The notes under the pieces were generated by a model, which saw only the letters and a list, made by a program, of their open reading frames with translations, did not search any database and had not been told where the DNA came from. Position numbers and translations under genes: made by a program. DNA of 64,000 nt from Scyliorhinus canicula. Lineage: Eukaryota. Of the stretch, positions 1 through 64,000 are shown in pieces (the first letter of the stretch is position 1; each line of letters starts with the position of its first letter). The stretch is taken from positions 215,337,677-215,401,676 of the forward strand of contig NC_052151.1 of the NCBI RefSeq assembly GCF_902713615.1, written 5' to 3'.

Positions 1-3000
1 GTTGTGGCACGGACTGCCGGTCGGCTGGCAGAATGGAAGATGGAGGGCATCCACCAGGCCTCAAGGCATGAAAGAAGGCAAGGCTGGGATCGGCTGCAAA
101 TGCACCCGACCCTATCAGCTTAGATATCCCTGCGCACCGGAACTCAGGTCACGGGATCACAGCGGCCACTCAAGCTCATCCCGCGCCCATTGGCGCCTCA
201 GTGTCGGGTACTGGCACTGTCGTCGCTTTCGCGTGGGTCAGAAAGTGGGGGTGGTGGGGGGATGCGCTTGTCCCAGGCCGGCGCAGAAGACGGCAACATC
301 TCGTACCGGGGATAAAGAGTTGACGGAAGGGGGTGGGGGCTTTGCGAGAATGGAGATTTCTTCAGCAAAGGGCAACCCCCGCAAGTGGCGCCACTCCTTG
401 GATGGGGGGAGAGAAACATGATGACATACCCCACCCCCTGGAACTGAGCAGGTGGCGCCCCGACCCCTGTGCCTCGGCATTTCACTATGCCCCTGGAAGA
501 GATTAGACAAAGTCCATCATCTGTCGCCTTCTGAGCTGTCGCGTTCCGCCTGGTGCCAATTTGCACCCCAGAGGCGTTCATTTTAACAACCCCAGAAGGC
601 TGTGACGGCACCCTGGCATCAGTTCATTCTGTGGTAGTGGCTAAGAGAGCCTGCCCTCTCCATCCATTGGGGCAGCACGGTAGCATGGTGGTTAGCATAA
701 ATGCTTCACAGCTCCAGGGTCCCAGGATCGATTCCCGGTTGGGTCACTGTCTGTGCGGAGTCTGCACGTCCTCCCCATGTGTGCGTGGGTTTCCTCCGGG
801 TGCTCCGGTTTCTTCCCACAGTCCAAAGATGTGCGGGTTAGGTGGATTGGCCATGCTAAATTGCCCGTAGTGTCCGAAAAAGTAAGGTTGGGGGGGGGGG
901 GGGGTTGTTGGGGGGGGGGGGGGTGCGCACGGGGATGACTTTCGATCCATTAGCTGCGTGATGGTGGACTCCCTTGTGGCCGACACCGAGTCGACCGTCA
1001 TCCCCCGAGGGGGACTCGGGGATTTTCTGCGTGCAAACCACGGTCGCCGAAGCCGAGTGCAGCTCTCCCTCGCACAGTGGTCGGACACAGCTGCTCATCC
1101 GGTCTTCCCCCTCCTACGTTAAAGAGGCGAGAGGGGCGGATACTTCTGAGCTGCGCAGGCAGAAATCTCTCCTTGTCGGACTCCTGAGGGAACACAGGAG
1201 CCTGCGCTCCTCTGCTCCTTCTGAGCACTGAATAGGTGAAGGTATAAATTTACTACCGACATGGAGGTGACCGTCCCCACATTTTCAGCCATTGCTCTTG
1301 GGGGTCAGGGAGCCAGTGTCAGGTCGTTTGGTGCACTTGACGGTCCACGAGGGGGCCCCAGGCACTTCACTTTGTGAATGTTTATGCTCCCCAGGCTGGC
1401 GAGCAGCAGACGACTTTCTTCAAACAAGTGTCCACTCATGCTGTTACCATCGCTGCGGGCGGGTGCATTGTCCTGGGCGCGGGGGGATTGTAATTGCACC
1501 CTCGGGACGAAGGACCGCCTTGTTACCCGCTGCAGCTCTCGTGCGGTGGTGAAGTCAAGGAACCTGGCGCGGTCTTTGACTTGATGGACGTCTGGCGCAC
1601 TCTCCATCCAGACTCCAACGTCTTCACTTTGGTCAGGCCCTGGTTTGGAGCGTCGAGAATCGACCACGTCTATATTTCAAGGGCGCACTAGCCCCGTGTC
1701 CCGACGGCAGCAGGTGCCGTGCTCGGACCACCGTCTCTTTTGAGCGGGGCTCGCACTGTGCCACATTCAGTTACGTTCTGCATACTGCCACTTTAACAAC
1801 TGGCTTCTGGAGGACAAGCAGCTCCTGGTCTCGTTTCGTCACTTCTGGATTGCCTGGAAAAGGAAGCGGCGAGGCTTCCCCTCCTTGAGTTGATGGTGGG
1901 ACAGGGGCAAGACTCAAAGTCGTCCCGTATGTCAGGTGTATGGGGGGGGGGGGTGGCACAAAGAGGCGGAAATCCAGGATTGAGGAGTTCGTGAAGGAGG
2001 TGCTCGACCTGGCGTCACATCTCCGTCAGCCCCATGAAAACACGGCCATGCGGCTGGTCTACATAGAGAAGAAGGGCGTGCTGTGGGATCTGCAACATGT
2101 AAGATCCCAGGGCGCGTACATGAGGTCGTGGATCCAGATCCTTACGACCATGGACCACGGCTCCTTGTTCTTCTACTCCCCCGAAAAAGCGCAGGTTCCG
2201 TAACAGCAGCTCCATACACTACTGGCCGACGAAGGGTCCCTCGCCTCGGATCTGGAGGAGGTTCGGGTCCAAATCCTCAGCTTCTGCTTCTCTTCTCTTC
2301 TCTTCTCTCCGGATACATCCAGCGAGAATACGTGCAGAATTTTCTGGGAGGACCTGTCGCAGTTCGGCCCGAACGGCGCAGGTAGGCTTGATACCCATTT
2401 AACCCTGGGGGAGCTGACCGGCGCCCTCAACAGCCTGTCCAGGGGAAAAACACCAGGGCTGGACAGGCTGACCGTAGAGTTCTTCAGGGCATTCTGGCAC
2501 GTTCTGGGGAGCGACTATGCGGGGGTCCTGGGGGAAAGAATCGCAACCGGGGAGATGCACCTCTCATGTTGCAGAACCGGCATTTCCCTACTGCCAAAGC
2601 CGGGGAATCTCCGCCACCTTAAAAACTGGCACCTGGTCACCCTCCTCAGCATGGATTACAAGGTTTTCGTCAATGGAATGTTTTTGTTCCTGGGCACCGT
2701 GCTGGACCACATGATCCACCCTTACCAGTCCTACACGATCTCGCGCTGCACAACCCATGACAATATTCATCTGGTCTGGAATCTGGTCCATCATTCCTAG
2801 AGGGTTGGTATGTCAAGTGCCTTCCTGTCTCTTGATCAGTAGAAGGCGTTCGAAAGGGTGGATCACGAATATTTATTCGGGAGTCTGGAAGCATGTGGGA
2901 TCGGAGAGCAATTTGTCACACGGATACGCCTTCTGTACAATACCACAGAATGTCTTGTTAATGTTAATGGATCCTTGACGGCGCCCCTTCGCTTTGAGAG

Positions 3001-5045
3001 AGGAATGCATCAGGGCTGCCCTTTGTCTGACCAACTTTCTTCTATTTGCGTGGACCCTTTCCTGTGCTTCGTGCCTAGGAGGCTGACGGGACTGCTTCTG
3101 CGTAGGCCAGGCATTGGTGTGGTCCTTGCGGCTTACGCTGATGATGTTCTGCTCATGTTCACTGACCCTGCTGACCTGCAGAGGATGCAACAGTGTCAGG
3201 CTGTGTATTTTGACGTGTCTTCTGCCAGGATCAACTGGACAAAATGTTCTGAACTCCTGGTCGGTCCGTGGCAGATGGAAGCCCTCCCAGAGGAACTCAG
3301 GCCTTTCACCTAGAGCAGGACCAGCCTCCTCTACTTGTGAGTCCATCTTTGCCCGGCTGAGGAATCCAGGCCGGCTAACTGGCAGGAGCTGGAGACCAAC
3401 GTCACCATTCGTTTGAGACGCTGGACAGGACTGTTCCGATTGCTGTCTTACAGGGGTCGAAATTTCCTCATAAACCAGCTGATAACCTCGTTGTTGTGGT
3501 ACCGGCTGGTCATTTTGACCTCTCCCTCTGACTTTTTCCAAAAAGATCCAGGGAATGCCTGACGAATTCTTCTGGGACACCAGACTGCACTGAGTCGCTG
3601 CTGAGGTTCTGAGTCTCCCGCTTTGTTAGGGCGGCCAGGCGCTGATGTGCCATCGGACTCAGGTGGCGACCTTCCGCCTTCAGACCCAGCAATGAAACCT
3701 TTACGTTGAGCCCCCTCCTTGATGGTGTGCCATGGCGATGTATTCCTTCTGAGAGGTGCACGGTCTGAATTCTGACTTGCTGCTCCTTTCCATAGAACTG
3801 CAGGGTCTTCGTTTACTCTGCAGCCGCTGCCCGTCTTTTACCGGGACCTGCTCAAAGTCTGGAACATGGTCGCCTCGCACCGCATCCTCCCCCGTCAGGA
3901 GTCGTGACTGCCGTCAGGGAGCCGCTGCTCAGGAATCCGCACCTCCACCAATACCATTTTGAGTGGCTGGCGGAGGAGCCAGCTGTGGCTGCCAGGCTGA
4001 TCAGGATTGGGGACGTTCTGGGTGGCGGAGGATTGGGCTGGGTAACACCCCATGAGTTAGCACATAGTGCAGCGGTCAACGTCCGAATCGCACGCCAATA
4101 CCATCCGAGGCCGCAAGACGACTGTGCTCGGACCCGATGGTACTCGTGGTTTGGAGGACACGCAGGTTTGTGTTCGTATTCGGTCTTGCGAATCCCTGCC
4201 CGGACAGAATTCCCCATTGGTTCCATGCCCCGAAACCCCCCTCGTGGGATGGTGCCCTCGGACCCTTGCCGCCTCGTGTAAATAATCTTCGTGTCTTTTT
4301 GCACTGCACGGAGGGGTATCCTGTACGGCTGCTGCTGTACACGCTTCACCTCCGTACCCTCACCCGTTATCCGGGCACGCCATGGCGTGCCTTGTTGCCG
4401 GCGGCGGCTGAGATCTTCACTAGATGTCCCTCTATGGTGACGTTTTTCCCCTCAATCGTGGGGAGTAGTGCCCTACAATCACATATTTCACCGATTCACG
4501 GACACCCAAGAAGCCTGCTGTTTTTGCGCTCTAGTTGTCTCAGTGGACCATGTCCATGTGACATGTTTTAGTCTGCACACCCTTTTATCCTTTGCTAACC
4601 AATGGACAGCTGCAGTTTTGTTTGCACTTCAGCCCCAGGCTCCTAATCTACGGGCACCCGGTGCAGAGAGCGGCAGGGAAGGCGGAGGACCTCCTTGTGA
4701 AGCTGTCCCTGGGCCAGGTGAAGTGCGCCACTTCTAGGTCCAGGCAGTGGGCAACGAATTTGTCGTCTGGCCAGACTGTCCGCCCTCTGCTACTTTCGCT
4801 ATCGGGAGTCTCTGGAAAGCGAATATGCCGTGTCCACGGGCACCATCGAGACCTTCAATGCTCGGTGGGCACCGCAGGAGTTGGGGTCCTTTATTGACCC
4901 CTTTATCTGCACTCTTATTTGATGTTTTATAAGTTTCCGTTGATCTTTGTTGTGTTCGGGCAGTCCCGCTGGGGAACCGGAGTGGCCCTTTTTGTCCCTC
5001 AGTTTGTTTTCCTTTCTTCTGTTTTGCTGATGGACAATAAAAAGA
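1..5045 (+). mobile_element. Degraded Tx1-clade non-LTR retrotransposon (ORF1 tail, ORF2 endonuclease-RT, 3' UTR)
   Basis: Frameshifted ORF2 motifs: LHFVNVYAP (~1360), LPKPGNLRHLKNWHLVTLLSMDYK, GMHQGCPLS, AYADDVLL. T-rich 3' UTR ends in AATAAAAAGA at ~5045. Confidence 0.85.
669..923 (+). mobile_element. HE1-like tRNA-derived V-SINE inserted in the Tx1 element
   Basis: A box TAGCATGGTGG, B box GGATCGATTCC, V-domain GGGTTTCCTCCGGGTGCTCCGGTTTC...CCACAGTCCAAAGATGTGC; ends in G-runs. Confidence 0.9.
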
Positions 5046-5213
5046 ATGGCCAACCCTCCGAGCCTGCACATCTTTGGGTTGTGAGGGACGAAACCACTCA
5101 AACACGGGGAGATTGTGCAAACTCCACATGTAAAGTGACCCAGAGCCGCGATTATACCTGGGACCTCGGCGCTCTGAGACAACATTGCTAACCACTGCAC
5201 CACCGTGCTCCCT
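5046..5213 (-). mobile_element. V-SINE, 5' half, abutting the Tx1 3' end
   Basis: Reverse-complement SINE head (GCTAACCACTGCACCACCGTGCTCCC) and V-domain, cut off at ATGGCCAACCC. Confidence 0.8.
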
Positions 5214-5529
5214 TATTCTTTTAAACAGTTTCACCGTTATTAAGTGCAGCAGACATTTCTTGGTGGACTCTGCATCGTCTCTGATAAGTGACTCTCGAAA
5301 GCAGGCACTGTCTTTACGCCCATCCCGATCACGATTGCCTTGTCACTATTGATTATGAGACGCTGTATACTTGTTAAATTCGATCAAGACAGTCCACATA
5401 GCCAGACCTCTCGGCCAATGATACTGTGACGATAAACGATCAGGATACGGCAGATTCTTTCTCTGCTTAGATTAATGAGGTCTATAGTTTTACAGCGAGA
5501 TATGTTGGCTTATCGTATCTTCCCTTCCA

Positions 5530-6350
5530 CCAAGCATCCATCCACTCCGACAATTTTCCAGCATATGGTCCCTCGCCATCTTTGCTTTGGCATTTCACAT
5601 GTTCATCTAAATGCGTTTTGAGTATCGTGAGGGTCCCGGCCTCTCTCACTCTATCAGGGTGTGAGTTTCAGATTCCCATTACTGTCTGAATAAAGACGGT
5701 GTCCCTCAGATCCCCTCTAAATATCCTTCCCCTGCCATTACATATTTGATCCCTCTCTAAGCACCATATCAATGCCCTTCAATGTGTGCACCTCGTTCCG
5801 GGGCCCCATTAGACTGGTCTTCTCCCACGAAAATACTTGAGCCTAATTATCTCCTCTTCATAGCAGACAGTACCGTTTCAGACAACATCATGCACATTTT
5901 CCTTCCACTGTCTCCAGTGCAATTCCAACCTTCTTAAATCACCTGATTAAAGTCCAACAGGGTTGTTTGGAATCACTAGCTTTGGCTCCCACGAGTCACG
6001 AACCTGGTGAAGGCGCTGCGCTCCAAAAGCTAATGATTCCAAGCTATCCTGTTAGACTTTTGCCTGGTGTTGTAAGACGTATTACTGTACTCACACCAGT
6101 CGAACGCCGGAATCTCCATCTCATCCTTCCTAAAGCATTGCGACCAGAACTGTACAAAGCAGTATAGATGTAACCTGACGAGACATTTATACAGCACCGT
6201 CATAAACTCGCTGCCATTGCAATATATTCCTCGGCAGATAAAGAAATGTATTCGAAAAGCCGTCTTCGCCATCTTATGTTCTTCACTTTCTGCCTTCAGG
6301 TCTCTAGGGACATGCACCACGAAGTCCTTCTGGTCATCTGTACTTCGGTG
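5530..6350 (-). mobile_element. Highly degraded CR1 LINE 3' fragment
   Basis: Minus ORF 6030-6356 contains LYKCLVRLHLYCFVQFWSQCFRKD, the CR1 ORF2 C-terminal motif. Confidence 0.65.
5941..6120. repeat. Penelope-like terminal repeat in inverted (hairpin) arrangement
   Basis: AAAGTCCAACAGG...TTGGAATCACTAGCTTT (5949-5983) is inverted relative to AAAGCTAATGATTCCAA...CCTGTTAGACTTT (6026-6060). The same sequence family ends the Penelope element at 13448. Confidence 0.7.
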
Positions 6351-6954
6351 ATACATGCAGTTCTTCGCATGTGATTCTGCTCAGCGTCGAGTTTATGCTA
6401 CCTGAATTGTTTCGCTTCGAATGTCTTGCATTTTATGGTGCTTTAGTTGCATTTCCCTCGCTATCATGGGCTAATGTCCAACTGAGAAATGCACCTTTAA
6501 TTAGGAGCCAAGCTGCAAATTCTTCATTTTCTCCTGTTGTAGAAATCAATCTGTTTTTATTTTTCATCCATCGAGCCAATCTTGGCGTTTGGTTCTCCAT
6601 GATCATTACTGATCATCTGTAATTCTAAGAAAGCTGATTTCGGAATTGGCATTTGAACATCTTTGCTTCTTTCATTCTGAATGCAGCCGGACCTCAATTT
6701 ACAGCCTACTTAGTTTGCAGCAGCCTTCAGATACCACTTTCTTCATGTGTGGCTTGGATGGAAGTCCAGTTCATGATAGGTCTGCTGAATGTGTATATCC
6801 TCGAAACATGATGTTGCTTATGACTGTAATGTTGCAATTATATTGAGATAACTCCTACACAAATAGAATAATTCGACGCAGCGGACACAAGACGTTGTCC
6901 TTATCGACTGCAGGTATTATGCTCCAAGAAGCAACGAGAGCTTAAAGCCGTTTT

Positions 6955-7260
6955 TCTTTTTTACGTTCATGGACAAAGGCGTCGCTGGTTGTGACACAAT
7001 CTATCCCTGAGGACAATTAATCGTGAATCACATTGCAGTAGACCTGGAGTCATACGAATGCCAGATCACGTCAAATCTCCTTCCTTAAAGAATATTACTA
7101 AAACAGATGAATTTTTGCGACCAACACTGGTTTCATGATTACTATTAGACTTTTAATTTCCAACTCTATTGAATTCAAATTTCACCATCTTGCGTGTGAT
7201 GGATTCGGACTTGGGTCCCGAGAGCACGATCTGGGGTCTCTGGATTAGTCGTCCATCGAT
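6955..7260 (-). mobile_element. Degraded second SINE family (other copies ~23120-23370 -, ~42775-42950 +, ~58040-58205 +)
   Basis: Copies share a degenerate CTGGTTCACTAATGTCCTTTAGGGAAGGAAATCTG-like core; the 3' tail resembles the end of the LINE at 17780. Confidence 0.55.
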
Positions 7261-7844
7261 TTGCCTTTCGCAATATGCTTCAAGAGAGTTGTGAATAGGA
7301 CAAGGATAGCAGTTCGATATATAACGAGACAAGTGTGAAAGGATTTTATTAGAGACCAGCGGTAAATTTTCGTGGAAATCAAGACACTCAACATTTATTC
7401 AAAAAAACTGCAGTTGCGATGTTTGTGGTTGAAAGCAAAGTAATTTATTGAACAATGATAAAAATACATTAATCACATTCAACCGTACCTATTCAGTTAT
7501 GTTAAAGATAATGGAGGTGTTACCATCACGTTTCTACTATTTATTTAAAAAATGTTTACTGCAATTTTATGTTGAACCCATTTGAATTGCACCAATCCAC
7601 CCATTAATCTCAAGACATTGAGTAATCAGAAATTGTGAGCTTAAGCATTTGCACAAACACGGATTCAAAAATCCATGTCGCCATTTGGATTTTGTTCGCT
7701 TTCTATTTGCTCTCTCAAGGTTCCGCTTCAAGTCTCCACACATCTAGTTTTGGAGATTCTCGACACACCACAGACTTTTTGCATGCGCCTGAAGTCTGGT
7801 CTGGTATGAATTGCGCAACCCTGTGAAAGAGCAGTCAATTCCTA

Positions 7845-8050
7845 TTTTATTTTGTATTCCCAAGTAAGGAACAATTATGTGTGGCCAATCTATCTACCCT
7901 GCACATTTTTGTGTTGTGTGGGTGAGACCCACGTAGACACGGGGAGAATGTGTAAACTTCACATGGACAGTGACACGGAGCCGGGATCGAAACAGGGTCC
8001 TCAGCGCCGTCAGGCAGCAGTACTAACAGCTAAACTACCGTGCTCCCCTT
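7845..8050 (-). mobile_element. V-SINE with A-rich tail
   Basis: GGCCAATCTATCTACCCTGCACA...GACAGTGAC...GGGATCGAA...ACCGTGCTCCCC. Confidence 0.8.
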
Positions 8051-9481
8051 GAACAGTCAAATGCAATCCCAAGTTCTCCGGAGTTACAGGAAAAGTGATT
8101 TAACCAATAATACTAAAAATAACCGATCACTTTGGCCATTGCAACTCCATTTCTCTTTTCTGCATTGCTATTTATTATTCTTGTTCATTTCGCCACAGCT
8201 CCATTCCTGCTTATTCTTCTTTTTGCCTCCGCTCCAAATTCCAATGCGTTATCTCCCTTTACTTTCCCCATTCCTTATGTCAGCTCCCCTCCCTTAAGCT
8301 GCCTCTGCATTTATATTGCTTCAAATTGACTTTCACGTTTTAACTGCAACCAACCTCTCCCCACAAGAATGTAATCGATGCTACAATCCTGGAATATCTT
8401 TCAAATTTAAATATTGAGCAATGGATGCAACTATATCCACCATCCTAGCTCCATATCATTCCTACATTACTAATTCACCAAGTACTTCCATTGGCGTGTA
8501 CTTTTGAATCTAAGTTAAATAAAACAGGGATAGGCCATCCACCTGACGACAACGCTCAGGAACCTCCACAGCCATCCGGTTATATAACTGCAAAGATTTT
8601 GTCACTTTTTAATTCATACTGCAACACAAACTTCGCCATTTACTGCCCGACTGATCTCGACCCGTCCCTACAGAAATGATATCACGACACCCTGGATTAA
8701 CGTCCGGTCAACTCCAGCCCCAGGTTCTACAGAGTCGCAACACAAATCAATGAACCAATAATTGTTATAAATCTACGCAAAAGCTTTGGCCGTTGGCTGC
8801 CAATATTCAAAGTCACCAGAATTGAAAACTTAAACAGTATTTAAAATATCTATAATGTAATATGTCGTAAAGACAACTGTTTAACTGTCACCACTACTTT
8901 ACTGAGCGGGACATTTACCAACATCAACGAAAATGCATTATGGTAAACAAGGACTATGGCTAACAATAGGTCATGAAGCTTGATAGTGAAGGTGCCAACA
9001 GACTTGGCTGTGTGAAAGTAACTGCTTCTCAGCAGAATTATTTTCATGCGAACGATATGAACAGCTTCAGCAGTTGAAACTTTCACTGATAACACCTTTG
9101 CTACGTAACATCGAAAATAAGACTATATCTCGCTTATTTTATGAATAGGGGCTTGCTGCGCTTCTGAGGCGTTTGCATGAATGAAACATAAACTAAGAAC
9201 TGAAACATTATAAAATGAAGCATCATCAAGATGCATCAGCGGTTACCACGAGAACAACTTTTGTAAGACAACATCCATTCTGAGAATGAACGCTTACAAT
9301 GCAGACCTCCAGAGAAAACCTGGCCAAGGTCACACTGGGCAGATCGTTATTTCTTCAAGCCTTGAGTACTGAAACATATAACTACTTAAATATAGCTATA
9401 AACTTGTATTAATTCAATTGACAGGGAGTATTCAATGTCGCCATAATTCGTCAGTCGATGCGAGCAGAGGCATCAACATTC

Positions 9482-9499
9482 TGGCACCCCATATGGGAA
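9482..9499 (+). promoter_or_regulatory. Primer-binding site, tRNA-Arg(CCT)-like
   Basis: TGGCACCCCATATGGGAA lies 3 nt after the LTR-terminal CA; 16/18 match to the recalled TGGCACCCCAGATGGGAC. Confidence 0.7.
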
Positions 9500-9949
9500 G
9501 ATGGAACTTCGTGGTCAGTTGGTGATCTTGTTCAGAGGTCGACATCTCAATCACCCATCCTGCACCGGAATTAAGAGGCATGCAGCCCCACCCGACGGCC
9601 AGGATTAGGTGCGTGAAGGCAGCAGTTTAAAAGGAGCTGGGTAGCCGATTGGTTCTGAGGGCGTTGTCGAACTACGGCCTTGCAGTCAAAATTGTCAGAG
9701 TAAAATTAAGAGTGACTAACGGTTATTACCAAAAGTAACATCCAATAGCCAGCCTTCAGCGGTGTACAGGAAACCTCGAGTTTAGACGTGGGTAGACAGA
9801 ACGAGAGGGGAGTGAAAAATGTATCTGGGAAGGAGTATCAAGGAGATACATTCTATTCTCTCCGTCTCCAAGGAGATCGCCAAAAATGGTCAATTACGTT
9901 GTTGATTAACTGAATTCGTTGAAATGACTAAGTCTCGGTCATTCACGGG

Positions 9950-10410
9950 GTGATTCAAAGGGATGTTGCCTCGGATGGAACATTTATGTTGTGGAAAGAG
10001 GTTGGATTGGCTTGGTTTGTTTTCGCTGGAGCAGAGAAAGCTGATCGAGTTGAAGATGATTATGAGGAGCATGGACACGGTGGATGGTGATCAGCTATTC
10101 CCCTCAGTTGAGGTTTAAGTTACAAGTGGACACAAGTCGCGCTAAGGGTCAGGATGGAGAGGGAAGAACAATCTATTTACCCAGAGAGTGGCGATGGTCT
10201 GGAATGCTCTGTCAGGAATGGTGGCAGAGGTCATTTGCCTCATATCCTTTAAAAATCTACCTGGATGTATACATGGCATATCTTAATAGTCACGTCTGTG
10301 CGACAAGTGCTGCCATATGCGATTGGTAGTCAGATCAGATGTCATTGATGTGTCGGTGCAGAATAGATGGGCTGAAGGGCCAATTTTGCATTGTATCCTT
10401 CTGTGATCCT
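9950..10410 (+). mobile_element. CR1 3' fragment nested in the proviral gag region
   Basis: GGATGTTGCCTCGGATGG...TTTTCGCTGGAGCAGAGAAAGCTGA...GATGGGCTGAAGGGCC CR1 tail. Confidence 0.7.
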
Positions 10411-10419
10411 GTGATGAGT

Positions 10420-10800
10420 CCGTAAATGGAGATTTCTTCACTGTTTAGATTCAGACGAGGAAATTAAACTCTTATTGATACATTTCCATTCGCCTGTTTT
10501 TTCTGACTTACCACATCCTAGGGCAACACTCGAGGACGTTAAACGGTCATAGTAATGGCTGTGGGATACAGTCGAGAGGAAACTGTAGACAGCCTGAATC
10601 ACTGCAGGCTAAGGAAATGTGAACATCACACGTCCTTTGCTAACCGCCTGTGGACACTAATGCTCCAGGTTGTGACACCAGTTGCGAGAATCAGAACACG
10701 TACATTTCTCGCAGACAATCACAGTTACGAAGCGGAACAGCATGAATGTCAGATTTTGACAGTGAATTGTCCCAAGCAACAGTTGGTGCTAAAACAACGA
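10420..10800 (+). pseudogene. gag (capsid-region) remnant of the provirus
   Basis: AVGYSREETVDSLNHCRLRKCEHHTSFANRLW resembles the MHR-like Q..E....F..RL motif; sits between PBS and integrase. Confidence 0.5.
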
Positions 10801-10899
10801 ACAGGCCAAGGAGGTTCGGACCGCCACCGACCACACCATGATAAATGTTGTATGGGCACAGAAGGTCGATGGTAATTTCAGTCTCCTTAAAAAATATAA

Positions 10900-12320
10900 A
10901 GCGAACATAGAGACAGGGGACCGTCGTGACCTTGTGGAGGAGAGTTATGTGGTGCCGAACCGAGACTGAAACTGGCTAATCTATCCATATGACGATCTAC
11001 AGGGACACCAAGGTGTGAATGCAATTTCGGAAATAATTAGAAGTTTATGTTGGTGGCCCGCAGAAGATGCCGACTAAGCATTATGTGGACAATTGTCTGG
11101 CATGTGACCAAAATAATCCAGATCATTATGCAAAGAAAGAAGTGATTGGATAGATCAGAGAGTTAAATGGGCTATGGGCTAGTTTACAAATGGACTATGT
11201 AAGTCCCTTGCCACCATGTCAGGAGGCTTTAAAATGCATTTTTGTCATCATCGATAACTTTAGTAAATGGATTCAAGCATTCCCTACGAGGAAAGGAACG
11301 AGAAACGTAGCAGCCAATGTGTTGGTAGAGCAGGTATTACCTGAATGGGTGCTCCCCGGTAGCATTGCATCACACCAAGGAAAATATGTCACCGGTCAGA
11401 TGACGCAGAATGCACTGACCCGACTGAGAATATTGTAGAAATTCCATATAGCCTATCCCCCACCATGAGCGGTATAGTGGAAAGAATTAAAATATATTTT
11501 TAGAACGTGATTCTGAAAACAGTCCATCAATATAAATCTACTTAGAATGCAGTTATGTCCTGTGCCCAAAAGATAGCAAGACACACAGTATTCAATTCAC
11601 CTAGTTTTACGCCCATATCCTGATGACAGGACGCACCATGAGAGGAGTGGAATCCTTGTTTGGGTTGTTAATAATAATAATATTTATTTTTGTCAAAAGT
11701 AGGCTTACATTAACAATGTAATTAAGTTACTGTCACAATCCCCTGGTCGCTATACTCCGGCGCCTGTTCTGGTGCACTGAGGGAGAATTCAGAATATCCA
11801 ATTCCTCTAACAAGCATTTCTTTCGGGACTTGTAGGAAGACACCATAGCACGCGGAGGAAACCTGCACAGACACGGAGATAATGTGCAGATTCTGTACAG
11901 ATAGTGAATCAAGCCGGGAATCAAACCTGGAACCATGGAGCTGTGAAGCAACAATGTTAACCACTCACTGTGCTACCGTGCCACCCATTGGAAATGTCAC
12001 AACCAGAATAGTAGCTTTGTGCTATGAAAGGGCTGTACACCAATTCAGAGATAATACCGAATCCTTGCAGATAGCCGCTGCATTAAGTTTAGAAAGAGAA
12101 GCGGAGCAAAACAAATTTTTATGAGAAGTTCTAGCCTGTCGAGTGTGAGATTGCGAATAAAGTCATGCTCCAAATTCGCCAGTAAGAAAACTGCCCCTAA
12201 ATATAGTGGATCACATTACATAGTAGATAAAACAAGTCTCTCTATGTGCAACATGTTGTACGACACTTGAAAAACTTGGTTGTACCATATAAATTAATTA
12301 AAACTATACAATCCTCCGGG
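10900..12320 (+). pseudogene. Retroviral-type integrase remnant (HHCC zinc finger, DDE core, GPY/F-like tail), split by a SINE
   Basis: GHQGVNA..., WWP, HYVDNCLACDQNNP, LQMDYVSPLPPC, VIIDNFSKWIQAFPT, SHQGKYVTG, FHIAYP, PKYSGSHYIVDK; contains stops and frameshifts. Confidence 0.85.
11670..11988 (-). mobile_element. V-SINE with a third tail type ((TTA)n-terminated)
   Basis: Standard head and V-domain; tail GGGGATTGTGACAGTAACTTAATTACATTGTTAATGTAAGCCTACTTTTGAC...TTATTATTAT on the minus strand. Confidence 0.85.
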
Positions 12321-13447
12321 AAATCACCAGCCCTATGAGTTGCTGTATGTGAATGAGAAAGACGCAGATGAGATTTTTCTCATTCCCTCATAGAAAATGG
12401 AGCGCACGGGCTACCACCACCGAAAGCTGAAAAATAGAAATGGGAAATATGAGAAGATAAATCCGACAAGATCCTAGTGAAGAAGTAATCTTGATCGATT
12501 GGCTATCTAGAGCATTCCTGTAAATAAAAGCAGATGCTACCTTTATCTCAATAATGCATACGGAAACATGGACCTTGAAACGTTCTTGTTGATTGAGTAT
12601 GATTACTCTCAGAACTTGTGGAACATAACATTAACAGAGATAACCAACTATGAAAAATACACCGGTCTGAAAAAGCCACAAATGTGAAAGCATTGAAACT
12701 TTAGCTAAAAGATAATATAATGTGAGAACTGAAACAAGACCTGTATGTGATATTGTCTCAAGGCATACTGCAAATAAAAACACTGATTAATAATGCACAC
12801 CGTGGATTAGTACCTTTAGTTTCAAATGCTGCAAAAATAGCACGCGGAGAATTTTGTCCTACCCTTGTCAAGCGACAATATAAATGATAAAGTAAATTAT
12901 TGTTCGCCCCAAGGAATGGGGATGACGGGAAAGGAGATGAAATGCACAGTGAAGGAACGACTACAGTTAACACTTTAGATTTACAAAATCTGGATGAAAC
13001 ATTTAGCGTTTTAATAGGACATGCTTAAAAATTAAGTTGGAAACAGAAACAATATCGTTTAGCGATGAATAAAGGATTAATTAACAAACTAATCAAGTCG
13101 GTTTGGATATCGTTTAAATACTAAAAAGACATTCAAAAACAATTAATTAGACAACAAAAGAGAATGCTAATGATTCAGACCAAAACCAGAATGAAATTAT
13201 TTGCTGTATTTCTGGAAATTGGCTAAGAGAGATTTTGAGGGAAAATTTGGTAGAAGTGAATGAGAGAATTAGCTTGAAAGGGAAGCATAAAATGAACTAA
13301 TTTGGCTGGACCCAAATGCAGGCTTGTGTCTGAACAGACATTATGTCTGTTTGGAAAACATTTTTGCAAACCTTAAAGTTAATCTAAGGCCAAGAAAGCA
13401 ATCCATATTGAAGGGAATTATCGTTGGTTGTTCCAAAAAAACAAGGA

Positions 13448-14155
13448 AGTGGACATCCCGGCGTTGTACTGAGGTATGCACAGTAAGAGGTCTTACAACA
13501 CCAGGTTAAAGTCCTACCAGTTAATTTGGAATCATTAGCTTTTGGAGGGTAGCTCTTCCATCAGCTGAGTGAAGATGGAGGTTACATAAACACAGCATAT
13601 ATAGACCATGCCAATGGTGCAAGATGGTATTTTGAACTCGAGTCTTCGCAGGTAATTAACTCTTTGCACATTCACGCGGAATAACTGGAGAGAAGGATAA
13701 TCACACATTAAAGAGACGTGAATTGTCTCAAGCCAGGACAGTTGGTAGTATTTCGCAAGCCCAGGCCATTTTGTGGGGGTAAAATGTAGTGAGACATAAA
13801 TCTAGGATCCCGGTTGAGGACATATTCATTAATGTGGAATTTATAATCAGTTTCTGCTCGGCGATTCTGTGTTGCTGTTTGTCCTGAAGGTCGCCTTGGA
13901 ACAATCTTACCTGAAGATCAGAGGCTGAATGCCCGTGACGTGTTTCCCGACGTCAGGAGACATTCCTGCCTTGTAATTGTCGCGTGATGTCTGTTCATCC
14001 ATTGTCGCAGTATCTGCAAGACCTCGTCAATGTACCACACCTCAGGACATCCTTTTCTGCAGTGTATGAGGTAGATAACGTTGGCCGAGACTCATGAGTA
14101 TGTATTGCGTACCTGGTCGATGGTGTACTCACGTGTAATGGTGGTATCCAAAACA
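13448..14155 (-). mobile_element. Penelope-like element 3' fragment (GIY-YIG endonuclease plus terminal repeat)
   Basis: Minus strand reads SANVIYLIHCRKGCPEVWYIDE...QILRQWMNRH; terminal repeat is shared with 5941-6120. Confidence 0.8.
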
Positions 14156-14689
14156 AGGATACGTCGAATTTGGCAGCAAACCAATTTACGTCTTCCAAAC
14201 ATTTGAGTTATGAAACCACGCCAAGTCAGTTAAAAACACATTTCACCAAACAGATCTTATTACGTTGCTGAAGGCGCAGAATTTGGATATTGGAATTGGA
14301 TATTTAAAAGGATCGACTGAAGAGATTATACATTAAAGGAAAAGAACAAAATATGTGTTCAAATTCAACAAAAGGACAAAATTATTTCTCCATCCAATCC
14401 CTACCCTTTTAGATTTTCGAGGAAAATGAACCATTTAAGCAGACAGCTGATTTGTTCGCAATCGCCCAGATAATTTTACAGGTTGGATTATATATATATA
14501 TATCTATGTTAATTCATATCAGGCTAAATTGTGAATTTGTGGGAATTTAACAAGACCAGCAAATTTTTGAAATTTTAAGTACAGGTCAGAGCAATTTGAT
14601 TTTCGTGTGAGAATTACATTAGTTGTCATATCCAGCGAGGTAATGAACAAAACATTAGTAGGAACTATACTGGACAAATGTCAGCAAAC

Positions 14690-16490
14690 CAGCAACCCGA
14701 CATACGTGGAAATGGAGGAACGAAAAATCCACCTGGAGGCCCGACCCAGCCTACTCCAAGACGAGTCTCTAGGAACGCCCAAGGAGGGAACAGACCCAGC
14801 CTAACAACCCTCAGGAAGCCCCTTGCCCGCGACCCAGGACCCCCGAAACGGAGCAGAACCCGGTCGAGGACCCGAACGCGCTGAAAGTTATTTCCGTGCT
14901 CGCAGTAGACTGTGACCCATCCGCATCGCAAACATGCCCCACCAGCAACCACACCTCCTCAACTAGCGCCCGGGAACTTGCCAGACGCGAACCCGAAAAC
15001 GTAACCAGGACACTGTTCCCAGCCAGCGCCCCGCCCCCCACCAGACGCAACCACCAACATTCTACAAGGTCTGACCTCTCCATTCGGATGCCGGGACCAT
15101 CCAGCCTAAGCCGATCGAGGAAGCGAGGGAAACCGGCAGTCTGCACGTGAGACTGAAGCCGTTTTAAGACTCCTCTCCCCAGCATACCCCTGGAAAATTC
15201 CAAGCGATCGAAAACAAGCTGGATGCATTTAACGCAAGGTTTGCCTCTCAGAGGTAAGTAAGATAGCTGTGTGCTCTGTTTCACAGAGACATCGCTCACA
15301 CACACCTCACCCGATTGTTCCATACAACCTGACAGCGTCTCAATTCATTGGGCGGACCGCAACACATCATCAGGCAATGCGAAGGGTGGAGGGGTTTGAC
15401 TCCTCATCAACTCCTTCTAGTCCTTGGATGTCGCGACTCTGGTGATCGACCGGGAGCAGGAATACCTGACCCTGAATTGTCGCCTATACTGTCCTCCACG
15501 TGAGTTGACTTCAGCCATTATCACAGCCGTCAACATCCCACCCCAGGCAGAAGTGAAGAAGGCACTGGACAAACTGTGCACAGTTATGAAACAGACGCAC
15601 TGAGGTATTGTTCGTCGTGGCCAGGGACGTCAACAAGGCCAACCTCAAGAATGTACTGCCAAAATTCCACCAGCACATCTCTGGTCCCCCCAGGGGTGAA
15701 AACACTCTTGACCACTGCAACACAAAAATCGGCGCCAACTGTTCCATCCCCCGATCCCACTTTGGGAAACCCGACCATAAGCTGGTGCTCCTGCTCGCAG
15801 TATACAAGCAGAAACTCAAGCGGGAGAATCCATCTAAGAAGGTCGTGCAGTGCTGGTCCGAGAGAACAGAAGAGCTCCTAAGTGACTGCTTAGGGACAGT
15901 GCACTCGTCCATATTTAAAAACTCTGCGACCAACTCAAAGGAATATGCCATCATCTTCATAGACCTCATCAGCAAATGTATGGATGACTGGATGCCAAGG
16001 AAAACAGTACGTACGTTCTCCAACCGGAAACCACGGCTCAATCTTTAGATTGACTCCCTCCTGAAGGGCAGTCTGAGGCCTTAAAGTCCGGCGGCCCTGA
16101 CCTGTTCAAGAAATCCAAGTACGACCCCCACAAAGCTATCCGAGATGCCAAGACAGAATATCAGACCAAGCTCGAGTCATAGACAAGCGTCACAGACTCT
16201 CGGTGATTGTGGCAAGACCTAATCAAAATATGGCCCACAAAGCGATGCTTGGATCGAGCAGGAAACGAACGATTCGCTGTCGGGTGCCACAGCAGCCCAT
16301 AACCCACTCATATCCACCAGCACAGGTCACAAAGTCAGATTTCCTTTCCTGAAAGTGAACCCTCGGAAGGCGACGGGTTGGGATTGGATCTCTGGCTGTG
16401 CACTTAGCGTCTGTGTGGACTAGCTGGCAAATGTGTTCACGTTCATCTTTAACCTGTCCCTCCTCCGCTCCGAGGACCCCACCACCGTGT
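14690..16490 (+). mobile_element. Rex1/Babar-type LINE, 5' part (endonuclease to start of RT), degraded
   Basis: CVLCFTET, GGGV, DVNKANLKNVLPKFHQHI...RGENTLDHC, HFGKPDHKLVLLLAVYKQKLK, FSNRKP. Confidence 0.75.
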
Positions 16491-17003
16491 GTATTGCAGA
16501 CAGGTGAGCATGTAACGTTTCCCCTCCAAGTTAGAGTCCGAAGAACAGAGATCACAAGCGTTGCACGTGTGGTTAAAAAAGAATGATGTGTCACCATCTC
16601 ATTAAGAAAATAACGGTAGGGAATCAAATGTTCCCTGTTGGAAAATTTTACATAAACCCCTAAGTGTCAACCAGATTTGGTCAAATGGAGTTAGTTGATA
16701 TTGAAAAACGGAAACAAAACCAAAATAACGTCATGGAAGCAATGAAATCTGAAATTACTGTTTACTGGGAAAAACATGTGCCAACAATACAATCATTATC
16801 AGAAGATTAAAGAAATACATAAACATTAAGAACACCTCAAATATGTCTATATCACATCAGAAAGTGTTACAAGAGGTAAGTGTAATTAAAACCAACATAT
16901 GAACTAAAAGATAAAAGTTCGTGGGATGATACTTGGAAATGAGTCACAAAGATACAGCTTTATCCAAAGGAACATGAAAGTTACTTGATTGTTTATATTC
17001 ACC

Positions 17004-17094
17004 TATAACTTTAATAAACTTGAATTAATTCAACTAGCAGTGAGTATTCCATTTTGTCTGTATTGGTCAGTTGATGCCACCCGAGGCACCAACA
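17004..17094 (+). repeat. 3' LTR remnant (R/U5) of the provirus with poly(A) signal
   Basis: AATAAA at 17013-17018; 78% identical to 9398-9478; terminal CA at 17093-17094. Confidence 0.8.
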
Positions 17095-18379
17095 ACACAA
17101 ACACACACGGGAGACACGCTCAAAGGTTGCGAAATTTGCGAAGAATCATAAATGGAGGGGAAAATAGACTTTGCTGCTGATGATGGGTATAACACACGTT
17201 GCCGGACAGGTAGCTGGAAGATTAGTTGGTTTACAGCCAGTAATTAGCCTCTTTGCAGATTCGTTCATTCAAGCATTCTGTATGTTAGAAATATATTACA
17301 TGCACATTTTCCTGGGGAAACAACTTACTCCTCATCGAACTGTCCTTTCAGTTCGTGGTTTGCACAGAACCGTGTGTCGATCCAAGAAAACATCACGTGG
17401 TCATGTTATGAAAATAAATTATTCCCGCATATTGGCCTTCTGGAGAGAATTGACATGAGCAGTTGGGAGAACGCTGGGTTGATATTTCTGTACAGAGTTA
17501 GTTAAATCTCACTCCACGTGCTGCTAGAAACGAAACTGAAATCAAACTCTAACCTTCGGATTCTGAAAAACATCCCAGTGGAATAGGATCCAATCACGAC
17601 TTATTACTGGCACAGTAAAGCCTTTTTGATCAATGCATTAGGCACCAGCCAAATGAATTAAACCGAGTACCAATCTACCTCCCCGTAAATATCCCAGCCA
17701 ATCTACATCATTTGTTTCAACCAGCGTAGCCTTCCATGCCCTTCCTGCTTGAATTAAATATGCAGGCATCCTTCTTTTTATTCATTCGGGATACGGACAT
17801 CGCTGCTTCGGCCAGCATTTGTTGCCCATCACTATTTGCCATTCAGAAGGTAGTGGTGAGTTGCCGTTTTGAACCGCTGAGGTCATAGAGATGCAAGTTA
17901 ACCCAATGCGCTGATAAGGAGGGAATTTCAGGATGTTGCCACAGCAACGGTGAAGGATCGATGACACACTTCCAAGTCAGAACGTTAATGGCTTGGACGA
18001 TAAACTACGGATGGTAGGGTTCCCAGGTAGCTGCAGCTCCTTTCCTTCTAGAAGCTTAGTGGTAGAGGGTTTTGAAGGTGCTTTATATGGAACCTTGGTG
18101 CATCTTGTAGATGGCACACATGGTGCTCATTTTCGTCGGTGATGGAGGGTTTCAATGTTTGTGGAAGGGGAGTGATCGAGCGGGCTGCGTTGTCCCGAAT
18201 GGTGAAGAACGTCTTGACTATTTTTGGATCTGCACCCATCCAGTCAAGTGGATAATATTCCATTACACTCTTAACATATACGTTGCAGATGATGGGATTT
18301 GGGGTGTCAGGATATGAGTTACTCGCCGTTGGAAACCTCGTCTTCGACCTGACTTGTTAGCCAAAGTAATAACGTAGTC

Positions 18380-19110
18380 CAGCGGCCTCCTCTATATCGG
18401 AGACACCAAACGCAGACTGTGTGATTACTTTGCTGAGCACTTCGGTCTGCGCACATGCAGGATCCCGACCTTCCCGTTGCTTGCCATTTTAACAAAAGAC
18501 CCTGCTCCCATGCCCACAGGTCTGTCCTTGGCCTGCTGCAATGTTCCAGTGAAGCTCAACGCAAACTGGAGGAACAACATCTCCTCTTCCGGTTAGACAC
18601 GTTACAGCCTTCCGGTCTCAACATTGAATTCAACAACTTCAGATGATTAGCTCTACCCCATCTCGACCCATTTGATTGATCACAATTTCATTTTAACTGT
18701 ATTTTGGCATTTCTTTCTTTCGTCATATATAATTAACCCCCATCCCCAGCCCACCAATCTTATCCACCTATCCTTAACATTTCTCCTATTTGCTCCTCCC
18801 TTCCCTCAACATCTACAGTCTACAGTTCATCCTCTAATGTTACTTTCTCTGCTGTTTGGCCATTCGCATTTTGTTCTCTCTGGGGACTGTGATTAGTAAT
18901 CTTTCCCCTTGGTTCCAATGGACATTAGCCCCGGTTTCCCTGGGTTTCTGTGGCTATGACACCTTTCATTCTCACTCCAAAGTATAAATATTTCCCACTG
19001 TCTCTGTCTGTTAGCTTTGTCAAATAGTCATCGAACGCGAAACGTTGGATCTTTTATCTCTCGACAGATGCTTCCAGACTTGTTCAGATTTTGTGGCATT
19101 TTCTCTTTCG
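18380..19110 (+). mobile_element. Penelope-like element 3' fragment (GIY-YIG)
   Basis: GLLYIGDTKRRLCDYFAEH...DPDLPVACHFN...QRKLEEQHLLFRLDTLQPSGLNIEFNNF, followed by a pyrimidine-rich 3' UTR. Confidence 0.85.
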
Positions 19111-19180
19111 TTAATGTAGTCCAGTCCAGTTTCTGATCAATAGTAACCACCAGGATGTTGGGGATTCAGCGATCGTATTG

Positions 19181-19390
19181 GCGTTTGGCTACGATCTAGC
19201 GTCGCACTTCTCGGCCTTTTTGCGAAGATGAGCATGGGATCAGGAGTGTCTCTCTTGCTGGTACCATAATCGGTTCAATTTGAATTGGTTTTTGGAGCAG
19301 GCAAGGAGGTCGATTAGCGGCTCGACCCTGTCCACATTCTGAGCTCTGGCGTTGTAACTCTGATATAGTAATACAAAATTAAACTTAAAC
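19181..19390 (+). mobile_element. U2 snRNA-derived retroposed element (SINE-like or diverged pseudogene)
   Basis: CTTCTCGGCCTTTT (19207-19220) matches the U2 5' end. TTTTTGGAGCAGG...GTCCAC (19289-19335) matches the U2 Sm-site/stem III region. A-rich tail; interrupts the host LINE. Confidence 0.7.
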
Positions 19391-20084
19391 AAATGTCACG
19401 GGCCGGTGGTTAGATGCTCTCTTATAGGAGATGGTGATTGCCTGGCACAAATATAACTTGTCACTTGTCATTTCAAGGCTGTATATTGTCCAGGTTCTAC
19501 TGCATTCGGACATGGACTGCTCCGTTATCTGAGGAGACACAAATGGCGCTGAACATTGGGCACTCATCGCAAATATCCACACTTCTGACCTTATAGTGGA
19601 AGGTAAGTCATTGATAAAGCAGTTGAAGATGGTTGGGTTTACGATGCGAACCTAAGAAACTACTGCAGTGATATCCTGGAGTTGAAATGATTGATCTCCA
19701 CTCACCACAACCATTGTTTTGTGCCAGGTACGACTCCAAACAGTGGAGTTTTCCCCCGTTTCCCATTGACTCCAGATTAGCTCGGACTCCTTGATGCAAT
19801 ACTCGGCAAAATGCTGCCTTGATGTCAAGGGAAATCGTTCTCACGTCAATTCTGGCATACAGTACATTTTTACATGTTTGAACCAATGCTGTAATGAGGT
19901 CAGAAGCCGAGTGACCCTTTGGAACCCTGACTGAGCGTTCGTGAGCAGGTTACTGCTGAGTGAGTGACGTTTGAGAGCACTGTTGATGACTCCTTCCATC
20001 AGCTTGCTGATAATGGAGGGTGGATTTATAGAGCAGTAATTGGGTAGGTTGGATTTGTCATGTTTTTTATTGTTTCTTTTTTTA

Positions 20085-20270
20085 AAAATAAATTTAAATC
20101 ATTCAATTACATTTATTTCCTATTAAGGGGCAATTTCGCGTGGCCAATCCACCTAACCAACACATCAAGGAGAGAATGTGCAAACTCCACACGGACAGTG
20201 ACCCAGGTCCAGCATTCGAACCCGGTTCGTCAACACCACAGTTCCACGGCTAATCACTGCACAACGTGCC
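20085..20270 (-). mobile_element. V-SINE (internally deleted) with A-rich tail
   Basis: AAGGGGCAATTTCGCGTGGCCAATCCACCTAACC...GTGCAAACTCCACACGGACAGTGACCCA. Confidence 0.75.
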
Positions 20271-20789
20271 TCATTTGGCCTGCTTCTTTTGGAATATGAC
20301 ATACGTGGGCAACATTCCACATTGTCAGGTAGATTACAGGTAGATGACAGTGTTATCACTACACAGCAAGAGCTTGACTAGGGTTGCCGTACATTCTGGA
20401 GCATAAGTCTTCAGTAATAATGCCGGGATATTGTCAGGCCCCATAACCTTCTCAAAATCCAGTCTCGAGCTACTATACTGTTCGTTGTCTATCCTATTTA
20501 CAACAGTGAAAGTTCCACACAACACGATGTAGAGTTCCACAATATGAATACAGGACTTTGCCGCCACGATGACTGTGCAGTGATCATTACTATCAAAACT
20601 GGCATGCACAAATCTATCCAGGCAGGCAGATTGGTGACGATGGGTGCAAGTACATGTTTCTCTCTCATTGTTTGCCTCACAACTGCTCAGTTCTAGGCAA
20701 GCAGTTATGTTATGAAGGGCCCGGCCACCTCGGTCTGTGATGGTATTACAGAGCCATTCTTGGTGATGGAAATTGAAGACCCCCTAGAG

Positions 20790-22155
20790 CATGTTATAGA
20801 CATATAAATTACAGTGCAGACGAAGGCCATTCAACCCATAGAAACTGCACTGGCTCGTGGAAAGAGCACCCTACTTAAGTCACACGCCTCCACCATATCC
20901 CCTTTATCCCCGTAACCCAGTAACACCACCTAAACATTTTGGACACTAAAGGCTATTTATCATGGCCAATCCACCTAGCGTGCAGATCTTTGGACTGTGG
21001 TGGAAACTGGAGCGCCCGGAGGAAACCCATGCGCACATGGGTAGAGCAAAGAACAAGGAACAAAGAAATTACAGCGCAGGAACATGCCCTTCGGCCCTCC
21101 AAGCCTGCGCCGGTCATGCTGCCCGACTAAACTAAAATCTTCTACACTTCCGGGGTCCGTATCACTCTATTCCCATCCTATTCATGTATTGGTCAAGATG
21201 TCGAGTAAATGTCACTATTTCCACTACCTCCTCCGGCAGCCAGTTCCAGGCACCCTCTACCCTCTGTTTAAAATACTTTCCTCGTACATCTCCTCTAAAC
21301 CTTGCCCCTTGCACCCTAAACCTATGCCCACTAGTAATTGACCCCTCTATCCTGCGAAAATGCCTCTGATTATCCACTCCGTTGATGCCTCTCATAATTT
21401 TGTAGACCACTATCAGGTCGCCCTCAACCTCCTTCGTTCCAGTGAGAACCAACCAATTTTATTCAAAGTCTCCTCATAGCTTATGACCTACATACCAGGC
21501 AACATCCTGGTAAAGCTCTTCTGCACCCTTTCTAAAGTCTCCATATCCTTCTGGTAGTGTGGCGACCAGAATTGAACACTGTACTCCAAGTGTGGCCTAA
21601 CTAAGGTTCTATACAGCTGCAATATGACTTGCCTAATTTTATACTCAATGCCCCGTCCTATAAAGGCAAGCATGCAGTATTTCTTCTTGACGACCATCTC
21701 CACCTGTATTGCCCCTTTCAGTGTCATGTGGACCTGTACACCAAGGTATGGCTGACTGTCAATACTCTTGAGGGTTCTACCATTCATAAATCTCCTACCT
21801 GCATTTGCCCTTCCAAAATGCATTACCTCACATTTGTCCGGATGAAACTGTGTCTCACCGTTCATGCTCCAAAATCGAAATCATGCTGTATCCTCTGATA
21901 ATCCTCATCGTTATCCGCAATTCCACCAACTTTCGTGTGGTCCGCAAACTTACTAATCAGACCCATTACATGTTCCTCCAAATCATTTTTTATACTGCGA
22001 ACAGCAAAGGTCCCAGCAATGATTCCTGTGGGACACCACTAGAACGTGCATATTCCACAGAGACAGTGACCCATTCCGGGAATCGAACCTGGAACCCCGA
22101 AGCTGAGAAGCAACTGTGCTTACCACGATGCTACCATTCTGCCTTTATGCGCCAT
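20790..22155 (-). mobile_element. V-SINE split in two by a CR1 insertion
   Basis: SINE 3' part 20790-21040 and head 22041-22155; TAGAGC/TAGAAC repeats at the junctions. Confidence 0.75.
21045..22040 (-). mobile_element. 5'-truncated CR1 LINE
   Basis: KCEVMHFGRAN, LYRTLVRPHLEYSVQFWSPHYQKD; (GAACAAA)n-like tail. Confidence 0.9.
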
Positions 22156-22412
22156 TGACACCCTCAGTCGTTCCTCCAAGTGGCATTTTCCATGGAGACC
22201 CATAAATTATTCAGCTGATGGTGACTGGTCCAGAGTAATCTGCAACAGGTTTCTTTGTCCATGTTGAACATGAAGCCATGCGATGTACTGGGGTCCAGTC
22301 GTTATTGGGCACTTCCAGGGCAACTCGCTCCCGACTGTATACCACTGTTCTGCCACCTCTGCTGTGTCTGTCTGCCGGTGAGACAGGACATTTACTGGAA
22401 TGGTGACAGTGG

Positions 22413-22895
22413 TGAGGAATTGAACAAACGCACGTGATATAAAATTGGATTATTAGTTAGAATAGTGTAGATGTGAGCCAGTCTGATAGTATTGAGCTCA
22501 CAAACAAAGGACAAAGGGATTCAGAAAGCATGGCCAGGAAGGTCCGAGGGGTGCCTCGTGGAGGACAGGGAAAAGGATGCTGGGAAACAAGAGGTCCAGG
22601 GTTAAGGAATGCGAAGTGAGCCAATCATGATAGATGGCTAGGTCAGGAGGTGTATAGGATGACCTATGGGAATCTTGTATGTGAAACGTGGTGCCATTTG
22701 AATGATATTTGCAGACATTTCATTGTCTCCGATTTCACTCGGTTCTGGGGCTTCAGAAGACTGCCTGTGTGTTCTGAATCTCTGTGGAGCGAGTCAGCCT
22801 TGCAAGTTGGTTAAACATAAAATAATACTGTACCTACAAATCCATCTCGAGTCTTATTAAGGCCAGACGGACTGATAAAGAACTCAATATTGTCA
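22413..22895. mobile_element. Solo LTR (483 bp)
   Basis: TG...CA termini with a 4-bp GTGG duplication (22409-22412 and 22896-22899); host LINE sequence is continuous across it. Confidence 0.75.
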
Positions 22896-24006
22896 GTGGT
22901 GCCTGGGATATTCTGTGTAATGCATAATTCTGTGATGTAACTATGTCAGGCTGTTGCTTACTCGTCTGTGAGAAAGCTCTCCCATCTTTGGCAGAAGCTC
23001 TGAGATGTTAGTAAGAACTTCGCAGAGTCGGTAGGGCTGGATTTGTTGTTTTCGGTCTCTGGTTCAATGCATGGTCCGTCCATTTTCATTCATTTTTGTG
23101 TTTTTGTCGCGGTTCAATACAACTAAATGGCTTCCTGGGCCATTCCAGAGGACATTAATGAGTTAACCACATTGCTCTGGGGCTCTCGTCACATGTAGGC
23201 CAGACGAGGTAAGGTAGGCAGTTATAGTTCCCTGAAGGCTATTAGTGAACCAATGAGCTTTTACAACCGTTTCATGGCCATCATTAAACTTTTAATTCCG
23301 GATATATATTGAGTTTGAATTCAATTAGCTGCTGTGGTGGGATTCGAACCTCGCTCCCCAAGCCCTTAACCTGGGTTACTAGCCTTAAATTGATTATATG
23401 CAATGAATATTATGGATAAGAAATGTAATGGCAAAAATGAAAGAAATTAGAAATACGGGAATGCATAGGCAATGAACAAGAAGGCCATTTGCAAAAGTCA
23501 ACTTGAAAAGTTCGCTTTACATATTGTCTAAGTCTGAATTCCTGTATCTATAACTCTCTCTCTCCATTATCCCCGGGCTACGCCGAACGTTCAACTTACT
23601 CTTAAAAGTGATCACAACAGATTATGAACAAAACTGTTAGTTCAAGCAATGCTTCCTGCATCAAGCGTATTGTGAAACTAAAAATAGCAAACCTTCTTGA
23701 AAACAAACAACACTACACACGCGCAGTTCGATTGTAGTTACAGAAATCTAAGGCAATAATAAATGCACGCGGAAGAAAATAAACAAATGGAAGACATTCT
23801 CATTGAGCTGAAGAGCGTTGGAGTTCAACACATTGCCAGTTCTGCCACAGTTACACATGTCATGATCAGCTCCCTTTTTCGTAAAATCGCGCGCGTCTCG
23901 AAAGTGGCACGGTAGCATCTATCATCCGGTGCAGTATTTGTGGAGTCAAATTGGGAGTTCGATTTGGGCATATCCTGGGGACCCATTATCTCAGCATCAG
24001 TTGTAC

Positions 24007-24012
24007 TTTATT
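24007..24012 (-). promoter_or_regulatory. Candidate poly(A) signal of the GCNT gene
   Basis: AATAAA on the minus strand ~540 nt downstream of the stop codon. Confidence 0.35.
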
Positions 24013-24035
24013 TGACAAAAAAGCCTTGATGAGTG

Positions 24036-24091
24036 ATATGACCGTATCATATCATTATATATGACCGTATCATATCATATGACCGGATCAT
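24036..24091. repeat. Short tandem repeat, ~3x ATGACCGTATCATATCAT
   Basis: Read directly from the sequence; lies in the putative 3' UTR. Confidence 0.85.
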
Positions 24092-24548
24092 TTTGGCAGT
24101 AACATGCCAAAATATTCATTAGGTTAGGTATCAGATCGTGTTCCCGCTTGCGAAGAATTTGAATAGATAGGGATAATCATGTTTATATATTGCATCTCGT
24201 CCATTGAAATTGGAACTCAGAAAATATTCATCCATCGATAAAGTAGGAAAATGCTCGGATTCTGAAGTCAAAACTCGAATTGAATGCTTCGAAAGGCTCC
24301 TGTTGCTCAAAGACAACTATAGCTTCCAGAGCCACAAATTAACTTATTGTATGTGATGAACGGTATCTCCATTTAGTAAATTAAGTTGGAATATGCAGCT
24401 GTTGTGCAGATCAGCCAACAAAAACAAAACTGCGGGTCACGGACAGAAAAAGTTCATTATTTTGCTTGAATGAGTCAATGAAAAGGGCTGCCTTTGTGTG
24501 TATTATTTTTTTAATTCACAACATTGTTATCGGTAACATCCCAATCGT

Positions 24549-25085
24549 TTACTCAAACTTGCAAACCGAGGAATGGATTTCCATAATCACTTTGTGTCTA
24601 ACATATTCCTCGACACATCTCAGCGCCATGTTGTCCATTGCGGAATCGAATTTGTTAGCAAAGAGGTGGTGTGGATGCCGCAGTATCCAGTGCAAGTCTC
24701 CTGTTCCGTAGACACAAATATTATGGCGATACATTCCTGCACATTTGATTCTATTTTGCCCCACACCTTGTAGGAATCTCCATTTAATCAAACGGTTGTG
24801 GACAGGAGCATGTGTGATGATTGCCTTGCCGTTGGACCATGTGGCGCCTTGCACGTCGCGCATTTGGTGGATTGTCGCCCACACATGTTCGTCGGGACTG
24901 TAGGTATCTTCTGACCACGTGAAAAACTGCTGGATTTCGAGGTTAGTCAGCACATAATTGACAAAAGCTCTGGTGACGGCGATATACGTGTTTCCTACGA
25001 AAATTGTAATATTTCTTGAGTTATTTTTCAATTGAGCAGTTATCTTCACATTATGCCCAACTTGATATCGGTAAAGCCACCGTCT
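24549..25085 (-). CDS. Core-2 beta-1,6-N-acetylglucosaminyltransferase (GCNT1/GCNT3-like, GT14), coding exon 2
   Basis: Acceptor ttacttccag|AGA CGG TGG. Reads RRWLYRYQVG...IFVGNTYIAVTRAFV...DTYSPDEHVWATI (catalytic Glu)...ICVYGTGDL...HHLFANKFD...LRCVEEYVRHK. Confidence 0.93.
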   Translation of the reverse strand, partial: RRWLYRYQVGHNVKITAQLKNNSRNITIFVGNTYIAVTRAFVNYVLTNLEIQQFFTWSEDTYSPDEHVWATIHQMRDVQGATWSNGKAIITHAPVHNRLIKWRFLQGVGQNRIKCAGMYRHNICVYGTGDLHWILRHPHHLFANKFDSAMDNMALRCVEEYVRHKVIMEIHSSVCKFE

Positions 25086-28000
25086 CTGGAAGTAACATCA
25101 ACAGGGAGTGCATTAGCCAACAGCCACATAATCAACGGTAAATAGTTCAATGCAACTCATTTTGTGCTAGGGGCTTAGATGGGCCACAGTTTGTAATGTG
25201 TATCGAGGAATGCTTCTTCATGCAATATGTAGATTATCCCAAATGTGAAGGGGCAGTTCAGGACCCTGTATTGAGGAATTAGCCTGGACAAGCGATTGAT
25301 GTTTCAGTACGGGAACTGAATTGGAAGAGTGGTCACAATTCTGTAAATGTAAGAGCCCTTTTGGATAGGGCTTAGAATACCCCAGGGTTAATGTGCTAAA
25401 CTGGGAAAGACAAATGAAGATAATTGAAGAATTTGCATTGGGTGTGGCTGTTGGTATGTAAATCATCCTGTGATATGTGGGAGAGTTTCAAGAGACAGTT
25501 CATTAGGATTCAAGCAAGTCAGGTTCCTGATAGAACTGAGGGTAAGTATGAGCAATTTAGAGAGTTTGATTACGAGAGATATCGTGAATCTCGTCAAAAC
25601 GTAGACGGAGGTCTTTCTCCGGTCTCGAAGGGTGGGTGCAGTCGAAACCATGGTGTGTAACTATGGTACCAAGGTATTTAAGCCGCACATTAGGAGGGCT
25701 AGGAGGGGTAATAAAAATTCATCGAAGTACAAAAAACGTGAATCCTAAAATATCTTCTTAATATGTAAAAAGCAAGTGGGTGGCCAGGGAAACGATTGGA
25801 CCACTTAAGGTCAGTGCACATAATCTGTGTGTTGAGTGAGAGGAAATGGGAGAGGTATGAAATGAGTACTTTGCATCAGTGTTCACCGAAGAAAAGGACT
25901 GTGGAAAATGATTCTTGGAAAGGGTTTGTGGGTAGTTTGGGTCGTGCTGACATCAAAAAGGTGGAGTTATCGGGCGTTTGAAAGGCGTTAAAAATATAAT
26001 TCTCCTGCACTTAATGGGATTTAGAGCAGAATCCTAGGACAAGCAAGTGAGAAACTGTTGGGGCCTTTACTGAAATCGCTGTATCCTCATTGGCTCTATG
26101 TGAGGTCTCAGAGGACAGGGGAATTGTTAATGTTGTGCGGCTGTTTAATAAAAATAGCAGGGATAATTCAGGAAAATATAGGCCGGTGAACCTCACGTCG
26201 TTTATTGGGGAGAATTCTCAGGGACAGAATACAGATCCATTTGGAAACTCATGGACTAACTAGTGATAGACAGTATGATTTTGTGAAGGGGAGGTTGTGC
26301 AAATGTGAGATAATGCATCGTGATAGGTCTAACATAGGGGGAAATTATAGCGTAAATGGCAAAACTTCGGAAAATAAAAAGTCAGAGAAACGTGAACATA
26401 CTGGGCCACAGATCTTTGAAAGTGACAACATAAGTGTACAAAGTAGTCCAGAAAGCAGACTGAATGCTTGCATTCATTGGACGGTGCAGTGACAAAAAAA
26501 TGTCAATCATGCTACAGGTGCATAGAACTTTGACGGTACGGGCGGCACGACAGCTCAGGTATTAGCACTGTTGCTTCTCAGCTCCACGGTTCCAAGTTCG
26601 ATTCTCGGCTAGGGTCACTGTCTGTGCGGAGTCTTCACCATCTTCCCGTGACTCTGTGGGATTCATCCGGGTGCTCAAGTATGTTCGCACAGTCAAACGA
26701 TGTGAAGGTTAGGTGGATTGTCAATGGTACATTCCCTTTAGTATCCAAAACAAAAGTTATGTGGGGTTACTGGCATACGGGGATAGGGCGGTGGTGTGGA
26801 ATAAGTCAGATCCTCTTTGCAAGAGCCACTTAGGCTCGATGGGCCAAATGCCTCCTTCTGCATTGTACGTTTTATGATAACCTTGGCCACACTTGGAATG
26901 TGGCGCACAATTCTGGTCGTTACACTGACAGAAGGGTGTGGAGATTTTCGCGAAGGTGCAGAGGAGGTTTAGGAGGATGTTGCCTGGTCTGGAGGGCATT
27001 AGCTCAGCGGGGAGGTTGAATGTACGTGGACTGCTTTCATTATAAATACATATATTAACGGGCGTCCTGATAGAGGCCTACAGTATTATGAGAGGCCTGG
27101 ATAGAGTGAAAGGTCAGGCACTCTTTCTGTGGGTGTAAGTGAAAGTCTCTGTGGGACATAGATTTAAGGTGCGTGGGGAAATGTTTAGAGGAGATGTGTG
27201 AGGCAGCGTTTACACGCAGAGGGTGGTCAGTGCCCGGAACTCTCTGCCAGGGGAGGTTTTGGAAACAGATGAGTTAACGGCGTTGAAAACGCATCTCACA
27301 AACACGTAGATGGGATGTGTATAGAGAGATACGGCACGAGAAAATGCTCAGGGGTTTGGTCAAAGGTCCTATCATGACCGGCACAGGCTTGGAACACCGA
27401 AGGACATGGGCTGTATTCGGCTTTCTTCTTTGGAACGAGAGTGTAATCTCATGAAATAGATGTTTTGAATTTGCAGAGCATGTCAGGAGAATATAATTTG
27501 CATTTCTATTTTTGGACAAGTGTAATTAAAGTTTCGTACAGGTATAACGGCTCTATGACACTGTGGTGTGGGAGCATTTCACAAATGAGCACGGTATGGT
27601 AGTTTAGCAATCGTCCTTGGGGCGAGAAGAGCTGAGGCAATATTTATCTTACGTTTGCGGATTAACTCCCGGTCTAATTTGACAAGCGTAAAATTTAAAT
27701 CACAGACAGGACAGTAAGAAGTTCAATAACTTAAGGAAGATGATGGTGAAAGTTTGTGGATTGTACGAAATTCTTGATGTTCCAATATTTAAATTCACAT
27801 TTCGATACGCTGCTAGATGTTTAGGTGTGATGCACACGTGGCGTCATTGCACTAACCGTTTGGATTACATGATCTTTGGTTTCCCCTTCGTAACAATTTT
27901 GCAGTTTCTTTCACTAATGGGGAGTGGGCTGCCTTAATGGATTGTCGGAGAGGGTAGGAAGACCAGGAGACCTAATTCCACCACAACATGTAATACCATT

Positions 28001-28172
28001 GTACTCGCTTCAAGTTTTCTGATCTGTTTAGCGGGTCTGAACTGAAAGTGTACATGAGGCTATATTAAAGAATGTAACCGACCACAGTAAGGGTAATTCA
28101 AATTGCTTGCCTTACAGTTAAATTATTATGTGATTTTACCACTGGTTACATTCCATGCTTGTGACGACGTAC
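25086..28172 (-). other. Phase-0 GT-AG intron of the GCNT gene (3087 bp)
   Basis: Donor AAG|GTACGT at 28172 and acceptor TTCCAG at 25086; splicing restores a collinear GCNT sequence. Confidence 0.85.
25190..27425 (+). mobile_element. Degraded, internally deleted CR1 inside the intron, with a nested V-SINE at ~26540-26880 (+)
   Basis: NSGKYRPVNLTS, DFVKGRLC|KCEIMH (deletion junction), CR1 3' tail; SINE head GGGCGGCACGACAGCTCAGG...GTTCGATTC. Confidence 0.8.
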
Positions 28173-28949
28173 CTTTTTTTCTGCTGATGGAGGTTAAGAT
28201 GGTATCAGGTTTTGGCCTTGGACGGACATTAAGCTTTCTATTATCTCACCATTCGTTTTGATAGGGAAATCTTGTCCGCATAAATTGATAAGATATTTCC
28301 ATGGGATGCTGTTTCTCACCAGGTCGCTCATACAGTTGATGTCGGCCTGAACTCTGGACCACGATCCGTAGGTCACTTGTTCTCGTCTGCTGGCAATAAA
28401 GACGTTACGGAAACAGGAAGCAATAGAGGCAACTGCCGAGTGGAACGATTTCGGAGATTTCCTGTCCACGTGTACACAATACACACTTTGCGGTGCGTAA
28501 ATGGCTCTTAAAAGTCTCTCAAACATATCAATCCTATAATGAACTACAATGGAATAGGCAATGGGAAAATCCCTCTCTTTGCTAGTTACGGGGAAAGTGA
28601 TATATTTTCGGGTTTTCAGGAAAGAGGCACAATTTGATGCTAACCTTACATAATCCTTCTCTTTTAATGGCCGAGAGATGTTTTGGGATCCAGTTGTGTT
28701 GATCATCTTTTGGATGGTTTGATCGCTCATTATTGTGGAGCAAACCGAATGCTTCTCAGCGATTTCAAGAGCATCAAATTGAATTCTGGTGCAGGCCTTG
28801 GAGGGAGTCAATAGAATTATCGGAAAACTCTTCGAGAATCTACCCGAAATTTCTCCTAGGAGCATTGCTGCCAAATAACAAATCATAAAAAGAGCCAGGA
28901 GGAAAAATAATCGTGTCGAATTCAGGACACACAGTCTGGGAAAGGTCAT
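28173..28949 (-). pseudogene. GCNT1/GCNT3-like coding exon 1, containing an in-frame TAA at 28196-28194 (pseudogene, null allele or sequence error)
   Basis: Type II signal anchor (LFFLLALFMICYLAAMLLG); FPIAYSIVVH, FERLLRAIYAPQSVYCVHVD, WSRVQADINCM, WKYLINLCGQDFPIKTN. Frame continues past the stop as PPSAEKK to the donor. Confidence 0.9.
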
Positions 28950-30174
28950 TATTTTGTCCGGCGTAACTCTATTGTTCTATGTCCTTCCAATAATCGATGT
29001 ACCCGTTTGCGTAGGCCCTTCTGGGTGAATGTTTTGATTTTCCTAATTGTGATTCAGTCCCGTTTCTTATCAACGTTGAGCTTTGCGTTTGAGCACATAC
29101 ATTCAATATATTCGAAAGAACTTCATTCTGACGTCACCGAAACGACTTATTGATGGTTTCCCCAACGAACATGCAACTCAATAGGTTGAGTGTTCACTGA
29201 AAATATAATGCATTCTATAAAAACAACGGAATGAATTATTTCACATAAGAATCTACTTTATGAAGTTTCACCTGTTTCATAACGCGTCTATCGTCTCAAA
29301 TATCGCCATCAATTTAACCGTCCCGTGTATATAGACATTGCTCTCTCTGTGCGCTGATTCAGATTTGACGAGATATGCATCCTCAATTTTTGCTAATCCA
29401 TTATCGACGGCGATCCTTAATGTCCAGAATCTCTCCAAGTCACGTTCTAATCTTAGCTGCCTCTTTTCCTACCTATTTTGTTTCCTTTCAGACACTCCAT
29501 GGAAACGATGTAACAAAGCCCCCTGTGGCAAACGCTGTTTAACAGAGCATCCATTCAAGACATTTATTGGGCTGTCTATAATCCGCCAATGCGGATTGAT
29601 ATTTTCGTTGCGAACGCAAAATACTTTTTTTTAATAAATTATTTTCAGTGTTTAAACGAAAACGAAAGTAAGCCCTTTGGAACGGGAGCCAAATATGTTG
29701 TTTAGGTATGAAAGTGCGACAACGCATTATGATCATTTTCGGACTATTCAACATGACGCAAAAACATGAAACACATATTTCAAGGTGAAGAAGGTATTGC
29801 AGAGGCTGCAAATTTAGAATTATACGAACAAAACTGCAGGGAAACATCTGGAAATGTTCAGCAGTTCCGAAAGCTCCTGCATAGAAAAATAAAATAGAGT
29901 TTATTTTTGGGAATGACCCGTCAATGTGTTTTTAATACATCATTATCGGCTTGGAATACTATATCTGCCTTTATAAAAAATTGAACCTAATTAGTCGAAA
30001 ATCACCAATACGTTCTGTTTTTGTTTAATTATTATGTCGATACCAATGAAACCTATTTCTATCCATCAGCTAAGATGTCGAGATAGACTTGAGGAAATGC
30101 TGAGGACTTGCAGGTATTGCGCAAAGATGGAGAGAATGGAGCACAAATGTTAATGCCAAAAAAGAGTAAGAGCC

Positions 30175-30625
30175 CTCCTGGTAGGAAACTTCAGAGAGTC
30201 GAGAACACAGCCCAGCCCATCAAGCTAACCTGCCTCCCATCCATTGACTCCATCTGCACATCCCGCAGCCTGAGGAAAGCGGGCAGCATAATAAATGACA
30301 CCTTTCACCCGGTGTACTCACTCTTCCAACTACTTCCAACGGGCAGGTGTTACAAAAGTCTGAGTACACGCATGGACAGACTCAAAAGTAGCTTCTTCCC
30401 GCTGTTACCAGTCTGCTGAACGACCCTCTTATGGACTGATCTTATTAATACTAAACTCCTACAGCATTCATCCGATGTCGGTGGTTATGTAGTTACATTG
30501 CGTACCTTGTGTTGCCCTATTATATATTTTATTTTATTTTCACGTACTTACTGATATGTTGAACTGCTCGCAGAAAAATGTTTTTAACTGTACCTCGGTA
30601 CACGTGATAATAAACCAATCCAATC
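30175..30625 (+). mobile_element. Rex1/Babar-type LINE 3' fragment
   Basis: RKLQRVENTAQPI...LPSIDSI...FHPVYSLFQLLPTGRCYKSL...RLKSSFFP; tail AATAAACCAATCCAATC. Confidence 0.8.
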
Positions 30626-30702
30626 AAATAATGCATGTGTGCCACATTTCCCCTGATAACCCCTGCTACATTTCTCTCTCGTTTTTTTACAACAATAATT
30701 AA

Positions 30703-31743
30703 TGTACCTATGACATTAGGATGGATTTAACTTTTAAGTCTAGCGCTGAAAAATGTAAGACTGACCTATACGAAGCAAGTTATGGTCCAACACCAGTGAT
30801 GACACATCTTGATGTACCTGGCTGGCGACCAATGAGCTGGCTAAAATTGCGGGGCCTTTGCTGAAATTCGATTCACACTCTTCTGGAACGTACTGCAGTG
30901 GCAGAAGGATGCATCTTGCTTTCAGATATAAAAACTCAGCAGCAATGCAACACCTCATCTGGAGGTCTCAACAGAAAACTGGATCATGTCAGCGTTACCT
31001 CGCCATCCAGCCTGTGAGCCTTTAACATCTGAATACACAGCGGGAGGGGACTGTTTGGATTTATCTGTCGGAAATATTAACACAACTTTCTAAAATCTTA
31101 TGTAATCTGCTGCTCTGGCGCTCTGTTATTCCTCAGTAAAGCTGTGGATATTCTGGTGAAACTGTTAACCCGGTATATTAAAAACACAGGCTGGAGCTTG
31201 GGAGAATGTGAGACTCCTTTAAATGAAAACCGGGGTCAACAAAAGTTAAATTGCTTCTCCCAGAAAATCCTACTGTCTGGGAGCACTGGCTGAATGTTAA
31301 TGCCAGTACATCGTCTGTACCAATACACTGGTAGCTGCGACCACACGGCATCGTGGGAGTACAGTGTGCTGCAACGTCTAAAATATTGGAAGCAAGGGCA
31401 CTCATTTTTGCCTTTAAAACATTCTCATGTTTACACTTTCCAACCCCTCTGTGTGCGCGTCTGTCGGGTATGTGATTGCCGTTAAATGGTGGAACGGTAA
31501 TAGGGACTAGTAGAATGGCTGGCTGTTATTCTGTTATAATTACTACATCATTTAGCTTTGCTTGTGTTATAAATTAACATATATCGTGTCCAACTTACAT
31601 ATCTGATGGATGTAACGTATTGCGTAGTCAAGGGACCAAATAATCTATATACTTCCTACAAATTATTGATTAATGCACATGCGTTCTGACTCCGGTGTCC
31701 AGGGGCTGGAATCGACTGCGCACCCGCCCAGAGTTTCGATACA
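30703..31743. mobile_element. Possible old solo LTR
   Basis: TGTA...TACA ends and an LTR-like non-coding layout; no TSD recognised. Confidence 0.3.
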
Positions 31744-32393
31744 AAAGGATGAACGTGGAATTAAATTTTGCACACATGAACGAATGGACATGGCTTTTGA
31801 GCAACACGGAACAACATGGTGCGTGTAATACATGTTTTAGTGAAATGCACAAACGAAAATAAAATAGAAAGATATTTATATTATTCAATCTTAGTATCTT
31901 GCTATTTACTGATCAGCACAACGTATGGTACAAATCCCAATATCCAATTGTCAAGTTGGTACTGAGTTGAATTTCAGAAAGGCTATCGTCTGTACGATGC
32001 AGGTAAATTGAAAACAGTAAGTGATGGATGTGCCGAATTTTCGCTCAGCAACTTAGTGAATGGAAGGATTTAGTGCCTTCCCAATCGAGATAATCCTAAT
32101 CACTTCAGTCCTGAATGTGAAGGTTCTTATTCTGCGGTGATGAACCTTGCTTCTAGAACAGATACAAACTCCCCTATCCCTGGCTACGCCTAAACGCTTA
32201 ACCAGCCTAGGGTAATGCCCTTCCTGTATGTATTCGGTCGATGTCGTACCACGTCAGCTTGGTATGTCACTTGGACTGTAGTTACAGGAACTAATGTTCC
32301 CATTCACCTTTTGTACCTGATTTTAGAGGTGATGGAAGTTTCGAATAAGGAAGCTGCTGCCGTATAAGGCTTCCTTCGGATGGCGCCACTATT

Positions 32394-32595
32394 CATAGAA
32401 TAGAACATAGAACATAGAAAAGTACAGCACAGAACAGGCCCTTCGGCCCTCGATGTTGTGCCGAGCAATGATCACCCTACTCAAACCCACGTATCCACCC
32501 TATACCCATAACCCTCCCCCCTTAACCTTACTTTTAAGGACACAACGGGCAATTTAGCATGGCCAATCCACCTAACCCGCACATCTTTGGACTGT

Positions 32596-32626
<31 letters not shown>

Positions 32627-32741
32627 ACGCACACACGGGGAGGACGTGCAGACTCCGCACAGACAGTGACCCAGCCGGGAACCGAACCTGGGAACCTGGA
32701 GCTGTGAAGCATTTATGCTAACCACCATGCTACCGTGCTGC
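32394..32741 (-). mobile_element. Full-length young V-SINE with CR1-derived tail
   Basis: Nearly identical to 669-890; tail (CATAGAA)n AAGTACAGCACAGAACAGGCCCTTCGGCCC. Confidence 0.92.
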
Positions 32742-33440
32742 TATGTGCAAAGAATATACAGTTCATTGGAATAAAAGTGAACAGCAATACAAAGACAATG
32801 AAAGTAGCATAATTCTAGAAATGTATATCTACCAGAGGGTTGGGTTTCACTGCGGGAATATTTAATTGGCAGCAATTCAAATTCAGTTAGATTTCATGTC
32901 TTTATGGAAAGATACATCGATATGGAGTCAAAGTGCAATATTTCACCAAAGGCAGTTTAAGATGCTGAAATTTATTTTTCGAAATGTGGACTTGAAATAA
33001 CTACTTGAAAGTTGTGGAGGGAACTCAATTGCAGATGGGAAATGATGAGATCAAACATGTTCCACTTTGAAGAAAAATAATAAAATGGTATTCCCCAATC
33101 CAGACTCATGGATATCAAGTGCAATTAGGACACAGGATGCAAAAAGCAAAAACATGGCAGACAGATCAGATGTCAAAAAATGAATACTGCACAAAGGGAG
33201 ACAATGGCGGAGTGGTTTTTTTAGTGGAATGCCAATTCCAATGACCAATATAATGCATTGGGGCGACAAATAGTGGAATTGTTATGCAATGAAGGCATAT
33301 GGAACTAAAAGCCTAATGCTAAACATGATACGTTTGTCACAAATTGAATTGGTTGAGGGTAATCTATGAAGATGCACCGTATGTTTTTCTAGACATACAG
33401 AACATTAGTTGTTTCTAAAACAACACATGTAAAATGTTAT

Positions 33441-36225
33441 GTAAGAACATAAGAACATAAGAACATTAGGAGCCGGAGTAGGCCATCTGGCCCCTCGACC
33501 CTTAATCCCTTTATTCTTCAAAAAACTATCGATCTTTATCTTAAAAACATTAAATGAAGGATCCTCTACTGCTTCACTAGGCAAGAAATTACACAGATTC
33601 ACAACCCTTTGGGTGAATAAATTCCTCCTAAACTCAGTCCTAAATCTACTTCCACTTATTTTGAGGCAATGCCCTCATTTCTGCTCTCACCCGCCAGTGG
33701 AAACAACCTGTCCGCATGTATCCTATCTATCCGTTTCATAATTTTATATGACTCTATAAGATCTCCCCTCATCCTTCCAAATTCCAAAGAGTACAATCCA
33801 AGTCTACGCAACCTCTCCTCGTAATCCAACCCCTTCACCTCTGGGATTAACCTCGTGAATCTCCTCTGCATACCCTCCAGTGCCAGCCCGTCCTTTCTCA
33901 AGTAAGGAGACCAAAACTGAACACAATACTCCAAGTGTGGTCTCACTAACACCTTATATAATTGCAGAATACCCTCCCTAGTCTTAAACTCCATCCCTCT
34001 AGCAATGAAGGACAAAATTCCATTTGCCTTCTTAATCACCTGTTGCACCTGCAAAATAACGTTTTGCGACTCATGCACTAGCACACCCAGGTCTCTCTGC
34101 ACTGCAGCACGCTTTAACGTTTTATCATTTAAATAATAATCCCGTTTGCTGTTATTCCTACCAAAATGGATAACCTCGCATTTGTCAACATTGTATTCCA
34201 TCTGCCAGACCCTAGCCCATTCACTTAACCTATCCAAATCCCACTGCAGACTTCCAGTATCCTCAACATTTTTCGCTTTACCACTCATCTTAGTGTCATC
34301 TGCAAACTTGGACACATTGCCCTTGGTCCCCAACTCCAAATCATCTCTGTAAATTCTGAACAATTGTGGGCCCAACACGGATCCCTAAGTGATACCACTG
34401 GCTACTGATTGGCAACCAGAAAAACAGCCATGAATCCCCACTCTTTACGTTCTATTAATTAACCAATCCTCTATCCATGCTTCTGCTTTACTCTTAATGC
34501 CATGGCTCTTTATCTGATGCAGCAACCTTTTGTGCGGCACCTTGTCAAAGGCTTTCTGAAAATCCAGACATACCAAATCCATTGGCTCCCCGTTATCTAC
34601 TGCACTGGTAATGTCCTCAAAAAATTCCACTAAATTAGTTAGGCACGACCTGCCCTTTATGAACCTATGTTGCGTCTGCCCAGTGGGACAATTTATATCC
34701 AGATGCCTCGCTTTTTCTTCCTTGATGCTAGATTCCAGCATCTTCCCTACTATCGAAGTTAAGCTAAGTGTCCTATAATTACCCACTCTCTACCTTCCTC
34801 CTTTTTTAAAACAGTGGTGTCACGTTTGCTAATTCCCAATCCACCGGGACCACCCCAGAGTCTAGTGAATTTTGGTGAATTATCGCTAGTGCATTTGCAA
34901 TTTACCTAGCCACCTCCTTTTGCACTCTGGGATGCATTCCGTCAGGGCTAGGGGACTTGTCTACCTTTAGACCCATTAGCTTGCCCATCACACCCTCCTT
35001 AGTAATAAGAATCCTCTCAAGGCCCTCATCTGTTATAGCCTCATATATATTAGTCATTGGCATGCTATTTGTGACTTCCACTGTGAAGACCGACACAAAA
35101 AATCTGTTCAGTTCCTCAGCCATTTCTTCATCTCCCATTACTAAAACTCCTTTCTCATCCTCTAAAGGACCAATATTTACCTTAGCCACTCTTTTTTGTT
35201 TTAAATATTTGTAGAAACTTTTACTGTCTGTCTTTATATTCTGAGCAGGTTTACTCTCATACTCTATCTTCCTCTTCTTTATAGCTTTTTTAGTAGCTTT
35301 CTGTTGCCCCCTAAAGATTTCCCTGTCCTCTAGTCTCCCACCAATCGTTGACACTTTCTATGCTTTTTCCGTCAATTTGATACCCTCCCTTATTTCCTTA
35401 GATATCCATGGTCGACTTTCCCCCTTTCTACCGTCCTTCCTTTTTGTTGGTATAAACGTTTGCTGAGCACTATGAAAACCACTTTTCCTCAACTGGTCCA
35501 CCATAAAGTCTTTGCTCCCAGTCTACCTTAGCTAGCGCGTCTCTCATCCCATTGTTACCTCCTTTGCTTAACGACAAAACACTAGTATTTGATTTTACCT
35601 TCACACCCTCCATCTGTATTTCAAATTCCACCATATTGTGATCGCTCCTTCCGAGAGGATCCCTAATAATGAGATCATGAATCAATTCTGTCTCCTTACA
35701 CAGGACAAGATGAGGACCGCTTGTTCCCTCGAAGGTTCAATTACATACTGTTCTAGGAAACTATCGCTGATACATTCTATCAACTCCTCTTCACGGTTGC
35801 CTTGACCGACATGGTTAAACAAATCGACATGTAGATTAAATTCCCCCATGATAACTGTTGTACCCTTTCTACATGCATCAATTATTTCTTTGTTCATTGC
35901 CTGTCCCACCACAATGTTAACATTTGGTGGCCTATAGACTACTCCTACCAGTGACTTTTTCGCCTTATTATTCCTGATTTCCACCCAAGTGGATTCAACC
36001 TTATCCTCCATAGCACCGATGTCATCCCTTACTATTTCCTGGATGTCATCCTTTAATAACAGAACTACGCCATCACCCTTATCATCCACTCTGTCAATCC
36101 GAATAGTTTGATACCCTCGGGTATTTAACTCCCAGTCGTGATCATCCTTTAACCATGTTTCAGTAATGGCCACTAAATCATAGTCATTCACGATGATTTG
36201 CGCCATCAACTCATTTACTTTATTC
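33441..36225 (-). mobile_element. CR1 LINE, near-complete ORF2 with stops and frameshifts
   Basis: Endonuclease YDLVAITETWL and GVVYRPPN; RT NYRTLSLTS, LDFQKAFDKVPH, KFADDTK; (TAAGAACA)n tail. Confidence 0.95.
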
Positions 36226-36329
36226 CGAATTCCGAATAAGAAATAGCATTCCTCAGGAAATGAGAATCGAATGTTGCACCCACAGTAACGGCCACTGACC
36301 GAGCCAGTGGTGCGATGATAAGGCAGGGG

Positions 36330-39150
36330 ACATGCGGGGGCAGAGTCCACAGTGCCATCTCTGGCCATCATGTGCCTCTTGGATAATTAGTCACGGGGTT
36401 ACCCACAATGCTAAGATGTCTGTCTCCCCATATAATGGATATTGCAATTCAACCAGCAATGGAAGCATTTTTGCTGCTTCTCGCAGCCTTGCGGAAAGCC
36501 CTGTGGCTCTACGGGCAGGTGTTGCTTGAGGAGGAGGATGCTGCAGCAACGTAGGTTGAGCAGATGGAGAACCAGCCGTCCAACATCCGAGAAGGAGACG
36601 ATACCAAGGGGACGCCGGATGAGGCCTTGTGTGTACCGGCGCCGCCTGTCATTTGGGGAGCCACCCGTCTCGGAATGCCATCAACGAATCCGGCTGAAAA
36701 GTATGATGGCAGACCTGTCACCGCTGAGATATCTATATGGAAATTCACTCCCGGTGGCCGTCATGGTGACAGTCACCCTCAAATTTCATGCCAAGCGATA
36801 CTGCCAGGCGCAGAGCGGTGGCCTGTCCATGATGCCACGCATTTTGGTACACAGGTGTATCCGCGCCATCATGGAGCTCCTATATGCCCAGGCGGCTGAA
36901 TACGTCCATTTCAATATGGACCGAGCCTCCTCAGATTCCCGTCAGCAAGGTTCGCCACGATCGCTGTGATGCACGGGTCCAGCGGATGAATGATGGGATG
37001 CATTCCACCACGAGCTATTCCAATGAAAAATTCTGATTGAGCAGAGTCGTGATTGGCGCTCGAGACGTTGAAAAGCTGCAGCCAAACCTTAGCACTCCTC
37101 TCTCCACATACGCACATGCCAGCCAGCAAGATGACCCAGCCAGCAAGATGCACGGAAAGTGGCACTCCTGTTCACAGACGACGAACTGTGTACCCTGATG
37201 GATGCCATGGATTGGGGCGGGCTATTCTGCACTCATGAGAGCAAAGGTAGTATCCACCCACTGCTGTACAACAGGCCTCCGAAACGTGGGCCCCACCGGC
37301 AGGACAAGTAAACGTTGCAGTAAATGCTGCGTGACATCCTCAATGCAGCCAGTGTGAGTAGGCAGCCCCATACAACGCAAAGGCCACACCCTGCCCTCAC
37401 CAGGGGACCCGTCGGGCCCCACCGATAGTCTGCGCTCTCCCCATACTGCACCGCATCCCAGTACCAACCGGCCGCCACAGACGGAACCAGCTTCCCACGT
37501 CTTTTGCTGCATGCACCTGACTGTCAAACACTTTGCCCTTTTTGTCTCCCACGCCAAGAGGAAGCTATCGCATCACTGCCGGGAAAGAAAGAAATTCGGA
37601 GTGGTCTGCATCATCAATGGCACCTCAATGCAGTGGAGCATCGGGCTTGGGCGTGGTTCGTGAGCCCTGAGAGAGGGAAGGCACCGTGGCAGAGATTTTG
37701 TTGTCTAAATTTGCAGGATGCAATCATTTTTTTTCTAATTAAGGGACAGCTTTCGGTGGTCAATGCGCCCACCCCACATTATTTCATGCCTGGGTGTCGG
37801 CCCACACATACATGGGGAGAAGATGTAAACTGTACAAGAAAGTGACCCATGGCCGGGACCAATCTAGTGTCCATGAGGTAGGGCAAGACAGCTGCGGTTC
37901 ACATCGCATGCATATTACGATGCACACAAACACTTCATCAACCCCTCACCACATCCACACTACCCCCCTCCCCCATGCCATCCCCTCACCACCTGCACAA
38001 CACAAAAACCATCCCGACACCACCACCACACTAACGCTCACCAACCAATGCATGATTCAATCCTCCGTCACCTGGCGAGGGGGAGGGCCCTGTGGTACTC
38101 CCTGCCCCCGATACCCAGCAGCAAGCGGATACTAGGAAATATAGGGCAATGAACAGTTAACTCAGCCCCCGAACTGAAACCTAATTAATCACTGAGCACC
38201 AGTCCGGGAACGAAACTGACTTCCCGCCATAGCTGTACCAAAAACCCTCCACCATTTCAGAGTCACTCACCTCGGTTGGCCAGTGGGTGAATAAGATCTT
38301 GGGTCATTATTAGGTACGAACTGATACATCAGTGGGAAGTAGGAACCGCTGACGGGGCGGAATGTCGGAAGGCAGCCCGGTGGCAGGGATTAACTGCTGT
38401 CATTAGACGTTTGGGCTTCTGGAAATGATAGTCCTATCGCTAGTGGAGGTCCAGCTGCAGAGGCAGAGAGTACACGAAGGGCTGCCATTGACCGTCCAGC
38501 GGCTGCAGGTGCAGTTGTCGGAGACGAACATCCTGCGTGGGCAGGATGTGTTGTCGCCACTGAGTGCTGCACAGTCCAACACCACAAGGTGGCACCTGAA
38601 GTGCAGGCCTTGTGGGCAATGTTATTGACCACTGGTGAGGATGCGCAATGTCAGGGGCACTCTGAAGTCGGTAGGCGAGGCACAGGCCGGCTGTCCTCTC
38701 GCAGGCAGCCATGTACTCGAGACAGCTGAAAATTGCACTGACTCTCCAGTGCGTGGCTCAGTCACAGCAGGTCAGAGCCTACGGCTCCGGCGTAATTTCC
38801 TGCGCGTTGGCCGAATTCAGTGGCATACTCACCAAGGGTCCACAGCTATGCCCATTGAGATCCTGTTCGAGAGAGGAATGAGCATCCGGGACTGGCAGCA
38901 CTGGTTGGCGGATAAGCCAACGGGGCTGGGGACGGAGCACCCGCGTCCCAAGGTGCAGCCGGGGCGATCATGGGGGCTGTTGGCTCCTGTGTCAGTGACG
39001 CCAACTGGGGATCTGTCAGAACATCACAGCGCTGCAAAATCCCCCAAATCCTTTCCCTAGAGCATCTGACAGGCAGAGTGCAGGAAAGTGCAGCGCCACA
39101 TCATCTGGGACACCGGTGTCAAGCGGACCGATTCCAGGCCCTGTCACTCC
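36330..39150 (+). mobile_element. Degraded PIF/Harbinger DNA transposon (HARBI1-like transposase fragment plus Myb/SANT-type second gene remnants); V-SINE fragment at ~37725-37880
   Basis: RPCVYRRRLSF...GNSLPVAVMVTVTLKF...HRCIRAIMELLYAQAAEYVHF; coiled-coil-like remnant at 38425-38628. TIRs not identified. Confidence 0.7.
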
Positions 39151-39167
39151 AGACGGCAGCCGCCAAA

Positions 39168-39302
39168 GGGCGGCATGGTAGCCCAATGGTTAGCACAGTG
39201 CCTGGGACCCGGGTTCCATTCCCGATTCGGTCACTGTCCGTGCTGTGTCTGTAGTTACTCCACGTGTTTGCATGGATTTCTTCGGGTTCTCCGTTTTCCT
39301 CC
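39168..39302 (+). mobile_element. V-SINE 5' fragment
   Basis: GGGCGGCATGGTAGCCCAATGGTTAGCAC...GGTTCCATTCCCG...GGTCACTGTCCGTG. Confidence 0.75.
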
Positions 39303-40884
39303 TTTTGGTGTCAGAGTATCGGGAGAGCAGTGGGAGAGCAGTGGGATGCCTACAGCCCTGATAAACCATCCGCTCAGTTTAGAAATCTGGGGCTGAAAAC
39401 TTCTTGACCTTTCGATGAGATTGGAAGTGTAACGTTGAATGTAAAACTGGGTTAATGAAAAAAAAAGAGTACGAGATGCGTGTACTGGCAATTGAAACCA
39501 AGCAACAACCAAATATAAAATGCAACAAATTAATGCGGACAATACCGAAGATAATTGTACTAAATATTAAGGATCGAAATGACAACCTGTGAAGGGGGAA
39601 AAACTTGTGGACAGTTTTTTACTGAACAATTAGGAACATAGGAAACAGTATTCGAGTTTCGCCATTTGGCTCCTCCAACTTGCTCCGCGATTCAGTAAGA
39701 TGGTGGCTGGTGTGCTTGTGTTGAGCACCACTCCACCCCCAATCTATCTGTACCTTACAAAGTGTTCACAGACCCGGTTCCTACACATGCTGAGGCAGAG
39801 AGCTTCAAAGTCGGGAAACGGAATTGATAGAACAAAACCTCTCCGCTGCGTGGCTAGAAAATGACAAAACCAAATGTTAGTACAGTGCAACTTATTTATG
39901 GACTTACCGAGAACAGAAAGCATACATTAGAAGTCCACCTTATCATACCAGTTCAAGATATAATACGTTTCACTTTCTATTTTAAACGCCAGTGAGAACA
40001 AGCGCAAACATTGCGAACCGATCATTATAAGCCAACGAGCTCATTTCAGCTATCAATCCACTAAATATTCTTTGAACTACCTCCAGTGCATTGTCATCCT
40101 TTTATGTAAAAAATGTATACCAAATTCGCACAATGTATTTGAGATGTAGTGTCGATAAAGCCCTATATAAGCGACGTTCAAAGGTTTTGTTTTGCATATT
40201 GCAGATGTTGCAATTTCGTAGGAATGTGAATGAAGGAGTGGCAATGCACAGATAAAGGATATCAAGGCACTAAAGACGATTGAATGTGTTTGAATCGCCA
40301 GACGGTGATGAAAAAAATCGCAGGTTGTTATTTGAACCGTGGGGGAAATAGCCGATATTCTGAGCCACATCATATTTTCTCTCCGCACTAGGAGCTGGGC
40401 GAGTGAAGAAAAAGTGGTGAAAACTATGAGGGAAACACTTCATTTGGAAAGGGAAGATAAATCAGGGATAGTTAAGGATTTTTGCTATGAGTGTAATTTG
40501 TTTCATTCCGTCTTGAGGATCTGACGAAATGGTCGATGCGTATTAGATCATTTTTGCAACATATGGCCCAGGACTTAGAACGTTATTCGTCGAGGGATTT
40601 CAGAAGCCCGTTGGCTCCCTCATCGAATCTGTAGCAGGATGCAAATTGTTCTGACCGCTGGCTGTTTCTGTTCTTGACTCCGATACTTGTAAAATTGGTT
40701 CTGCAGGACTGAGTCCTGTCTCCCTTTCTTTGTGTCGTGTATGTCATGGCACTAGCCACAGTTACCGGATTGGTTGTCAGGTTTCTTGAGATAAACAAAA
40801 TGGTGGAATGCAACGAAATGTCAATGAATTCCTCAGGTGAGGAAAAGTACGACCAATGCCGATCAAACAAGGGAAACATTTATG

Positions 40885-41706
40885 TGTAAGAGGCCTTCCA
40901 GGTTATTTTAGTTGTCCCCATGTATAGTTTTAATTTTGGTCCTTGGACGTATAATTGGAATAACCGTTGAGCAGAAGAGTGAGGATGTGGACCGTGTTCT
41001 CCTAGGTTTTGCATGTTGAAGTGGAGAAACAGACTCTTCGGCGCAGAGTGAATCTTATGAATCAGTTTTTTGAGGAAGGCGGTTCATTAGGTAACTTAGA
41101 ACCAGGTGTTTTTCTGTTTAAGTGTTTTGCCTGGTTACTGTCTGGTGGGGTGGATGGGGGGCATCGGAGTGAACATGGCAGAATCCTCTAGACCTTCGAA
41201 GAAAGTGGAAGTGTGTATTCCAATTTCGCTGTTGTCTACTTTCTCCAATGAGATTGCAATGAAGGTCATTACCATCTGAAGGAAGAAAGTTCCCAACTGA
41301 TGACCTAACGTTTGGAAATAAACTAACTGGAAGACCTCCAATAAAAGATCCTGATCCTTTTATTTTCTTTTTATTTATCTTCCCACTTCGCCACCTTTCA
41401 ATTACTGTGTTCATTGTCTCTGCATATGTGTAGATTTGGGGGCTAGTTTGAAAGGGGTCTGGGGTGTGGGTCTGGTATGGGAATCAAACAGTAGATTACA
41501 AAATTGTAGTTGTTGCATATTTAATAATAATTACTGGTAATTATAAAATGTTATTTTTGTTTAGGTTTACAAACCTGGTGGTTGGTCAGTCAATTTAACT
41601 TAATAAAAGCGATGGGTAGACATATAAAATCAATTGTCAACGGGATTGCGTCCCCGATTCAAGTGGGGCTAACAATAACGTCGCCCGAGTCATGGGACTC
41701 TTTACA
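40885..41706. mobile_element. Probable solo LTR (~820 bp)
   Basis: Inverted termini TGTAAGAG...CTCTTTACA; internal AATAAA; TSD not conserved. Confidence 0.5.
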
Positions 41707-41711
41707 CATTC

Positions 41712-42004
41712 GTAGAATCATAGAATTTACGTTGCATCGAGTCTGTAACGGCCCTTCGTAAGTGCACAGTCCTTAAGCCCACATCTAAAACCCAGTAACC
41801 CCACCTAATATTTTTAGGCACGTAGACCAATCCACCGAACCTGCAAATCTTTGGACCATGGGACAAAACCGGAGCACAGAGTGGAAACCCACCGAGACAC
41901 AGGAGAACGTGCAGAATACGCACCGACAGTGACCCAAACCGGGAATCTAACCTGGAACTCTGGAGCTGCGAAGAAACAGTGAGCACCACTGTGCTACCGT
42001 GCCG
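41712..42004 (-). mobile_element. V-SINE with CR1-type tail
   Basis: TAGAATCATAGAA tail, V-domain, head CACTGTGCTACCGTGCCGC. Confidence 0.8.
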
Positions 42005-43849
42005 CTAACTGTATGGACACAAACAAAATAAGGGCATGCGCATTAACCATCAGGAAACTAATAATTTCTGAGGAGCACCTGCTGCATGTCTACAAGTACA
42101 TGTAGCAGGAGAAGTACTTAAACTGCTTTTATTGTATTGCGTATAATGGGCATACTTAGCATCTACATAGATTAAATTACCAGTGAAGTTACATTTGGAG
42201 AGTTAAAAAAGCAGTTATGTTAAATGGATTGATAAGTAGAAGTCTTTCGGAGAAACACAGGAAATAACATCACGGTCGGAAAACTGAAAGTGGAGAATAA
42301 ACACAATGGCGCCAGGGATAAAATGTTTAATCTATGTCGAAAATTAGGAACTGTGTATGTTGGTAAAACTTTAATTTAACCTAGAATGATAACCACCCGG
42401 ATCAAATACTGAATTGATATGGACGGCGTGTACTAAGGATTTGAAATTAAATTGCTTCTGTGAAAGATTAGAGGTTAATTGAGTTGATTTATTTTATTGC
42501 ATGGAGAATTATGAATATCTGGTATTAATTGTCTCAAACGTGAAGTAAAACCAGAATCGCATTGCATTTAAAAATAAATAGACTCAACTGAGGCGCTGCA
42601 ATTTACCTGGCTACAATGCGTTGTGTTTAAAATTTGATTCGGCTGGCACCGCACTAGTAATCTAGAGACACAGGCAAATTCTGGCATCACATCACATTAC
42701 GGAAGATGGTGAACCTCAGAAACATTAGTGAAAATATGCAAGTTACAGTCTATTTATGAGCGTGAAATCATGTTGCTTGCCGTGCACAAAAAATCCCATC
42801 TGGTTCACTAAGATGCTTTAGGGATTCGAAATCTGTCACCTGGCCTAAATGTAACTTAAAACCTCCAGGCCCACAGCAAGGTGGTTGACTCTTAATGCTC
42901 TTTGGAATAGTGGACTGTGCCAGCTACGCCGAAATCTCATGAGAGATTTAAAAAAAATAAAATAAACAAAGCACAAAACGAAAGCAACATTTTCTCACGG
43001 AACTGTAGACGGATGTTTGGTACGAAAAAAACTTTGAACCCAAAACAAAGAGAGTTCATTATGACCTTGCGGAACATTAATGTCGGTCAAGAACACGTGG
43101 AAACAAAGTCGCAGTAAGGTACTGCATTGATGCTTTAACCACTGTGTGCTTCACTAATGTATCTGACTGGAACGATCCCATCTGTAGGGAACCTAGTGAT
43201 TCAGCATACTGATTTTTTGAAACAGCGATTAGATAAGCCTACTTAGCAGCTCCAAGTTACCGGCTAAGAACTGATTACACGAATCACAAGACTTCTGTCT
43301 GCATTTATGGAATTTTGCTGGCAAATAGTTGATCCGCAGTGGAGTGCCCAAAAAACTGTTCGAAGGCGAATTTGCATCCAAATCACAATCTGTAAATAGG
43401 TAAACTCCTTTTAGAGGTGCATTCATACAGTCCTTATAGACTGCCAATAATAAGTAGTCAAATACGAATTCATTAACGATGTCAATACAGTTCAGCGAAC
43501 ATATACACGCGCTGCATTAGATCATTAAAGATCGCGGGAGAGAAGTCAAAATAGCTTGATTTCAACGGCGTACATAATGTTAGAAATATCAAAGTGAACA
43601 TGGAACACTGGGTAATTTGCAATACTTATGCATAGATTGTTCAAAATCTATGGGCACTTCCATGTTGCATTAACCTTCAAATGCGAATCAAATAACGAAT
43701 TAAAGCAATGAAAAAGTACTTGAACGGAATGGACGGAAAATACCGGAGGCTTTCAATGGACTAGATTTTTTTTCGAAAGCACTTGTTCTGGCAAAGCATA
43801 CTATACAACAACGTTTTGTGACTTCCTATTCTGAGATTAGGTTAAACCC

Positions 43850-44290
43850 TAAGCATAATATATCCAATGAAGGAGTCATATCACATTCGATAGGGATAAT
43901 TCCACAGTCACTCCCTCGACCATCGACACACAGTGGCAATCGTGTGTATTATCTACACGATGGCCTGCTGGAACTTACAACGGTTCCTTATGCAACACGT
44001 TCCAAACCCATTAGCACTGCAATATAGGAAGGCAAGGACTGAAGATACATAACAACACCAACACCTGAAAATTGCCCTCCACGTCATTCCTAATCTTGTC
44101 TTCGAAAGATATCGCCGCTCCTTCACTGTCACTTGTACAAAACCCTGCAACACCCCGCCTAAAAGCATGGTGCCTGATCCTACACTACATAAACCGCAGG
44201 AGTTCTGGGATTCATCACACAACCACCTTCTCAAGGGCAATTAAGTATGCATAACAAATATTGGCCCGGCAAGTCAAATCGAACGATATA
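43850..44290 (+). mobile_element. 3' end of the same old LINE family as 17780
   Basis: CACTCCCTCGACCATCGACACACAGTGGCA...ACCACCTTCTCAAGGGCAATTAAG tail. Confidence 0.6.
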
Positions 44291-45789
44291 AAATGAATTA
44301 AATTAAAATATCCATGAATCAAAAATGGGTTTTAATCAGAAATGTCGTTGAAATGGGATTGCAAATTGTACTTCACAGTAAACATGTGTTATTCAACTAC
44401 TCTGTTGACAAACTTTTATTTGAAACAGATGTTTCAAAATACATCGGTAGAGTACGATTATTGAATCAATTCAGGAAATGTCTGACCAAGCGGTAACACG
44501 TTGATTTGCATATACATTTGGTGATATTCTGCTGGGACGCCTAGCTTGATGCTTTATAACAGATGGCGCAAAGAAATATACTCAACATAATGGGATGCTT
44601 AAGATTGTACGGCAGTGAGTTTACTCTTCTCCCTGCAGTCAGTGTGAAAGTTTCGTCTTGGCTACAGTTTTAGCCAGTGTGATGGCAGAGTGTCGGATTC
44701 TTGTTTTCTGTATTATTTAGTGCCAGCATCACCTGGTGCGCATGAGTAGTGTCATTCGATAATAGCTGGAAAACATAACTTGTCTGTGTGACGCCCAGAA
44801 TTATGTCCGGCATACTGATTGTTAAAACGGTGGATTGGGGCTGTAAACGTAGCTTTTCTACTTCTCCCCTGATACTTAATAGAAACTAACTTGGTGGAAA
44901 ACAGTAACATGCAGTGAGTAGTAATGGTACTTTAACTTTGCCGAAATAACTTCACATTTAACTTGAAGAATGATCCCACACTGCTGGAGCTGAAGATAGA
45001 GATTCTACAATAATTGAATGAAACAGAAATAACTGGGATAGTGCACAGTCTCCCCCCCCACCACCACCACCACCTATTACCACACCCACACTTAGACACA
45101 CAACCGCCATGCCATGCCTCACGAACCTCAACGAGTAACTGTTTTCCAAACCTTTTAATTTACTGAAAAGTATCGATGTCCGACTGCAATCAAGTTATTG
45201 CAACGCGCTGATAATGGAAAATGTGCAACGCAGTCTACAATTTTCCACAAATTTACCATCAGTTCGACATTTGTTTCTTCTGTTCTTGTTGTTCATTAGT
45301 TCTTCTGCCAAGTCCATGATTGGTCCGTTGAACATTAATCATAGATGATAGGGAAAGGAGACATGAATATTATCTCCCATTAATTAGAAATATTTGTTTA
45401 ATGCTTAAATTGTGCAAACTTGCGAGATGACGTCAGGTTTCTTCGGAATCCTCATGCCTACAGTCTGTCAACGCATTTAGAGATATCTACACGCAGGCAA
45501 AAATTTTCAGGAAACTTTCACTGCTGGGGGTGCTCAGCTAATTCATTCACATCAGAGATGATGTATTGTAAGTAACAATATTTCAAAAGTTCCATTCGTA
45601 TTTGTCTTGTGCGATACTTCTCACCATTGAACGTCTTAAAACTGTTGTATAGTGAGTATACTTGCCATTTGCAGGAAATATATTTGGCACGCATTTTTGT
45701 GCATTAAAAAATAGAACTGTAGGTGAATTGATATCTTTTCAATTGTCTCGGTGGAAAATCTCACACATGGACCGTCCATTTTCTGTCAG

Positions 45790-47380
45790 CAGCGTACGAA
45801 CTGCCTAAGGGAATGTTCAGCACGAAGACCAATTAATGTAACGAAAACGAAATAAATTGGTCCAGAATAGGGTCGCAGGTTCCAAGAAGATATAAACGAG
45901 CAGGACAGATGGGCAGATGGTAGTAGATAGTCTTCAGCCGTGATATTTGAGAGGTGATGCGCTTTGGTATAAGTCATAGGATAAGGGACTATGTGCTGAA
46001 CCGCAGTGCATTAGAAATCTCAGAGGATAAGATGTGTCTTGGGGTACACGTTCATTGATCTCTGAACGTGGCAGAGTAAATGAATAAGAAGGCACTTGAG
46101 GACATTTGTTTTATCAGTCGTGGCATAGACTATAAGAGCAAGAACGTAATGATTGGGTTGGATTGAATTGGTTTATTGTCACGTGAACCGAGGTACAATG
46201 AAAATTATTTTTCCGCAAGCAGCTCAAAAGATCATTAAGTACGTGAAAATAAAATAAAATTCAATAAAATACATGATAGGGCAACACAAGGTCCACATAA
46301 AAACTGGTATCAGGTGAAGCATACATGGGTGTAGTGATAATCAGGTCATTCCATAAGACGGTCGTTTAGGAGTCTGGTAACAGCGCAGAAGAAACTGTTT
46401 TTGAGTATGTTCGTGAGTGTTTCAGACGTTTGTATTTCCTGCCCCATGAAAGCTGTTGGAATAGTTTGTAAGCAGGGTGGGAGGCGTCTTTCTTTTAGAA
46501 CATACAGTGCAGAAGGAGGCCATTCGGCCCATCGAGTTGAACCCTATCCCTGTATCCCAATAACCCCCCTTAACCTTTTTGGTCACTGAGGGCAATTTGT
46601 CATGGCCAATACACATAACCTGCACGTCTTTGGACTGTGGAAGGAAACGGGAGCACCAGGAGGAAACCCACTCAGACACGTGGAGCGCGTGCAGTTTCCG
46701 CACAGACAGTGACCCAGCGGAAAATCAAACCTGGTAACCTGGGGCTGTGAAGACACAGTGCTGTCCGCTTGTGCTATCGTGCTGCCCGTGTCTTTGATTC
46801 TGATGGAGCTGCTCATAACCTTAATTAGGCCGCACCTGTAGTATTGTTTGCAGAACTGGTCACCAAACTACAGGAAGGAGGTAATTGCACTCGAAGATGT
46901 ACAGAGGACGTTCACCAGGTTGTTTCCTGGGATGGAGCACCAGAGCTACAAGGAAATAGAGAAGACTTGATCGGCTTTTATTTCTTGCTTAAGAGCAGAG
47001 GTGAGGGGGATACGATTGAGGTGAGTAAGATTATGAGGTGTTTGGAGAGGATAAATAGGAAGCAGCTTTTTCCGATGATCGAGAGGTCAACCAAAATAGG
47101 ACATAGTTAAAAGGGCCATGATAGGACATTACGAGAGGAATTGAGATCGTTTCATCACTCAGACGATGGTGACAATCTGGAATGCACTCCCTGGAAGATA
47201 GTGGATGCTTAAAACCTCTCAACCATTAATTGAACACATTAATGTGTACTTAAAATACCATTCCATTCAACGATATGGTCCAAATGCTGGTAAATGACGC
47301 TGACGTGCGATTAGGAATAGTTATTGCCGCTGTAAATGCGATGAGCCAAATGACACTTTTCTGCCGTGTAAAATTTTATG
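45790..47380 (+). mobile_element. Degraded CR1 3' part with nested Rex1/Babar 3' end (~46160-46490, -) and V-SINE (~46495-46788, -)
   Basis: CR1 motif remnants TTAGGCCGCACCTGTAGTATTG...GTTCACCAGGTTG; the nested pieces match 30175-30625 and the SINE consensus. Confidence 0.7.
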
Positions 47381-47866
47381 ACTCTATATTCGGATGCAGA
47401 ATCTATGTCGATGGAGACACGAAATACCAATGGGGAGAAGACGCTGCTGGGGGTTTTCTGTGGTCGGCCAAATATTAGTGGGGAAGGCATTGAAGAATAA
47501 ATCATAGATGCATTCAAAAAAGCTTCAATAGTAAACATGGGTAACTTTATTTCTAATATACTTTTGAGAAAAACAATCAGCAAGGGGAAACTGGAGGGGT
47601 CCTCAGAGAGTGGAACAGGTATTTTATATGCATGTAGACAGGTACCAGAAGCCCATGGAGTGATGTTTAAAACGATAAGGACAGAGCCAGCTCAGACGTC
47701 TATAGAATTAAACAAAATCGTTTTGATAGGTGCATACGAGAATGGAAAATCGCCCGAAATAATGAAGGTATTAGGGAAATTCATATTCTTCATGTATTTA
47801 AAGATTCGTTTTCTACATTATTGAAAACTCATGTGTAGGTGCAAATGGTTAAAACTGCTGGACAGG

Positions 47867-48097
47867 CGGAGAGCACGGTGGCATATTGGTTAGCATTGCT
47901 GCCACACGGCGCGCAGATCCCAGATTTGATCCCGGCTCTGGTTCACTGTCCGTGTTGATTTTGCACATTCTCTCCTTGTTTTCTTGGGTTTCGCCCCCAG
48001 AAGCCAAAATATCTGCCGGTCAGGTGGACTTGCCAAGCGAAATTGCCCGTTAATTGGTAAAATGAATCGGTACACTATCTATACAGGAAAACAAATC
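47867..48097 (+). mobile_element. V-SINE with A-rich tail and 15-bp TSD
   Basis: AAACTGCTGGACAGG duplicated at 47852-47866 and 48098-48112. Confidence 0.88.
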
Positions 48098-48360
48098 AAA
48101 CTGCTGGACAGGTGGCAGTAATATCAACTAATATTGAATCAGTTCGTAAAGCAAGGTATGGACCCCAACAATATGTTCTGTGTACGAAGGATACAAAATT
48201 GCGATACAAAAACTCCGCAGGTGGCATTGTTGGAGATATCATGGTGATGTTTCTTCAATTTTACGAGGGAATTTATCAGAATCGAAGAGAGAGAGAACGA
48301 CACGGAAATGTAATTATTGTATTCAGTTTTGAGACGCCAAGTCGCAGTGCTGGATTCACA

Positions 48361-51300
48361 ATAAGAACACAAGAACTAGGAGCAGGAGTAGGCCCTTCTA
48401 CCCTGAAATCATGGCTGATCTTGTGTGGATTCAACTCCACTTGCCCGCCTGAACAACATAACGCTTTATTCCTGTATTCTTCAAAGTACTATCTATCTTT
48501 ATCTAGACAACATTTAACGAAGGAGCTTCAACTGCTTCACTGCGCAGGGAAGTCAATAGATTCACAAACGTTTGGGTGAAGAATTCCATTCTAACATCAG
48601 TCCTAAATCTACTTCCACTTATTTTGAGGCTCTGGTCCCAAGTTTTGCTTTCACCCGCCTGTGGAAAATATCTCGCCGCATCTCTCTTATATACTCCCTT
48701 TATATTTTTTTGTTTGTATAATATCCCGCTACATAATTCTAAATTCGAACGAGCACAGTCCCAGTCTACTCAACCTCTGTTCGTAACCAACGCCTCACGT
48801 CAGGGATTAAGCTCGTGAGTCACCTTTGCACACCGCCCAGCGCCAGTACACCATTTCTTGTTAAAGGAGGACAAAACTGAACACAATACTCCAGGTGTGG
48901 CCTCACTAACACCTTATACAGTTGCAGCATAACCACCCTCGTGTTAAACTTCATTCCTCGAGCAATGAAGGACAAACTCCATTCGCCTTCTTCATCGCCT
49001 GTTGCACCTGTAAACCAACATTTTGCTACTCATGCACGGGGACCCCCAGGTCTCTCTAGAGAGCGGCATGTTTTAATATTTTATCATTTAAATAATTATC
49101 CTTTTGCTGTTATTTCTACCAAAATGGACAACCTCACATTTTTCAACTTTCTATTCCATCTGCCAGACACTAGCCCATACACTTAAACTATCCAAATCCC
49201 TCTGCACGGGGTGGGCATCGGATCATTAGTCAGAAGGTGAAAGAATTGAGGAAGAACGAGGGAGTAGGGCCAGTTTGGCACTGAGGAAGAGCAGAGAGGG
49301 AGATGTTGCTGAAAACAGTGGGTCTGGTGGCCTGAAGTGCATATTTTTTAATGCAAGAAGTATTACGGGTAAGACAGATGAACATAGAGCTTGGATTAGT
49401 ACTTGGAAATATGAGGTTGTTGCCAATACAGAGACCTGGTTGAGGGAAGGACAGGTTTGTCTGCTAAATGTTCCAGGATTTAGATGTTTCAGGCGGAATA
49501 AAGGGGGTGAAAAAGGGGAGGCGGAGTTGCGCTACTGGTTAGGGAGAATTCCTGTAACAGCCTCCCCGAACAGGCGCCGGAATGTGGCGACTAGGGGCTT
49601 TTCACAGTAACTTCATTGAAGCCTACTGGTGACAATAAGCGATTTTCATTTCACTTTCATTCCATAGCACAGCTGTACTGCGGGAGGACACCTCAGATGG
49701 CAGCGAGGCTATATAGGTAGAGATCAGGAATAAGAAGGGTGCAGTCACAATGTTGGGGATTTACTACAGGCCTCCCAACAGCCAGCAGGAGATAGAGGAG
49801 CAGATACGTAGACAGATTTTGGAAACGACTGAAAACAATAAGGTGGTTGTGATGGGAGACTTCAACTTTCCCAATATTGACTGGGGCTCACTGTGTGCTA
49901 GGGGCTTAGACGGATCAGAGTTTGAAAGGAGCATCCAGGAGGGCTTCTTAAAACAATATGTAGACAGTCCAACAAGGGAAGGGGCTGTACTAGACCTGGT
50001 TTGGGGAATGAACCCCTACAGGTTGTAGAAGTTTCAGTAGGAGAGTATTTCGGGAACAGTAACCAGAATTCAGTAAGTTTTAACGTGCTGGTGCACAAGG
50101 ATAAGAGTTGTCCTCTGGTGAATGTGCTAAATTGGGGGAAGGATAATTTTTAAAAATATTAGGCGGGAACTGATAACCTTGATCAGGCGTGGATGTTTGA
50201 GGGTAAATGAACATCTGACATGTGGGAGGCTTTCAAATGTCAGTTGAAAGGAATTCAGGAGCGCCATGTTCCTTTTCGGAAGATGGATAAATACGGCAAA
50301 TTTCGGGAACCTTGGATAACGAGAGTTATTATATGCCTCGTCAAAAAGAAAAAGGAGGCATTCGTCAGGGCAAGAAGGCTGGGAACAGGCGAAGCCTGTG
50401 TAGAATATAACGAAAGTAGGAAGGAACGTAAGCAAGGAGTCAGAAGGCTAGAAGGTGTCACGAAAAGTTATTGGCAAATAGGATTAAGTAAAAACCCACA
50501 GCTTTTTACACGTGCATAAAAAGCAAGAGGGTAGCCCGGGAAAGGGTTGGCCCACTGAAGGATAGGCAAGGGAATATATGCGTGGAACCAGAGGAAATGG
50601 GCGAGGTAATAAATAAATGCTTTGCATCAGTATTGACCAAAGAGAAGGAATGGGTTGATTTTGAGTCTGGTGAAGGGTGTGCAGATAGCCTGGGTCACAT
50701 TGAGATCCAAAAGACGAGGTGTTGGGCGACTTGAAATATATTAAGTTAGATGCGTCCCCAGGGCCTGATGGGATTTACAGCAGAATACTGAAGGAGGCTA
50801 GAGAGGAAATTGGTGAGGCCTTGACAGAAATCTTTGGATCCTCACTGTCTACATGTGATGTCCAGGAGGACTGGAGAATAGCCAATGTTGTCCCTTTGTT
50901 TAAGAAGGGTAGCAATGCTAATCCAGGGAACTACAGGCCGGTGAGCCTTACGTCAGTGGTAGGGTTATTACTGGAGAGATCTCTTCGCGACAGGATCTAC
51001 TTCCATTTGGAAGCAAATGGACGTATTAGTGAGAGGCAGCATGGTTTTCTGAAGGGAAGGTCGTGTCTCACTAACTTTACAGAGTTTTTCGAAGAGGTCG
51101 CAAAGTTGATTCATGCAGGTAGGGCAGTGGATGTTTTCCATATGGACTTCAGTAAGGCCTTTGACAACGTTTCTCATGGTAGACTGGTAAAAAAGGTGAA
51201 GTCACACGGGATCAGCGGTGAACTGGCAAGGTGGATACAGAACTCGCTAGGTCTTAGAAGGCAGAGAGTAGAAATGAAAGGGTGCTTTTCTAATTGGAGG

Positions 51301-54300
51301 GCTGTGACTAGTGGTCTTCTGCAGAGATCAGTGCTGTTCGTAGTAGGTATACATTATTTGGGGGGAAATGTAACTGGTCTCATTAGTAAGTTTTCAGATG
51401 ACACAAAGGTTCGTGGAATTGTGGATAGCGACGAGGACTGTCAGATGATACAGAAGGATTTAGATCTTTTGGAGACTTGGGCGGAGAGATGGCAGACGGA
51501 GTTTAATCCGGACAAATGTGAGGTAATGCATTTTGGAAGGTCGAATGCAGGTTGGCAATATACAGTGAATGGTGGAACCCTCAATAGTATTGAAAGTCAG
51601 ATAGATCTAGGTGTACAGATCCACAGGTCACTGAGAAGGGCAACACAGGTGGAGACGGTAGTGAAGAAGGCATACGGCATGCTTGCCTTCATTGGCCGGG
51701 GCATTGAGTATAATATTTGGCAAGTCATGTTGCAGCTGAACGGAAACTTAGTTAGGCCATACTTGGAGTATAGTGTTAAATTCTGGTTGCCACACTACCA
51801 GAAGGATGTGGAGGCTTTAGAGCGGCTGCAGAAGAGATTTACCAGGATGTTGCCTGGTATGGAGGGCATGAGCTATTAGGAGCGGTTGAATAAACTCGGT
51901 ATGTTCTCACTGGAATGACGGAGGATGAGGGGCGACCTGATAGATGTCTACAAAACTTTGAGGGGCATAGACAAAGGGGATAGTCAGGGGCTTTTCCCCA
52001 CGGCAGAGGGGTCAATTACTAGGGGGCATACGTTTAAGGTGCGAGGGGCAACGTTTAGAGGAGGTTTACGAGGCACGTTTTTTACACAAAGGGTAGTGGG
52101 TGCTTGGAACTCGTTGCCGGAGGAGGTGGTGGAAGCAGGAACAATGGTGACATTTAAGGGGCATCTTGACAGATATATGAATAAGATGGGAATAGAGCGA
52201 TACGGACCCAGGAAGTGTAGAAGATTTTAGTTTAGTTGGGCAGCATGGTCGGCACGGGTTTGGAGGGACTAAAGGCCTGTTCCTCTGCTGTACATGTCTT
52301 TGTTCTTTTGTTATTTGTTGACTTCCTGTTCCCTCTGCACTTTTTGTTTACCACTCATCTTTGTGTCGTCTGCAAACTTGGACACATTGCACTTGGTCCC
52401 CATCTGCAAATCATCTCGGTAAATTGTGAAAAAATGTGAGCCGCACTCTGAGCCCTGATGAACACTACTAGCTACTGATTGCCAACCAGAGAAACATGGA
52501 TTAACTCCCACTCTTTGCTTTCTATTAATTAACTAATCTTCTATCCATGCCACTTAACGCCAACCACCATTATCTTATGCAGCAACCTTTTGTGAGGCAC
52601 CTTGTCAAATCCTTTCTGGAAATGCAGATATACCACATCCATTGGCTTCCCGTTGCCTACCGCACTCGTAATATTCTCAAACAATTCCACTAAATTAGTT
52701 AGGCACGATGTGCACTTTATGAACCAATGCTGCGTCTGTCGAATGGAAAATTTCAATCCAGATGCCTCGGTATTTCTTGCTTGGTGACAGATTGCAGCAT
52801 GGTTCCTTCTACAGAAGTTAACACAACTGCCCTATAATTACCCGCTTGCTGCCTACCTCGTTTTTAAAAAAGTGGTATCCTGGTTGCTAAGTTCCAATCC
52901 GCCGGGACCACACAAGTGACTAGTGAATTTTGGTAAATTATCACGAGTGCATTTGGAATTTCCTAGCAATTACTTTTAGTACCCTGGAATGCATTCCATC
53001 AGGGCATGCAGACTTGTCCACCTTTAGCCTCATTAGCTTGCCCGTCGCAACGTCCTTACTGATAACAATCGCCTCAAGGTCCTCACCTGTCACAACCTTC
53101 TTTCCAACAGTCATTGGCGTGTTATTTGAGTCTTCCACTGTGAAGACCGACCCAAAAGCCCTGTTCAGTTCCTCAACCATATCCTCATCTCACATTATTA
53201 AATCACCTTTCTCATCCTCCAAAAGGGCCAATAGTTACCTTAGCCACTCTTGTTTTGTTTTCTCGATTTGTACAAACTTTTGCTATCTGTGTTTTATATT
53301 CTGAGCAAGTTTACTCTCATAATCTAACTTACTCTTCTTTATAGCTTTTTTAATAGCTTTCTGTTGCCCTCTAAAGATTCACAATCTTCTAGTCTCCCAC
53401 TAATCTTTTTCACTTTGTATGCTTTTTCCTTCAATTTGATTCTCTCCCTTATTTCCATAGCTACCCATTGTCGATTTTCCCTGTTTCTACCATCCTTCCT
53501 TTTCGTTTGTATAAACTCTGGCTGAGCACTGTGAAAAATCGCTTGGTGGTTTCTCAACTGTTTCTCAACTCTTCCACCATAAAGTCTTTGCTCCCAGTAT
53601 TCAATAGCCAGCTCTTATCTCATCCTGTTGTAATCTTTATTTAAGCACAAAACACCAGCGTTTGATTCTAATTTCTGACCCCTCATCTGTATTTTAAATT
53701 CATCCATATTGTGAGCACTCCTTCCGAGAGGATCCCGAATTATGAAATCATTAATCAATCATGTCTCATTACACAGGACCAGATCTGGGATCGCTTGTTG
53801 CCTCATTGGTTCCATTACATATTGTGCTAGAAAGCTATCGCAAATACATTCTATAAACTTCTGCTCAAGACTGCCTTGACCGACCTGGTTAAACCAATCG
53901 ACATGTAGATTAAAACCCCCATTATAACTGCTGTACCATTTCTGCATGCAACAGTTATTTATTTGTGTATTGCCCGCCCCACCCAAATGTTACTCTTTGT
54001 GGTCTATAGCCGACTCCTGTTAGTGACATTTTCGCCTTACTATTCCTGAATTCCACCCATCTGGATCCAATCTTATCCTTCACTACTGCTCGGAATCATG
54101 TTTAGAAAACAGAGCTACACCACCTCCCTTACCATCTCCTCAGTCCTTCCAAAAAATTTGATACCCTTGGATATTGAACTCAAAGTTGTGACCATTATTT
54201 TCCCATGTTTCAGTAATGGCCACTAAATCATAATCATTCACGATGATTTGCGCCATCAATTCGTATACATTAATCCCAATACTACCAGCATTCAGGTAAA

Positions 54301-55600
54301 GTACCTTTATGTTAGCTTTTATACATCAGTTTGGAATCTTAACTCCTCTATCAGTAACCTCTGTTAAGTTATTTGTCCTTTTAACGTTTCTCCTAATTTT
54401 CCTTCTCGTAGAACCCATAACCATGGAATAACCTACTAATACGATTTTACTTACGTTTTTACTTCCAGTTTTATTCCTTTTAATATTACTGAGCCTATTC
54501 ACTGGGCTCAGTACAGTCACTGTAGCTTGTATTGTGACCCTCTTTGGTTTTTCACTATGGCTTTTCTGCATTACACTTTCCCCCTTACTGCCTTTTGTTT
54601 CTGTCCCCGTTTTATTCCCTCCGACTTTCTGCAACGGTTCCCATCCCACTGCCACAGCACTAGCAAACACCCTCCCCAACAGCACTAGCTGTCACCCCGC
54701 CTGGGATATTCATTCCAGTCCAGCCAACGTGCATACCTTCCTGTCTGTACTGGCCCCAGCTCCCCTAGAGCCAGTTCCAATACACCAGGAATTTGAATTC
54801 CTCCTTTATGCACCATCTCCCGAGACACGCATTCATCCTATCTGTCCTGACATTCATACTCTGACTAGCTTGCGGAAGTGGTAACAATACTGGCATTACT
54901 ACCTTTGAGGTCCTACTTTTTAGTTTAACTCCTAACTCGCTGAATTCAGCTTGTGAAACTCATCCCGTTTTTACATATATCGTTGGTGCCTAAATGCTCA
55001 GCGACAGCTGGCTGTTCAACACCCCCCCCCCTCCGAAACGTCCTGCAGCCGCTCCGAGACATACTTGCCCCTTGAACCATGGAGGCAACATGCCACCCTG
55101 GAGTCTTGATTCCATCCGCAGAATCTAGTCCCCTATCAAGATAGCACTGCCATTCTTTATCCTACTCTCCTGCGCAGCAGAGCCAACCACGGTGCCATTA
55201 GTCTGGCTGCTGCTGCTTTCCTCGGGTTAGCCATCTCCATTAACAACATCCAAAACGGTATATCTGTTTTTCAGGGAGATGAGAGCAGGGGATACTTACA
55301 CTGTCTTACTGCTCTTACTCTGTCTTTGGGATTTCCATTTTCTATCTATCTCAGTAATTTTCACCTGTGGTGTGACTATCTCAGCGAACGTGCTATCCAC
55401 AATGTCCTCAGCATCGTGAAAAATCCAAGGTGAGTAAATCCGCAACTCCAGAACCGTCAAGCGGCAGCCGCAGCTGGACACATTTATTTCACGTGAATGA
55501 GCCAGGGTCAGTGGACGTGTCCCTGAGCTCCCACATCGCACGCAAGGAACATGAAAGGGGTCTGGGATCTCCTGTCATGTCTTAAACCTTAGTTTAACTG
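48361..55600 (-). mobile_element. Near full-length degraded CR1 (ORF1 + ORF2), split by an opposite-strand CR1
   Basis: 3' tail ATAAGAACACAAGAAC at 48361; RT breaks at CCCTCTGCA| (49206) and resumes at ACTTCC (52321); ORF1 remnant at 54700-55580. Confidence 0.88.
49207..52320 (+). mobile_element. CR1 LINE, near-complete ORF2; small SINE-tail fragment inserted at ~49553-49662
   Basis: FNARSITGK, TETWL, YYRPPN; 386-aa RT ORF 50719-51879 (NYRPVSLTS, MDFSKAFD, KFSDDTK); (TTTGTTC)n tail. Confidence 0.95.
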
Positions 55601-55689
55601 GTTAACTGCCAATCAGTTATGTGAGTGGAAGGGGCAGCTCCTTATTAATCTTCACTGCACAATTGCTAGATTAAATCAAATTCTTGAAA

Positions 55690-57510
55690 CTTGAAGTTTC
55701 TTTGGAAAATTGCTGGGAAGACAGACTTTTTAAAACACGATAAGCCAGTGGGGTTTATTTTAGTGGGTGAAGAAACCATGATTCCAACCGAAGAGACGGA
55801 AAAGTGTGTGAGAACATTGAGAGATTGTTCATGTGTAGTTTTCATGAAAACGTTTGAAAATTATATCTGTGATGGTAAGATTTCCTCATGTCTCAAATTG
55901 AGGGAAAGAACAGCCGTAAAAATCTTAAGGGACGCATGGATAAAACGATCTTTAATGGTGGGAGATAAGAAGATATGTAATTCAAAAGAAGTATTACCAG
56001 AAGCGGGGATGGCTCAGTGCTGCCTCAAGACGCCAGGTACCCGGTTTCATTTCCAACCTCAGGAGACTTTCTCCATGGAGATTGCACATCATCGCAGAGC
56101 GTACAATTTTCCACTGGGTGTTCGGGGTTTCTAACAGAGTCCAAACATGGGCCATTAAGAGGATTGACCATCCTAAATTCCCGTAAGTGTGCCAAGGTTG
56201 GATTATGGAAGGGTTATGGAAATAGGGCAGGGGATTGGACCCATGTAGAGTGCCCCTTTGGAAGGTCGGTTCAGATTCTATGGGCTAAAACGCCTAATTC
56301 TCTACTGTGGGGATTCGATGAAAAATTTGTAATATAATTAATCAATTGTGTGTTGAATAATATTACATTATGTAATGGTACATTATAAAATTGGCAAAGT
56401 GTTGTTCAGAATAATGGGAAAATTAACATTGCCCGGACTTCACATTACCCTTGGTAATTACTTAGTTGCGTCTCAGGAGGGTGTGGGGCCTACTTTGGTT
56501 GGCTAGCAGATGAAAACTAAGGCGTTGCGATAAGCATGCCCACACATGTTTCAAGATTGTGTGGTAACAATAATCCGAAATGAACCGATTGAGACAAGAG
56601 AAGGAGAAATTAAGCACTAAGTATAGGGAGGCCGATGATCAGTTATCAGAATCGGGTTTACTTAAATTGATTGGGGAAAAATTTGAGAGTCAGAATACAG
56701 AGACGACAGCCTTGAAATTTGCATCAACCTTTAGTGATAGACGAAGTACGTCTCGCGGGTTAGCCAGCAAACATTTTAAAAAGCCGCGAAAAGAGATGAA
56801 AAAAATGTGGAATTAAATCAAAAAGGCAAAGATTAGTTAGTCGGGTGAAAGGTGCAGTGCTATTACTGGTTGTAGGTGACAATTAAAATCAATATTTTCT
56901 TGGCGTTATCAAATTATAAGGATATTAAATGTGTTGAATTATGTGATTAGAAGGCATACAGAAGAAAACCTCAAATATTCTGTCATGTTAATATGAGTTG
57001 AAGGTATTTAGAATGGCAAGAAAAGCAGGAGGATTTGTTAATCGTTCCAATTTAGGGAGCACAGATAAATCCCAATTACACTGAATTTAGCATTACTTAA
57101 ATTAGATTGGACATTGAGGAAGTAATAAATAACTGGGATATTATACAGAGTTACGTTCTAGAGGGAAGATAATATGACTGGAATGCGTTATTACTTTCAC
57201 ATCTTGCTATATTTGGCAGCAAGCTAGGAGATGCAAGGTGACTATGCATGCTGTAGATATAGGAAGTTTGGTTTCAATTCAAATGAATACAGACGGAATC
57301 CACTAAAGATGGTGTAAGTTCAGATGAAGTTTGAAATCATACTTGAGAAAGATAACATTGAAGTTCGCTGCAGTGATTAGAGCCCACCATTGTGATGGAA
57401 CGAAAACCAGATTGTGTGTGGACCAGAGGAAAGTCAATGCACTTCCGGCAGCAGATTTGTGTTCTATGTTTCATTTGGAATATTGTATTAAAAGTGATCA
57501 ATTACGTATT
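55690..57510 (+). mobile_element. Highly degraded Gypsy-type LTR retrotransposon internal region, with V-SINE at ~56003-56320
   Basis: RT remnant DGTKTRLCVDQRKVNA...DLCSMFHLEYCI (compare RLCVDYRKVN...DSYPIPRLEDCI). Confidence 0.6.
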
Positions 57511-58232
57511 ATGATTAAAGTTTGTTATAACATAACATATACGTATTGGTCATTGTTATCACTCCTGTGGTTCAGTAAACTTTCCTCCCCATCTTTCGAA
57601 TTGCAAATAATGGTTCTCGCCCGCGATCCTTACACAATCCTCCATAAACACCGAATAGGCACATGCAGCGAGTTGACATTGGAAAAGAAAGGGATGGGTA
57701 TAGTATCCAGATGTGAAGCAGCTGGCATTTTGCCTGCTCAGTGTTTTTATCTATGTCTTGGTGTCACTGTTGGCTATTTCCGAGACTCTTTATGCGCACA
57801 GCGCACAAACTTTGAGGAAATCCAGGCGGTTGGCGGCTGGGCAAATTTTCATTAATAATGTATACATCCAAAGATTGTTAAATAAGGCGCCAAAGGTTGT
57901 CACCTCACCAAAGTAGTAATCTCTACACGTCAGGACAATTCTCTTCTTGGCTGCGAATCTGACGGCAGCTGGCGACTCTTTACATGTTTAGTGAAAATAA
58001 GGATTTAAAAGTCCAATGATCCAATCTAAATGTCTTTGCTTGCCTTAAAAAAATCTGGTTCACGAATGTACTTATGGGAAGTAAATCTGCCATCCTTATC
58101 CATTCTGAACAACATTTGATTTTAGACCTCCATACCTACAACAATATCATTGACTATGAAATGTCCTCTCAACAAGTCAGTAACACCCACATCCTATGAA
58201 CGAATTATAAAAAGATAATGAAAGCAGATAAC

Positions 58233-61200
58233 TGAAGTATGTTTTACTCACAGAACTGGATCAGTATTTGTGATCCGACAAAAACTTAGAACCAAAACAA
58301 AAGGAGCACATTATGACCTTCCAGATCCATGCTTCTTAAAATCTAATCACGTTCGGCAAAGAACATGGGCAAACAAAGGGCCAGTAAAGTATTGCATTGG
58401 TGCCAGAAAAATTATGCGATTCGGATAGGTATCTGGGTCTAACATGGCCATATGTATGGATCCTAGTGATTGAAAGCACAGGTATTTCGAAACATCGATT
58501 AGATTAGCCTCCTTGGCTGCTCCTACTGTACGGAAAAATTGGAAATATATGACATTTGAAACATGAAAGTAACACTGAGAATGCCTGAAAGGGTTCAACA
58601 GCAGCAGCTTGTCTGAAATGCAGACAGCTTCACAGGCGTGAAGGAAAACATTTAGGAACAATTCATTCTGATTCACAAGCTAAGAAGTTATTCGATCAAT
58701 TTAAATTCTTAAGTTATATGAAAGGGACCAGTATTTCATAATTATTTAAGCAATACATTATTTTATTGAACAATTAAGAAGAGAAGCCAGAATCTATGGT
58801 TTACCACAAGGGACAACTGTTAGGCCTGAAAACTTGCCGACATCAGTAATAGGATTAGACAACTCATTTACAAATAACGAAACCCAGAAGGTGACAAGGG
58901 TCTTCTATAACATGCACCGTTTTGACGTTAAGACCATTCAGAGGACAGACAAGCCAGATAAGGTTAGAGTCAGAAGAGTAATCTGATCATGACATTAGCT
59001 TGACCCAAAGATTCCTTGGGTTGAGACGGATGGCATTTATCCTAGGATTCTCTGGGAAGCCAGGGAAGAGATTGCTGAGCCTTAAGCTTTGAGTTTTATG
59101 TAATTATTGGCTACAGGAAATAGTGCCAGAGGACTGGAGGATAGCAAATGTGGTCCCTTTGTTCAAGAAGGGTAGAGATAACCGCGGTAACTATAGGCCG
59201 GTGAGCCTCACGTCTGTTGTGGGTAAAGTCTTGGAGAGGATTATAAGAGATACGATATATTAACATCTTGAAAGGAATAATATGATTAGGGATAGGAAGT
59301 ATGGTTTTGTGAAGGGTAGGTCATGCCTCACAAACCTTATCGAGTTCTTTGAGAAGGTGACTGAACAGGTAGACGAGGGTCGAGCAGTTGATGTGGTGTA
59401 TATGGATTTCAGTAAAGCGTTTGATATGTTTCCCCACGGTCGGCTATTGCAGAAAATACGGAGGCTGGGGATTGAGGGTGATTTAGAGATGTGGATCAGA
59501 AATTGGCTAGTTGAAAGAAGACAGAGTGTGGTGGTTGATGGGAAATGTTCAGAATGGAGTTCAGTTACGAGTGGCGTACCACAAGGATCTGTTCTGGGGC
59601 CGTTGCTGTTTGTCATTTTTATAAATGACCTAGAGGAGGGCACAGAAGGTTGGGTGAGTAAATTTGCAGACAACACTAAAGTCGGTGGAGTTGTAGACAA
59701 TGTGGAAGAATGTTCCAGGTTACAGAGGGACATAGATAGGCTGCAGAGCTGCGCTGAGAGGTGGCAAATGGAGTTTAATGTAGAGAAGTGTGAGGTGATT
59801 CACTTTGGAAAGAATAGCAGGAATGCGGACTATTTGGCTAATGGTAAATTCATGGTAGTGTGGATGAGCAGAGGGATCTCGGTGTCCATGTACATAGATC
59901 CCTGAAAGTTGCCACCCAGGTTGATAGGGTTGTGAAGAAGGCATATGGTGTGTTGGCCTTTATTGGTAGAGGGATTGAGTTCCGGAGCCATGAGGTCATG
60001 TTGCAGCTGTACAAAACTCTGGTACGGCTGCATTTGGAGTATTGCGGACAGTTCTGGTCGCTTCATTTTAGGAAGGACGTGGAAGCTTTGGAACGGGTGC
60101 AGAGGAGATTTACCAGGATGTTGCCTGGTATGGAGGGAAAATCTTATGAGGAAAGGCTGATGGACTTGAGGTTGTTTTCTTTAGAGAGAAGAAGGTTAAG
60201 AAGTGACTTAATGGAGGCATACACAATGAGCAGGTGGTTAGATAGGGTGGACAGTGAGAGCCTTCTCCCGCGGATGGAGGTGGCTAGCACGAGGGGACAT
60301 AGCCTTAAATTGAGGGGTTATAGATATAGGACAGAGGTCAGAGGTAGGTTTTTTACGCAAAGAGTGGTGAGGCTGTGGAATGCCCTACCTGCAACAGTAG
60401 TGCACTCGCCAACATTGAGGGCATTTAAAAGTTTAGTGGATAAGCATATGCATGATGATGGCATAGGGTAGGTTAGATGGCCTTTAGTTTTTGACTTCCC
60501 ATGTCGGTGCAACATCGTGGGCCGAAGGGCCTGTACTGCGCTGTATCGTTCCATGTTCTAAAGACATCAATAAGAAAGGTTACTGATGAAGACACAAACA
60601 AATTCATTACCAGGCAAGCAAAGTTAAAGTGTTCAAAGTAAGTAATGGCGCGCTGGTGGAATGACCACACTGTTGCATGGAACCATGCATGCAACCGATA
60701 GAAGCTAGCTTTCACTGTCAGGCCAGCAGTCAGCAAAGTGAGGCCAGCAGTCAGCGAATGGGAGCCATTTGTAAAGTTTAGGCTGCACAAGGGTTTAGAA
60801 AAACTCTGAAAATTGAGCAGAGAGGCAGAATCTTGCTCGGTGATGGGACAAGCACCATTTGAAGACTGAGCAACACAGAGAAACGAACAGAAGACCAAAA
60901 GTTAAAGGAAAACGATTGACAACATAGACCTGAGAGTCTTACAACTGGTCTGAACAAGAAAAGATCATTTTACTTTTCTGTAAAAGTCGTTTTTGCTTTT
61001 TTAACATGAAATAAAGTTAAGTTTAAATAGATAACGTGGAAGAGTTGTTATTATTATTATAAAGTTTAAATTACTCTACTTAGCAAGCCAGAGTGTAAGC
61101 TACTGAGTGGTAAGTAAACGGAATCTTCTAGGAAGATATGGCTTATATCGCGTGATAATTTGAAAGAACAGTTTGACCTGATTGACATCCACCCAATTCT

Positions 61201-61301
61201 GCCTTGGAGTCAGGGAAAACAACGAAATCCCTGGATCACCATTTAGAATTACAACGCTGGTATAGAGGGAATTCTAAGATAGAGGTGAGGTTTTTACTTC
61301 A
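58233..61301 (+). mobile_element. Long 5' LTR (~1.5 kb net of the CR1 insertion) of a second retrovirus-like element
   Basis: Perfect 7-bp inverted termini TGAAGTA (58233-58239) / TACTTCA (61295-61301); AATAAA at 61010; 15-bp direct repeat AGGCCAGCAGTCAGC (60720, 60741); PBS follows directly. Confidence 0.65.
59010..60560 (+). mobile_element. 5'-truncated CR1 LINE (RT and C-terminus)
   Basis: YMDFSKAFD, GVPQGSVLGPLLFVIFINDL, KFADNTK, LHLEYCGQFWS; CR1 3' hairpin/tail. Confidence 0.95.
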
Positions 61302-61319
61302 TGTCGCCCAACGTGGTCG
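61302..61319 (+). promoter_or_regulatory. Primer-binding site, tRNA-Lys(CTT; Lys1,2)-like
   Basis: TGTCGCCCAACGTGGTCG versus canonical TGGCGCCCAACGTGGGGC (14/18), directly after the terminal CA. Confidence 0.7.
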
Positions 61320-61320
61320 C

Positions 61321-61553
61321 CTAGAATATTAGAAGTTTCTAGGTAAAGCGAGGCTAGTGTATTAGAAATTTCTAGTTAACCAGAGCGAGGCTAGAATATT
61401 CGAGGTTCCTAGCAAAGCGGGTGGGGGTTAGGTTACTACAAGTTTCCGAACTACACAGGGAATATAATATGAGAAGCTTCTCGTTCCCATATAACGGTTA
61501 GAATATTAGAAGTTTCTAATTGGCACAGAGGCTAAAATATTAGAAGTTTTTAG
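61321..61553 (+). repeat. Seven-copy repeat array, 22-bp unit CTAGAATATTAGAAGTTTCTAG with 11-15 bp variable spacers
   Basis: Units start at 61321, 61354, 61391, 61428, 61462, 61498 and 61532 (period 33-37 bp); unit ends CTAGAA/TTCTAG are inverted repeats. Confidence 0.88.
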
Positions 61554-62291
61554 TCTATGTGTGTGTCAAACATTACCGGCCGAGCTTAATTTGTAAAGTC
61601 ATGTGTGAATGACTTAGAAGGGTATCCTGTGGATCGGGGAGACATAAAACTCGGTTGGGTGAAAATGTTAGTAGACTGGAACATACTAACCTTGAATAAA
61701 TGTCTGCAGGATGGCTTAGTAACAAGTACCGAGTGCCCTGCATCCACGACTGGTAGAAGTAGGCTAAAAATAAATCATGGTGGCTTGGTGGCAGGCTGAT
61801 TGTGAGGCTAAAATCTGGAGACATTGGGACGCCGAGAAGCTTTGGGGGATTAATTAATCGACCCTGAACGAAAAGAGATAGATAGTGCCTTAGGTTCCTT
61901 TGCGATAACGACCCATGGCGGGTACTTATCCCTTAATTTCAGAGTTGTAACTGAAAGGAACGCCAGTAACAGAAAAACTAAATTAGTTAAAAATCCGAAA
62001 AATGCCAATTAGGGTAATACTTCTGCCATGAAATACGGGTGAGAGAGATTCAGCAATGGAACAGGAGTGGAACAATATTTTAAAATTAAAAAGAACTCTT
62101 GGGCGAAAACGATTTATCAGTAAGGAGACATAGCATTCTTCGTTGGAGTATCTAAACCCTACAGAAAAGAGATCCGATCGGGATTCTTAAGGCATTCTTT
62201 GCATTTGAGAAAAAAGCAGAATCACTAATTGTGTTCGGACCCAAGCAGAAGCATGCAGCTGCTCAAGTGGGCAGGGTATGCTCTGGACTGG

Positions 62292-64000
62292 TTTTTTAAA
62301 TATTTCTTTATTCTCCATCTTTTCACATTTTCTCTCAATTTTACACCCACCAATAATAAACAATAGTCAGTAACAAACATGTCAATCCCCATATCAGTAA
62401 CAACAATCCCATTCTCCCACCAAATCCCAAATTCGTCCGCATGTCCACATAAACAAATGACAAAGAACAGTCAGGAATTGCCTGCAGGCACCGTTAACAC
62501 ACACCACCGCCTTCGCCCCAATCCTGCCGCCCCCCCCAAATAATGTTCGATGCTCATCCAGTTCTTCAAAGTGCCTAATGGATAATGCCCATGAATTGTA
62601 GAATCCGACTATCCTTCACCTCTGTTCAAACTTAACATTCTCAAGAGTCAAGAATTCCAGGTTCCGACGCCACGCAGGGTCACAGGTTGAAGAGGTTGAT
62701 CTCCAACCCATAAGGATCCACCCTCGGGCGACCAACGGGGCGAAGGCGACCTCATATGCCTCCACACCCGTTTCCAAGCCTGGCTGGTCTGACACCCCGA
62801 ATAAGATCTCCCGGGGACCCGGGTCCAGTTTCACGTCCACAACTTTAGAAATTACCATAGGAACCTCCTTCCAGTAATCCTCTAGCTTTGGACAGAACTT
62901 AAATATATGAACGTGATTATCGCCCCCACTCCCCGCAACGTTCACAAGCATTGTCTACTTCTATGAATCAGCTCATCCTCGCCGTCGTGAGGTGTGCTCT
63001 GCAGACCACCTTCAGCTGTATCAGTTGTATCGCACGAGGTGGAGGCATTCACACGCCGGAGCACCTCACACTAGAACCCCTCCTCCATATCCTCTCCCAA
63101 CTCTTCCTTCCACTTTGCTTTGATCCCTGCCAGTGGTGCCTTCTCCTCTTCCAAAATAGCTCCGTAAACAGCTGACACAACCCCCTTCTCCAGTACCCCT
63201 GTCGTTAGCACCTCCTCCAGCAATGTGAAGGCTGGCACCTCCGGGAAGTTCTGTATCTCCTTGCTGGCAAAATCTCGAATCTGCATATATCTAAACATAT
63301 CCCCCTGCTCAAGCCCAGACTTCACTTCCAGCTCCTTCAAACCTGCAAACCGACCCCGAAGAAACACATATTTCAGTGCCTTAATCCCCTTCTCATCCCA
63401 TTTCCGAAAATTTCCATCCCATCTCCATCGTTAAAATCTGTGCTTCCCCCGAATCGGCATTTCCCTTGACCCTGCCCCCAACCCGGTGTTAGCGAAACTG
63501 CCTCCAAATTCTCAATGAAGCTATTATTACCAGACTCCATAAGTACATCCCCGGGGATATCGGGAGTGGTGCTGTTGCTAGTAATTTCAATCACGCCCCC
63601 CTGCACAAAACTCTCCTCCATTCTGACCCACTGGGAATCAGCCCCTCTTACTCAGCTGCGCACCTTCTGCACATTTGCTGCCTAGTAGTAATACATCAGG
63701 TTCCGAAGTCAAAAACCGCCTCCATGCCTTCCCCTCTATAGTAGCACCTTTCTAACTCTGGCCACGTTCCCTCCCCATATGATGGACGTCATCCTTCCCT
63801 CAATCTCTCTGAAAAAAATACTTGGCAGGGAAATCGGCAATCATTGAAAAATAAACAGAAAACGCAGCAACACGTTCATTTTAACCACCTATAACCGACC
63901 CGCCTGTTACTGAGGGAGACCAACCCGCCTTGCCAGATCAGCTTTCACTCTCCCCACCAAACTAGAAATGTTGTAACTGCGGAGCCCCCGCCCCCCCCCC
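62292..64000 (-). mobile_element. L1-clade LINE, ORF2 3' end, running off the window
   Basis: MFRYMQIRDF, VVSAVYG, IKAKWKEELG, HVHIFKFCPKLEDYWKEV (C-terminal Cys-rich domain); A-rich tail near 62292. Confidence 0.85.

Follow-up and report, generated by a model that had tools for sequence, protein, structure and literature searches.

The window, a stretch of 64,000 nucleotides from the genome of the catshark Scyliorhinus canicula (here G000), contains the remains of an endogenous retrovirus (ERV) with damaged gag, integrase and env regions, into which four other elements have inserted. Its features are as follows.

8900..9478, + strand: 5' LTR of ~550-580 bp, start approximate (blastn against copies L041 and L045; alignment of ten LTR starts)
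9482..9499, + strand: primer-binding site of the tRNA-Arg(CCT) type (16/18 match)
9500..9941, + strand: leader or N-terminal gag remnant, placed solely by collinearity with L041, L048, L050 and L055 (no direct protein match)
9950..10425, + strand: 3' end of a nested LINE, presumably CR1-like (tblastn E 3e-11 to a LINE ORF in L050; missing from L041 here)
10434..10653, + strand: gag capsid remnant (49% identity over 37 aa to the gag of L061), stopping at a deletion junction common to other copies
10654..10850, + strand: tether end (degenerate RNase H), with a second deletion that took most of the RNase H; no protease and no RT
10844..11667, + strand: integrase zinc finger and core, with stops and frameshifts (PF17921, E 4.7e-4; PF00665 (rve), E 2e-5; tblastn E 6e-50)
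11668..11986, no strand assigned: nested short interspersed repeat, occurring in 45/62 10-kb loci
11987..12390, + strand: C-terminal part of the integrase, with a GPY/F-like module at 12193-12345
12400..13445, + strand: env part 1, the N-terminal (F2-like) region and heptad region (profile, and tblastn to unbroken natural pieces)
within env part 1, + strand: basic cleavage site near 12927-12938 (damaged), remnant of the fusion peptide at 12942-13013, conserved Cys-Gly-Trp segment at 13094-13276
13446..14146, - strand: 3' end of a nested retroelement with an endonuclease-like frame, which we take to be Penelope-like; short duplicated target on both sides
14147..14695, + strand: env part 2, the beta-rich middle (collinear with L022, L030 and L038; protein matches at 14645-14695)
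14696..16486, + strand: nested LINE fragment, assumed to be Rex1-like (14695 and 16487 continuous in other copies; 80% identical copy in L055)
16487..16975, + strand: env part 3, the Trp-rich membrane-proximal end, transmembrane helix deleted (profile E 2.3e-9 from 16640)
17014..17094, + strand: 3' LTR, of which only the last 81 bp are left, with CA at the end (repeat match and LTRs of other copies)

The paired LTR ends of the original prediction were reproduced as an 81-bp direct repeat (9398-9478 and 17014-17094; 63/81 identical, blastn E 1.5e-13), but the full LTR is ~550 bp long: positions 8923-9509 form a continuous blastn match to the 5' LTR of L041, and 8957-9478 match the 3' LTR of L045 continuously. 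About 0.8 kb is missing at the 3' end of the element near 16975-17013, including the env transmembrane anchor, the tail and most of U3. A gapped LTR pairing of ~300 bp (9177-9478 with 16806-17094) was rejected, because other copies show that 16806-16975 is env and not U3. No clear target-site duplication was found at the outer LTR ends in the alignment of ten LTR starts. The 18-mer of the primer-binding site is perfect (18/18) in copies L041 and L048, and its complement is found at the 3' end of tRNA genes of the host, Arg(CCT) at 5/6 loci and Lys(CTT) at 1/6 (ARAGORN), in agreement with the proposed tRNA-Arg-like site.

Over the 81 bp, the LTRs diverge by p 0.22 (95% CI 0.14-0.33; K2P 0.26), which translates into ~60 My at the mammal rate of PMC7947760, while the rate of PMC4422223 would give 600 My, which is impossible; the age can therefore be stated only as at least tens of millions of years. 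This divergence and the four later insertions are consistent with the old integration suggested at the outset. Other copies are collinear across the junctions of three of these insertions (~11668-11986, 13446-14146 and 14696-16486), and the fourth, the LINE 3' end at ~9950-10425, is absent from L041; the total of four agrees with the original prediction. The Penelope, Rex1 and CR1 labels are putative and derive from motifs.

The predicted gene inventory was right in listing gag, now located as the capsid remnant, and an integrase with zinc finger, rve core and GPY/F-like module, but it passed over the absence of RT and most of RNase H. The second catalytic D of the integrase is not retained. 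The whole protease-RT region is missing from the window copy. A word-index search with a 94-aa integrase piece gave no match. The gag-to-tether deletion is common to 5-6 of 8 informative other copies (same junction in L041, L054, L135, L137 and L141, probably also in L055), and both internal deletions of the window copy recur at other loci. Two copies, L139 and L143, retain RT, and L139 has both tether and RNase H, an arrangement also found among relatives (L061, Pfam). Upstream of the capsid, a coiled-coil-like frame was observed in L061, L054 and L143, with weak and unrelated Pfam matches. In a sister family, Gag carries a CCHC zinc knuckle (PF00098, E 7e-8), the corresponding part of gag being deleted in the window, and gag adjoins pol in frame across one stop.

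The extra coding-like segment noted after the integrase is a real env, of which ~2.1 kb, counted from 12400, is left rather than 1.7 kb. A profile constructed from database proteins alone matches the window to either side of the inserts (E 3.8e-10 at 13016-13267; E 2.3e-9 from 16640), and shuffled controls scored below -3 bits or gave no match. Judged by these sequence matches, the env-like segment is truly homologous to full-length glycoproteins. The RERR motif, originally placed early in the ORF, does occupy the position of the basic cleavage site of the family, but it is a remnant with short deletions, in another frame than the fusion peptide and ~175 codons in; among full-length env relatives the site lies at residue 236-287. 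At the end of the window env the best 19-aa hydropathy is 1.3, versus 2.45 in the relative L073.

Pfam detected no viral fusion family in 45 pieces from the window, 21 from the family and 14 from its sister, in 15 database proteins or in P0026, and, P0026 aside, no TLV_coat in any of these. A PF00523 search of G000 gave 0 matches, in a strict first pass in which the controls were likewise silent and which is therefore uninformative; neither L073 nor profile A1 recovered an F protein from PDB sequences. The resemblance to F proteins emerged from the language model and from predicted folds. The top Atlas (language model) match of P0019 (0.95) fell in the Fusion_gly/Baculo_F cluster, and a 292-aa env piece from G000 had only matches below 0.9, to mixed viral glycoproteins. 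The predicted model of P0020 matches hPIV3 F (E 1.7e-6), RSV F and foamy Env, the latter joint-best (Z 8.3), while in a VIA wide search the 292-aa piece matched foamy Env (Z 5.6, best PDB match) and RSV F (Z 5.1), values in the background range. The Env of WEHV1, a walleye epsilonretrovirus, was the top BFVD match of both env models, which are mediocre (pTM 0.41 and 0.34; TM-scores <= ~0.26; VIA Z 8.4 and 5.6). Prediction makes the envelope of the family a class I fusion protein of the F type. The F-like env originally proposed is upheld in this form: relatives match F by language model and predicted fold, with no PF00523 match, and the profile ties them to the joined segment of the window.

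In total, 45 DNA matches to the element (62-82% identity, self included) were found in G000, and two env pieces had at least 150 and at least 137 protein matches there. Homologues of env come from a frog and from sharks of four genera (Heterodontus, Mustelus, Chiloscyllium and Pristiophorus), and a protein of Scyliorhinus torazame shares 98% identity with one G000 ORF, in line with the shark genome originally suspected. Differences among the copies are about equal at codon positions 1, 2 and 3 in five pieces, with no third-position excess, so selection on env during the burst is not indicated. The younger intact copies that the original prediction proposed to seek were not seen among the listed env matches, whose longest frames are shorter than ~475 aa except in L118. 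L118, at G000:C14:36601692-36603950, is an intact relative env present in a single copy, with 86% identity between its catshark and bamboo shark versions. In G000 a young sister family no longer has env; a 141-aa membrane-protein-like ORF stands in its place, which shows that the env slot is labile.

As the window lacks an RT, the RT placement is borrowed from siblings that are ~70% identical in DNA, the family being represented by L139, L143, L098, L116 and L114. In the careful RT tree, the lokiretroviruses (100/100) are sister to a 22-row canonical clade (100/98) that contains the shark rows; a larger quick RT tree agrees, and a clade of shark and loki sequences was rejected (AU p=4.3e-5). 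The RTs of L139 and L143 carry an LP.GFH-type motif as in SnRV, not the loki RCPFGY. The RT of the intact relative L114 is 55-57% identical to frog and coelacanth ERVs, 47.5% to P0049 (a protein with the SnRV motif), 36-40% to five loki-motif proteins and 39% to a gamma-like protein. The window integrase belongs to a 12-row clade of G000 sequences (100/99), with the loki integrases elsewhere (100/100), and lacks the loki core motif VTCAFTKW. Loki joins the frog and coelacanth ERVs in the integrase tree (91/74), and the integrase alone therefore separates these groups poorly. Both RT and integrase fall outside Gypsy (100/100 and 100/96), and RT falls outside the gamma/epsilon-like clade (100/99). 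The position of SnRV is an open fork in all three trees, within the same canonical RT clade, and an affinity of the shark family to SnRV is likely. SnRV and loki references were labelled by motif identity with the supplement of PMC7947760 and gamma/epsilon references by motifs and host names; the trees were built without named foamy or ERV-L references, and a scan of viral_contigs supplied no named retroviral references.

The original assignment to a loki-like lineage would make this the first lokiretrovirus from a cartilaginous fish, and a new finding, since Wang and Han detected loki in 0/6 chondrichthyan genomes (PMC7947760). It has in its favour an F-like env whose N-terminal third contains a basic cleavage site and whose motif order resembles, by eye, that of a published loki Env, the tether plus RNase H and upstream coiled-coil of the relatives, and an L114 integrase 46-49% identical to loki-motif integrases. 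Yet the RT motif, the RT tree, the AU test and the integrase clade all place the family outside loki; dual RNase H is not diagnostic, because all retroviruses share it; and the cleavage site of the relatives contrasts with one at residue ~120 in one published loki Env. An F-like env does not by itself point to loki, since foamy Env (PMC11468914) and, by fold search, the Env of a walleye epsilonretrovirus share that character. Neither of the outcomes that the original prediction had named as counterevidence was observed (a joined segment with no F match; an integrase within Gypsy or gamma/epsilon), and it is the position of the RT, the defining feature of loki, that speaks against it. A loki origin is very improbable. 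A recombinant, in which an env from a lokiretrovirus or some other virus with F was joined to a canonical (SnRV-grade) gag-pol, is unlikely. Frequent pol/env recombination in anamniote ERVs, as described in bioRxiv 2021.11.23.469661, and the labile env slot of the sister family would agree with it, but the spread of env homologues over four shark genera and a frog, and the related folds in foamy and epsilon Envs, fit old vertical inheritance, and no loki Env was recognised among 25 phmmer matches, 10 of these having been checked by name.

A foamy-like ERV (clade Tu), quite improbable in our judgement, would account for foamy Env ranking first in PDB for the G000 env piece (a weak match) and joint-first for P0020, and the trees contained no foamy reference. 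Foamy viruses, however, typically have a Gag without a CCHC knuckle, a spliced pol and a Lys primer-binding site, whereas the sister family has the knuckle and an in-frame gag-pol, and the shark env ends in one Trp-rich segment and a single anchor. Scarcely credible is an env-less Gypsy element or a gamma/epsilon ERV whose 3' segment would be non-coding or gamma-type: the WEHV1 Env does top the BFVD matches, but the RT and integrase placements cited above contradict it, as do the homology of the 3' segment to full-length glycoproteins, the lack of a TLV_coat match and the tether plus RNase H of L061, which is not a single-RNase-H design.

We consider it about 85% probable that this element is a copy, long dead and without RT, of an ERV family of sharks whose RT and integrase group with the canonical retroviruses, likely near the SnRV grade (clade Huo, class III-like), and which has a predicted F-type Env. 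The ancestor would have been infectious, entering cells by a furin-cleaved F2/F1-like Env with fusion peptide, heptad repeats and membrane anchor, and would have used tRNA-Arg as primer for reverse transcription before integrating into germ-line DNA. LTRs, primer-binding site, integrase and env would have been retained in a derivative with deletions, which was likely copied in trans, in one burst, by RT from intact siblings; the gag-to-tether junction common to several copies and the RT kept by L139 and L143 speak for this. All examined copies would have decayed neutrally since then, with the window copy additionally losing its anchor and most of its 3' LTR; most likely it does nothing today.

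The importance of the family, as distinct from this inert copy, concerns the origin of retroviral Env, for which Wang and Han left four scenarios open (PMC7947760) and a later paper favoured independent acquisition of env by loki and by the canonical retroviruses (PMC9040795). The pairing of an F-type Env with a canonical pol that is not foamy, together with the foamy and walleye epsilon fold matches, favours an F-type Env that is old in Retroviridae. L118 was likely captured as a host gene, an F-type env. We see even chances that F-type Env is an old retroviral state, kept in a widespread canonical shark lineage, in foamy viruses and in the walleye epsilonretrovirus, and that L118 was domesticated before the catshark and bamboo shark split. 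If so, L118 would be an F-type counterpart of the syncytins, beyond the reach of gamma-type screens of shark genomes. An F-like env is, moreover, an unsafe criterion for calling loki, and an RT-less subfamily with integrase and env represents an unusual non-autonomous design.

The Arg primer-binding site is shared with the SnRV-related ERVs, SnRV itself using tRNA-Arg. Canonical RT, SnRV-like motifs and dual RNase H are also common to that group (clade Huo, Xu et al. 2018, PMC6001957; SnRV clade, PMC12193657), and a chondrichthyan host is already known for it from PMC4422223 (CmiERV lineage I, elephant shark). In contrast to SnRV, the nearest RT neighbours of the shark family are unnamed, frog and coelacanth ERVs, and the window copy comes from an RT-less subfamily with integrase and env. 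The consulted passages of PMC6001957, PMC4422223 and PMC12193657 describe no F-type Env for the group, and a literature search, mostly of open-access sources, gave no paper directly on F-like Env in SnRV-like, epsilon or shark ERVs. With the lokiretroviruses (PMC7947760), the family shares the gag-pol-env layout, tether plus RNase H and, by prediction, an F-like Env in which fusion peptide and heptads come after a basic cleavage site and which would serve the same entry step; it differs in RT clade and motif, integrase clade, a longer N-terminal part of Env and the absence of a PF00523 sequence match. A predicted F-type core would likewise be common to foamy Env (PDB 8rm0, 8rm1; PMC11468914) and paramyxo/pneumovirus F, at ~10-15% identity; unlike in foamy viruses, no foamy leader peptide or large receptor-binding insert is evident in the shark env, and Gag has the CCHC knuckle. 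Finally, the BHIKHARI non-autonomous loki families of zebrafish (bioRxiv 2024.03.25.586437) are also pol-lacking LTR elements that spread in trans; Bik-2 has gag and lacks pol and env, whereas the shark subfamily lost much of gag, protease and RT and kept integrase and env.

The provirus, whose structure, deletions, decay and family placement are evident, retains paired LTR ends in the form of an 81-bp direct repeat (9398-9478 versus 17014-17094, 63/81 identical), and comparison with other copies in the genome corrects the extent of the 5' LTR to ~8900-9478. The tRNA-Arg-like primer-binding site at 9482 shares 16/18 bases with a motif that copies L041 and L048 carry without mismatch and that is complementary to host tRNA genes (5 of 6 loci called Arg(CCT)). 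Integrase remnants match PF17921 and PF00665. All of these elements had been proposed in the original prediction and proved genuine, as did the nested insertions, three of which are confirmed because other copies run uninterrupted and collinear across 11667/11987, ~13445/14147 and 14695/16487. The fourth is the following:

~9950-10425, nested insert, LINE 3' end

Compared with other copies, ~0.8 kb is gone from the 3' end, and the env anchor and the greater part of U3 with it. The longest open frame in the 64-kb window encodes a LINE RT (50704-51876, 391 aa), and no other long coding frames of note were found there.

In unbroken pieces of related copies, the env has a basic site for cleavage, a stretch resembling a fusion peptide, heptads, a beta region rich in Cys, a Trp-rich segment and a single anchor. 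A natural 292-aa piece used as query yielded 25 relatives; 10 were looked up, originating from four shark genera (8), a frog (1) and an unnamed source (1). A profile built from 16 database proteins, none of them from this genome, matched the window twice, at 13016-13267 (E 3.8e-10) and starting at 16640 (E 2.3e-9), and none of five shuffles scored above -3 bits. The predicted extra coding-like segment is thus homologous to env, but its size is ~2.1 kb of env-derived DNA rather than ~1.7 kb.

The fusion-protein (F) character of this env, also anticipated, is probable (about 0.9), judging from family comparison and predicted folds of its relatives. The full-length relative P0019 gave a best match of 0.95 to a Fusion_gly/Baculo_F cluster in the Atlas language-model comparison, with one clan common to all ten best family matches. 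The model of a second relative, P0020 (pLDDT 62, pTM 0.41), matched hPIV3 F (E 1.7e-6), henipavirus F, RSV F and foamy Env, its best viral-library match being WEHV1 Env; the model of the Scyliorhinus canicula env piece itself matched the same families weakly. TM-scores of these structural matches were low, PF00523 had no match in any env piece or relative searched with Pfam, and a PDB sequence search with the env profile returned no F protein. The top BFVD fold matches of the shark Env family were the walleye epsilonretrovirus Envs Q9WHI8 and A4GTG3 (WEHV1, WDSV), which suggests that these are F-type as well; a literature search found no paper saying so.

The proposed loki-like (lokiretrovirus) lineage was rejected. 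Intact pol was obtained from a neighbouring young element, and a homologue search with it listed at least 120 proteins. Reference labels were assigned by motif identity with the PMC7947760 supplement, P0049 being snakehead retrovirus (SnRV)-like and P0038-P0041 and P0125 loki by motif. RT trees, rooted on Gypsy, were built on a selected subset of rows, numbering 78 for the quick tree and 32 for the careful tree; the window provirus lacks RT and was placed through siblings, including L139. The shark rows, among them L139 of the window's own subfamily, fell in a canonical clade (100/98), whose sister was the loki clade (branch supports 100/100). A tree constrained to join shark with loki was worse by 44.8 log units and had an AU p of 4.3e-5. 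The integrase tree, of 52 rows, put the frame from the window itself within a clade from this genome (100/99), apart from loki and Gypsy. SnRV itself branched from an open fork, and frog and coelacanth ERVs were the closest rows with a name, in trees built without foamy and ERV-L references. On these grounds, the trees argue firmly for a canonical rather than a loki family, and its assignment to the SnRV grade appears likely.

Env-region DNA had 45 matches in the genome including itself (62-82% identity apart from self). Relative to RT-bearing relatives, protease and RT are absent from the window provirus, in which capsid is joined to the tether (degenerate RNase H) at ~10653 and little of RNase H remains. 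Thirty ten-kb stretches were surveyed for this junction, and 8 other copies were informative: a single alignment crossed it in L041, L054, L135, L137 and L141, and probably in L055, while L139 and L143 retain RT and RNase H. The in-frame junction at 10653 unites two short, similar motifs that contain tryptophan, which suggests that the deletion arose by template switching at microhomology. The copies differ from one another about equally at all three codon positions, as expected if they decayed neutrally after a burst. The ancestor would have been an infectious retrovirus that used an F-type Env cleaved by furin and was primed by tRNA-Arg; intact siblings would have copied a derivative without RT in trans, and transposons would later have inserted inside the provirus. 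The LTR divergence (K2P 0.26 on 81 bp) implies an age of at least tens of millions of years, in line with the old integration originally proposed, rates being too uncertain for a date.

Most integrase matches in the genome belong to a young sister family, represented by L061:1-9934 (G000:C7:166620000+), of which L107 and L114 contain near-identical copies; its LTRs are ~990 bp long and 99.6% identical. It carries gag, PR, RT, tether, RH and integrase without an F-like env, in whose place lies an ORF of 141 aa with stretches that resemble a signal peptide and a transmembrane segment. A second, better preserved env-bearing subfamily (L098, L100, L111, L115 and L116) has RT-tether-RH-integrase remnants and an env ~35-45% identical to that of the window's subfamily. 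One relative env in the genome is intact, L118:

L125:690-2951 (G000:C14:36601692-36603950), minus strand, L118, intact env-like ORF of 754 codons

Its protein is 98% identical to P0026 of Scyliorhinus torazame and 86% to P0019 of Chiloscyllium punctatum, the next match in the genome being 46%; the 98% match marks the host as a shark of catshark type. In the 30 kb around the ORF, neither a gag or pol match nor an LTR-like pair was found. In neutral simulation to 14% protein change, the frame stayed open in 0 of 300 trials. L118 is a likely candidate for an F-type env captured as a host gene.

The literature search found no paper that directly describes an F-like Env for ERVs of sharks or of the SnRV-like or epsilon groups; further sources compared were PMC6001957, PMC9040795, PMC10435555, PMC12193657, PMC11468914, PMC12813294, PMC10587355, bioRxiv 564294 and bioRxiv 586437. 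PMC7947760 gives loki in 0 of 6 chondrichthyan genomes, and SnRV-like ERVs were already known from the elephant shark, according to PMC4422223. The shark env screen of bioRxiv 723177 searched with syncytin queries and accepted only genes with an ISD, and would consequently miss F-type genes; bioRxiv 469661 covers gamma- and beta-type Env. Co-opted foamy ERVs are reported in the title of PMC6669660, so that a captured env of the F type may have a precedent.
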